A stretch of 64,000 bases of DNA from Stegostoma tigrinum (lineage: Eukaryota). The notes under the pieces are model-generated. The model worked only from the letters and a program-made list of their open reading frames with translations, was not told where the DNA came from and did not search any database. Where the stretch lies: NCBI RefSeq assembly GCF_030684315.1, contig NC_081387.1, positions 1,716,497-1,780,496 on the forward strand, read 5' to 3'. Each line of letters opens with the position of its first letter. The first letter of the stretch is position 1. Made by a program: the position numbers and the translations under genes. Of the stretch, positions 1-64,000 are shown in pieces.

Positions 1-299
1 ACAGCGTGAACAGGCTTCCAGCTGGCATGGTGCGCGTGTAACAGGAGATTTTTTTGACAGAAACTGGAGCGGTGAGTTGGGAGCTTCTTTTTCTCGCAAG
101 GTCGGATATAAACCGGCACTACTAACGCCAAAGCATTGGTTAACCGGAAACTAGGTCTATTGCAATCATAAAACACAGGCAGGTAAATTCCAGCACTGTC
201 TGAATCCATATGCCTTCCATGAAATATCTTGTTAAAAACAAAAGTTCGAAAGTGAACCTTTCAGCGACTCAAAGAAAAACAATTCGGTCCAACGGGATA

Positions 300-514
300 A
301 TAAAATGTGAGGCTGGATGAACACAGCAGGCCAAGCAGCATCTCAGGAGCACAAAAGCTGACGTTTCGGGCCTAGACCCTTCATCCTCTCTGATGAAGGG
401 TCTAGGCCCGAAACGTCAGCTTTTGTGCTCCTGAGATGCTGCTTGGCCTGCTGTGTTCATCCAGCCTCACATTTTATTATCTTGGAATCTCCAGCATCTG
501 CAGTTCCCATTATC
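300..514 (+). mobile_element. Short fold-back (palindromic) insertion derived from a Penelope-like element terminus
   Basis: Perfect 90-bp inverted arms (296-385 and 392-481) around a 6-nt spacer, then a short tail. Flanked by the 16-bp direct repeat TCGGTCCAACGGGATA (284-299, 515-530). Sequence matches the 3' end of the Penelope-like element at about 21485-21617. Confidence 0.85.
388..420 (+). ncRNA. Minimal hammerhead ribozyme motif (Penelope type)
   Basis: CTGATGA (390-396), A, stem II GGGTC-TA-GGCCC, GAAA (410-413), CGTC giving a GUC cleavage triplet with palindromic ACGT in place of stem III. Stem I is only about 2 bp in this copy. Confidence 0.6.
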
Positions 515-675
515 TCGGTCCAACGGGATACGTTTAATTGACAGATTTCCAAATATGTGAAAATGGAAGAGAAATTGCTACTAACAAGGCTATTTCCAGC
601 ATTTTGTTATTAAACTTACAAAACCAAACTGTTATGGGGCCTCTCCATTTTTTCTACTCTTTGAAACAAAGTAAC

Positions 676-907
676 TGTAATATTTGTGAGGTCAGCCAGG
701 TGGATTTCATTGAATACGAGTTGCCTGATTAGGGCTGTTAACCTGTTCCAATCAAAGTGTCGTGGCAGACAGATATAAACAAGAATGTCGGAGGTTCCGC
801 ACCTTCTTGGAACCGGCTCTGGGCCAGCAGTCTCAGGGTCGGTCCTATGCACGTGTAAATAAAGAGTGACTTGGTGACGGGATACCGGCCTTCATGGTAT
901 TGATTCA
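676..907 (+). mobile_element. Probable solo LTR
   Basis: TG...CA termini, with CCAAT, TATA-like ATATAAA and AATAAA in the expected order. Flanks GTAAC and GTCGC form only an imperfect 5-bp TSD. Confidence 0.55.
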
Positions 908-1289
908 GTCGCTCTTCTTCAGAAACTACTGTGCAAATGAGAGCTACGTTACAAGAATCGCAGACCTCAAGGATGAAACCTAGCTGCTGGCCAATACGAA
1001 CAGAGAATACTGGATCAAATATAGCAAATATCCTTTAATGGCCACGAAATCTGAGCGCCAGAAAACAAAACACTGACGGTCTTCATGGCAGTAGATCTTA
1101 AACTGAGCCGCAGAAATTTACTTTCTCTCTCTATTTCAGGCCTGTGGTATATTTCACCTATGAGATAGGAATCCTGCTGCATAATTTTACAGAAAGGTGT
1201 GATCACATGAGAACAGTGTGAAAGAGTGACAACAATTAAAAAGAATATAGATTTCATTAATTGATCAGCATAATTCAATTGTTTGACTA

Positions 1290-1550
1290 TTAAACGTGTC
1301 ATGCGCGGTGTGGCTCAGCGAGTGCACAGGGCACGGCCGACAACAGTCTCAGCGAGAGCGCATGCGGCTCTCGTCAGGTTCGCGTCACAGCTTGGGGAGC
1401 ATCAGCGCGATCAGCGCCTGGACTTGTCACCACAGCAGATACGGTGGTTTCCTTTCCGCGGTGTATGGTGGAGACAACGGCCGCCGTTTCTCCTCGCGAG
1501 TCTATAAATGTTATGCTGCAAAATGACGCAAAATCACATACCTTCAGTGT
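1290..1550. promoter_or_regulatory. CpG-rich island-like segment
   Basis: Dense CpGs against a CpG-depleted background; TATAAA near 1503. No associated gene identified. Confidence 0.4.
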
Positions 1551-2549
1551 TAATGACGTTTCCCTTCTCCACTCATGTTCTCTGACCTGCTGAGTATTAC
1601 TGTGTTTTCTCAGATTCAATTCAAATTCTCAACATCTCAGTATTTTGATTTTATTTCTGGCAGGCATTTTTCACAGGCCCTGGTCCAGAAGCACAGACTG
1701 ATCGATTGGAAGTCGATTTGCACTTGGATGGCCTTTGAATACAAGGATACTCGGCGTTTATCGGAATTATTTATCAATTTGAGATGGATAGATGGATGTG
1801 GAGCTGCTGTGTTCAGCAGGTGGGGCTCTCCGCGGAGATTCGGATGGGCCGAATGGCCTCTGTCCGCACTGTAGTGCTTCGATGACCCTCTCAGATTCAA
1901 TTGACGATGAACTCGAGGTATATATTGTAGATATTTCTTCCATCTCCTGGGACTGTCAATGAACTTCCTGTCTACATACGTCTGCAGCTATCCTGCCGTC
2001 TCTTCGACGCAAACTCTCTTTAGCAACTGAGACACCTGCCAAGATCCAGTCTTTTCTGCTCAGTATATATTGTGCTTTTAGTCTCCCCCTTTACATTTCT
2101 TATTCATTCAAACGATACCTGGAAATAACAATTGATTTTCTCCTTTCGATGAAAAGTTTTGAAGTGAGTGGACCATTAGCTCGAAAAAGATCTTCTGTCC
2201 GGCAGTCCTGAGTTTGAATGCTGGAAGTAATGACGTATTACTGAGCTCTGAGTTCAATGATTCCAGGATTTGTGGGGGAAGCCCTCGAGTCCTATCTGTG
2301 GAATTCGCTATCAGAGGATATGAGTAGATTTTAAAAAATAAATTAATAATGTGTTTAGATTTTAAAGCGGTCAACGAATATGGATGGAAATTGAAATACG
2401 GTAAAGGGGACCAGTTGTGAACATACTGAATAGTGCAGCAGTATTGAATGGCTTTGTCCTGCATCTGGTTTCTATACTGTACACCTTCGCTTCGGACCGG
2501 AAGGTGGCATAGTGGTGACCACTGCTGCTTTGCCGAACCAGGTTCATTT

Positions 2550-2900
2550 GCAGAGATAGCAAGAACTGCAGACGCTGGAATCTGAGACAACACAGCGTGG
2601 AGCTGGAGGAACAAGCAGGGCAGGCATCATCAGAGGTGCTGGAAAGTTGACGTTTCAGGTCTGAAGAAGGTTCCCGATCCAAAACATAAAATTTCCTGCT
2701 CCTTTGACACTGCCTAACCTGCCGAGTTCCTCCAGCTCCACATTGTGCTGTCTCTGACTCCAGTATCTGCAGTTCTTGCTATCTCTGAGTGAATTATAAC
2801 CCCACTGAGAAGCCTTTTCCAAGGTTACCCACCCTGAAAACCCATTTCTGAAGAAGGGTCCCGACCCAAAACGTCAACTTACCTGCTCCTCTGATGCAGG
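2550..2900. mobile_element. Degenerate Penelope-terminus fold-back remnants
   Basis: Inverted copies of the AACTGCAGATGCTGGA.../...CCAGCATCTGCAGTT terminus. Hammerhead-like CTGAAGA-AGGGTCCCGACCC-AAAACGTC at 2848. Confidence 0.6.
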
Positions 2901-3719
2901 TTCAACTGTAGCTTTTGGGGACTGCCTCTGTGGAGTCCGTGCGCGTTTGCTTCTGTTTGCTCCCACAGTCCAAAGATGTGTAGGGCGTATGGCCTGGTAG
3001 TATGGGATTCTACGAAATAAGCTCACTAAAACCAAGAGATGACTTTCCTTGACCCTCCTTCGTGAGTGAGCTTGTGTGGTTGAATTTCGCAAAGTGGTGA
3101 ATCATAAAGTTGTTTTCGAATTCATGTAGCTGCAGTAGACCAGGCAAGAACATATGAGTGAGCTGTTGAAGAAATGGAAAGAATTGTCTTTGCCCAGATG
3201 TTCGCATTTGGTTGGTTATCAGATGAAATGCAGAAAGAGCCAGGCAATTTCACGACTCCAGTCTTTTACAGATAGCAGCTTTTGGAGGAAACAACCTTCT
3301 ATTGCAACAATTCTTAAATCTTTTTATCACACATAAGTCAGAGGAGAGTGTCAGTACCATTCCCATTACCACAAATGTTGCACTTGAGTATCCTGTATTT
3401 GAGCACTTTGCAAGCTTCAATGCAGCCGAAGTGCAATGGGATAGCCTCATCTTGGGAGATCAAACATTGTTTCTCATACTTCAGTCATGAAGTTTGGAAA
3501 TAAAAACATTCCAAGAAAAAGTTTCAAAATGAAATTTGAAAGACATGCAAGAAAAAAAAACAAAAACAATGACTTGTAATAGTTTCGTATTTAGCAAATT
3601 ATACTTAGCATTAGCAAATTATATTTAGCAAATGTACTCAATGTCAGGTACACAGCCTGCAGGAAAACAATCCAAATTGGTCAACTGATATAAAGTTTTC
3701 TGGGTATGTTTCACTTTAT

Positions 3720-3965
3720 GGAGCCTCATTACTTTTTCTATGCTCTTGATTTACCACACACATTTTTGGAGGAACACATTTTCCAGTACCTTGGTCCCAA
3801 ACTTTAGTATTTCCCTCAGCACATAGTCCGAGAACTTGGAATTTGACAGTTTCACAACACTCTGTTAAGGCCAACTCCTTGCATTGAAAGACCACTACAT
3901 TTCAGACAGACAACAGAGTCTCATTCACTAAGTCAATAATCTGCCAAGTATATTTTTTGTAGGTC
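3720..3965 (-). mobile_element. Possible L1/Tx1-clade LINE 3' fragment
   Basis: Minus-strand translation WQIIDLVNETLLSV*NVVVFQCKELALTECC resembles my recollection of the ORF2 C-terminus of Tx1-like elements; not verified. Confidence 0.4.
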
Positions 3966-4189
3966 ACTCAACTTTTTTTTTTGCAAACCTTATTCAAAAA
4001 TTATTGACAAATACAGTAAAACAGTTCATTGCAGGAAGTACTGAGCAATCATGGCATTCCTCATTTAGGGCATCAATTCAAGTGCAAGAAGGGTAACCAC
4101 TACCAAACATGACAAAAATATTCCCAACACCCCCAAACCACACCCCCACCTCCCCACGCATGGAAACACATCAAGGGATGCACTTCCAC

Positions 4190-6610
4190 CCAAGGAAGGT
4201 CAATGATGAAGCATCTAAACTTGGTTAGGCCTAGGGCATTATCCTGAGGAATTCTGGCAGGAGGTGAGATGACTAACTGCCAATAACCAAATCATCTTCC
4301 TACATGCCAGGTAAGACTCTAACTAGCGGAGCATTTGCCCCCAATTTTTATTGGCTCCTTGATGCCACACAGTCAAATGTGGCATTGATTTCAAAGACAA
4401 TCAGTCTCACCTTAATTCTGGAATTCAGATCTTTGGCCCATGTTTTGACCATATGCTGTAATGGTGTCAGGAAATGAGTAGCCCTGGCAGAACCCAAACT
4501 GGACATCACTAAGCAGATTATTGCTAAGCAGGTGCTGCTTGATTATACAGTTGTTGACATCTTCCATCACTTTACTGATGATTGAGAGCAGACTGGTGGG
4601 ACAGTAATTCACTGGGTTACATTTGCTCTTCTTTTTGTGTACAGGACATATCTGGGCAATTTTCCACATCGTTGGGTGAATGTAACTGGAAGAGCATTGT
4701 AACCGGAAGAGCTTGGTGAGGGGGCCAGCAAGTTCTGAAACACAAATCTTTAGCATTATTGTCAGAGTGGATTTGGGGCCCCTGGACCTTGCAGTATCCC
4801 CTGCCTCCAATTAAAAGAATGAATCAAATTGGTTGAAGACTGGTATTTGTCATGCTCAAACCACTGGAGGAGACCAAGATGAATCATCCACTTGGCACCA
4901 GTGGCTGATGATTGCTGCCAAGTGTTTCAGCCTTACCTAATGCACTGATGCATTGTGATTTGGACATTTGTGGAGACTCCTCCTCCAGTGGTTGTTCAAC
5001 TGTCCACCACAATTCATGAATCGATATGACAGGACTGCAGAACTTTCATGTGATCTATTGGTAGGAGGATCACTTAGTTCCACCAATCACTTGATGCTTA
5101 TACTGCTTAGCATGTAAATAGTCCTGTTTGGTCAGTTTACCAGCTTGACTACTCATTTTTAGGTCTGCATCATGCTGCTATTGCATACTTTGCTGCATTC
5201 TCCCTTCCAAACACTGTACCACCTCTGCTGGGCCTGTTCCTGCTGGTGGTAAAGGAAATATCCAGGTATGGTGATTGTTGTGTTTGGGACATTGTCTGTC
5301 AGATATGATTCCGTAAATATGGCTATGTTAATCTGTTACTTGAATACTCTCCCACTTTTGGCACCAGACCCCAAATGTTAGTAAAGAGGAGTTTGCAGGA
5401 TCAACAGGGCAGGGATGATTCCCAGGCTTGATGGTAATGGCTGAATGAGGGACATGCAAGGCCATGAGGTAAAACATTGTGCTTGAGTAAAATTCTGTTG
5501 CCGTTGGTGGTCCACGGTGTCTAATGGAGTTATTAGACCTGTTTGAAGTCTGTCCCATTTAACATTGTGATGGTGTCACATACATTCTTAATGTGAAGAT
5601 GGGATCGCATCAAAACAGCCACAAAAACTGTGCAGTAGTCACTCTTACTGGTATTGTCATGGACAGATGTATCTCCATACAGATTTGTAAGAATGAGGTC
5701 AAGTATATTTTTCCCTCCTTGGTTCACTCAACACATTACACACTCAGTTCTGGCAGTTATGTTGTTTAGTGCCTGACCAGCTTGATTAATAACACTACTG
5801 CTGAGCCACACTTGTTTGTTGACATTGACAATCCTCTCATTTTGTGTCTTTGCCACCCTCATTTCTTCCTCCAAGTGTTGTTCAACTTGGAGGACTACTG
5901 ATTCATGAGATGAGGGATGATGGAAAATATTAATCAGAAGGTTTCCTTGCCCATTTTTAACCTAAAGCCATGAAATTTCTTAGGGTCAGGTAGCAAGGTT
6001 GAGGCCTCCCAGAAAAATTCCCTTCCAAGTGAACCACTGTGCCACTGCCTCTGCTGGGCCTGTCCTGCCGGTGGTAAAGGAAATACACAGCTTTGGTGAT
6101 TTTGTGTTTGGGTCATAGCCATATTCATGAAATTACAAGTGACAGGCACTGTTAATCTGTTGCTTGAGTACTCTGGTAGACAGATTTTCCACTTTTGGCA
6201 CCAGACACCAAATGCTAGTAAAGAGGAGCTTGCAGGATCAACAGGACTGTTTATGTCATTGATCTAGGTTCTTGCCAGATGATTCAACTGGTTTCATTCT
6301 TTTTGAAGACTTCATTGTGATTGATACAACTGAGTAGCTTGCTAGGCCATTTCAGAGGGCAACTTGAGTCAGCTGGGGGTCTGGAATCATATGTAGGCCA
6401 GACCAGGTAAGGATGGCAGATTTCCTTCCCTGAAGGACATCAGTGAGCTTTCGAACAAGCGACAGTGGTCTCATAGTCATCAGTAGATTCTTAATTCCAG
6501 ATTTCTTTTATTGAATTCAAATTCTGCTATGGCATTATTCAAAGCCCAGTCTGTACAATATTAACCAAGTTTCTGGATTACCAATCTGGTGCTAATACCA
6601 CTAGGTGATC
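4190..6610 (-). mobile_element. Degenerate non-LTR retrotransposon (CR1/L2 superfamily) with SINE-like 5' head
   Basis: RT remnants WKIAQICPVHKK...NYCPTSLLSIISKVME...QFGF (ORF 4412-4810) and endonuclease remnant ILDLILTN (5533-5727). Segment 6320-6610 matches the SINEs at 25533 and 32685. Confidence 0.8.
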
Positions 6611-7169
6611 AATGAATAAAGACCTGACTTTAAATGTCCAGTTATTCACTACCAGGCTATCTGATATTGACAGACAAAATTGATACATACAACTGGGGAT
6701 TACTGGTCACAGAGACATTATGTTCTTGAAGAAATGTCTACAACATGTGAGCATAAGGATGATAATTTCATCATTGAAAATCAGAGCACTTCCTCAGACA
6801 GCATTGACAGTTTCAGGGATTACAAAAATGGCCATATTCTAGGATAGAAAATTACCTGGGTGAAGGAACATCGATGCACGAGTTGATGTTCACTGCAAGC
6901 ATGAGAAGATTTATGGATCACATGGAAATGTACAGAATGATAGGCAAGGCTGTGTCTTGCCTAGTGTGGTTGAAAGAGTTCTCCCAGTCAGTAACTGAGC
7001 CCAAAGACTATCCTTCAGAGGGCAAATGCCAGTCCATCAGACATTAGAGAATTCAGCTCTTTCACTGCCTGTACCTCACCAGGTGCCAGACAAAAATCAG
7101 ACAACGCAGTTCATTTATTTCCCGTCATCAACTTCTAACATTTAAGTCATTCAAACAGAACATAAAAAT

Positions 7170-8510
7170 CTGAAAAAAAGGCAGGGTTATCTAAATGTAA
7201 ACAACCTCTCCTTCAACTTCTCTCATTTTCTTCAAATCAAAATGCTCCAATCCTACTCCTGTGCTTTCACACAACTTTCTCCATAACATCAACATCATCC
7301 TTCTATCATCCAGAAGTGGAAAAATTCACCAACTTTGCTTCCATTTTTCACCCTGCTGTCATCTTCACCTGGGCCATCTCAGACACCTGCCTTCCCTCCT
7401 TGACATCCATTTCCACTTCTAGCAAAGAGGCTGAGCACCAATATACACTACAAACCCAACTCCCACAGTTACCTTGACTGTATCTTTTCACACTTTCCAT
7501 AGGAGATACCTCAGAAATGTCTACCTTTTCCCTCAAATCTAGGATTCTACATCACTGTAGTTGACAGGGCTGCAGCAGCATGCCATCCAATTCCCACTTT
7601 TTTTCTATTCACTCCCTGAACACCGATAGGGTCACCCTGGTCTTCAGCTTCCACTCTGCTAGAATTGATGTCCCGAGCATCATAAGCCACCATTTCTGCC
7701 GCGTCCAATGAAATGTGACCACTAACCTCTAGCCTGACTTGTCAGCTTTCCACAGGGACTGTTCCCTCTGGGACACGTTGGTCCATTACTGCCCCACTCA
7801 TAACATCTCTCCACACCACCATGGCACCTTCCCATGCGATCACAGAAGGTATATTGCCTTGCCATTTACTTCCTCCCTCCTCACTCTCAAGGCCCCAGGC
7901 ACACATTAGAGAAAAAGCAGCAACTTGGCTGCACTTCTACAATCTAGTCATTTGTATTTCCTGTTCAGAGCATTGTGTTATATCTCCCCACTGTAGGGGA
8001 AACAATCTGGGCAATGTTTTGTGGAACATCTATGCTTTTGCCTGCAAAAATGACCCTGGACTTCTGTAGGCCTGCTACTTCAAATAGCCGTCGGGTTCTC
8101 TGATCAACATCTCTGCCTCAGGCTTACTACAGTAAGCCAGTCGGCTCAGCACAATCTGAAAGAACAGCATCCTGTTTTCATCTTGGGGATGTGGCAGCCT
8201 TCAAGACTCAACATTCAGTTCAATACTTTTGAAGCCTGACCATTTTTTTCCATGTCCTTCATCCATGCCCACAACACTGACCCTGTCATCACAGCCAACT
8301 CATTTTCACCAACTAGTGGTCTTTGTAACTGACTCCCCCACGCCTACCCCGCACCCCTCATCTTTTTCAGAATGCATACCACTGTTTCCAAGCTATAAAT
8401 CAGAAGAATCACAAACCAAAATGTTGGTGATTTTTTGGCCACAAATGCTTTTCTACATTTTTTTTGTTTTTGTTTCAGATTTCCAGCACCTACCATTCCT
8501 TTTGTTTTTA
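7170..8510 (+). mobile_element. Old degenerate Penelope-like element
   Basis: Collinear DNA similarity to 20200-21617 (e.g. TTCACCTGGGCCATCTC, GGCACCTTCCC) and a terminal fold-back remnant at about 8400-8500. Confidence 0.7.
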
Positions 8511-9689
8511 AGTGACTTGAATCCACCCTGAATAACCCAGTGAATCACATAGGAGCTGTTGGTGTCGCTCTTCCTCATCTAAGGCTCAAGGTGGAACGGC
8601 AGAAGTTGCACCCATACTGTGGGGGAAGTGGGAAGGGTAGTCAATACCTGGTCATGGTACATTAATTCCTAGAATTTGAAAAACAACCTGTCAAACCATG
8701 AAATCCCGCTTTTTGAATAAGGGCCCTGAGCAGTAGCTTCTTAATTGGATATGGTTGCATCTCTTCAGCATTTCTGTTGGGCAGTTTCCCAGCATCCCCT
8801 CCATCTGCTGTTTACCTGTTTCATACTGACTGTTTGCATTCTGAACAGTTAAAATATCAAGAAGTGAGTTAGGCTGGTTAATACCCGGTGGGACCAATCC
8901 CTTCCCTGTCACTCAAACTATTCAGGGAGGTGCCTGGACCAATCTGAACAGAGGTGTCTCAGAATTAAACGAGATCCAACATCCAACAACAGCTGGCTCT
9001 GTGGTGGCCATACACTAGAACCAGAATGAAGACCAATGAGCCACTCAGCTTCCTCACTGCTTACTGAACTTGCACGCTCACTGTCTGGGCTCCTTGTGCA
9101 AGTGCATTTCTGAACAGCAGCATTTAAATGTTTACCTTTAGAACAGGAGATTTTTTTTTCTATTTTGCTCTACTCATTCAAAACAGAATGCATCTGTCCT
9201 AAGCTCCAAGGTTTTTAAGCATCAATACTTCGGTGTATATTTGACACATATCGTGAGAGATAATTTGCATTCTACACCTTATGCTGGCAGATACTTAATT
9301 GCTTAACCATCAATAATGTGAAAGCACAAGTGAATGCTTACTTGATCCCTTTACAGTCTACACCATGAAGAGGAATCCTGTCTGACTCCTCATTTACACA
9401 ATGCACATTTCAGAAACACAGCCAATATAAATAATCTGCTCTTTTACCTCAATGTTTCATTAAGTGATACAGCAGAATGACTAATACAATCAATACAACT
9501 CCCTCATTTCAGATCAGAATTAAAACCAAACCTCTTCCATGGGGATTTACTCCCATTTTTAAAAACACTGTCATATGCGAGTGGTATCAGTTACACCGGC
9601 ATTTCTTTCTCCTGAAAAGGGAATGTTCAGCAGACTCCTTGAAACACTACATTCCTTGTAGAGGACACTAAAGATTACACAATCAGCAT

Positions 9690-10990
9690 CCCATTTCTGC
9701 TCTTATGGTGGAGGCAAAGTCACTGATGAAACAGCTGAAGATGGAGCCTAGGTTTCTAGCCTAAGGAACTCCTGCAGAAATGTAATCGAGTTTAGAAGAT
9801 GGACACCAAATGACGACAATCACCAATTTTTGTACCAGGTATGACTCTGACCAGACAAATTTCACCGAATCCCATTGATTTCCAGGCTCCTTTATGTTAT
9901 GCTCAGGCAAATATGGCCTAGATATCAGTCAGCCAGTACTGCAGCACTCCTAGTTTCTGACCTGCTCCTGTAGCCACTCTGCTTGGGTGGTGACTCCAAT
10001 TAAGTTTCTGGTGAATGGCAATCACCAGGATTTTGATCATGGGGCATTCAATGAGAGTAATATCTTTGAATGTCAAGGACAGTGGTTAGATCATTTCATG
10101 TTGGAGATGGTCACTTCCCGATATCCGGACGGTGCAAATGTTGCTTGCCATTTGTATGCCCAAGCCAGGATATTGTCCAGATCTTCTGGTGTTTGGACAT
10201 GGATTTCTTCAGTATTTGAAAAATTGCACATGATGCTGAACATCATACAATCAATTGAATACAATCCTTACTTCTAACCTTATGATGCTGCAGAATATGA
10301 TTGCACCTAGGACATGACCCTGAGGATCTCCTGCAGAAATGTCCTGGAGCTGATCTGACTGATCTCCAACAATCACAACCGTCTTCCTCTATGACAGGTA
10401 TGATTCCAATCAGTGGAGGGCTTGTCCCACAATACTCATTGGCTCCCACTGATTCCAGTACAGTTGGGTTCCTTGATGCCGCACTCGAATCAAATGCAGC
10501 CTTGACATCCAGGTTGTTGATCTCAACTCACCTCTGGTATTCAGTTCTTTTGCCCATATTTGCAAAGTTCTCATGAAGTCAAGAGTTGAGTGGCTCTAGT
10601 GAAACCCAAAGTATGCATCACCGAGCAGGTTATTTCTAAGCGAGTGCTTGGTAGTACCATTGATGACACTGTTTATCACTTCAATAATGGAATAAACTGA
10701 TAGAACAATAGGATAGACGTCGTCCTGATTTGTGTGTACAGGATATAGCAGGGAAATTTTCTACACTGTCAGTGGTGTAGCTGCACTGAACTTTTACAAG
10801 AAACAGCAAGTATTGGAGCATAAGTCTCCAGCATTATTACTAGAATCTTATCAAGGTTCACAGGCTTGGTGGTATCCAGTGATGCCAAATGTTTGTTGAT
10901 ACCATGTGGATTGATTCAAGTTGCCTGAAGACTGGCATCTGTGATGCTGGAAACCTCTGCAGTAGGCAAATGCTTCAGCTTTATGTGCAA
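9690..10990 (-). mobile_element. Fragments of the same CR1/L2-type LINE family as 4190-6320
   Basis: Collinear similarity to 4190-4940 and 34300-34870. Confidence 0.65.
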
Positions 10991-11264
10991 TGTGTCTCTA
11001 ATCACCATTAATTTCTGTAATTCAGTTTAAAAAAAACTTTGCTTGTAAAATCCCTTTCTTCATCACAATCTCTATATATGGATACTGCTCACTAGTAGCC
11101 CACCTCATGCTGGCTTGGACTGCTTTGGCCAAATGACTTGTTTCTATGCCATATACCGGACCTGTGGCAGTGTTGGCTGCAGTTCAACAAGGAGACTGAA
11201 CTGCTTCAGCAATATCCACTTTCACCTGAGTATCATAGTCTGGAACGATGGATTGTGATAAGAC

Positions 11265-12120
11265 CATAAGGACGAGGAACAGGATTATGACAGTCAGCAC
11301 CTCGAAACTACTCCAACATTCAACTGGTTCATGGCTGACCTGACATTCCTCAAGTCCATTTTACTGTCTTTTCCCCATATCCCCACACGGATTGAGAATG
11401 TACCTAACTCAGCCTTAAATATATACAAGAGCTCTGTCCCCACAGCTGCAAATGGTAAGGAATTCCAAAGACTCTCAGCCCTCTGAGAAAGGAAGCCATA
11501 CTCATTTCAGTATTAAATCTTCCGTTCTGAAACTGTGCCCATTGGCCCTAGACTGACCCATGAGTGGCAACATCCTCTCCGCATTTATCCTGTCAAGCCC
11601 CCTTAACAAACATATCTATTTCAATGAGATCATCATTCACTCTTCTAAACTCCAGTCAGTAGTATCTCAACATGTTTAGCCTTTGCCTACGAAGAAACCC
11701 CTCTACACTCATCATTACATTTGTTAACGTTCTATGAACTGCCTTCAATGAAACTGTCTTTCCTTACATAAGGAGTCCGAAACTGTTCGCAGTACTCTAG
11801 GTGTGGTCCCATTAGCACCTCATTCAGTTGCAGTCTTGCCTACTCTTCCTTTAACATCTTTGAAATAAGGGCCAACATTCCATTACCTTTCTTGCTGCAC
11901 TTGTGTCCTAGCTTAGTGTCAGTGCACAAGAAACACCAAGTCCTTTTATGTTGCTGCTTCCTGATGTTTTTCTCCATTTAGATAATTTTGATCTCCCTTC
12001 CAAGATGAACTTGGCATTTTCCCTCATTCTCCATTTGCCAGCTTCAATAACATATCAATATCTTGCAACTTGCCATTCCACCTACTTTTGTGTCATCTGT
12101 AAATTTGGATTTAGTACATT
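11265..12120 (-). mobile_element. Old CR1 3' fragment
   Basis: SKFTDDTKVGG remnant in ORF 12044-12358; ATAAGACCATAAG-type tail near 11260. Confidence 0.6.
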
Positions 12121-12687
12121 GATTTGGAGGAGGGAAGTCATTGTGCGAGATAATCTGGTTTATTTTCATTATATGAGCAAGAGCCTCTACGGCTCTTCCC
12201 ATGTACCATTCCTGTGTGTTGAACGGGTTTACAGGTTGATTCTCCATCTGTTTGACATCATGCATACAATCCGATTTTGTCAAGCCTTGGAGTGCGAGAC
12301 TCCATGCTGGAGTTTCTGACTCGGACGTCACTATCCATTGCATTACCAGACCATGCATATAATCCTATGTTTATTGTTTTAGCCCCAGCCAAATATTTGA
12401 CTTAGCCACATGGTCAACTGCTCTCATAGAACAGGCATATGGTTGTGGTGAACCAGAGCTGATAAAAAATGGGCTAATGTGATCTCACGATGTTACATTT
12501 GTCCTTCAGGTAAGGCACTTTGTGGGAAAATGGGTGAGTGCTTGAATGAGAATTGTGCTGCAGATACACACATCACTGAGCGTTACATCAATTAAGGACA
12601 TTGGTTATGGCTGGCCACAGTTTGAACTTCTTGGTTGATATTCATTTACAGAGGTGTGACATTTAAAGCCAAAGCAGAAGGCAGACA

Positions 12688-13240
12688 GGCAATGTTATGG
12701 TACTATCACTGGGCCAGTGGTCCGAAGTGTCAGGATATGCTCTGGGGAAATGGGCCAACATCCCACCGTGGCAGTCTGTGAGTTTAGAATTCAATGTCTA
12801 CCTTTGAATTATGAAGCTAGTCACAGTAATGAAGTTTCCATAGATTTACCAGGCCATAGGAGGACTCTCATTAGAGTGACCACTGGAGGTGACCTGAGGG
12901 TTACCACACCTCAGTTGAATGGAGAGGTTGAGAAGGAGAGTCGTTCATAGTAACTTCACCTGGTGCAGGAATAGAACCCAAGCTGTTGGCACCATTCTGC
13001 ATTACAAATATGCCATCCAGCCAACTTAGTTAATCAATCCACATTTGCAGTCAGACTGGCAATGATGAAAATATATCTGGATCACTAATGGAAATCTGTT
13101 GTTACCACCTGGTCTGGGCTACACATGATGCCAGACTCACTGCAATGTGGTTGACTTTTAAGGGAGCTGAAGAGGGAGGAGGATGGACAACAAATACAGG
13201 CCTTTCCTATGACACCCACATCCCATCAAGAGAAAAATAG
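12688..13240 (+). mobile_element. Degenerate tRNA-derived (Deu/SacSINE1-like) SINE, interrupted
   Basis: Head and core similar to 32685-33025. Confidence 0.5.
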
Positions 13241-13479
13241 AACACTGTCTGGACAGCGGCCTTCAAAAATTCATCATCGACTGGGAAACACTGAGATCGC
13301 TACTGGTCATGAAAGATGCTACATAATGTAATACTGTTTTTCATTTCTACATTCCTCTAATATTCACTTACCTTATAATAGTCCCACCATTTATTCATAA
13401 CATTTGCAAAGTTCCCTTAAAGAACAGCTCAAATTGGACATTATCTAAACTACAAGACAGGTTATAAGTAGCATAAGCA

Positions 13480-14270
13480 GCAATTCGACAACCAATGGGT
13501 TGACTATACTCTGCAGTCTTGTTTAACCTAGTCATCATTGGTGGTGAGCAATGAAACAACTCACTGAAAGAGGCTCCACAAATATGTCCACCCTCAATGA
13601 TGGAAGCACCCAATACATTAGTGCAAAAGCAAAGGCTGAAGCATTGACAAAAATCTTCAGTCAGAAGTGCCAAGTGGATGACCTATCTTTGCCTCCTCCA
13701 GTGGTCCCCAGCATCACAAGTACCAGTCTTCAGTCAGAGATAATGGGAACTGCAGATGCTGGAGATTCCAAGATAATAAAATGTGAGGCTGGATGAACAC
13801 AGCAGGCCAAGCAGCATCTCAGGAGCACAAAAGCTTCAGTCAATTTGATTCTCTCTACATGATATGAAGAAACGGTTGGAGACAGCAGATGATGAGATGT
13901 CCACGGCCCTAACAACCATTCTATCAATAATGCTATAGACTTGTGCTCCAGAACTTGCCACTCCCCTCACCAAGATGTTCCAGTACAATTATGGCATTGG
14001 TATATATCTGACAATGTGGAAAACTACCCAAGTATGTTCAGTGCAGAAAAAGCAGGAAAAAACCCAACACAGCCAGTTACCATCCCATTAGACTTCCCTT
14101 GATCATTAGTGAAATGGTGAAAGGTATCAGTGCTATCAAGCAGTCCCCGCTCAATAAACCACTGAGTGATGCCAGTGTGGGCTCTGCTTGGCCACTCAGC
14201 TCCTGTGTTTATTACAGTCTTGATTTAAACATTGGCAAAACAGCTGAAATGGATCACAAGTCTCAATTAT
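13480..14270 (+). mobile_element. CR1/L2-type LINE fragment containing a 97-bp Penelope-terminus insertion (13737-13833)
   Basis: SAKAKAEALTKIFSQKC remnant; the insert is flanked by the 9-bp direct repeat CTTCAGTCA (13728-13736, 13834-13842). Confidence 0.7.
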
Positions 14271-14299
14271 TAAACTCCAGCACCTCCCAACACCCCGAC

Positions 14300-14814
14300 C
14301 CGGTCTGACAGAAATTCTGTTTCTAAATACAGTAGCCAGTTTACATTTAAGTATATTGCTGCTTTTTGAAAGCTGCAATTTACTGTACCTTTACAATGTA
14401 CCTAAGTTATTACACTGTCAGAGAGACCGGTCTTTGCAACATATCAGGAAATGGATCAGTAACAGAATTCAATTAATCCAGGTTATTCTTATCCAAAATA
14501 TTGCAGAAAAACAACTCTTTTCACATCAGATAAAGTTGCTTTCACAACAAGTTCATAACAGGATACATCTGTGCCAAACTTTGCATTTTTTGTCACAGTT
14601 TGATGGTATCTGACACACATCCTTTCACACCTAATGTGAAAATTTGCATACTGCAACAAACTTGTACACAAACTATTACCAAGTGCTTGTTATTAACAAT
14701 CAAGAAGAGGGAAAAAAAACTTAAAACATACATATTTGAGTCTCATCGACAGGTCTACTCCCCACAACATCTTGCCATCAACACTAATCTCGCTCAGTGG
14801 CCAGTGTGCTGACT
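14300..14814 (-). other. Probable non-coding terminal exon (3' UTR) of the MHC class I gene
   Basis: Strong acceptor CTTTTATTTCTTCTGCTCCTGTTCAG ending at 14815, downstream of the donor at 15745. The 3' end is not determinable. Confidence 0.45.
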
Positions 14815-15765
14815 CTGAACAGGAGCAGAAGAAATAAAAGATGATTTAATCAAGGGTTTACAAAATTAAGAAGTGCCAATTTTTCCCTATCTGAGGAGTC
14901 AGTGAAGGTAACAAATGATTTTAAGTGGTGACTACGTGAGGAGAGAGAAGAGGAGGAATTTTTGTCAAGTTGTTTGAACAGAGAGAGGAAGATGTAAATT
15001 AATTCTGATTCTTTAAAGGGGAACGGGACCAATGTTTGATCCTGTGGCAGAGACTTGTTGTTCAGGTTTCAGGATTAGCAGATGAGTCTTTCAGGGAAGT
15101 GAATTCTGCTACAGGTCAGAGACCTTGAATAGAACAAGAGGATCCCAGAAGATTCATTTTTAAACATCACTACAATACCAGAGAAACAAAAGAATCAGAC
15201 CAATTCACACTGAGTAGTTAATACTGGAATTGGTCATTGGACAGCAGTTAGACAAGAGGATTGGGAGAAATCATATTTCACTGAGCAAGGATGAGTCCGA
15301 GGGGCTGAATGGCTTAGCTGGGCTTATCAATATACAAGGTCCTCTTGCTATTGGGAAGTGAAGCAATGAATAGTGAGCTGCTGCAGTAGAAAAGGTGGTG
15401 ACTCGAGGAGGAAGAGAGAAGTTTCACGCTCTAACGGACCTGACTCTGGCTTGCTCAATGCTGACAAAATTAAACTATTCCTTCCACATAACAAACAAAT
15501 TAATTACGGCCCTGTGCATTAAATGAAACTGAATGATGCGACACCAGAGCTATTGACCTCATTACTTGGAGTTGTTGTTTTTTCCAGACTGGGTCACAAA
15601 CCTGGGTTTTCCCAGAGTGAAAAATATGTCGTGAGAAATCAAAGATGATATTCAGTCCAGTCTCTTCCCCCAGTGCAACAGGCCCATAGTTCATGCTGGT
15701 TTGATGCATGTTCAGCCATAACAATTCCAGAGTGTGACTTCATACCTCAGGCCAAAGAGGAAGAT

Positions 15766-15791
15766 TCAGGGTGATTCCCCTGAATCAGTAG
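15766..15791 (-). CDS. MHC class I exon 7, cytoplasmic (TTDSGESP*)
   Basis: Acceptor TTTCCTTTTCACAG, phase 1, Ser/Thr-rich, TGA at 15768-15766. The exon continues to donor GAG/GTATGA at 15746. Confidence 0.65.
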
Positions 15792-15834
15792 CTGTGAAAA
15801 GGAAACATATCTGTCACACAGATTATTTTACACA

Positions 15835-16065
15835 TTTTACAAACATGAGAATGTGACATACAGGGACTTAGAGACAGCCAAAGAAACAGTCACACTGACA
15901 TAAAAACACACATATTCACGGAGACATGCAGTTACATAGAAAGAGACAGACAAACATACACAAAACACATACAAACACATGGATCGAGGCAGACATGAAT
16001 GCATAATTGAGACAGAAATGACAACATCTAAGGAGACAGGGAGAAATACACCAACAGACACAGGG
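15835..16065. repeat. Degenerate CA/GA-rich low-complexity tract
   Basis: ACAC/AGAC-rich composition within class I intron 6. Confidence 0.7.
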
Positions 16066-16088
16066 ACAAGTCTGTATTATTTTCATAC

Positions 16089-16127
16089 TTAGTTTTCCCA
16101 CATCGGAACCAGATTTCTTCTCTCCTC
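16089..16127 (-). CDS. MHC class I exon 6, cytoplasmic (GGEKKSGSDVGKL)
   Basis: Acceptor TTTTGTCTGCCTCTCTTTAG, donor GTATGA, 39 nt, phase 1-1. Confidence 0.7.
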   Translation of the reverse strand, partial: EERRNLVPMWEN

Positions 16128-16351
16128 CTAAAGAGAGGCAGACAAAACTATAACTTCAGTTGCAGCTCCCTTACACTGCAACGACACAAATTTACTCTGT
16201 ACATAAGGGTAACATCATTTACGCAAAGCACCCTCATCATTACCCGCACAAATTTACAGTACACACGCTTGGGAACTTGCATTCCCAATTGGCCCCCAAA
16301 CCACCTTGGGTAATGTCTCTCAACCATGGTAGTAAGTCAACCTGCTCCTAC

Positions 16352-16510
16352 CTGTCAGTGACAGATCTGGTCCTGATATCTTCCTTCTCCTCTTCCAGAC
16401 AAACATACCAATGGTAAGACCAATCAGAACGAGGACAGCAGCAACAATTCCAACATCCAAATGTTTACTTGTTCCCTGTCGAGATCTTGGAGATAGTTGA
16501 AATGCCTCAA
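16352..16510 (-). CDS. MHC class I exon 5, connecting peptide and transmembrane segment
   Basis: 159 nt, phase 1-1, CTACAG acceptor and GTAGGA donor. Encodes VGIVAAVLVLIGLTIGMFVW followed by the stop-transfer KRRRK. Confidence 0.85.
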
Positions 16511-17379
16511 CTGTAGTGGTGGCGACGGCGGTGGTGGAGGAAGTGGGGGGGGGGGGGGGGGAAATGAACAAATGAGGACGAGATCAATGATCAATGAATA
16601 ATCACAGTCACTGCTCATTGAGAAACAGTTGTACCAAGGCTGTTTGCATCTTGAATACAATCTATGGTGTGATAGGCCATCTAACTGGAGTATGATATTG
16701 GTTGGAAAGATGCACTGTGGCAGGGATTACACTCTTATGATACACTTTAGGAGGGAGATAATTAAATGAAGATTGATTTCTTTTCAGACATTTAAAATAC
16801 TAATCATCCAAACTCCATTCTAATCACCGAATGAGTGATGAATCACCAGAACAACCTCACAAATAATCTCATTTCTGGTTGCACAATCAATTTATCCACT
16901 TCCCAGTCTCACAATCACTTTGTGGCACTAATGGGAGTTCAAAGGTTTCTAGTGGGGCAAAGAAGTGATGACATGATTATTCATAGATCCTGTTACAGCC
17001 TTGGAATGCTTGACCTGTGGAATGAAGAAAGATAAGGGGTTTGGCTTTGTGGGAAACCGTATAGGAAACACTGATTACAGTATCAAGGATAGGAATAGCT
17101 TTGGAAAAGGATATGTAAAAATTAGAACGTTAAAAAGTGGTTTGGCCCAGGTGAATTTCTCAACGTGAAGCAGTTAAGTAGCAGGCAAGGAGGAGTAGGG
17201 TTGGTTATAGATGAAAAGAAGGGTTATCTTATTTAGTACATTATACATGCCCTCTGTCCACATGAGTGTTTAAAATCGAGCTTGACTAAAGACGACGCTA
17301 TCAATAAAACACTAGAGAAGAAGGTTGTATGGGAATCAGATGAAATAAAAATAGATTGAGAAAAGGAACTGCGTTAAAA

Positions 17380-18760
17380 AGAACTGAACATCAAAAATGT
17401 CCTCCTGGCTGATGGGATGCATTTCAGGTTACTGCAGAAATGAAAGGTGAGGACTGCAGAGGCCCTGATCACCATCTCCTTATGTTTCTCATGTGAGGGA
17501 GATGTCAGAAGGTTGTGAAATCACTAAGATTACATTCCAGGAAGTCAGAGGTAAACCTGGAAACTACTGAATAACTCAGACAATAGGAGTAGAAAGTGAC
17601 AATTCAGTCCATTTGTATCTGTTCCACCATTTGGTGAGATCACAAGTGATCTCTATCTGAACTGCTTATTTTTTAATACTTTTAACAATCCAAAACTTTG
17701 TCAATGTGAGATTTGAAATTAATTGAGCGAATTCTGCTTTGTTTTGTAGAAGAGAGCTCAACAGTGCAAAGCGGTGTTTTCAAGCATCTCTCCTGGAATG
17801 TGCGGACTCTGATTTGATGGCTTTCTCCCTTTTCCTGCACTCCCCATCACGAAAAAGCAATCCATTCCATCTACCTTACCAACAACTCCTTTCAGAATCC
17901 TTAAATACTCAATAAAATCACCATGAACCTACGCCACCTCAGTGAAGATCAGACTGGTTTAAGTCAGCCCTCTTCAATAATTAAACTCCTAAAACTGTGC
18001 AACATTTGAGTAAGTCTGTGCTGAACTCCTTCCAGTACCTTTCTATCTGTATCTTTCCGGTGGAGCAGTACCGAGGACTAGATAAAAATTTAACTATACT
18101 CTAGATGTGACCCTAATTATAGCTAAACTATTAAATGAACACATGACACCTGTCTTCCCAAAGAAAGTAAACAATTTAGTGACAGTAAACTTGGAGACGG
18201 CAGTTATGGACAGAGTAGTGATAAATGGCAAGATGTTTGAAAGTGGTTAGATTTATTATTTATTGGTTCCAGATGGAATGCGTCAGAGATTACTGAAAGA
18301 AGCTCATATGTAAATGGCTGAAACTGGTCACATCTCTCAATTTTCATTGGACACTGGTGTGAACCTGGAAGACGGGAGATTCACTCCTGTTATAACATCA
18401 TTCACTGAGAGAAGGATAAACCCAGAAAAGTACAGGGCAAACAGTCCGACAGCAGTGGAAATCATCAGAGGCAAAATCAAGTTTCATTTGGAAAGGCATG
18501 GATTAAAGGGAAGTTATGCCTGATTAACTTGGTGGAAATCTTTGAAGATGTAGCAGGGAAGATTGATCAAGTTTGCGCAGTACATATTATATCCATGGGC
18601 TTGTTAAAAAGTTCAACAAATTACGACAAAAGGAGATTTATTAAGGCGGTGCTGGCAAATGGAATTAAGGGTTAAGAAATTAGTTTTGTAACAATGCAAA
18701 GATGAAGATGAATAAAGGTCTTTCAGGCTGAAAGCTGGGTTGCAATAATGTTCTGCAAGA
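17380..18760 (+). mobile_element. Highly degenerate CR1 fragments in class I intron 4
   Basis: Patches resembling CR1 ORF2 at about 17390-17570 and 18410-18760, with an opposite-strand CR1 3' remnant between them. Confidence 0.45.
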
Positions 18761-19294
18761 GTCCCCAAGCGATGAGCAGATTACTCTTTGCAAGAGTCAT
18801 TACACATTTGTGGCTAACAAGCTTTATGTCCGTTAGAATACTGAAATAGCTGCAGCAAAGGGAAAAACAGTGCATAATTGGCAGCTCTGTCTCTTAGCAA
18901 TTTTATCAATTACATAATTTGTTTTATATAAATAAAGAGGTTTCAATGCTAACAGTTTCTGCTTTCAAAAGGTCTGAATCCTTGCAATTTTTTAAATCAA
19001 ACTGTAGTGAAGGAAGTTTTTATAAATCAGTGACTGACTGCTTTATAAAACCTACACTAACACATATGGTTGCCACAGCGGTGGTCAGATACAGTGGTTA
19101 TAGTAAGTGAATGGGCCATAGTATTACCACAGATTTGCATTGTGACATGTAGGGTCAGTATGTCAGTGGGACACAGTTTAGATTTGGCAGTGTGTGAGAA
19201 ACCTTTTAACCTCATATTTCAAAGTTGACACAGATCTCAGTCCCTCAAACAGACACTGGCCCCACAATCTCTGACACACACCATACCCCAAAGA

Positions 19295-21617
19295 TAACAA
19301 AGTGTGAAGCTGTATGAACACAGCAGGCCAAGCAGCATCTCAGGAGTACAAAATCTGACGTTTCAGGCCTAGACCCTTCAACAGAGAGGGGGATGGGGAG
19401 GGGATTCTGAAATAAGTAGGGAGAGAGGGGGAGGCAGACCAAAGATGAATCGAGGAGAATCTAGGTGGGGAGGGGATAGGTCAGTCTGTGGAGGATGGAC
19501 AGGTCAAGGAGGCAGGATGAGGTTGGTAGGTGGGAAATGGAGGTGCGGCTGGATCATGACCCCACCCCCAAGCACCAAACCATCATCTCCAATACCATCC
19601 ATGACCACATCACCTCAGGGGACCTCCCACCCACAGCCTCCAACCTCACTGTTCCCCAGCCCCGCACCGCCCGCTTCTATTTCCTTCCCAAAATCCACAA
19701 ACCTGCCTACCCTGGCTGACCTATTGTCTCCGCCTGCTCCTGCCCCACCGAACTCATCTCCACCTACCTGGACTCCATTTTCTCCCCACCTATGTCCGTG
19801 ACACCACCCATGCCCTCCACCTTCTCCAGAACTTCCAACTCCCTGCCCCCCCAACACCTCATTTTCACCATGGACGTCCAGTCCTATACAGCTGCATTCC
19901 TCCTGCAGATGGCCTTAAGGCTCTCCGCTTCTTCCTGTCCTGCAGGCCTGACCAATACCCCTCCACCGACACCCTCATCTGCCTAGCCAAACACGTCCTC
20001 ACCCTCAACAACTTCTCTTTCGATTCCTTCCACTTCCGACAGACAAAGGGGGTGGCCATGGGTACCCGCATGGGCCCAAGCTATGCCTGCCTCTTTGCAG
20101 GTAACATGGAACAGTCCCTCTTCCGCACCTACACTGGCCCCAAACCCCACCTCTTCCTCTATTACATTGAGGACTGTATTGGTGCTGCCTCTTGTTCCCA
20201 AGAGGAGCTCGATCAGTTCATCCACTTCACCAACACCTTCCACCTCAACCTCAAGTTCACCTGGGCCATCTCCAACACATCCCTCCCCTTCCTGGACCTC
20301 TCAGGCTTCATCTCAGGCAACCAGCTAGAAACTGTGTCCACTTCAAGCCCACTGACTCCCACCGCTACCTAGAATACACCTCCTCCCACCCAACCCCCTG
20401 CAAAAATTCCATCCCCTATTCCTAATTCCTTCGCCTCCGCCGCATCTGCTCCCAGGATGAGGCATTCCACTCCCAAACATCCCAGATGTCCGCGTTCGTC
20501 AGGGACCACAACTCCCCCCCGCTACCCCGCAGTGGTCGAGAATGCCCATGACCGTGTCTCCCGCATTTCCCGCAACACATCCCTCACACCCCGCCCCCGC
20601 AATAACCGCCCTAAGAGAATCCCCCTCGTCCTCACATACCACCCGACCAACCTCCGCATACAACGCATCATCGTCCGACACTTCCGCCATCTACAATCCG
20701 ACCCCACCACCCAAGACATTTTTCCATCCCCACCCTTGTCTGCCTTCCGGAGAGACCACTCTCTCCGTGACTCCCTTATCCGCTCCACACTCCCCTCCAA
20801 CCCCTCTACTCCTGGCACCTTCCCCTGCAACCGCAGGAAGTGCTACACTTGCCCTCACACCTCCTCCCTCAACCCCATCTCAGGCCCCAAGATGACTTCC
20901 ATATTAAGCAGATGCTCACCTGCACATCCGCCAATGTAGTATGCTGTATCCATTGTACCCGGTGCGGCTTCCCTCTACATTGGGGAACGCTTTGCAGAAC
21001 ACCTCCGCTTGGTTCGTAATAAACAACTGCACCTCCCAGTCGCGAACCATTTTAACTCCCCCTCCCATTCCTTAGACGACATGTCCATCATGGGCCTCCC
21101 GCAGTGCCACAATGATGCCACCCGAAGATTGCAGGAACAGCAACTCATTCTGCTTGGGAACTCTGCAGCCCAATGGTATCAATGTGGACTTCACTAGCTT
21201 CAAAATCTCCCCCTCCGCCACTGCATCCCAAAACCAGACCAGCTCGTCCCCTCCCCCCACTGCATCACAAAACCAGCTCAGCTCATCCCCGCCTCCCTAA
21301 CCTGTTCCTCCTCTCACCTATCCCCTCCTCCCACCTCAAGCCGCACCTCCATTTCCCACCTACCAACCTCATCCGCCTCCCCGGACTGACCTATCCCCTC
21401 CCCACCTCCTATCTTCTCCTCTATCCATCTTCGGTCCGCCTCCCCCTCTCTCCCTATTTATGTCAGAACCCTCTCCCCACCCTCCTCTCTGATGAAGGGT
21501 CTAGGCCCAAAACGTCAGCTTTTGTGCTCCTGAAATGCTGCTTGGCCTGCTGTGTTCATTCACCTTCCCATTTTGTTATCTTGGATTCTCCAGCATCTGC
21601 AGTTCCCATTATCTCTG
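19295..21617 (+). mobile_element. 5'-truncated Penelope-like retroelement (RT plus GIY-YIG endonuclease) with an inverted copy of its 3' end
   Basis: Frameshifted RT motifs FTMDVQS, GVAMGTRMGPSYACLF, YIED (for YIDD) and LPFLD; Cys linker CNRRKCYTC; GIY-YIG-like NVV..IHCTRC...YIG. Segment 19295 to about 19550 is the reverse complement of the 3' end. 12-bp TSD ATACCCCAAAGA at 19283-19294 and 21618-21629. Confidence 0.9.
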
Positions 21618-21771
21618 ATACCCCAAAGACCCTGACACAGACACATTTATTCCCATCCCCCCCACAGTCCCTGACAGACACACACACAGTATCTTCCGCA
21701 GTCCTTGACACACACAGTTCCTTACAATCACCCACAATTAGGCTATCCCCAGCAGTCACTATTGCTCTTAC

Positions 21772-22044
21772 CCCACTGTCTGGTCTCCACTCCTTTGCTG
21801 CCGTGTTCATACTGACAGGAATAAGTGGCTGTGTCTTCCAATTCTATTACTGCCCATCTCCTGAATTGGTAAGTGCCATTGTGGTTGGGAAGAATTCCAG
21901 TGGAGTACGTTTCTCCAATTGGTGTGCCATTTTTTAGGAGGATGACTTCAATATCTCGAGGGTAAAATCCTGTCACAAGACAGGACAGTTGAGCTGATTC
22001 AGTTGCTGATGTGACATCCACAGTAAGAAACATCTGAGGAGCAA
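21772..22044 (-). CDS. MHC class I exon 4, alpha3 Ig C1 domain
   Basis: LSCLVTGFYPRDI...ILPNHNGTYQ...YSCQYEH; 273 nt, phase 1-1; TTTCTCAG acceptor, GTAAGA donor. Confidence 0.95.
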
Positions 22045-22629
22045 CTGAGAAAGTGAAATAGATCAGAATCAGGTCAGCGAGAGACAGGCATTGATAAATA
22101 CCTCTTTAAATTGGAGTCTGATCCCTACCTGGAGGAACCATAAATAGCCCTTTAATATGGGGTTAAACCCTGACCACAAGGAATTGTAAATACCCATATA
22201 ATCTGTGGATTAGACCTTTTATTGAGCGATAACATAATGAATGTCATTCAGTCCTGATTGACAGGCTGTCATCTCAATCTCAGCTCCTACAAACGCCCAA
22301 TTCTCAGTCCTGACGACTCTCAGTTGCCCACTCTTCACACTCATTCTCACTTCCAATTAACCTCCCCACTCTCAATTGCCCATCCCAAACTCCTCGCTGC
22401 ACCTCAACCTCAGTTTCCCCTCACTCACAGTCACCCCAAACCCTCACTTTCATTCAGATGTTGTGGTAATATCAATGGACTAGCGATTGAGGACCTCAGG
22501 CCAATCTTAGCAATAAATGCTTGTCAAGCCAGCAGTGCCCACATTTCATAAATGAATTTAAAAAAATACTCCCTCACTCTTAGATATTCCCACTCTCCGT
22601 TCTCCACCATCTCCCCATCCCACACTCAC

Positions 22630-22902
22630 TGGGTTTTAACGCTTTCTCTCCCTGCTTCAAGTATGTTTTCAGCCACTCAATGCAGGTTCTCTCCAGGTAA
22701 ATCTTCCTCTGCAGATTCCTGGCCTTGTCCTGGTCCCACTTGTTCTTGGTAATCAGTCCCCAGGATACTGGAGTCACCCACACCATGTGCTCCTTGTCAA
22801 AGCTAATGTAGTCCTGGCCATCCCAGCCTTCCTGGTGAAATCCGTTGCTCCTCCCATCAGTCTGGAGCTCACAGCCATGCATCACCTGGACTGTGTGGAT
22901 CC
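22630..22902 (-). CDS. MHC class I exon 3, alpha2 domain
   Basis: GIHTVQVMHGCEL...GWDGQDYISFD...ITKNKWD...YLERTCIEWLKTYL; 273 nt, phase 1-1; AACAG acceptor, GTGAGT donor. Confidence 0.96.
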
Positions 22903-23039
22903 CTGTTAATCAAACACACATACAGCCAATCAGCAATCTTTGCTGTGAGAACCCACCTACCCTGACCTGTCAGTCAGCAGGGAGAGCTTAGTGGAAGGAT
23001 GTAACCTTCCTCTGTTCCTTCTACTCTCAAACAGTCTCC

Positions 23040-24745
23040 AAAGATTGAAAGGAAGGTAACCTAACAATGCTGTTTGAAAAAGAGGCAGAATCCAGAGGGC
23101 TATAGCCTTATAACAGTCACAGGAAAAATACTGAAACCTGTTATTAGAATAACAGTAACAGGCTAATAATCTGACTACAGAGTTAACACGGACTTATCAC
23201 AGGGACATGATGTTTGGCTATTCTATTTCAGCGTTTCAATCACATAATGAATATGATAAATAATGAGAAAGACAATGCCCTCTAGATTTGGACTGCCCTA
23301 CCCTGGGGAAAAGACTTGATGATTCACCCCATCCATTCGCCTTATGATTTTATAAACGTCTATAACGTCACCTCTCAGCCTCTGTTAGTATGTAGTATTT
23401 GGATTTTAGATCAGTTTTGATAAGGTGCTAGATAAAAAGGTTATTCCAGAAAATAAGTATTCATGGTGATTCAGAACTGATTAACGGACAAAATGCAGAG
23501 AGTCAGGTTAAATAGGTCACATTCAGATTGGCAAGCTGGAACTAACAAAGACCCTGTAAGGATCAGTACCCAAGTCAGCCCTGAGGACAGAGATCGCAAG
23601 AACTGCAGATGCTGGAGTCAGAGTCAACACAGTGTGGAGCTGGAGGAACATAGCAGATCAGGCAACATCGGAGGAGCAGTTCTGATGAAAAAGGCCCAAC
23701 CCGAAACATCAGCTCTCCTGCTCCTCTGATGCTGCCTGACCTGCTGTGTTCCTTCAGCTCCGCAGTGCTTTGAGCGTGAGAACATAATGCTGCTGAGGGA
23801 TGTCAAAAAGATGTAGGATAGGGCAGTCAGAATACAATGCATAGAAGCATTAAATTAGAAAAACAGGAAAAGCAGCATTTTTTGGAATGTTAAGGAGTGA
23901 GGAATATTTACAATCGGAGGGATATAGGTATTCCCTGTTTGTCGAATCACAAGATGGTTACGGTATAGAGGGGCCCATACAGTCAGACACTGAGAACATG
24001 GAAACACTGTACCAACCAAACATCCTAAATTAATCCAGTCCCTTTTGCTAGTAACTGGCCCATATTGCTCTAAACCCTTTCTATTCATGAACCCATTCAA
24101 ATACCTTTTAAACGTTGGAAATGTACCAGTCTGCACCATTTCCGCCTGCAGTTCATTCCATACACACCCCACCCTTTGTATGAAACCATTTGCCCCTTGG
24201 ATCCCTTTTAAATCTTTCCTCTCTCACCTTAAACCTGTGCCCGTTAGATATGGATTCCCCTGCCCTGGGGAAAAGCCCTCGATGATTCACCCTATTCATT
24301 TGCCTCATGATTTTATAAATCTCTATAAAGGTCACCCCTCAGCTTCCGATTGTCCAGAGAAAATTGCCTCAGCTTATTTAGCCTCTCCCTTTAGCCCAAA
24401 CCCTGCTGCCCTGGCAACGTCCTTTTAAGTCTTTTCTGAGCCCTTCCAACTTCTTTCCTATAGCAAGGAGGCCAGGCTTGAACACAGTGTTCCCATACTG
24501 GCCTAAACATTGTCCTGTGCAGCCACATGACGTCCCAATTTCTGTACTCAATGCACTGACCAATAAAGGCAAGCGTACCAAACGCTTTCTTCACTACTGT
24601 TTACCTGCCACTTCAAGGTCCATGGTCCCTATGAGTAGCAACACTCTCGAGAGCCTTATCATTAAGCATACAAGTGCTGCCCTGATTTGCCCTACCAAAA
24701 TGTAGCACCTCACATTTATCTAGATTAAATTCCATATACCACTTG
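23040..24745. mobile_element. Nested CR1 fragments and a Penelope-terminus fold-back (23585-23775) in class I intron 2
   Basis: Minus-strand CR1 3' end at 23975-24745 (AFGTLAFI, HRFKVREERF). Hammerhead-like CTGATGA...GAAACATC at 23681. Confidence 0.7.
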
Positions 24746-25036
24746 TTATCTGTTGTTTCTGTGCCAGCCCTCTACAACAGTGACTCAACCAGACCTAATC
24801 CAGCACCATTTCAGAGATAAAGTGGCAGGGAGTGAAACATAAATGAGTAAGGAAGGGGAATGGTCAGACATAAAGGGTTGGAGAGAATAGAGACAGGGAA
24901 TGGGGAAAACAGAGAGACACGGAGGATGGAGGTAATAAAAAGACAGGGGGAGTGGGGATAACAGAGAAAAATGAGGAATAAGGGTGGGGAATGGGTAGCA
25001 GGGAAACACAGGGGTTAGAGAGAGGGGTAGTCTCAC

Positions 25037-25297
25037 CTCCACTCTGGTTGGTGCGGTTTAAGGCTGTCTGAATATTGGTCAGCCCGATGTGCTCAGAGCT
25101 CCTCAGGACCTGAGTCTGCTGTTCCCAATACTCAGGGTCCTGACACTCTGCCATCCATCGTTGCAGAGGGATCAATTTGCGAAGATCGCTGTCATAGTAA
25201 TCTATCGGAATGTCATCAACATAACCAATAGCCAGAAACTTGGGGAGACCATGAATTGGGGTCATTGCAGTGTAGAAATACCGGAGGGAATGACAGC
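25037..25297 (-). CDS. MHC class I exon 2, alpha1 domain
   Basis: GCHSLRYFYTAMT...GYVDD...YDSD...EYWEQQTQ...RTNQSG; 261 nt, phase 1-1; TTGCAG acceptor, GTGAGA donor. Confidence 0.96.
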
Positions 25298-25354
25298 CTG
25301 CAACAGGGAGAGAGGAAAACAATAGGACATGTACCTCAAACACATCACAGAGTT

Positions 25355-26000
25355 CCTTGTAAATAAAATCTGACGTGAGACCAGAGTATAAATCCCAATG
25401 CAAAGCCCCCCGTAAGTAAACCCTACAGCACAGAGTCTCCCATAAGCAACCATAAACCATACAGCTCCTTCTAAAATAAACCCAGAAAGACAGAGGGCCC
25501 TGTAAATAAACCCAAAAACACAGAGGGCTCTCATTATTTTTATTGATTCATTCACAGGATGAGCGTGTCGCTGCCCAGCCAGCACTTATTCCCCATCCCA
25601 AATTGCCCAGCAGGCAGTTCAGAGTCAACCACATTGCTGAGAGTCTGGAGTCACATGTAGGCCAGGCAAGAATGCAGTTTCTCTCTCTGAAGGATATTAG
25701 TGAACCAGGTGGGTTTTTCCAACAATTGACAACAGATTTATGGTCTGTTAATTCCTGATATTTATTGAATTGACATTCCACCATCTGCCAATGCAGGATT
25801 CAAATCCAGGTCCCCAGAACATTATCTGGGTCTTTGGATTGATAGCCCACTGATGGTATCACTAGGCCATTGCCTCCCTTTATAAATAAACTCCAAAATA
25901 CAGAGCCCCCAGCAAATGAATCCCAACACAGACACCAGCAAATGAATCCCAACACAGAGTCCCCTGTAAATAAACACCAACACAGACACCGTAAATAAGA
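25355..26000. repeat. Degenerate minisatellite (about 26-31 bp unit) split by a SINE
   Basis: About 10 units resembling TAAATAAACCCAA-CACAGAG-CCCCTG on both sides of the SINE at 25533-25878. Confidence 0.65.
25533..25878 (-). mobile_element. tRNA-derived SINE (Deu/SacSINE1-like)
   Basis: Reverse complement of 32685-33025; A-box-like TGGCCTAGTGA, B-box-like GATTTGAATCC, A-rich tail. Confidence 0.75.
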
Positions 26001-26457
26001 CCTGGCATTGCTCCATTGCCTACTTATTAAAAGGACGTTTCCATTGTCCAAAGCTCTGGTTAGATTCCTCAGCAGAACTGCTTTCTGTGTTGGGCATTGG
26101 GCCTTAATAAGGATAGACTAGATGAAGTGTGCAGGTCAGAGTGACAGATACTGAGTCTTCAACAAAATAGCAGAGACCTGACTCGTAATCCAATGAAATT
26201 ATTGAGGTGATGACACTGTTTAAAGGATTTAATTGCAGATTCCAAAAGTGACAGCATCACAAACACTGGAATCGATTTTAAAATCATAGCTAAGCTGTTT
26301 CTCCAGCCTGAAAATGATTGCCCACACGACACCACTACTCACTGACGTTTAATATTCCAGTCCCAAACCTGGCACAGAGACCCTGATCCACTAATCAAGA
26401 ATTAATACCCTAATAGCCAGTCCGACATGAGGAGCCCTCTCTGACAACAGTACCAAC

Positions 26458-26509
26458 CTGCACAGTCCACTGCAAACAGAGAGACCAGCATTGTAAGACC
26501 AATCATCAT
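26458..26509 (-). CDS. MHC class I exon 1, signal peptide (MMIGLTMLVSLFAVDCA)
   Basis: Hydrophobic 17-codon leader ending in phase 1 at G/GTTGGT and joining in frame to alpha1. Total spliced CDS is 1083 nt (360 aa). Confidence 0.8.
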
Positions 26510-26799
26510 AGCTTCCTTTAACAGACTGTAATGGATAGTTTGTGAGGAATCTTTTCCAAGGAACTATGTTTCTTGTTCAGTTCAGACCGAGTGATTCATG
26601 TGATCTGTGAGCTGCCTCCTGCGTTGAGTGAAAATATAAGCTGAATCTTTATCTTTAAGGGCTGCTCCACAGACCAGGTCCTCTGCAGATACAGGAAACC
26701 ACAAATGCTATCAGTTGCAACTCGTGTCCTCAGGCAAAATCAAAACAGGGCTAAGTTTGGTGGAGAGTTGAATGGGCAGCAGCTAGGAGGACTGCTTTA

Positions 26800-27430
26800 A
26801 CACAGAACTGTAGATTAGGACTGGATTCTCTACAAGATCCCAGAGTATGTGCAGTTCACACTGAGAACCTGAGACTATGGGTGAAAGAGAGGGAGAAGCT
26901 GCAATTATGGAAACAGGTTAAAATTTGTCTTCCCCACTCAGGAGTGACTGTCTATCCACAAAGGACTGGCCTGAGAATAGGTCATAGAGTGGCTGAGCTG
27001 GGCTCTGGGATCTTCCTACAGCTGGATGAGTTTGAGCATCAGGAAAGGCTGGGGAAGGACTTCATTCCAGAAGGGACCCATACTGAGAGATAACCGATCC
27101 ACAAAGTGAGGAGTCTGAGCGCAAGGGTGAGGGGGAGAGAGAGAGAGAGCAGGGTGAAAGGTGAAGGTGGTGGGGCTGTCAACAAGGGAATGGGTAAGGG
27201 AGAGCCAAAGGGGAGTGAGAGAAGAGCAATAGTTGGAAGGAGGTGATGGGGACTGGATGAGGCCGATGGGAGGTGATGGAAGGGCACGAAGGTTAAAGAA
27301 GGAAGTGAGAGGACCTTTCTGAAGGACAGTCACTGGACCCGAAACGTTGAACTCTGCTTTCTCTACACTGATGATGCCGGATCCTGCTGCATTTTCCCAG
27401 GAATTCTCTGATTTCCAGCATCCGCAGTTT
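26800..27430. mobile_element. Degenerate Penelope-like 3' end
   Basis: Purine-rich inverted 3' region followed by terminus CTGAAGGA...GGACCCGAAACGTT...CCAGCATCCGCAGTT. Confidence 0.55.
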
Positions 27431-27489
27431 TTTTTTGTTTGAAGGAGGGGGAAAGAGTTAAAAATAATCCACTTTGTGTTGCTATTTAC

Positions 27490-27827
27490 AGGAGCTCTCA
27501 CCGCCCACGTGACAGCGGCTCGGACTGCCGTGTCGTCAAAATTCAAACTCCTGGACGCTAACCGCCGCTGCGCGGGACAAGCCTACAACCCCCGTCAGGC
27601 ACCGCGGACCGTCCCCTCGCTTGGTTCACAGCTGCCAAGCCCAAATGCAGCATGGGTAATGTAGTTCGGAGCGGGATTGTGCGGGGTTTGGATGAGTTGA
27701 GCTGAGTGTCTGTGGAGGTTTTAAACGACCTCAGTGAAGGGGGAGGTTTGTGGGTTTCAGGTTGTAATTCAGTTAATGTTTGAGGAACTGGCCTGTCCCT
27801 CACTCCATCAAACACAGGAAGGCACTT
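27490..27827. promoter_or_regulatory. CpG-rich promoter-like element with ZNF143/Staf-type motif, E-box and GC box
   Basis: Minus-strand ACTACATTACCCATGCTGCA (27665-27646), CACGTGAC at 27506, CCGCCC at 27501. Segment 27646-27827 is an inverted paralog of 31758-31939. Confidence 0.6.
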
Positions 27828-30539
27828 GGAAAATCTGAGTACAAAACTGGGGAAGGGGGAACGGAGAAACTCAGCAAGTCCGGCAGCGTCTGTGTAGGGG
27901 AAACAGTGTTAACATCCACAATGAGTCTTCTGTGGGACTGAAGTGGGCTGTCAAAATGATGGGCTGGAACAAATGATAAAGGGGCCTCAAAGCAAAAGGC
28001 AAAGGGTGTGTTTCCTGTGATTAGAAAAGATGTAGATGTGATTTCTTTCCAGAAATGCAGCCAGACTGAAATTTCTCAGAAATTTCTGATTTTGTTCTGG
28101 CAAGGAGTATATGTTTATGGTGGCTGTTAGTAACAGAAAATGTGTTTTAAAAAATCCCAAACTGCTAATGCTGGAAATCAGAATCTACAACAGAAACTGC
28201 TGGGCAAAATCTGCAGTTCTGGCAGCATCTGTGGAGAGAAAACAAAGTTCTGAAGAAGGGTTACTGGATTTTGCTTTCTCTCCACAGATGCTGCCAGACC
28301 AGCTGAAGTTTCCCAGAAATTGTGTCAGCTCTGTTTAGGTTAAACCCACGTAAACAAGACAGGGCTGGCAGAGTTATCAGTATTTTCCTTACAAAGTCGT
28401 TGAACTCAACGTTGAGACCCGAAACTAGAAAGTATCAAAAGAAAAACCAGGGACTGATCGTCCAGCTTGTAGTGGGTGTCACTGCAACACTGTAGTCCAG
28501 GTAAAGTGGTTGTGATTGGCGACAAATCTGTCTCCAGAATAGCCTGGCCAGAGTGGGGAGCAGTACAGGAGGAGGGGGGTGCCACCTTCTTCTGTCTTTG
28601 ACTGAAGAAGTGATTCATAGTTCTGTGAAAAGGTCACTCGACCTGAAACATTAATTAATTCTCACAACAGACTGCTGAATGTTTCCAACAATTTCTGTTT
28701 TGTTTGAAATTGACATCAAGCTTGTCAGAGTAAGTGTTTTCTTTTTCTCCATCTGTTTACTTAAGGGAATAGTCACTATAATCTTTGGACAGCAGCTGCA
28801 ACAAGTGGGGTTTTATTTACAGGGGACAATGACAAGTTGAAATCTCCACTTGATCTGCTGCTCAAAGTCTTCTACCTAACCTCTTACATTGACTCGCGAA
28901 AGCCTTCATCTTTTCTAACTACATCATTCCCACCAATGTGTACAATAACTTTCGGCTTCTCACTCTCCCCTTTAACAATATGCTCCAAACATTGAGGTGT
29001 TCTTAATCCTGGGACCAGGAAAGCAACATACTCTAGAATTGCACTCACAGTTGCAGAATTTCGTCTGTACCCGTAACATTCTTTTAAATTTTATCAACCC
29101 CTGCCTAACACATTTTATTCTTTGTGCCCTAGATCTGACTATCGCTTCCATTTTCCTCTGAGAGGCTATCCTTTTCAACAATACCCAAAACTGTGTATCT
29201 GAGAGCGAAATAGCCACAGGGGACTTCTGAACTACCTTCTTAGCTTTCCTGATGGTATTCCATCTGCCTGACTAATCCAGCTGTGTAATCACTTCTCTAA
29301 ATATACAAGCCATCTAACTCTGTTTATCTTGTTTACCCTCAATGAGGTTAAGCCTAAAAAGCAGCTTACAATAGCACCTTACATCTAAAATAAACTACCT
29401 TTTGGTATTTAGGCATCACATCAGGTGACAATAACCTGTATTATTGATTGGTTCTTGCAATAATGAAGATCATATTTCATTCTCAAATTCACTTAGACAT
29501 TGGGCATCTTTTTCCTGCAGCGATTATTCCTTGGTCAAAATGTTCCGATTGGACAAATAGAGATTCGATGGGCATGTCCATGTCAGTTTGAACACATTCT
29601 CCTGCAAGCACTGGAGTAATGGAAGGTCAAAAGAAATCATTGACTCGACCAAATGAACTCAGCCTGGAGAAAACAACCACTCTGAAGGGGAAGGGAAAAT
29701 GTTTTTGAGAGAATCATAGAGAAAGGAGATGTGGAAATTTTGGAAAATCAGTTAATTTTTGGCACATGGGGATCTGTGACTTTCTAGGTTGATCGAATGG
29801 AATCACTGCAGGGATCTACAGGAATTACTAAGGATGATGTTTAGGAATAAAAGTGGTCTCTACCAAGTTCTACAACATATACCCCATTATTCAGCTGCCA
29901 GATTAGTAACCATTACTTTTTTATTTGTAAACCTTTCAGAATTGATTAACAATAGGCTCACCATTTAAGAAAATCCAAATATGACAATGTTCGTGGATTC
30001 TGAAAATTGACCTATAAACAAAAGACAAAAATAATTATCCATTTTGAAAATACAGAATCTGAATAATACAGAACAATGAACAAAAACAAATTCCCAGGAA
30101 AACACAGCACATCTGGCAGCATTTGTGGAGGTAAAACAAAGCTAAAATTTCAGGTCCCATAACACTTCTGCAGAACTTAGTTCTCCATGAGCTATGTGAG
30201 TGTGTGTAAAACTTCCACAAGTCAGATGTAAAATCCAGGGTTTATGGTGCACTTATTTCCTGCCATGCTCTGTAGCGAGAGACGAAATAAACCAGTGATT
30301 GAGCTCCATGCCCAGAGATCATACCCCTCACCTTGTTGCTGAGCTAACTGAGTAAGTCAAAAGGACACATTGATTATATAACCTCATCAATGGATTGTTA
30401 GTTTTTAATGAGCCACTAACATGGGGATGTTATTTATCTGGTGGGATGACAATAGAGTGGACACTGACTATGTCTCTATCAAAGCTGTGTCTGCAACTTC
30501 CACATAATAGTGACCATGGGAGTTGGGTTTCACACAAAA

Positions 30540-31430
30540 CAATTCAAATATCACCAGACACATATTTCACTCGCCTCCCTTGTCCATCTTCCACAGGGAC
30601 TGTTCCCTCTGGGGCATCCTGGCACACGCTTCCTTTACCCCCAACATCTCCCCACAGCCCTACAGCACCTTTTGTAACTGGCAAAGGTGCAACACCTGTC
30701 CATTTATCTCCCCCTCCCCAGTATCCAAGGGCCCAAATATACCTTCCAGGTGGAGCAACACTTCACCTGCACTTCCCAGAATCTGGTCTACTGCATTTGC
30801 TGCTCACAATGTGGTTTCCTCTACATTGGAGAAATGGAACACAGACTGAGTTAACACTTCATAGAAAAATCTACATTCTGCTCGTAATAAAGACCAAGAG
30901 CTACCTGTTGTCTGCCACTTTAACGCACCACCCTGCTCCCTGGCCAACATCTCTGTCTCTGGCTTGCTGTAGTGTTCCAATAAAGCCAATGCAAGCTGGA
31001 GGAAAAGCCACTTCATTTCCTGTTTGTGGACCCCACAGCCCTCTGGACTCAATATTGAGTTTAGGCCCTAAAATTGTTTAACTTTCCCATATCCCAGCCC
31101 CCTAGCCCAAACACTATGCCTTTTTACCACATAGCCTGCCATTACACACCCTCTGTTGTTAGTCACCAACAGTCCCTATTAACAACTACTCACCCTCCCA
31201 ACCTCATCGTTAGCAACTCCTTTGTCCAACTGTCTTTCTCACTCTTTGGGCTCTATCCTATCGTTTACTTCCTACTCCATCCACCTCCCTATTTTCTGCA
31301 TATAAACTGACACTTTCCCAGCCAATATCAGTTCTGACAAAGGGTCACCAGACCCAAAACGCGAACTCTAATTTTCTCTTCACACATGCAGCCAGATCTG
31401 CTGAGCTTTCCCAGCAACTTTGTTTTCATA
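30540..31430 (+). mobile_element. Degenerate Penelope-like 3' fragment
   Basis: PPLSIFHRDCSL...CNWQRCNTC remnant; terminus AGTTCTGACAAAGGGTCACCAGACCCAAAACGCGAACT. Confidence 0.75.
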
Positions 31431-31757
31431 GATCATAGATCATAGAACCCCTACAGTGTGGAAACAGGCCATTTGGCCCAACAAGTCCACACCGACTCTC
31501 TGAAAAGCATCCCACCCAGACTCACCTCTCTACTCTATTCCTGTAACCCTGTATTTCCCATCTATCCAGGAAACCTCCTTTGATCCACCTCTAAGGCATT
31601 TACAGCCTTCCTAAAAAAGTGTTAATGATTTTTTAGACTATAATATCCCTAAATATCAACATTTATCAGGTGTGTTCCAAAATCTTGTGAAAATCCACCA
31701 TCTCCAGAAATAGCTGGGGCGTTGCAGCAAAAACTCACGTTGAGAGATTTTCTCTGT

Positions 31758-32130
31758 AAGTGCCTTCTTGTGTTTGATGCAAGGAGGGACAGCCCATCTC
31801 CTCAAACATTAACTGAATTACAGCCCCAAGACCGGAAAGCTTCCCCCTTCACTGAGGTTGTTTAAAACCTCCACAGGGACTCAGCTCAATTCACCCAAAC
31901 GCCTCACATCCCGCTCCGAACTACATTACCCATCCTGCACGTGAAGACCACGCCGACACAGTGAGCGGAATCAGAGGGCGGGGGAAGGGAGACGGCTGGT
32001 TTTGGAGGGTCACGCCTGCAAATGGCAACCCCTGGTGGCGGAAACCGGGATCGCAGGCTCTTCGCCTGTCGAAAATGGCCCATCTACACTTCTTCCCCTG
32101 ATTGGTTGCTTGGAGGGCACAACATGGCAA
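31758..32130. promoter_or_regulatory. Second CpG-rich promoter-like element
   Basis: ACTACATTACCCATCCTGCA (31920-31939), GC box near 31976, CTCF-like site 32025-32039, YY1-like AAAATGGC at 32072, ATTGG at 32101. Confidence 0.6.
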
Positions 32131-32684
32131 TAGACAAATATGAGTCCCTCAATTACCCTCACAGAACAGTATCGTTTAGTCATGATCACATTCCAGTTTA
32201 TGGGACCTGGCTGTCCACACATTAATTGCCTTAATTCCTTTATTACAACAGTGACCATATTTCAACTCGAACTTAATTCACTGTAACTTGAGTTTGGTGC
32301 CCTGTTAAAAGTTGATATGTAAATTCAAATCTCTCTTTCATATGGAAGGTTTCCTATGAAATGCATTTATTAACCCACTGCTAGACAAAGTAGGATGTGG
32401 TGGAGATAGGGTCCTTGTCTCCGAGTCAGATACTTGATGGTCAGCTCTTGACAACTATGAAGAAATAGGGTTTTGGCCGGAAATGTTGACTTTCCTGCTC
32501 CTTGGATGCTGTCTGACCTGCTGTGCTTTTCCAGCCTCACACCTATAGACCCTGATGTCTATGGATTGACTTCATGATACACAATTGTGAATCCTTGCAA
32601 TATGCTTATGTTGAGAGGCTGAGTTGATACAATGGAGACAATTTGCTTTCTGTTCAGGGAGCTCTGTGAGTCTGGGTGACCATA

Positions 32685-33025
32685 GGGCAAGTGATAGCCT
32701 AGTGGTATCATCACTGATTAAACCAGTGACCAGATACATTCTGGGGACCCGACTTGAATCCCACCACAGCAGATGGTAGAATTTGAATTCACTAAATATC
32801 TGAAATTAAGAGTCCAACGATGACCGTGTGTCGATTGTCGGAAAAACCAATCTGGTTTAGTAATGCCCTTTAGGGAAAGAAACGGCTATCCTTACCTGGT
32901 CTGGCTTACATGTGACTCCAGACCCACAACAATGTCGTTGACTCTTAACTGCCACTGGGCAATTAGGGATGGGCAATAAATGCTCCCTAGCCAGCGAAGC
33001 CGTCATCCTGTGGATTAACTTTTTA
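32685..33025 (+). mobile_element. tRNA-derived SINE (Deu/SacSINE1-like)
   Basis: A/B-box-like head; core CCTTACCTGGTCTGGC...GACTCCAGACCCACA; tail GGGATGGGCAATAAATGC. Confidence 0.75.
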
Positions 33026-33599
33026 ATAATACTATACTGATACTATTCCATAAAACTCCAGCAAGGGCTGCCACTGCTATATTAAATGTAATGAAGTAAT
33101 TTATGCAACAAAGCAATTTTGTCTTTTCAATATTAGAAAGCTGATGAAAATAAGCACCATTTTAAAATCAACTATAAATGCAAAAACAAGAGAAACACAT
33201 TTCAATGTTATAACTGTGACTATATTAAACTATTCTAGCTGCTTCCCCTGTGTATGGGACATAACTGAAATAAACTTTTAGATGTGATCCCTCCGACAAG
33301 ATTGGGAGATAAAGGAAAAATATACATAGAACGGACATACTGAGCAGAAAGTGGTGGCCGCAATTTCCTCTATTCTACTCCTCCTCCTCTGACCTGTGCT
33401 TCCTTCCTGCGCTCTTACTATTCCTTACACCTTGTCTTGATTTCTACCTCTTCTTTCCCAATCCCCTCTCTGTCTCTTTCACGCTCTCTATCTCTCCTCG
33501 TCCAGCATTACAAAGATTGAAGGCATAGAGATTGAATTTAAAATGGTGGACAACATCATAAAATTTTAAAAGTGGAAATATGATTCAATTTTTAAAAAT

Positions 33600-34870
33600 C
33601 ATTCTGGGATGTGGGCATCGATAGCAAGAGCCAGCATTTACAACCCAACTCCAACTGCCCTTGAGAGGTTGGTGCTAAACTGCCATCTTGAACCGCTGCA
33701 GTCCATGTGTAGGTACACCCACAATGCTGTCAGACACAGAGTTTCAACATTTTATCTCAGCAACACGAAAAGAACAGTAATATATTTCCAAATCAGCATG
33801 ATGAGTAGCCTGGAGAGAAACCTGTTTGTGGTGACTGTCTCTTCCAGCTGCTGCCTTTGTCCTTTTAGATAGGAATGGCCATGAGTTTGGAGGCTGCTGC
33901 CCAAGGATCTTTGGTGACTTTCTGCAGTGTATCTTGTAGATAGTACATAATTACTAGTGCATTCAGTGACGGAAGAATTGCATGTTCGTTGATGTGGTGC
34001 CAATCAAGAGGCGACCATTCTATCACACTCCTGACAATGCCTCGGATGATGGACAGGCTTCAGACAGTCAGGGTGCATTTTATTGACAGCAGGATTCCCA
34101 CCCTCTGTCTTGCTCTTGTAGACACTTTCTTTATAGGGCTGATCTGGCTTAGTTCATAGTCAATAATCTCCAGGATATTAATAATGTGGGATTCAGTTAC
34201 GATAAGAATATTGAATTAGGGAAATGGTTAGATCCTCTTCTGATGCAGAATCATTGCTTGTTGTTTGTGTGGTGTGAATATTACTTGCCATTTCTCAGTC
34301 TAAGTCTACGTATTGTCCAGGTCTTGCTGTACATGGATGCCGCCTGCCTCAGTACCTGAATAATCATGAATGGTGCTGAGCATTATGCATTCATCAGCAA
34401 GCCTCCCCTCTTCTAAGCTAATGATAGAGGAAAGGTCATTGATAAAGCAGCTGAAGATGGTTGTGCCAAGGACACTACCCTGAGGAACTGTTGCAGAGAT
34501 GTCTTGGAAGAGAGATGACTGACTTTCAACAACCACAAGTATCTTCCTTTGTGTTAGGTATGATTCAAAGCAGCAGTAAGTTACCCCCTGATTCCACTGA
34601 CTCAAGGTCTGCTAGGGCTGTTTGGTGCTGTAGCTGGTCAAATGTGGCTTTGATGTTAAATGCAGTCACTCTAGCCCCACCTCCGGAATTCAGCTCTTTT
34701 ATCCATGTTTGAACCAAGTCTGTAATGAAATCAAGAGCTGAGTGGCCCTGGTGGAACCCAAACTCGGCGTCACTGAGCGGGTTATTGCTAAGCAGGTGCT
34801 GCTTGATAGCACTGTTGATGACACCTTTCATCACTTTACTGATGACCAAGAGTACACTGATATGGCAGTA
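33600..34870 (-). mobile_element. CR1/L2-type LINE 3' fragment
   Basis: RT remnants VPQGSVLGTTIFSCFINDL and FNIKATFD. Confidence 0.8.
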
Positions 34871-36839
34871 ATATAATTATGACTATATTAGAGAATTTTA
34901 ACTTTTTTTGTGATTATGTGATACAATTGATATAAATCATCACCCTTAGGCCAGCAGTTTTCCTGAAATAATTGTTGGCCACAGCATGTAGACTGGAGTC
35001 ATGCACATGACTACCTGTTGGTGCCTGAACATCTGAAGGCCCTGACTGTGATTTGAAGAGCCACCTCAAACATGCACAGTTAGCAGAAATGTACCACGCT
35101 CAGTCTTCCTTGCTGGGACGATACTCGTTTCTGGTTGCCACCAGATTTCTGGCTGATGTTTAACAAACCAGCAAAAAATATGTCAATCAATTTACACTCT
35201 GTCATGGTGCATTCCAGAAAGGGTGCTGATCCTTGAGTCCCAGGGTCATCACAAAAATTCAAGATTGAATCCAATTACTCAAAGCTCCAGTGTTCCTGCC
35301 GGACGATTTCAGGTTAACAGACAACATTGACCAGGTTCTGCACTTAAGAAGAAACTACTATTTATTACAAATTAATCAGTTCTAACCTCAGAGGAACAAA
35401 ATATGAGTTGTCAACTGGTATTTTTCTTAGTTAACTGTATTAGTTATTAATCCCCTACACACATCTACAGTGACATAGTCAACCAAAAGAATATTGATAT
35501 TATGAGTGGAGAAAAATATTAGGGGAAGATATTTCAACTGAACACCTATACAGTGAATTTAATGAGATGTCCTGTCTTTTCTGAAATCCTTCTGATTGCC
35601 AATTTCTTCTTTCCAAGGTATCACCTGTGGGCAGTCGGCACACTAATTATTCACTCAGTAATTGGTTGTAGGAAGCAATTCACAGACAAATGGAGAATGG
35701 AAATAGTGAGCTAGCTTCCAGTTTTTTTGTTCGTTCTCTGCAAAGAGAGCAAAAGCGAGAAACTGACTCTTCAGAGTCTGGAGACTTTCGGCCCCGGCTT
35801 TGTTAACACGCAGCCTGTCCATCCACCCAGGACAACTGGATCCTGATTGGGAAAAATATCAAAATGCTATCTCTGGGCAGAACGAGCTTGAAATAAACTC
35901 AGGGTGCTGATGAGTCACCTGCAGCTTCCCCTCCACTGCTTGAACAAAGGTACACTGTAAATACATTGAGTTCCAAGAATTTGTTTTCAAACTGCATCAT
36001 CTCCTACCACGGCCTTTGGTTTAAAACAGTACTTGTTTCCTATTTTGATGACCTATCTGGAAAATTTCAAAGTATAGTCTTTATAATAAAATTTATGTCA
36101 ATTTATAGATTTTGGATATAGTCAATTACAGCCAGATCATTTGGATAACAGCAACAGAAACACACACACACAAAAAAACACTTTGAGCCAAAACCTGTGA
36201 TTGGGCTTGTTGCCGATTTGTGGAGAAATTTTACTGAAATAAACATTTCTAGGAATGATGTATGGCCAATAAGTATCTTTATTTCAGACTGGTGCATTGT
36301 GAGCTGATTGGTTTCAATATGTAAATATCTATTGGATAAGGTTTTTACTCATTTTACAATGTTTCTGTTTCAATAAATGGTGATGGTGTATGTTTGTACA
36401 GACAGTCTGAGGAATTGCTTATGTGTATCCAGCAGCAACTGTAATCCATGTGGAATAATCCAGCTGGAACTGGACTTCTACCCACAACCTTGTTCTCTGC
36501 TTCAGGGCCTTGATGGTTAAAGTCCTACTCCAGGACTTGAGCACAAAACCTGTGGCTGAAAATCCAGCGCAGTACTGAGGGATGGAAGAAATTACAGACA
36601 TAGGGAGGGGTAAGGCCATGGGGGATTTCGAAAACAAGCTCAAAAATATCACTAAAATTAATACTGAGTTTTCATGGGATAAGTGGATTATTACTTCAAT
36701 TTTATTTCTGACACATTTTCAGAACTGTCTAAATAATAACGTTCCTGAGTGACTGAATGAAAGCAAAACAGTCCAACAGCAGTAATAATTAAAGGCAGTC
36801 CCTTAAAATGTGCTATCGCATCTGACTCCGAGGACTTTA

Positions 36840-36908
36840 CCCCTCCCCCCCCACCCTACCTCCGCTCCCCCCCCCCCCCCCCCCCCCCCCCCCCACCCTA
36901 CCTCCGCC
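36840..36908. repeat. Poly-C tract flanked by duplicated CCCCACCCTACCTCCGC
   Basis: Directly visible in the sequence. Confidence 0.9.
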
Positions 36909-38550
36909 TTTCACAGCTTCAGGAACCCAACTCGTTAACACTTTAAATCAAATCAAATTTTCAGGCCTATAGTTACAGGAAAAACTCATTCTGTACACAG
37001 CCTTGGAGATTATACTATTAGATATTGAAACTAATAAAATAGAAGTATTACAAGTTATTTTCAGCCACACTCTCGTAGCTGAGTCAGAAGACTGCAGTTT
37101 CAAGTCTCACCTAGAGTCTGGGCATTGTGGCTGACCCCCTAGTAGAATAATAAGGCAGTGCTGCACTGGAAAAGAAACAATGTTAATCCATGCTACAGTC
37201 TGCCCTTTTTGGTGAATGTAGAAGATTCCTAGAGATTAAAGAGCAGGGAAGATATCCTGGCCAGTGTGGATCCCACAATCACAAAAGCAGATGATCTGAT
37301 CAATATCACATTGATATTTATGGGAACATGCTACGTAAAAATGGGCTGCCATTGTTCTGAAATTCAAAACAGTGGCTAAACTTCACCAAACACATAATTG
37401 TCTAAAAGGTACTTTTGAACAGCCTGAGTTCATGAAAAAATTGTACAGGACATATCTAGGCCAGTGTTGTCACTTGATTAGAGGTATGGCTAGTTCTCGA
37501 GCTTGATTCTTCAATATGACAGCTGAGATACAACTCAGGAAGGAGAGTCCAGAATCAAAACGTCAGCTTTCCTGCTCCTCTGATGCTGCTTTGCCTGCTT
37601 TGTTCATCCAGCTCTACACTTTGTTATCTTAGATTCTCCAGCATGGGCAGTACCTACCATCCCTGAATCGAGATACAACTCTTGCTGTGGTCTGTGACAT
37701 CTATTATATATGCGGAGGGAACCTAACTAAGCAAAAACAAATCAAAGCAAAATATGATGTATGTTACAATTAAAAAACAGAAAAACTGCTGGACAAACAT
37801 TGCAGATCCGGAACTGAGGAATTGTAAACACATGAACAGCTATAACATTTACGAGACATTTGGAGAGGCACATGGATAGAAAAGGTTTAGATGATATAAG
37901 CCGAACACAGGCAAATGGGACTTTGGGAAACTTGGTTCAGCATGGACCAGTTAGACTGAAGAGTCTGTTTTTGTGCCGTGTGACCTTACAACTCTACTGG
38001 AGAAACAGAGTTTCTATTTTTTCATTTTTTTCAATTATTTTTATTTTATTATCATATTTCTACTCAACATAGAAGTATTCTACACCCAGTAGAATATTTA
38101 CCAGGAAATGATCCATGAGAGTTGCCTAGGCTGCTGAATTCCCAACCGATTTTAAAAAAGCGACTGGCCTAGTAATGGGCATCTCAGAGAAGAATTATAC
38201 ATCCTTCTAGAAACTACAGAACTCATCAACATTGCTATCTTTCCACCTCTTTAACACACACCGAATGCGCATATGAAACAGGAACATGTGTGGGATTGCG
38301 TGTTATTGTTTGTGGCACTCAGGCATGCTGCACTGTCAGATTTGCTCTCTTTTGGTTGACACTTTAAACTGAAACCCGATTTGCAGTCTGAAATGGACGC
38401 TCATAATGCAAGAAGTCAGAAAGTCAGAAATGTACAGCACAGAAATAGATCCTTTGGTCCAATTTGTCCATGCCGACCAGATATCCTAAATAAATCTACT
38501 CCCATTTGCCAGCATTTGGCCCATATTCTTTTAAACCCTTCCTACTCATG

Positions 38551-38994
38551 TAGTTGGTTCTGCTGTAACGAATAGCTGCATTCCTGTTCAGCATTATGTT
38601 ATGGAAAATCGCGCTATAGGAATAACAGTGCCTATGAGAAAAGCGGGGTTAGGGGCAGACCACCAAAAAAAATGAAAAAAATCACTCAAAAGCTTGACAT
38701 GAAGGATAGCACAATTTGAATAAATGTTTTATTTTATTATTAGCTATGAATTAAATTTAACACGTTACGTTGAAAAATTGTCATGATAACTTGATGGGGA
38801 AGGAAGTTGTACTGTACCTCTCACAGGAAAGCACTTCATGACAAAGCCCACAAAATGATCATGTGATACTGGCGCAGAGATGCTCTCAGTGCTAACATTG
38901 TACGTATTCACGACAATGCCCAAGAAATTATCATGTGATGTCAACATATAATCCTCCGCGCACTGATGGAAATGCATTATAGCAGAACCAAACG
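38551..38994. mobile_element. Tc1/mariner (pogo/Tigger-like) MITE
   Basis: Imperfect terminal inverted repeats TAGTTGGTTCTGCTGTAACG ... CATTATAGCAGAACCAAACG followed by TA; interrupts the CR1 fragment. Confidence 0.65.
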
Positions 38995-39296
38995 TATAGA
39001 CATCCAGATGCCTTTTAAAATATTCTAATTGTAGTAGCCTCCAACACTACCTCTGGCAGCTCATTCCATACACATATTACTATCTGTGTGAAAACCTTGC
39101 CCCTTAAATCCTTTTTAAGTCTTTCTCCCTCTCAGTTTAAACCTATGACTGAGTTTTGGACTCCCCCACGCTGGGGGAAAGAGCCTTGAGTATCTACTTT
39201 ATCCATGCCCCTCATGATTTTATAAACCTTTACAAAGGTCACCCCTCAGCCTCTGATGCACAAAGAAGAATAGCCCCAGTCTATTGAGCTTCTCCC

Positions 39297-39602
39297 CATG
39301 GTGGCTCAGTGGTTAGCACTGAAGCCTCACAGCACCAGTTCGATTCTAGCCTCGGGCAACTGTCTGTGTGGAGTTCGCACATTCTCCCCATGTCTGCGTG
39401 GGTTTCCTCTGGGTGCTTCGGTTTCCTTCCGCAGTCCAAAGATGTGCAGGCTAGGTGGATCGGCCATGCTAAATTGCCTGCAGTGTTCAGGGGTGTGTGG
39501 GTTATAGGGGGATGGGTCTGGGTGGGATGCCCCAAAGGGCAGTGTGGATTTGTTGGGCTGACGGGCCTGTTTCCATACTGTCGGGAATCAAATCTAATCT
39601 AA
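39297..39602 (+). mobile_element. HE1-like V-SINE
   Basis: A box TGGCTCAGTGG, B box GTTCGATTC, V-domain GTGTGGAGTT.GCAC.TTCTCCCC.TGTCTGCGTGGGTTTCCTC, CR1-like tail ending in TCTAA repeats. Confidence 0.85.
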
Positions 39603-42226
39603 ATCAACCTTGGCAACATCCTTGTAAATCTTTATTTGAACCCTTTCGAGTTTTACAACATCCTTCCTATAGCAGGGAGATCAGAATTGCACGCAGCATA
39701 CCAAAAGTGGCCTAACCAATGTCCTGTATAGCCACAATAAAACCTACCAACTTCTCTACTCAGTGCATTGACCAATAAAAGAAAGCATACAAAATGCCTT
39801 CTTCACGATGCTATCTACCCACAACTGTCCCTTCAAGGAATTATTGAACCTGCACTTCAAGGTCTCTTTGTTCAGCAACGCCCCAGGATCTTACCATCAA
39901 GTGTACAAGTCCTGCCCTGATTTGCCTTTCCAAAATGCAGCACCTCATATTTATCTAAAATTAAACTTTATTTGCCACTCCTTGACCCATTAGCCCATCT
40001 GATCAAGATCCTTGCAGGTCTGACAGCAGCTGCCACACTTTCAAGGTGGAGCAAATGAGTTGTCCCCAGTGTCTTGGACTATACTTGTCCCTCAGTAAGA
40101 ACCAGAAAAGACAGATTTTCCAGTCATTGTCACAGTGATACTTCAGGGGGCGTGTTCTGTAGACTGCAACAATGACTGACCTTCAAAAGTAGATCATCGT
40201 CTGTACAGGGATGTGTTATTGCTGGTGATTGAGAAAAGTTTCATCAAAATGCAAGTCATCTTTTCAAATTACCAGGATTGTATTAAAATTCTATCCCTAA
40301 ACAGGAAACAGACTTAGTCGTTAACAGCACAGTTCATAATTTGGTAAAAGCAACAAAAAACACAATGTCTCCTGAGCAGGTTGCATCTGCCAAGATCCGA
40401 CAGACAACTGCCTACGTTTTGTGACACTTATACACACGTCAGAATATCAAACTATTCGCCATTTGAACAACACTAATCTTATCTTTGCCCTCATGTGTTT
40501 ATTTTACCATCTTGAATCTTGGCAAGGAGAAATTTGCTTGTTCCACTTACCTAGTGTTTGTGCATGTATTTGTTTTGCGTTATCTTGAGAGGCAAGCATT
40601 TTCTGCTTCACATTACAAACTGTGTGTACGTTAACTAGTTCTGCATCTTCAATGAATGTGTTCTGTTTCATAATAAATCAATGATTTTGCCCTTATTGAT
40701 GAAACCTGATCAATAGATAATTTTTTGTTTTAAGTCTAATCTAGGAAAGGATACAACTAGACATATCAGGTACCAAGAAAATCAATTACACTGATGTTGT
40801 GACTGTGCAGCAATGAGACAAGAGAGTGATAGTGTACACTTCCCATCTTGGACAGAACAGTAATGTCATGGGCAAATATTCTGCAGAAAATAGCAGTTTG
40901 AGAAGGATGCCTTGAATTAACTTGTGGTTAGACAGCACTGTTACTTTCTCTTTCACAAACAGGTGCTGTTTGAAATGCTCACCATCAAAGAAAATATCCA
41001 GGCTCCACTTCTAAAACAAGTGTACAATATTGTTCAGTTTGTGTTAACCCTCTGAATGTAAACAAAACTGCTTGCTCATGTTGCATGGGAATTACTCTAA
41101 TTCCTGTTTCACTGACACTGCATCATTGTGTCAAAAGCACTATAAAAACCAAAAGTGACTGTTTCAACAACAAAAAGGATTACTGATGTAATCATTTAAG
41201 TGCAACAACAAATTATCTACTGGAAACTTTTCCAAAGTCAACATCAGTCAGACAATCAGCACCCAGATACCTACTGATGGGTTTGGAAGACTAACAGTTA
41301 TGTTTTAATCTGTTACAGGGGCAACTGTGTCAAAGAATATTCCTCACACAATAGAAGTGCAAGTTACATCCATCCCATAGGAAGATGTATTAATAACTTT
41401 CCAATAATCCTTGCAAAGGGCCATAAACAGTCGGCCTTTGTCTCAATACTAATTGCTTCTTCTTGACCAGGAGGCTTGGTCACATAACTTCCACAGTATT
41501 GAATACTTTTCAACTGTACAATTCTGAAATAGCAGACGGATCAGGGGTCAGTGCTACTCCATTCCACATCTACTGACAAAATATACACTTTCAATTTCAC
41601 ACGACAAAGGAGAAACCAATAACTTGTAAAATGCAGTCACTCACCTGTATGTGTGCACTCTGTAAGTAAATCTGCTTTCATCAAATCAGTGAAGCAGGAA
41701 TCACATTTCAGCAAATCTTCATCAAAAGACTTTCAAAGGAACTTTTAAAATAAACTGCTGACAGCTCTTCAACAGTGGGCTAGCCAATCAACCCACAATA
41801 ATAAAATGGTAAATCTTGGTTTTATTTGGAATTTAAGTGGATATCTTGTTTGTTAAGGATGACACACAGTTTACTTGAAAATAGAAAGTGAAAAATGGTC
41901 ATTTGGATTATGAGGCTTTTCACAACTCAAAAGAAAAGTGGAACTGTGCAGTCACTTTTGTGGTGGCACAGAATAGATACACGTCCTGGAAGCTGATTCA
42001 AATACATTTGTTGGATACATCAGCACTAGATGTTATTTCATTAAAATTTAAAATGCCCAGCAACAAGATTTTGATTGGTTATAAATGGGGAATTTGTTAC
42101 TGAACTGGGAGGAGAAAGATTAGTTGGGACTCAGACCTTTAAGCCTGTCAGCAAGTGAAATAATATTGAAAGAAATTGTGAAAAAAAACAATTGCTAATT
42201 GAAACCAAGATCTACATATAACTGAG

Positions 42227-42420
42227 ATAATGGGAACTGCAGATGCTGGAGAATCCAAGAAAATAAAATGTGAGGCTGGATGAACACAGCAGGCCCAGCA
42301 GCATCTCGGGAGCACAAAAGCTGACGTTTCAGGATGAAGGGTCTAGGCCCGAAACGTCAGCTTTTGTGCTCCTGAGATGCTGCTGGGCCTGCTGTGTTCA
42401 TCCAGCCTCACATTTTATTA
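42227..42420 (-). mobile_element. Fold-back Penelope-terminus insertion, same family as 300-514, opposite orientation
   Basis: Inverted arms with a central deletion; 16-bp TSD TCTACATATAACTGAG (42211-42226, 42421-42436). Confidence 0.85.
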
Positions 42421-43699
42421 TCTACATATAACTGAGTAGCTACTGAATTGAGGGACTTTTGCAATCAGTAACAACAACAAGCTGCGAGAAAGTCACCTCA
42501 TTTCATCTTTTGAATTGAACTCTAATCCACAGACTTTGTGCATTTTTACCTGCCTACTTTCAATCCACAATATTCCGAAAATGACTGTTTGTCTCATCCG
42601 GCTTGTCCATCTTCTGTGTGAATGAGTGTCTGAGTGTTTGAATTTAGTTGGTGGGGGGGTGGTGGTAGGAAGCTTAGTTAAAGTTTGCATATTCGTAATT
42701 AATAATTCAGGCATGAACCATTCTTAGAGATTCAACTGGTCATTTCTCCCAGGTGACAACTCATGTAATGGTGTTTTCAGTGCACAATTTCCACCAGGGT
42801 TATGGCATGTTCCAATTCGACATCTCCATGTATATTTATGATGTGCATACATTGTGAAGAATTCCTGAATTTATACAAGTGAGTGAAACAAACCGTACTT
42901 CAGGTTTAACTTTACCAATGTTACTGTATTCCCTACAAAGTCAGAGCGCACAAAAAGAGAAACGGGGGAAAGACACTCACACAGTTTAAAAAATGGAATA
43001 AAAGAAATCACAATCAATTACAAACAAGTGTGCAGTATAAGGAAAAATATTTGTTTTAAAACTCACAAAATGTCTATAACAATGGACTTCAAGCCCCTCA
43101 ACACTAGTTGCTTGATGAGACTGAAAACTGCTTATTGTTCTGGGCCCCAGTCCCACTGAACATCCTTCAAACTGAGCTCATTTCAAACCTTACACTTGAA
43201 GTGGTCCTCTGCGAGTGCCTTCTTTTGGTGATCAGTTCAAAGATTAAATTGATCTTCCTGAATGGACTGACAGGGTGAGAGGTATGAGACAGACATGCTG
43301 AGATGGATAGTGCCTTGAAATGACATCTCTTCTGTGTGAGCACTGAAGGGGAAACAACATAGACAGCTCTCAGTGCCACACAAGCAGTTGACCCAGCTTC
43401 AAGTCCATGTGGAGATGTCAGTGTTTGGTGACAGAGGAGGAGATAGTGAAACAATCCTGACACACATCATGCTAGAAGGTATGCCACATCACTTCATCAA
43501 TATTCCAAGAGATCCAAAGATCCAGAAAGTCCGACAATCATGCTTTATTACAGATCTCACTCAGAAAGGGTTACTTCCCTGTGAGTGTTTTGGTTGATCG
43601 GGAGTTTCACTGGTGAAACTCCTGATCACCGCCTGTTTAGAAACTGTCACCAACATTGCATCTGAAAATTTTCTCCTGTCTGAGTCGTGTGGATTCCCA

Positions 43700-44067
43700 A
43701 ATGTTTGAAAACATCATGAAAGGTTCATCATCAAATCACGTATGAAGAGATACTCCCCTGTGTGGGTCCTCTGATGGAACAGGAAATTCAAAGAACTTGA
43801 GAATGATTTCCTGTGAATTTCATGTGTGAATGTAACCTCTTTGTGTGAATGCTTTGGTGACTGCAAAGAGTTGATAAATTCAAGAATGATTTGATACACA
43901 TGTCACATATGAATGGTCTTCCCTGTATGAATAAATTGATGCCTGTGTAGATTCAATTACTCCAAGAATGAGTTGTGACACAACTTCCAACAGCATGGTT
44001 TCTCACAAGTATGAATCCTCTAGTGGAATAGGAATCTCCAAGAGGTGGAGAATGACTTTTCATAAAA
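43700..44067 (-). pseudogene. Decayed C2H2 fingers beyond the stop codon of the intact array
   Basis: Reads on as *FYEKSFSTSWRFLFH*RIHTCEKP and later KSFSSSLNFLFHQRTHTGE. Confidence 0.75.
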
Positions 44068-45543
44068 CTAACACTTAAACAACTTCTCTCCTGTGTGTGT
44101 TCGTTGGTGTGTGCGAAGGTTTCCTGACTGTGTAAATGATTTATTACACACCTCACACCTGAATGGTTTTTCTCCTGTGTGAATCCTCTGATGGATCAGG
44201 AGTCTTTGTGAAGTGGGGAATGATTTGTCACACACCTCGCATTTAAACAACTTCTCTCCTGTGTGAATACGCTGGTGCGTGCGGAGATATCCTGACTGCG
44301 TGAATGATTTGTCACACACCTCACATTGGAAAGGTTTCTCCCCTGTGTGGACACGTTCATGGATGCGGAGATTCGATGATGATGAGAATGATTTGTCACA
44401 CACTTCACATCGGAAAGGTTTCTCTCCGGTGTGAATCCTCTGATGGAACAGGAGTCCTGATGAAGTGGGGAATGATTTGTCACATACATCACACTGAAAC
44501 AACTTCTCTCCTGTGTGAATACGTTGGTGTATGTGCAGGTATCCTGACTGTGTGAATGATTTGTCACACACCTCACAATGGAAAGGTTTCTCTCCTGTGT
44601 GCACACGTTGGTGCGTACGGAGGAATACTGCTCGCGCGAATGATTTGTCACACACTTCACACCGAAAAGGTTTCTCTCCTGTGTGCATACGTCGGTGTAT
44701 GCGGAGGGATCCTGACCATGAGAAAGATTTGTCACACAGTTCACAGCTGAATGGTTTCTCTCCTGTGTGTACACGCTGATGTAGGGTCAGGGATCCTGAA
44801 TGTGAGAAGGATTTGTCACACAAGTCACAGGTGAATGGTTTCTCCCCTGTGTGGACACGTCGGTGTAAGTGGAGGTTTCCTGACTGTGAGAATGACTTGT
44901 CACACAAGTCACACTTGAATGGCTTCTCCCCTGTGTGAATCCTCTGATGGAACAGGAGTCTCAATGAAGTGGGGAATGATTTGTCACATACCTCACACTT
45001 AAACAATTTGTCTCCTGCATGAATACGTCGGTGTATGCGGAGGTATCCTGCCTGTGAAAAGGATTTGTCACACACCTCACAATAGAAAGGTTTCTCTCCT
45101 GTATGGACACGCTGGTGTGTGTGCAGGTATCCTGACTGCGAGAATGATTTGTCACACACCTCGCATCGAAATGGCTTCTCTCCTGTGTGGACGCGTTGGT
45201 GTATACGTAGGTATCCTGACTGTGAGAAGGACTTGTCACATACCTCACAATGGAAGGGTTTTTCCCCCGTGTGGACACATTGGTGTGTGCGAAGGTATCG
45301 TGATTGTGAGAATGATTTGTCACATACCTTGCACTGGAATGGTTTCTCCCCTGTGTGGATACGTTGGTGGACGAGGAGTTTTGATGACTGGGAGAATGAT
45401 TTTCCACACTGCCTGCACATGAACGGCTTCTCCTCTGTGTGAATATGCTGGTGCATGGAGAGGTTTGATGACGATGAGGCTGACTTGTCACACACATCAC
45501 ATGTGAGTGTTTTTTTCCGCATGTGAATGCGTGGGTTATTCAT
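44068..45543 (-). CDS. Tandem C2H2 (Kruppel-type) zinc-finger protein, 17 fingers, about 491 aa from the first ATG, no effector domain seen
   Basis: 17 consecutive Cx2Cx12Hx3H units with TGEKPF-type linkers in one open frame. The exon starts at acceptor TTTCCTGTTTTGCAG (46121). The true start codon is uncertain. Confidence 0.9.
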   Translation of the reverse strand: MNNPRIHMRKKTLTCDVCDKSASSSSNLSMHQHIHTEEKPFMCRQCGKSFSQSSKLLVHQRIHTGEKPFQCKVCDKSFSQSRYLRTHQCVHTGEKPFHCEVCDKSFSQSGYLRIHQRVHTGEKPFRCEVCDKSFSQSGYLHTHQRVHTGEKPFYCEVCDKSFSQAGYLRIHRRIHAGDKLFKCEVCDKSFPTSLRLLFHQRIHTGEKPFKCDLCDKSFSQSGNLHLHRRVHTGEKPFTCDLCDKSFSHSGSLTLHQRVHTGEKPFSCELCDKSFSWSGSLRIHRRMHTGEKPFRCEVCDKSFARAVFLRTHQRVHTGEKPFHCEVCDKSFTQSGYLHIHQRIHTGEKLFQCDVCDKSFPTSSGLLFHQRIHTGEKPFRCEVCDKSFSSSSNLRIHERVHTGEKPFQCEVCDKSFTQSGYLRTHQRIHTGEKLFKCEVCDKSFPTSQRLLIHQRIHTGEKPFRCEVCNKSFTQSGNLRTHQRTHTGEKLFKC

Positions 45544-46762
45544 CAGATATAATGGTCGCCAGAAATCCTGATTATACACTTCAGATATGAATTGTTTCTC
45601 CCAAGAATGAATGCATCACTGATTCATGAACGTAGGTGGCTTTACAAAAGCACTTTTTGAAAGGTTCTCTATCATCTAACTGCTTTTGTTTTAAAAGATT
45701 TACAACAGATGGACCCTGTGTGTTGACAGCTTACTTGCTTACACGTTAGAACTGTCAGTCAGCTGTTGAAAACAGTTAGTGGTTCATGAAGCTCAATGAC
45801 TGATGAAAGCTCTTACCACACTTGGGGACCACTCTCAGTTTTTCCCAGCCTGACAGACCACGCAGTCAAACCATCAGAAATGGTGGGTCTGATGGAAGAT
45901 CCCGCATGACTGATCAGTTTTGAATCCAATGATATGTCAATTCTTCTGAACTGGAACAATTCCCATACGATGGTTTCACTCAGCAAACATCTCCTTTTGG
46001 CAATGCTGTGAAGGGATTGGATGTCTTCCCACAGCTGTGCAGTTGTCCACTGGGTGATAGCCAGGTTCTATCTGTAGTCTACCTTCTCTGTATTCTCTGC
46101 TATCAAATACTGAAATCCTTCTGCAAAACAGGAAATTGAAACATGATTTCCTCCAACACTCCCTCTTCTGTAAACTTGTTGAATTCTCAGTCATTTCTTC
46201 TTCACATTTTTATTGCGTGGGGCTGTCACTGACTCAATAGCATTTATTGCCATTTGTAATTTCCCTTCAGAATGAGATGCTGACCCATTGGAACCATCAG
46301 ACTCCCCTGGGTGGGGAGAGATGAGCAGTCATGCAGATGTTATACCTAAAATGCAACTAGTAATGAAAGTAAACCAATTTCCACTGAAACAACCAACAGG
46401 CTACAGGATAATAACCAACACACTCAAGACTCAATAACAGAAATCAATACGAATCTTCAGACACTCTATACCTCCCAAATAATTACACCTCACCTTCTCA
46501 TATTCAGGAATGAGACATGAACAAAACTCAGGCTGGAAATCAGAAGGGAAATGCTTCCAACAAACACACTCAATATCCAACACACAGCTCCAGTCTAACA
46601 GTTCAGCACAAAGCACTGAGTAAACAGCTCTCTCAGCTGGATCTTCTCACACAGCATAAGGGACATTTCCACCCCTGATTACCCACAGGACAGTCAGACT
46701 GCCTGAAGACTGGTGTGGATATTATGGGATACAATTTGTATAAAAGCTGCTCCTTCACTCAC

Positions 46763-46960
46763 CATCTCCTCACTTGGTTTTCAGTCCCTATAGGAAGTGA
46801 ACCAGCTCTGGAAGAGGAAGAGGAGAGAATGGGCAGAGTGGGTGGGCTCTCTGATTGACGTCTCTCACAGCCAATCCAAATATTTCTGCAGCAACATGAG
46901 TTTCCGAAAGTTTGTGAAACTGACCAGTGAAATGGAGGTGACTTTGAGCAGCAGATCAGG
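46763..46960 (-). promoter_or_regulatory. Probable promoter and first exon of zinc-finger gene 1
   Basis: Donor ATG/GTGAGT at 46763/46762; ETS-type GGAAGT at 46793, GT box at 46840, CRE-like TGACGTC at 46856, CCAAT at 46871; conserved in the paralog at 62405-62602. Confidence 0.65.
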
Positions 46961-48567
46961 TGGGAATTTAAACTTGTCAGAGGCCCCGTCTGAATAAAAC
47001 CTCACTTACTGCAGCTGCTGTCTCAGTTCCCCTGGTAAACGTTTGGCTGAGATTTCTAATGCAGGAATAGCATTCTTTATCCTCATTGGCTTTCACATTA
47101 GTGAGGTCTCAGTTGTATTTATCCGGAAATTAGAGGGAGAAGAACCGTATCCGTGGCAGTGAAATAGATGTGGGGAGCTCCATAAGCTCAATACGACTTC
47201 CTGACACAGCTAAATTGTAGAGAAACCATTCAAGCATGAAAGGTGTGATCAAGCATTCACATAATAATCAATACTTTTCCCACCTTATCAGGATGGACCA
47301 GGCCTGCATGGACAGCCAACATTTTCTTGAAACAAAGATGTCAGTTCTGCAGACAGAGGTAGTGGGGAACAATGAACGAACATGAAGCACAGTCTGTGAG
47401 TATCAGAGACTCACCCTGACACTGATCAACATTGGATCTTTTGCATTTAAGGGAACCCCACAGTTCCCTCCCTGGTCTGCACTTTCTGAGAGGTACATCA
47501 AAATCACACCTGTGATCTGACACCAGGCTCAGAGAAACTAAAGTTGTGATATTCATTCCAACCCATTCCATCCCCATTTCACATTTTGTCTGAAATACGA
47601 CACCCTTGAAAGTGCAGCACTCCCCCAGTATCAGGCTGTATCGATTGGGATTGGACCATCGACCCACAGCTTGCTCACTCAGCTCCCCCATAGAGAATGG
47701 ATCAGTTCACAGTTTGTCACAATCTTTCAGTTGGGATCTCACAATCTCTATGACAGTAATAGTGTGAATCTAGATCAGTAAGCCAATTTTACTCCCATTC
47801 TCCTCTCTAGTTGTGTTAACCTGACTCTCATCTGGGAGCAATTCCACAGGCACCTCCAGCATTACGCCTGCTGCCCCATTCTTAACTTTGAAGGTTGGAA
47901 AAATGAGTGTAGGGTAAAAGGACTGAGGTAAGAGGGGGCTTCTGATCTTGTCCTCACACACTGACATTCTATAGCAGGTTCAGGACTCGATACTGACTTC
48001 AATAATTTTAGAGCCTCAGCACTTTCTTCCATGTTCTTTTGGAACACCCACACATCAAAGCTTGTCCTCGCCAGAGCCAATCCACTTTCATTCCCTACTG
48101 GCCCCATTAGTTTTTTTTAACTTCCCAGATTGACCATTATCCATTCTTTTGTCTACCTAACTGCTACTTTCTCTTTCTCGGCTCCATCTCCCCATATTGT
48201 TCAGTTTTTCCCCACTACCCCGTCATCTTCAGCATATATACCAACCTTTTCCTCGCTGACAGTTTTTCTCCACAGATGCACATCACCTGATGAATTTCTC
48301 CAGCTATTTCTGTTTTCTTTTGCCCTAATCTTACTGTTCTGCCCCTTGTTCCTGACTGTCACCAGAGAAATAATTTCTTCCTAACTACTCATTCAACTTG
48401 TTTCATAATCTTTAATATCTCAATTCAATTACCCTTAATTCTCTACATTCAAGGGAGTGCAACCTCAAGTCTATGCAACTTGTGCTCTAATTTAATGCTT
48501 TTATCCTCAGAAACATTGTGATGAATCTGCACTGCATCCTTCCAAAATGAATATATCTTTTCCCAAG

Positions 48568-48794
48568 AGGTAACAAGGTGTAGAGCTGGATGAACACAGC
48601 AGGCCAAGCAGCATCAGAGGAGCAGGAAAGCTGACGTTTCGGGTCTGGACCCTTCTTCAAAATTTTCTGAGGAAGGGTTCAGACCCGAAACATCAGCTTT
48701 CCTACTCCTCTGATGCTGCTTGGCCTGCTGTGCTCATCCAGCTCTACACCTTGTTATCTCAGATTCTCCAACATCAGTTCCCACTATCTCTGAA
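48568..48794 (+). mobile_element. Fold-back Penelope-terminus insertion, second subfamily
   Basis: Inverted arms; 13-bp TSD ATCTTTTCCCAAG (48555-48567, 48795-48807); hammerhead core CTGAGGA-AGGGTTCAGACCC-GAAA-CATC at 48667-48694. Confidence 0.8.
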
Positions 48795-49987
48795 ATCTTT
48801 TCCCAAGCTGCAGTGACCAGAACTGAACACAGTTCTCAAGATAGGGTCTAAACAGAGCATTGTACTGCTGGAAAACAAGGACATAGTTAGTTTTGGGGAG
48901 GGGATGGTGTGGGTTATCTTTTCTCTTCAGTATGGACCTGCAGTAATCTACAGTTTTGACAGAAATAAGCAGGACCAACTAATACTTGACATGGTCCAGT
49001 CAGATCTGCCGATGGAAGATTAAACCAATTGTGTACCAGATACAGTCAAAGCTTTACCCTTTGGATTTCAGAAGCTGAGCAAACAACTGGGAAGAAAAAC
49101 AGTGAAGGCAAAGAACCGTGGATGCTGGAGGTCTTCAGAAGGGTCACTGGTCTCAAAATCTTAACTCTCTTATCTCTCCACATTTGCAGCTAGATGTGAG
49201 TTTATCCAGCAGTTTCTGTTTTTATTTGTTTCAGGAAAAAAGAGTAAAGGTAATTTTGAGAGCAACAGATGTGAAGGTCCATTTAAGAGAAATGGTTAAA
49301 CCAGACTGACAGCTGCAGAAACATTGTGGTGAATGGATGGTCAAAGGGCAGAGGAATTGGACATTAGAAAGCACCGACCAACTCACCTTGGGGGAAGAGG
49401 TTCTTCCAGAAATGAAAACTGATTGATCCATGACCCATGTGATCTCTGTTACCATTGATTGGTTTGTATGCCGTGAATGAGCTCCATCCAGTGTCACTGA
49501 TGTTTAGTGTTATTTCTAAGCATTGGAATTCGGAGCCAGAATAAAGCGCCATGAATTTGAAGAAACTTCTATCTTTACTATTCAGAGAGTTTCTCAAGCC
49601 GTGATTATCTGTGTATATGCATATGTGTGTGTGTGTGTTAGTGAAGTGCACCAGCTCTCAGGTGTGGGTATGAGATAGAATCAGACCCTGCTTTAGTTGG
49701 TGATGTGAATTCTGGACAGATCCTCTTCAGGTTATGGATGTTTGATTCACACCATGGGTAAAATTTGTACTCTCCTGTCTGGGAGGACTACTCTCCTGAG
49801 TATTGGCAGAATGGGGGTGGGAGGGATGAGTCTTTACAAACTGATTTCCCCCCATCATACCTTGATGTAATAACAGTGTGATTTGTTCACCTCACACTCT
49901 TTCAAGACTCATTTCAAATTCTGGGAAAGATCTTGAGTCATTTTCAAGTGTTTTGTTATTTTGATTAATTTCAACGTTGCTTTACAT

Positions 49988-52170
49988 GGAACATAGAACA
50001 TTACAGCACAGTACAGGCCCTTCGGCCCTCGATGTTGTGCCAGCCTGTCATACCGATCTCAAGCCCATCTCACCTACACTATTCCATGTACGTCCATATG
50101 CTTGTCCATTGACGACTTAAATGTACCTAAAGTTGGCGAATCTACTACCGTTGCAGGCAAAGCGTTCCATTCCCTTACTAATCTCTGAGTAAAGAAACCA
50201 CCTCTGACATCTGTCCTATATCTTTCACCCCTCAATTTAAAGCTATGCCCCCTCGTGCTCGCTGTCACCATCCTAGGAAAAAGGCTCTCCCGATCCACCC
50301 TATCTAACCCTCTGATTATTTTATATGTTTCAATTAAGTCACCTCTCAACCTTCTTCTCTCTAATGAAAACAGCCTCAAGTCCCTCAGCCTTTCCTCGTA
50401 AGACCTTCCCTCCATAACAGGCAACATCCTAGTAAATCTCCTCTGCACCCTTTCCAAAACTTCCACATTCTTCTTGTAATGCGGTGACCAGAACTGTACA
50501 CAATACTCCAAGTGCGGCCACACCAGAGTTTTGTACAGCTGCAGCATAACCTCTTGGTTCCGGTACTCGATCACTCTATTAATAAAAGCTAAAACACTGT
50601 ATGCCTTCTTAACAGCCCTGCCAACCTGGGTGGCAACTTTCAACGATCTGTGTACATGGACACCGAGATCTCTCTGCTCATCTACACTACCAAAAATCTT
50701 ACCATTAGCCCAGTACTTTGCCTTCCAGTTACTCCTACCAAAGTGCATCACCTCACACTTGTCTGCATTAAACTCCATTTGCCACCTCTCAGCCCAGCTC
50801 TGCAGCTTATCTATGTCTCTCTGCAACCTACAGCATCCTTCGTCACTATCCACAACTCCACCGACTTTAGTGTCATCTGCAAATTTACTAACCCATCCTT
50901 CTACGCCCTCATCCAGGTCATTTATAAAAATGACAAACAGCAGTGGACCCAACACCAACCCTTGCGGGACACGACTTGTAACTGGTCTCCAGGATGAACA
51001 TTTCCCATCAACTACCACCCTCTGTCTTCTTTCAGCAAGCCAATTTCCGATCCAAACTGCTATATCTCCCACATTTCCATTCCTCTGCATTTTGTACAAT
51101 AGCCTACTGTGGGGAACCTTATCAAACGCCTTGCTGAAATCCATATACACCACATCAACCGGTTTACTCTCATCTACCTGTTTGGTCACCTTCTCAAAGA
51201 ACTCAATAAGTTTTGTGTGGCACGACCTTCCCTTCACAAAACCGTGCTGACTATCCCTAATCAATTTATTCTTTTCTAGATGATTATAAATCCTATCCCT
51301 TATAACCTTTTCCAACACTTTACCAACAACTGAGGTAAGGCTCACTGGTGTATAATTACTAGGGTTGTCTCTACTCCCCTTCTTGAACAGGGGAACCACA
51401 TTTGCTTTCCTCCAGTCATCTGGCACTATTCCTGTAGACAATGACGAGTTAAAGATCAATGCCAAAGGCTCAGCAATCTCCTCCCTGGCTTCCCAGAGGA
51501 TCCTAGGATAAATCCCATCCAGCCCAGGGGACTTATCTACCTTCACCCTCTGTAGGATTTCTAATACCTCTTCCTTGTGAACCTCAATCCCACCTAGTCT
51601 AGTCGCCTGTATCCCAGTATTCTCCTCAACAACGTTATTGTTTTCTGGAATGAATACTGTTGAAAAATATTCATTTAGTGCTTCCCCTATCTCATCTGAC
51701 TCCACACACAATCTACCACTACTATCCTTGATTGGGTCTAATCTTACTTTCATCATTCTTTCATTCCTTAAATACCTATAGAATGCCTTAGTGTTTACCC
51801 TGATCCTATCCGCCAACTTCTCATGTCTCCTCCTGGCTCTTCTGAGCTCTCTCTTTAGGTCTTTCCGGGCTACCTCGTAGCCCTCAAGTGCCCTAACTGA
51901 GCATTCACATCTTATCCGAACATAAGCCTTCTTCTTCCTCTTGACCAGAGATTCAACCTACTTCGTAAACCACGGCTCCCGTGCTCTACAGCTTCCTCCC
52001 TGCCTGACAGGTACATACTTATCTAGGACACAACGGAGCTTTTCCTTGAATAAGCTCCACATTTCTAATGTGCCCATCCCCTGCAATTTCGTTCCCCATC
52101 CTATGGTCCCTAAATCTTGCCTAATCTCATCGTAATTGCCTTTCCCCCAGCTATAACTCTTGCCCAGTGG
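49988..52170 (-). mobile_element. Young 5'-truncated CR1 LINE
   Basis: 580-codon open frame 50074-51816 with RT motifs YMDFSKAFD, VPQGLVLGPLLF and FADD; short 3' UTR ending in TTCTATG-type repeats. Confidence 0.95.
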
Positions 52171-52849
52171 TTGTTTTGCTGTTTCCCCGCTGCTTTATGA
52201 ATCCTCTGTGTCCATTTAGAACTCTCAGTAAATTAAATTGTGAGTTCAGCTTATCTACCTGATGTCAGCCTGGTGCATTCCTGTTCACTAAAACATTCAG
52301 GATCCTACAGTAAGTGTCCTGTGCACAATTAATTGGTCAACTTCGCTGTAGTCTGGGATATTTCTCCATCAATGTGTTCATAATTTGTCATTCAATGGAA
52401 GCAAAACTTTTCCTGAAGTTGGAAGGAAAGACTTAAGTTTATAAAGCATCATCAATTACAAATTCAGCCTCTTGGAAAGCAGCACCCCCTTCAATTTAGT
52501 GCTTCAAGAAGTGAAGCCACTGTTATAAGTTTGCCAACAGCAAGGTCCCACCACTCCCAAATTTCTGGAGACTAAAATATCTTTTTGTGATGTTGGTTAG
52601 GAGTGCATATTGTACAGGAAACCAGCTCAAGTCCCAAAGCTGTGTCCAAAACACTTTTCCCGCTGTAAGGTGGCAGCCTGAAAGTCTGACTGACTTAAAG
52701 TGGTAACTATTTCAAGCTCCAGGTGTCAGTATTCCAGTGTCTTTGTGTCTTGGTTCCGAAGCTGTGAAAGATGATAAAGTCCCCCTGGGGCCAGGAGAAG
52801 TAAAACTGATGGTGAGAAGTCAGCAGACTCCAGGATCGAGGAATAACCT

Positions 52850-53650
52850 TGGGCTGAAGGTGGAAAATGGAGTTTAATTTAGAAAAATGTGAGGTCTTGC
52901 ATTTTGGTAAGGCAAACCAGGGCAGGAATAGCACAGTTAATGGTAGGGCTCTGGAGAATGTTGCACAACAAAGAGACCTAGGGGTGCACATGCACAGTTC
53001 CTTGAATGGAGTCATAGGAAGACAGGGTGCTGAAGAATGTGTTTAGAATGCTTGCCTTCTTTGGTCAGAACATTGAGTATTGGAGATGGAACATCATGTT
53101 GTGGCTGTACAGAACATTGGTTAGGCTACTTTTTGAATCCTGCTTACAATTCGGGTTGCCCTTCTATGTGAAGGATGTTATTAAACCTGAGAAGATGCAG
53201 AAAAGATTTACAACGATGTTGCTAGGACTGGAGTGTTTGAATTATAGGGAGGGGCTGAACAGATTGGGGCTTTTTTCTCTGGAGCATCAGAAGCTGAGGA
53301 GGTTTATGGTGGTTCATAAAATCATGAGAGGCATGAATAGGTTGAATACCCAAGGTGTTTTTTCTAGGGTTCAGGAGTCCAAAACTAAAGGGCATAGGTT
53401 AAAGGTGAAAAAGGAAAGATTTAACAAGGATCTGAGGAGTAACTTTCTCACACAGAGGGTGGTGCATGTAAGGAACATGCTGCCAGATAAGGTGGTGGAG
53501 GTGGGTACAATTACAGCATTTAAAAGGCATAGGTATATGAATAGTAAGGGTTTAAGGGATATGCTGGCAAATGGGACCAGTTCAGATTGGGCCATCCGAT
53601 CGGCGTGCATGAATTGGACCATAAGGTCTGTTTCTGTGCTGTAAGACTCT
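52850..53650 (+). mobile_element. CR1 3' fragment
   Basis: ORF 53027-53644 (LYRTLVR...LGLFSLE...RGM...F.TQRVV) is homologous to the C-terminus of the 580-aa ORF. Confidence 0.85.
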
Positions 53651-54639
53651 AATCTGCAGACTAGGTACTGATAGAGGATCCCCACATCAAGCAAAATTCC
53701 ACATATCCTCAAACCCATTGGCTCTATTTCAGCCACACACCAGAACTGTCTGGTGACTGTAAATCCATGGTGTTCATCAATGACACTCGTCAGCAGTTTG
53801 TCTTCCTGCTGTGACTGCAGAATTGTCCCTGTTGGAACCATTGTGCACTTTTCCAGAACTAGAGGACAACAACTCTCTTCCTTACAATGCACACCACCCC
53901 AATTGGCCCAGTCCTGCTCCCAAACCCAGCATTCATTGATATTCGGGTCAGTGATACAGGACCTTGAGTGATGGAAACTGGATGTGTCTTCATCTTGATC
54001 TGACTGTCTGTGACCTGGGTTAATCTGACATTTATTTTGATAGAGTTTTACTTTGTATCTCATCTGTGCTGTACCTTCTCTGTGAGTGTTTGATGGAACA
54101 GTGTCAATGTGGAGCAGTTATTCCATCCTTATGGAGGTGAACCCTCATTTTCCTCTTACACTCCAGAATCTGAACTTCAGCCTGAACTTGAATGGATGCA
54201 GAAAATTAACACTGTTCACAACTCCTGAGAATTGTCAGGAATAAATTGTTGCAACTTCTATTTTCAAAAATTGTTAACTCTAGCCCCTTTTTTGTATGTT
54301 GCCTAACTCCAGTGGAGCAGATTCTGACCTTGTGAAATAGTGTGAAACCTCTACTTACAATTGAAAACCTATCTTATCACTCTCCTTGTTTTTATTTCAG
54401 GAATATAAATGGAGAAGAGATGTAAAACAAGTTGATGACTTTCCAAAGGAAATAAAAACAGGTTTTTTGCTGTTGCATAATCACCCTTCTCTTCCATAAC
54501 ATGTTGCTAGACATTACCTATGTCATTATGCTAGACATTCCATTCCTTCTTTTGTCTTGTGTTGTTATTTAAAAGCCTCTGCAAAGGCTCAATTGTTCTA
54601 ATACGAAGGTGCTCAGTAAGCAGCCATAGTGAACAAATT

Positions 54640-56835
54640 GGCCACGGGTCATGTCTGACACAGGGCAGGGCAGGTGACTGAGGTGACAGTGGGGACCAGC
54701 GACCAGAGTTCTATTAATTTTAAAATAGTTACAGAGAAGGGATAAAACTGGTCCACAAGTTCAAATTCTATATCGGTGAATTTTGATGGAATTAGACAGG
54801 AGCTTGCAGGTGTCGATTGGAGTAGTTTGTTTGCAGGTGTCGATTGGAGTAGTTTGTTTGCAGGCATAGGAACCTCTGGCAAGTGGGAGGCCTTTAAAAG
54901 TGTGATTGATAGAATTCAAAGTCTATATGTTCATGTGAGGGTGAAGGGCAAGGTTGGGAGGAGTAAGGAATCCCGGATGACAAGAAATATTGAGGCTTTG
55001 ACTTGAATAAAAGGAGGCATGGCTCAGGAAAAGGCATCTGGGATCAAGGGAAGGAAATAAGGAAGGAAGAAGCTTTGACTGAGAAGATTATGGTGACTCT
55101 AAAGAGATTAAAGTAAAAAGAACTAGAGAGAGAATAGGACCCCTCAAGGACCAAAGTAGAAATGCATGTGTGGAAATGCAAGAAATGGGTGAGGACCTCA
55201 ATGAATATTTCTCCTCTTGTGTTTACCATGAAGACTTGCTAACTTGGGGAAGTTAGTGGCAATATCTTCAGGACAGTCCATATCATAGTAGAGATGTTGG
55301 AAGTATTAGAATATATGTAGGTGGATAAATCTCCTGGTCAAGATCAGATATGTCTAAGAACCATGCAAGAGGCTACAGAAGAAATTGTGGGGCCATGGCT
55401 GATATATTTGCATTGTTAACCACGGGTGAGGTCCCAGAAGACTGAAGGATGGTGAATGTTGTGCCCTTATTCAAGAAGGGCTGCAAAGAAGAACCTGGGA
55501 ATTATAGACCAGTAAGTTTGCTATGTAAGTTATTTGACAAGATTCTGAGATAAGATATACCTGCATTTAGAGACTCTGGCTTTGATTAGGAATAGTCAGC
55601 ATGGCTTTGTGCATGGGAGATCATGCCTCACAAATTTGTTAGAGATTTTTGATGAAGTGACTAGGAAGGTTGATGAGGACCGGGTGGTAAATGTAGTCTA
55701 CATGGAGTTCAGTAAGGCCTTTGATAAGGTTCCACATGGTAGGCTGCTCTGGAAGGTAAGATTGCATGGAAACAGGGAGAGCTGGCAAACTGGATATGCA
55801 ATTAGCTTGATGGTAAGAAACAGGGAGTAATAGTGGAAGGATGCTTGGCAAACTGAAGGCCTGAAACTGGTGCTGTGCCTTAGGGGTCAGTGCTAGGCCC
55901 ATTGCTGTTTGTTATACACATCAATGTTTTGGATGAGAATTACAAGGTGCGATTGGTAAGTTTGCAGATGACACTAAAATAGCTGGTATTGTGGACAGTG
56001 AGGAAGGTTATCAGAAATTTCAGCAGTATCTTGATCAGCTGGGGAAGTGGGCCAAGAAATGGCAAATCAAGTTTAATATAGATATGTGTGGGGTGTTGCA
56101 TTTTGGAACGTCAAACCAAGGTAGGAGTTTAATGGTGAATGGTAGGGCTTAAGGAGTGTAATGGAACAGGAGTCCAGGTGCAAGGTTCCCTGAAAGTGGA
56201 GTCACAGGTAGACAGGGCAGTGAAGAAGGCTATTGGCACAGTAGCCTTCATCAGTTGGGCATTAACTACAGAAGTTGGGTCATAGTGTTCAGTTGTACAG
56301 GACATTGGTGAGGCTGTATTTGGAATACTGTGTTCAGTTTTGGTCATCTTGCTGCAGGAAGGATGTTACTGAACTGGAAAAAGTGCAGAAGAAATTTATA
56401 AAGACATTGTCAACACGCAAGGGACTGAGTTATGGGGAGAAGTTGGACAAGCTAGGACTTTTTTCTTTCGAGTGTAGGAGACTGAGAGGGAGTCTTATAG
56501 AAGTGCATAAAATCATGAGAGGTATGTACTCAGTGTTTTTCCCAGGATTGTGGAATTGAGGACTAGAGAGCATCAGTTTAAGGTAAGAGGGGAAAGAATA
56601 TATGGGAATCTGAGGGGCACAATTTTACAGAGGGTGTTACACATAAGGAATGAGATGCCAGCGGAAGTGGTTGAGGTGGGTACATTAACAACATTTAAAA
56701 GACATTTGGACGAATATGTGGATAAGAAAGGTTTAGAAGGATATGGGCAAATTGCAGGGAAATTAAGTTAGCATGGATTTTGGTCAATGGACCCATTTTG
56801 GGCTGAGGGGCCAATCTCCATGCTGTAGGACTCTT
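54640..56835 (+). mobile_element. Degenerate CR1 ORF2 fragment
   Basis: IRNSQHGFVHGRSCLTNLLE, FSKAFDKVPH and LYRTLVRLYLEYCVQFW in broken frames. Confidence 0.9.
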
Positions 56836-57849
56836 CTTTCCAGTATTTTATTGTACCATTCACGATCTTACAACTGTCAGTTTCCTGCTCTCCTTCTGAA
56901 TTAAATAAATATAAAACTCACAAACAATGTCTGAGTTGCAGTCTCACTGTTAATCCTTGAATTCCTGCTTTTGAGAAGTTGCTGCTTTAATTTTTGCTGT
57001 TCCTTTAGCTTCGTTGACCTGTTTGATTTCCCTATCTCCTTATTCAACTAATTTTCTGGGTAGCTGTATACTATGCAGTGCTGGCACTGCTGCTTGCTTC
57101 TGTTTTTACTGTTGACTGTTTCTGGGCTTACTGCTCTGTTGCATTTCCAAGGAATGTGGATCACATTCAGATGTGGTGACCCCATTCAGCTCATTATCTT
57201 ATTGTTGTTTACAGTTCTAAAGGGTAGTCAGAGAGTTCAGAACTTCAGTCAAATCATTGAATTGAATAGACATGCATTCATTGTATGGTCTGAGGCTTCA
57301 TTCACCTTCTTGTGACTAGTGAATTGAAAATGTCACTCATCATGTCCATCAGGTTCTCAATGTCCACAGAATGCTGGCAGGGTGGTTTGGCCAATTTCCA
57401 AAAATTAGTCATTACAATATGGCCTTTTTAATGTTTTTAAATGTTGACTTGTCTTAAGAAGTTCTAGTTAAATGCCCAACTACAATCTTCATTTTAAATG
57501 TCAACAAATGATTCCTTCAGCTTTGAGTCCAAGTGTTTTTTAAATGGTTCTGACCCTATCATACTTTCAGACAGTGAGCTCATAGCCTCAACACCCTCTG
57601 GTAAAAAACACTACTCAAATCTCCTCTAATCTTGACTTGAATCTATTGACTTTAAATCTCTGATCCCTGGTTACTGACCTCCCTGCTCTTGAAAACAAAC
57701 TTGAAACAATCCCATGAGCTGCCTCTGACCTTCCCTCCCTTCTACTAGTCTGCCTGGACAAACTTCTGTTAATGGTCTCTCCTGTCCTAGACCTGAACTT
57801 ACATTGTTCTCTAGTTTCTCTCCTTTTTCCCCTCACGCTTGTGCATGAG

Positions 57850-59983
57850 GTCCATCTCTGTGTGGATTCATTGAAGTTCCAGGAGGTCCAACATTAGTAC
57901 AAGACTCACATCAAAACAGTTTCTCTGTGTCTGTGAACAGAGGGATGAGAAGATTGTGTGAAAGCCTCATTACACACCTCACACCAGAACTGTTTCTTTC
58001 CAGTGTGGATCTGCTGATGCTTTTGAAGATTGGGGAAATTGTCGAAAGTCTCACTGATCACATTTTAAAGTTTACTCCCCTCTACAAGTCCTCTGGTGTT
58101 CCAGAACAGCCAAAGATGCCACAAAATCTTAATCATAAACCTCACAGCCAAACAATTTTTCAGTGTTGGACTCTCAGCCGGCACAGGAGATTCAGTGGCT
58201 GTTTCACGCACCTCACACTTGAACAGTGTCTTGCTTCTGTGGATGCTTCGATGTGTGCGGAGGTATAATAACAAGAATAATTTGAAACACTACCTGTGAA
58301 TGGTTTGTCTGCGGCGAGAATGTGTTTATGTCTGTGGAGAGTTAATGATTTGAGAATGATTTGTTACATCTCACGCACTTGAACAGCTTCTCCCCCCTGT
58401 GACTGCATTGGTACTTGGGAAGCTCTATGGTAAAGAGAAAATTTTCTGATGCATTGCACAAATGAAGGGATTGTGTCATATGTGAACATATCGGTATGCA
58501 CGGAGGGTTAATGATGCGGAAGTACTGGACCAGTCTCTCCTGTATCGATCGATTTAGTCTGAGTGTTTATTTGATAGTCTCAAGGTGAATTTCCCACACC
58601 CCTCACACCTGATGAGTTGTTTTCTTGTGTGAATCCTCTAATGGAACAGGAGGGTCAATGGCCTTGAGAATGCTTTGTTGCATACATCACATGTGATTGA
58701 GCTTCCAGATGTGTGAGTGCATCTTGTGAAAAGCCAATAAATTACAGAATGATTTGTTACACATGTTGCATGTCAATAGTTACTCCCCTTTGTGAATGCA
58801 TCGGTGTCTGCGGAGGTGTGATAACTGTGAGAAAGATTTGTCACACACCTTGCATGAGAATGGTTTCTCACCTGTGTGAATGCGTTGGTGTGCATGGAGG
58901 ATTGATGAATTAGTAAACCATTTGTTACATACGTCACATGTGAATCAGTTTTCCCAAGTGTGAATGCATTGATGACCGTGGAGTGTTGATGAGTGTGAGA
59001 ATGATTTGTTGCATATGTTGCATGTGAATGGTTTCTGTCCTGTGTGAATGCACTGGTGAACACGGAGGGCTGAAGAAGTTGAGAATGATTTGATGCAGAC
59101 CTTGCACGTGAATGGTTTCTCTCCTGTGTGAATGTGCTGATGTTCAAGGAGTCCCCATGACTGTAAGAATGATTTGTCACATAGTTCACATTTAAAGGGT
59201 TTCTTGCCTGTGTGAAGATGTTGGAGTCTGCGGAGGGTTGATGAGTACAAGAACAATTTGTCACACACCTCACATTTGAATGGCTTCTCACCACTGTGAA
59301 TGCGTTGGTGATTCACAAGTGTCATTGACGTGGTGACCATTCAGTCACAAACCTCACACTTCAGTGGTTTCTCTTCCATGAAGCCGTTTGTGTAAACAGC
59401 GGTACAACAGATGCACCTTACATGTCAGGAGATTTTATGAAACCCAGGGGCCCACCTCATGCACTTGAACAACCCCTCACCTGTATGAATGAGTCAGTGG
59501 TTCATGAGGCTTGATGAATGATTGAAGGTCTAACCACACTAAGAGCCACTAAAACTTGTTCCCAGCTTCTCACCCTGACCAATCACTCACAGAACAGCTT
59601 CTCTTGGTTGAGAGGCTGAGTAGACACAAGACTCGGCTACTGTGAGCAGTTTGCTTTTGGATTTTCTGGAGTTACACGAGGATTCGATTATTTTCCATTT
59701 CATTTCATCAAGATCTTCTGTATTTGTTGATGCTTCAGAAAGGTCAGTTCTGATGAAAGGCTCCACACCACTGACCAATTTCAGATCTGATGATATGTCA
59801 AAGCTCCCCTGACATGACCGATTTGCAGCTGATAGTTTCACGGTCCAATCTTCTGTGTTCAGCAATGCTGCAATGGGACTGATGTCCTCCCATAGTTGTG
59901 CAGTTGTTCCTTGGGTGATGGCCAAGATCCATCTGGCATGTCTATCCTCTCTGTATTCTCCAGTACAGTATGGTACATTCCTT
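57850..59983 (-). pseudogene. Decayed paralogous C2H2 zinc-finger gene
   Basis: Four consecutive intact fingers in ORF 58945-59340, then frameshifts and stops with finger remnants to about 57850. The exon 5' part and acceptor (59984) are homologous to 45850-46160. Confidence 0.8.
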
Positions 59984-60599
59984 CTGTAAAACATGGAAAG
60001 AAAACATGATTTCTTCTAACTGTCTCTCACCTTTGATGAAGCAGCCAACTCTTAATACCATTTTTAAAATTCATATTTTCCGAGGAAGTGGGTGTAGCTG
60101 ACTGGCCTGACTAATATAATGATACCCATTTAAGTTTCCCCTTCAAGAGATGGTGCTGAACCATCCACTTGAACCAGGACGATCCACTGTATTGGGGAGT
60201 TGGAGGCACACTGACAGTGCTATTGTGAAAGTAGATCCAGGACTCTGATCCAGTGACAGTGAAGCACGGTGATTGAATTCCAAGTCAAGATTATGTGTGA
60301 ATTTAAGGTGAAATTATAGGGGATGAGGTTTCTGTGCGTCTGCTGTCCTTGTGTTTCTAGCTGTTGGATTTCATAGGTTTGGAAGAAATGTAATGTTCTG
60401 TGTGAATGGTTCACACTGCTGTCTCTGTGCATTGGTTGTGAAGAGAGTGAATTTGAAGATGTTGGACAGGATACCAGTCAAACGGGTAGTTTACTTCCGC
60501 CTGATGTTGAGTGTTGTTGCAGCCCCACTCATTAGGCAAATTAAGAGAAACAAGCAGACAGTTAGGTTTTACGAGACTTGGGAATGCGGGTACTGAAAT

Positions 60600-62040
60600 C
60601 ATTAAATATTATAAACAGGGGCAGAAAATATTAAAATGCCTCATGGCATATCTCAAGGAAAAGAAAACAAGGGGATGGACGTCACGTTAAAGTGATACAA
60701 AGCTCTGGTTTCACCAGACTTTGAATACTGAATGTAGTTCTGGGCACTTCGTCACAGGAAGGAGACATTGGTCTTGAGGGAGTGCGGTGTAGATTTACAA
60801 GAATAATCCCTGGACTGCACAGTTACATAATGAGCAGAGATAAAACAATCTAAGGTTATATTTCATGGAGTTTGGAAAATTAAGGGGTGATCTCGTTGAA
60901 GTTAATTGACGGGATGACAACTTTTAATCTCACCTGATTGGCTATTCACATCCATTTCACCAGTCAGTTTCACAGCTTCAGAAACTCAGAAAATAAAACA
61001 AAGAACCACCAAAGCTTGAGATCTGAAACAAAAACAATTTGCTTGTGAAATTCAGCAGATCTAGCAGCAACTGTGGAAGTAAAGCAGAGTTAACATTTTA
61101 AGTGCCAGGACACTTCATCAGAACAAAAGTTAATTCTGCTTCACTTACCCCACCCCCACCCCCACCCACACACAGATGTTGCTAGACCAGCTGAGTTTTG
61201 CCAGGGATTTCTGGTTTTATTTCAGAAAACGCACGTTGCTCCGTATCTGTATTGGCTGTGAGAGAGGTCGGACAGTCCAACCAGTCTGCCCATTCTCTCC
61301 TGTTCACAAATTCACAGTTATCCACTTTTGCAGCAAAAACAGGAACGCAAATTATTGTCTCAATGGCTAACAATTAAGAGAGGGGAATGTACAATAAGAT
61401 CGGGTGGCTTCCTGCACCAGTTTCCGAAGGTAAGGATGTAGGTGCAGCAGGTGTTGACCTTCACAGTGACAGTACGGAAGCAGGGATAGCTTGCTGCATT
61501 TATACAGGGCCTTGGTGAAATTACACCTGGAATACTGTGTTCTATTTTGGTCTCCTTATCTGAGGGAGGATGTTCTTACAAGAGTGCAGTGAAGGTTTAC
61601 CAGACTGATCCCTGGGATGGCGGGACTGACAGCTTGAATTAGTTAGGATTACACTCACTGGAGTTCAGAAGAATGAGGGGGAATCTCAAAGAACCTACAA
61701 ACTTCTAACAGGACTAAACATAGATGTGGGAAGGGTGTTGCTGATGGTACAGGAATCCAAAACAGTCCAAAGATATGGAGCAAACCCGTTGAGGGCTGAG
61801 TTGACCTTTTTTTAATTCAGAGAATAGCAAGCATGTAGGATTCCCTGAGATAAAAAGAGGTGAGGCCAAAACAATCAAAACATCCTTGCAAAAGGATCTG
61901 GACACAGCACATGGAGCTAAAGGGAACAAAAGACATGGCAGGGTGAGGACAGCCAGGAGGAGGAGATTGAGTTCGATGATCAGCGACAATCGTAATGAAT
62001 GAAGGATCAAACAAGCTACTCCTGCTTCTATTGTCTGTGT
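60600..62040 (+). mobile_element. Two old CR1 3' fragments (about 60600-60910 and 61385-62040) in intron 1 of zinc-finger gene 2
   Basis: DNA similarity to the CR1 C-terminal region (GAATACTGTGTTC...TTTTGGTCTCC). Confidence 0.7.
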
Positions 62041-62404
62041 TTCTGTGTTAATTCACAAGATAATAACCAGCTTCAAACACACACGGTATTTACAACAGGA
62101 AGTCAGAATCGACACCTCCCAGATGATTACATCTTAAAATCTAATTCAGGAATATGCCATCAACAAAACTCAGGCTGGAAATCAGAAGGGAAACGCTTCC
62201 AATAAACACACTCAATATACAACACGCAGCTCCAGTCAAACAGCTCAGCACAAAGCACCGAGTAAACAGCTCTCTCAGCTGGATCTTCTCACACAGCATA
62301 AGGGACATTTCCACCCCTGATTACCCACAGGACAGTCAGACTGCCTGAAGACTGGTGTGGATATTATGGGATACAATTTGTATAAAAGCTGCTCCTTCAC
62401 TCAC

Positions 62405-62602
62405 CATCTCCTCACTTGGTTTTCAGTCCCTGTAGGAAGTGAACCAGCTCTGGAAGAGGAAGAGGAGAGAATGGGCAGAGTGGGTGGGCTCTCTGATTGA
62501 CGTCTCTCACAGCCAATCTGAATATTTCTGCAGCAACATGAGTTTCCTAAAGTTTGAAAAACTGACCGGTGAAATGGAGGTGACTTTCAGCAGCAGATCA
62601 GG
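62405..62602 (-). promoter_or_regulatory. Probable promoter and first exon of zinc-finger gene 2
   Basis: Near-identical to 46763-46960; donor ATG/GTGAGT at 62405/62404. Confidence 0.6.
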
Positions 62603-63049
62603 TTCAAAACACTCGGATGTGAACATAAGGAATAGATTCTTCACATTTTAAATGGAGTAGCTTTTTCATGTCGGTACCGTCCTTCGAACACACATGAGAA
62701 GGTACAGCATGCGTTAGATAGAGTCAAACTCAGTCTAAACTACTTCTGGGCAGTTGGATTTACCCACGTCACTCATACCCGGTACGGGATCAAGACGCTC
62801 TTGCTTCAGTCAATGCTGTATTACTAAATCTAATGTCATTGGAGGGCGGATGGTGTGCTGAAATAGGTAGTAAACGTTTACAGAACCAGGTGGAGATGAT
62901 TCAGCTCCGCAAGACCAGTTAGAATTTGAATACATGACGGCTGATCCCTGCTAAATGTAGGAACAGCAGGAGGTCATTCAGACCCTCATGCCAATTCGAA
63001 TCTTACTGTCGTAAATCAATCAATTTAATCAATGCCTCGAAAGGGGAAT

Positions 63050-63690
63050 CGCAGGTAGACAGTGCGCTGAGTAGGCGTTTGGTACACTTGCCTTCATTGA
63101 TCAGTGCATTCAGTTTCGGCGTTGGAACGTCATATTGCGGCTGTCCATTGGTGAGGCCATTTTTAGAATAGCGCACACACTTCTGGTCTCCCCACTATAG
63201 GAAAGATTTTGTTCAGCTTGAAATAGTTTAGTAAAGCTTTACAAAGATGTTGGTGGGATTGGAGATCTTGAGCTACTGGGAGAGGCTTTTACCCTGGAGC
63301 ATTGGAGGTTGAAAAGTTACCTTTTAGAAATTCATAAAATCATGAGGGGCATAGTTGGGTGAATAGCCAAGTTCTTTTTTTCCCAGGTTAGGGGAGCCTA
63401 TAACTAGAAGGCATAATTTAAGGTGTCAGGAGAAAGATTTAAAAGGGTCTTGAAAGGCAACTTTTTCACACTAATGGTGGTGTATGTATGGTACAAGCTG
63501 CCAGAGGAGTTGGGTACAATTGCAATATTTAAAAGGCAGCTGCATAAATACATGAGTCAGAAGAATTTAGATGGATATAGGCCAAAGGCTGCCAAATGGT
63601 ATTAGATTAGTTTAGGATATCTGGTCATTGCAGACGAGTTGACTGAAGGTTATGTTTCCATGTTGTATGACTCTCTTACTCTATCTGTGA
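63050..63690 (+). mobile_element. CR1 3' fragment
   Basis: GERFKRVLKGNFFT...WYKLPEE; ATGACTCT-type tail. Confidence 0.8.
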
Positions 63691-64000
63691 CTTTAACTGA
63701 CATTTCAAAATAGTGATTGTGCTGGGGTATTGGGAGATGACAGGATTTGTCTGGGAAGTGGTGTGGACATTATTCTGAGTGTTGTGCTAGTGTTCAGCTT
63801 GGGAGATGTATTGCATTACTTTGTATCCCTGGCAAGCAATTGGCAGAATGAGAATGGGCTGGATCAGAACTGCCCAGGTAGTTTCATCTGACAAACAGAA
63901 TGTGACGATGACTTTGAGATTTATTTCAAGGCAAACATTTTCTTTAACCCCAGAACTTGAACCCACAATCCTAGCTCAGGAGACTAGTGCCTTATTTACC

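What the first reader, a model, noticed from the sequence alone, without database searches (positions are those of the whole stretch)
15766..26509. Intact class I gene with a complete peptide-anchor set but non-classical peripheral features
Seen: residues equivalent to Y7, Y59, R84, T143, K146, W147, Y159 and Y171 are all present, plus Y123, W167, the N86 sequon and both canonical disulfides. The gene is alone in this window, next to zinc-finger genes, with no TAP/PSMB/tapasin sequence recognised. Established: this residue set marks peptide-binding class I (R84 outside mammals), and cartilaginous fish have classical UAA plus several non-classical lineages. Inference: a peptide-binding but probably non-classical or divergent lineage member. 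I cannot assign the lineage by eye.
Basis: partly seen in the sequence, partly recalled or inferred. Interest (0 to 1): 0.7.

Follow-up and report, generated by a model that had tools for sequence, protein, structure and literature searches.

The report
Shark UAA-2 fixed-groove class I gene
This is an intact, spliced shark immune gene (MHC class I) that matches a little-described lineage labelled UAA-2; its peptide-gripping groove varies far less between shark species than that of the classical gene, so it likely displays a fixed set of peptides rather than a variable one.

Summary
A seven-exon, 360-aa class I gene lies on the minus strand (26509-15766), has all eight anchor residues and is identical to a zebra shark RefSeq model. 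It is not the classical locus. A UAA-type gene lies 0.64 Mb away beside TAP-like and proteasome hits, and UDA-, UGA-, UCA- and UBA-like genes lie further along the same contig. By eye it differs from nurse shark 'UAA-2' at 15 of 269 residues. That name appears in a supplementary FASTA of Verissimo 2023, whose text mentions zinc-finger-flanked 'MHC-Ia-like' genes as unpublished data. Orthologues in bamboo, epaulette, cat and horn sharks form one clade. In them 18 of 26 variable groove positions are invariant, against 3 of 26 in UAA-type sequences. They share an N83 sequon and E116, absent from 72 other sequences. The alpha3 domain groups with squalomorph class I, not with galeomorph UAA. Spliced contigs show transcription, and the few samples laid show little variation. 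Best reading: a likely non-classical, peptide-binding UAA offshoot with a fixed motif. Ligand, tissue pattern and polymorphism are untested or thinly tested. A sequence look-up of this scan's earlier notes found nothing; one note on a neighbouring paralogue cites UAA-2.

The parts
26458..26509 (-). Exon 1, coding part: leader peptide (17 aa)
   Evidence: ATG at 26509, GT donor, phase 1; covered by a contig of run X5 (table 8)
25037..25297 (-). Exon 2: alpha1 domain (Y7, Y59, R84, N86 sequon; lineage-specific N83 sequon; extra Cys at mature positions 2 and 52)
   Evidence: spliced to exon 3 in run X5
22630..22902 (-). Exon 3: alpha2 domain (C101-C164, E116, Y123, T143, K146, W147, R152, R156, Y159, W167, Y171)
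   Evidence: spliced to exon 4 in X5, X15 and X18
21772..22044 (-). Exon 4: alpha3 domain of the type also found in dogfish, sawshark and sevengill class I; two further N-glycan sequons
16352..16510 (-). Exon 5: connecting peptide, transmembrane helix, start of the tail
   Evidence: identical to P0015; in X15 and X18 the loose ends at 21772 read as this exon (table 7)
16089..16127 (-). Exon 6: cytoplasmic tail; lacks the tyrosine kept by the other 11 of 12 tails printed
15766..15791 (-). Exon 7, coding part with stop codon
25346..25998 (-). Two decayed patches in intron 1 (25346-25531, 25883-25998) resembling the intron-1 minisatellite of the core UAA-type gene
   Evidence: blastn 72-76% identity, best E 2e-18 and 2e-17, low-complexity filter off; tandem repeat at 25884-25990
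27501..27800 (-). CpG-rich stretch, candidate promoter or first non-coding exon (inferred; start site not shown)
   Evidence: GC 0.57, CpG observed/expected 0.83, the highest of 16 bins from 26.0 to 30.0 kb

Best explanation
This is the spliced, intact zebra shark counterpart of nurse shark 'UAA-2', a class I gene lying 0.5-0.6 Mb from the classical UAA/TAP/proteasome core, and it likely works as a non-classical, low-polymorphism molecule that is predicted to bind peptides with one fixed motif. Shown here: gene structure, transcription, single copy in this assembly, a separate clade in six shark species of three orders plus the nurse shark entry, a groove far less variable than UAA's, and an alpha3 domain outside the galeomorph UAA/UBA group. 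Inferred mechanism: the heavy chain pairs with beta2-microglobulin and holds 8-11-mer peptides by their ends through the eight anchors. The invariant pockets (D34, Q63, N77, H114, E116, R152, R156) select a narrow peptide set, probably acidic in the middle positions and aromatic or basic at the C-terminus. The complex is then read by a semi-invariant T-cell or NK-type receptor rather than by a broad CD8 repertoire. Inferred origin: a UAA-type leader-alpha1-alpha2 block joined to the second shark alpha3-transmembrane module before horn sharks split from other galeomorphs, after which diversifying selection on the groove stopped.
For: Identity: 15 of 269 residues differ from Gcirratum_UAA-2 over alpha1-alpha3, counted by eye. 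The next-best copies in the genome match at 60%, 59% and 61% per domain. Position: UAA-type alpha2 at C44:1,098,353, TAP-like exons at 1,169,042 and 1,221,603, proteasome hits at 1,243,236 and 1,273,265, this gene at about 1.74 Mb, with zinc-finger neighbours. This matches the 'MHC-Ia-like' description in PMC10751288. Trees: alpha1 clade of 9 of 80 rows, support 100/98; alpha1+alpha2 clade 100/97 inside the shark UAA/UBA group (98/99, 42 rows); alpha3 in a separate clade (100/98, 100/96), and grouping with galeomorph UAA alpha3 rejected at p-AU 5e-46. Groove: 18 of 26 non-anchor groove positions invariant in 7 lineage rows against 3 of 26 in 8 UAA-type rows; mean pairwise identity 85% against 41%. 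N83 sequon in 9 of 9 lineage rows and 0 of 72 others; E116 in 0 of 72 others. Expression: X5 contigs skip introns 2 and 3 at the predicted sites, DNA run X1 does not; X15 and X18 of organism C are also spliced. Variation: X1 shows 0 differences in exons 2-4 and X5 shows 1 (table 8); among four organism C runs from three studies, 1 of 16 listed sites varies, giving N to D outside the pocket list.
Against: The groove is no more conserved than the rest of alpha1/alpha2 (18 of 26 against 97 of 144 invariant, p = 1.0), so the data show loss of diversifying selection, not special constraint on a ligand. Two of seven orthologues have lost a C-terminal anchor (R84H in Chiloscyllium plagiosum, K146T in Hemiscyllium ocellatum). 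The polymorphism test is thin: only X15 and X18 cover all of alpha2 and alpha3, alpha1 was not compared between organism C runs, contigs drop rare variants, and X1 may be the assembled individual. AU tests on alpha1+alpha2 did not reject grouping with UDA (p 0.55, one long branch) or with UBA (p 0.14). The alpha3 rejection also forced UBA out of the UAA group, which adds to the penalty. The UAA comparison set mixes alleles and paralogues, and the rows are not independent. In HLA-A*30 residue 116 alone does not set the C-terminal motif (PMC6664060 passages). No receptor, ligand or tissue data were obtained. Horn shark has several near-identical copies, so single copy is not a lineage rule.
Confidence: 0.68

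Rival explanations
1. It is a second, minor classical-type locus (like chicken BF1 or HLA-C; comparison recalled) that presents proteasome/TAP peptides to CD8 T cells with few alleles.
For: All eight anchors, W167 and Y123 are kept. It is MHC-linked within about 0.5 Mb of TAP-like and proteasome hits. Alpha1+alpha2 nest among shark UAA/UBA. Orthologues keep the tail tyrosine. The same alpha3 type is used by a Squalus class I protein (P0045) that I recall as the dogfish classical gene, not verified.
Against: Groove identity across orders is 85% against 41% for UAA-type rows; four Triakis UAA sequences share only 62% at these positions within one species. No ISRE or Y-box lies within 1.5 kb upstream of the ATG, whereas the core UAA gene has an ISRE-like element and four ATTGG/CCAAT pentamers within 600 bases. 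The CD-loop Asp220 named for nurse shark UAA (PMC10140343) aligns to Gly.
Confidence: 0.2
2. It keeps a classical-looking groove as a relic or for stability but works without presenting antigen to lymphocytes, for example as a chaperone-like, transport or secreted molecule.
For: The extra N83 sequon sits beside R84 and N86, two more sequons lie in alpha3, and there are two extra cysteines. The tail tyrosine is lost in this species. A C. plagiosum model lacks the transmembrane exon (P0017). Two orthologues have lost an anchor.
Against: Alpha1/alpha2 are better conserved than alpha3 (85% against 74%), and five of seven orthologue rows keep every anchor position they cover. The neighbouring paralogue at C44:1.41 Mb shows what anchor loss looks like (F59, L84, I143, Q146, C147, F159, H171).
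Confidence: 0.1
3. It is a young pseudogene or an ordinary UAA allele or duplicate.
For: The core UAA-type alpha1 exon carries an apparent one-base frameshift in this assembly, which could leave room for another gene to be the working classical locus.
Against: The frame is intact, splicing is shown in two organisms, orthologues exist in three shark orders, and it is only 56-59% identical to the core UAA-type gene in alpha1/alpha2 and 40% in alpha3. The frameshift lies beside a G run and may be an assembly error (not tested).
Confidence: 0.02

Closest known systems
Nurse shark 'UAA-2' (PMC10751288 Supplemental File 10) and elasmobranch 'MHC-Ia-like' genes (same paper, 'unpublished data')
   Same: 254 of 269 residues identical over alpha1-alpha3 by eye, including the N83 sequon, E116, R152, R156 and the alpha3 type; zinc-finger surroundings near the class Ia region.
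   Different: Only species-level substitutions, such as Cys at mature position 2. The parts of the paper I read give no function, polymorphism, expression or phylogeny for it. That 'UAA-2' is one of the 'MHC-Ia-like' genes is my inference from the name and the synteny.
Classical shark UAA (nurse shark Gici-UAA*01, PDB 6LUP; zebra shark core gene at C44:1.09-1.11 Mb)
   Same: Best solved-structure match, E 6e-88; same anchors; same alpha1+alpha2 clade; relic of the same intron-1 minisatellite.
   Different: 53/64/39% identity in alpha1/alpha2/alpha3 to Gici-UAA; different alpha3 clade; groove not hypervariable; not adjacent to TAP/PSMB; no ISRE or Y-box near the ATG.
Cartilaginous-fish UDA (Almeida et al. 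2020; paper not held, its properties are recalled; sequence seen)
   Same: Works-like model: peptide-anchor residues kept, low copy, groove conserved between species.
   Different: The genome has its own UDA-like gene at C44:6.41 Mb, 47/36/42% identical to this one. UDA also occurs in skate and elephant shark, whereas this lineage was found only in galeomorph sharks.
Teleost typical Z lineage (PMC4364491, passages)
   Same: Anchors kept, low polymorphism, alpha1/alpha2 better conserved than alpha3.
   Different: No orthology was tested. Z keeps almost all 37 groove residues for over 400 million years and has F171; here 18 of 26 non-anchor positions are invariant over a shorter span and Y171 is kept.
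Squalomorph class I with the same alpha3 module (Squalus Q8HWH7, Pristiophorus, Heptranchias models)
   Same: Alpha3 60-68% and transmembrane/tail 44-50% identical; one alpha3 clade.
   Different: Their alpha1 domains (49-63% identical) fall outside the lineage clade and lack the N83 sequon and E116.

Membership tests
UAA-2 / MHC-Ia-like | Near identity to the nurse shark UAA-2 sequence in all three ectodomains | tested here: met
   5 of 87, 7 of 91 and 3 of 91 differences, counted by eye
UAA-2 / MHC-Ia-like | Near the class Ia gene and surrounded by zinc-finger genes | tested here: met
   0.64 Mb from a UAA-type gene; C2H2 arrays on the upstream side within the window; the downstream side beyond the window was not examined
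Classical class Ia (UAA) | Eight peptide-terminus anchors (Y7, Y59, Y/R84, T143, K146, W147, Y159, Y171; list from PMC4364491) | tested here: met
   8 of 8
Classical class Ia (UAA) | Being the Ia gene that sits next to TAP1/2 and PSMB8/9 | tested here: not met
   Another UAA-type gene lies about 70 kb from a TAP-like exon; this gene is 0.46-0.56 Mb from the TAP-like and proteasome hits. The hits were not typed to TAP1/2 or PSMB8/9.
Classical class Ia (UAA) | Excess variability at groove positions between species | tested here: not met
   Groove 85% against non-groove 85% in the lineage; 41% against 71% in UAA-type rows
Classical class Ia (UAA) | High allelic polymorphism within species | tested here: inconclusive
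   1 variable site of 16 listed in four runs, only two of them with full alpha2-alpha3 cover; points to low polymorphism but the sample is too small
Classical class Ia (UAA) | Ubiquitous, high, interferon-inducible expression | not testable with these tools
   Only contigs without tissue labels were served; the promoter scan is suggestive only
UDA | Orthology to Gici-UDA and place in the large Ib cluster | tested here: not met
   A separate UDA-like gene lies at C44:6.41 Mb, nearly identical by eye to Gici_UDA, 36-47% identical to this gene. The AU test alone did not separate them (p 0.55).
UBA | Clade with Gici-UBA, multicopy cluster away from the Ia region, loss of Y59 and T143 | tested here: not met
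   UBA-like cluster at C44:10.7-11.2 Mb; UBA forms its own clade in the alpha1 tree; this gene keeps Y59 and T143 where 7 of 7 UBA-type rows do not. AU on alpha1+alpha2 was not significant (p 0.14).
UCA / UEA / UFA / UGA | Similarity to the named reference sequences | tested here: not met
   Compared by eye with Supplemental File 10 (it holds no UEA entry); own-genome Ib genes at 5.5-6.8 Mb are 23-38% identical in alpha1/alpha2
Nurse shark UAA-NC1 | Identity with cDNA AF357922 | not testable with these tools
   Only mentioned in PMC1513397; the sequence was not among my hits, so whether UAA-2 equals UAA-NC1 stays open
Peptide-presenting class I (function) | Refolds with beta2m and peptide; presents to a receptor | not testable with these tools
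   Inferred from motifs only

The most novel reading that the evidence does not exclude
Galeomorph sharks have kept, since before horn sharks diverged, a dedicated fixed-groove peptide presenter derived from UAA, a shark parallel to teleost Z or HLA-E. Its unique second glycan site at N83 alters the helix end where the loading complex and NK-type receptors dock. Its alpha3-transmembrane module is the one squalomorph sharks use for their classical gene, so the two shark superorders may have given the classical role to different alpha3 lineages by exon shuffling.
Probability: 0.25. Interest if true: 0.65.

Novelty: new member of a known kind. Interest (0 to 1): 0.4.

Why it matters
The lineage is known to specialists by name, but I found no description of it in the library searched. 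A conserved, low-variation peptide binder is easy to test: one recombinant protein would give a peptide motif and a tetramer usable across carpet, cat and horn sharks, which would address whether sharks have HLA-E- or Z-like presentation to innate-like lymphocytes. The two alpha3 lineages also warn that alpha3-only trees will mislabel shark class I genes. As a single gene it is an expected, already annotated member of the shark MHC.

Tried and rejected
1) Primary UDA paper (PMC7002201) and the UCA/UEA paper (PMC8454915): not held, so their content is recalled or taken from citing passages. 2) Searches for a published description of the lineage: 'UAA-2' + shark + MHC gave 0 papers; the searches listed nothing beyond PMC10751288 that appeared to describe it (judged from the listings). 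Subscription journals and the cited thesis are not covered. 3) 'Alpha3 older than the shark-ray or shark-chimaera split': the best trees suggest it but AU tests do not reject the younger placements (p 0.11 and 0.36); not claimed. 4) 'Groove is super-conserved like Z': rejected, p = 1.0 against non-groove positions. 5) 'E116 means a basic C-terminal anchor': weakened, since HLA-A*01:01 has N77, D116 and R156 and binds a C-terminal Tyr. 6) No run holding the stretch is on record as RNA. Run X24 of the same species gave no cover of the exons apart from one low bin; that blank is not used as evidence on tissue pattern. 7) Search for shorter, partial orthologues: 3 hits at 45-49%, none of this lineage. 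No member was seen among the ray, lamniform, squalomorph or chimaera rows, but the searches were word-limited (120 of 219 hits listed), so absence is not shown. 8) The alpha2 tree finished only as a quick tree (lineage support SH-aLRT 91). 10) Core UAA promoter against the window by blastn gave only short-repeat hits. 11) I could not map the catshark orthologue's protein accession to either 'MHC-Ia like' gene id in the supplement. 12) No structure or complex prediction was run; the fold is not in doubt and the tool returns no coordinates.


Full report
Observation. The region holds one class I gene on the minus strand. Seven exons with GT-AG, phase-1 introns give a 360-aa protein identical to RefSeq model XP_048375968.1 of Stegostoma tigrinum. 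The window's contig has the same length, 31,945,831 bases, as the contig of that model, so the organism is taken to be zebra shark. Five class I queries found no second class I gene in the window, two TAP-like exons found no match there, and C2H2 arrays lie at about 43.9-45.5 and 58.7-59.4 kb.

Genomic setting. The window is G000:C44:1,716,497-1,780,496. All 24 alpha2 matches (of 36 candidates scored) lie on this contig, as do 16 of 16 alpha1 and 28 of 29 alpha3 matches. Along the contig come a UAA-type gene (alpha2 at 1,098,353), two TAP-like exons (1,169,042 and 1,221,603; below the family cut-off), two proteasome-family hits (1,243,236 and 1,273,265), a degenerate class I gene (1.40-1.42 Mb), this gene (1.73-1.74 Mb), a Ib cluster at 5.5-6.8 Mb and a UBA-like cluster at 10.7-11.2 Mb. 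By eye the Ib cluster holds genes matching the published Gici_UDA, Gcirratum_UGA and Gcirratum_UCA sequences. Verissimo et al. 2023 (PMC10751288; I read parts 1-3 of 7, found passages, and supplement parts 11, 97 and 98 of 98) describe this layout. [quoted passage not shown] The gene is single-copy in this assembly: the next-best matches are 60%, 59% and 61% identical per domain.

Identity. A motif search of the supplement hit one entry, 'Gcirratum_UAA-2'. It differs from this protein at 5 of 87, 7 of 91 and 3 of 91 residues in alpha1, alpha2 and alpha3, counted by eye. Database orthologues are Chiloscyllium plagiosum, C. punctatum and Hemiscyllium ocellatum (90-92% in alpha1/alpha2), Scyliorhinus canicula and S. 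torazame (78-79%) and Heterodontus francisci (77-82%, several near-identical copies). 'UAA-2' with shark and MHC found no paper in main text. A 2025 review lists UBA, UEA, UDA, UFA and UGA and does not mention it in the passages seen (PMC12562908). The primary UDA and UCA/UEA papers were not held, so they may say more.

Trees. I used 75 of the proteins returned (most chondrichthyan hits, one isoform each as a rule, plus six bony-vertebrate outgroups) and six own-genome paralogues, 81 rows in all. The lineage is one clade in alpha1 (9 of 80 rows, 100/98) and in alpha1+alpha2 (6 of 42 rows, 100/97), inside a shark UAA/UBA group (98/99) that excludes rays and chimaera. AU tests on alpha1+alpha2 did not reject grouping with UDA (p 0.55) or UBA (p 0.14), so exclusion from those families rests on identity and on their separate loci. 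Alpha3 tells a different story. It joins a clade (100/98 in 78 rows; 100/96 in 43 rows) with Squalus, Pristiophorus, Heptranchias, one other Heterodontus gene and the 1.41-Mb paralogue, apart from galeomorph UAA, UBA and ray UAA. Forcing it with ten galeomorph UAA alpha3 domains costs 99 log units (p 5e-46), a constraint that also displaces UBA. The age of this split is not established (p 0.11 and 0.36). Heptranchias has similar alpha1/alpha2 on both alpha3 types (P0047, P0068), which fits exon shuffling. Intron 1 keeps decayed patches of the minisatellite that fills intron 1 of the core UAA-type gene, which supports a UAA origin for the 5' part.

Groove. I used a 34-position pocket list recalled from the NetMHCpan pseudo-sequence, not taken from a call, and removed eight anchor-type positions. 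Seven lineage rows are invariant at 18 of 26 positions and eight UAA-type rows at 3 of 26 (Fisher p 4e-5; rows not independent). Matched pairs give 21-22 of 25-26 identical for the lineage against 8-13 of 26 for UAA. The groove is not better conserved than the rest of alpha1/alpha2 (97 of 144 invariant, p 1.0), while in UAA-type rows it is much worse conserved (62 of 144 elsewhere, p 0.002). Alpha1/alpha2 (85%) are better conserved than alpha3 (74%), the pattern noted for teleost Z (PMC4364491 passages). Lineage markers are an N83 sequon next to N86 (9 of 9 rows against 0 of 72) and E116 (0 of 72 others), with invariant D34, Q63, N77, H114, R152 and R156. Against strict constraint, C. plagiosum has H84 and H. 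ocellatum has T146. HLA-A*01:01, with N77, D116 and R156, binds a peptide with P3 Glu and C-terminal Tyr, and residue 116 alone does not fix the motif (PMC6664060 passages). I therefore predict acidic middle residues and leave the C-terminus as aromatic or basic; this is inference.

Periphery. The tail tyrosine is missing in this protein and present in the other 11 of 12 tails printed, including five orthologues, so it is a species trait. Cys at mature position 2 is not shared by orthologues; Cys52 is shared by all but horn shark. The nurse shark CD-loop Asp220 proposed to face CD8 (PMC10140343 passages) aligns to Gly, but the next residue is acidic, so this is weak. No ISRE or Y-box was found within 1.5 kb upstream of the ATG; the core UAA-type promoter has an ISRE-like element and four ATTGG/CCAAT pentamers within 600 bases. 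One RefSeq isoform starts at 30.0-31.8 kb, so the promoter is not fixed and this contrast is only suggestive.

Expression and variation. Run X5 (library type not on record) has contigs that skip introns 2 and 3 exactly, with CT..AC ends on the plus strand; DNA-like run X1 covers the introns and shows neither joint. X19 (table 8), X15 and X18 of organism C are spliced across intron 3. X1 matches exons 2-4 without difference but may be the assembled animal; X5 has one difference. Among X15, X17, X18 and X20 (three studies), 15 of 16 listed differences from the window agree wherever covered and one is private to X15; it gives N to D outside the pocket list. X15 and X18 each carry alpha2-alpha3 on one unbroken contig. 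This points to low polymorphism but rests on two full and two partial samples.

Verdict. The gene is real, expressed and assignable to UAA-2 / MHC-Ia-like. It most likely works like UDA or teleost Z, as a fixed-groove peptide binder, but it is not the UDA gene, Z orthology was not tested, and it descends from UAA. Confidence in the identity is high (about 0.95); confidence in the non-classical fixed-motif mechanism is 0.68. What may be new is the description: galeomorph-wide orthology, the frozen groove, the N83 and E116 markers and the alpha3 mosaic. The authors of PMC10751288 state that they hold unpublished data on such genes. Interest 0.4.

Noticed in passing
L030:3824-4095 (G000:C44:about 1,098,850): The alpha1 exon of the core UAA-type gene has an apparent one-base frameshift beside a G run; assembly error or null haplotype.
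   Followed up: no
L027 and L028 (G000:C44:1,169,042 and 1,221,603): The two TAP-like exons are nearly identical (4 of 62 residues differ) and face opposite ways 52 kb apart, suggesting a duplicated TAP gene rather than TAP1 and TAP2.
   Followed up: no
L032-L033 (G000:C44:1.40-1.42 Mb): A second Ia-like gene shares the unusual alpha3 type and Cys at position 2 but has lost seven of eight anchors.
   Followed up: partly
P0045, P0044, P0046, P0047, P0048, P0068: Squalomorph sharks carry UAA-like alpha1/alpha2 on the second alpha3 type, and Heptranchias has both types.
   Followed up: partly
P0004 cluster (Heterodontus francisci): The lineage is expanded into several near-identical models on at least two contigs in horn shark (39 cluster members, isoforms included).
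   Followed up: no
L030-L031 (core UAA-type gene, intron 1): Intron 1 is about 10 kb and largely a 32-base minisatellite with more than 130 motif copies.
   Followed up: partly
window 19600-21200: Intron 4 holds a broken retroelement-like insertion on the plus strand; reverse-transcriptase and GIY-YIG-like by eye, no Pfam hit for two pieces.
   Followed up: no
window 50077-51957 (-): A 627-aa open reverse-transcriptase frame of a LINE-like element (RVT_1 E 3e-33).
   Followed up: no
G000:C257:159,841-160,074: One alpha3-like match (41%) lies off the MHC contig; possibly W-type or an unplaced class I or II gene.
   Followed up: no
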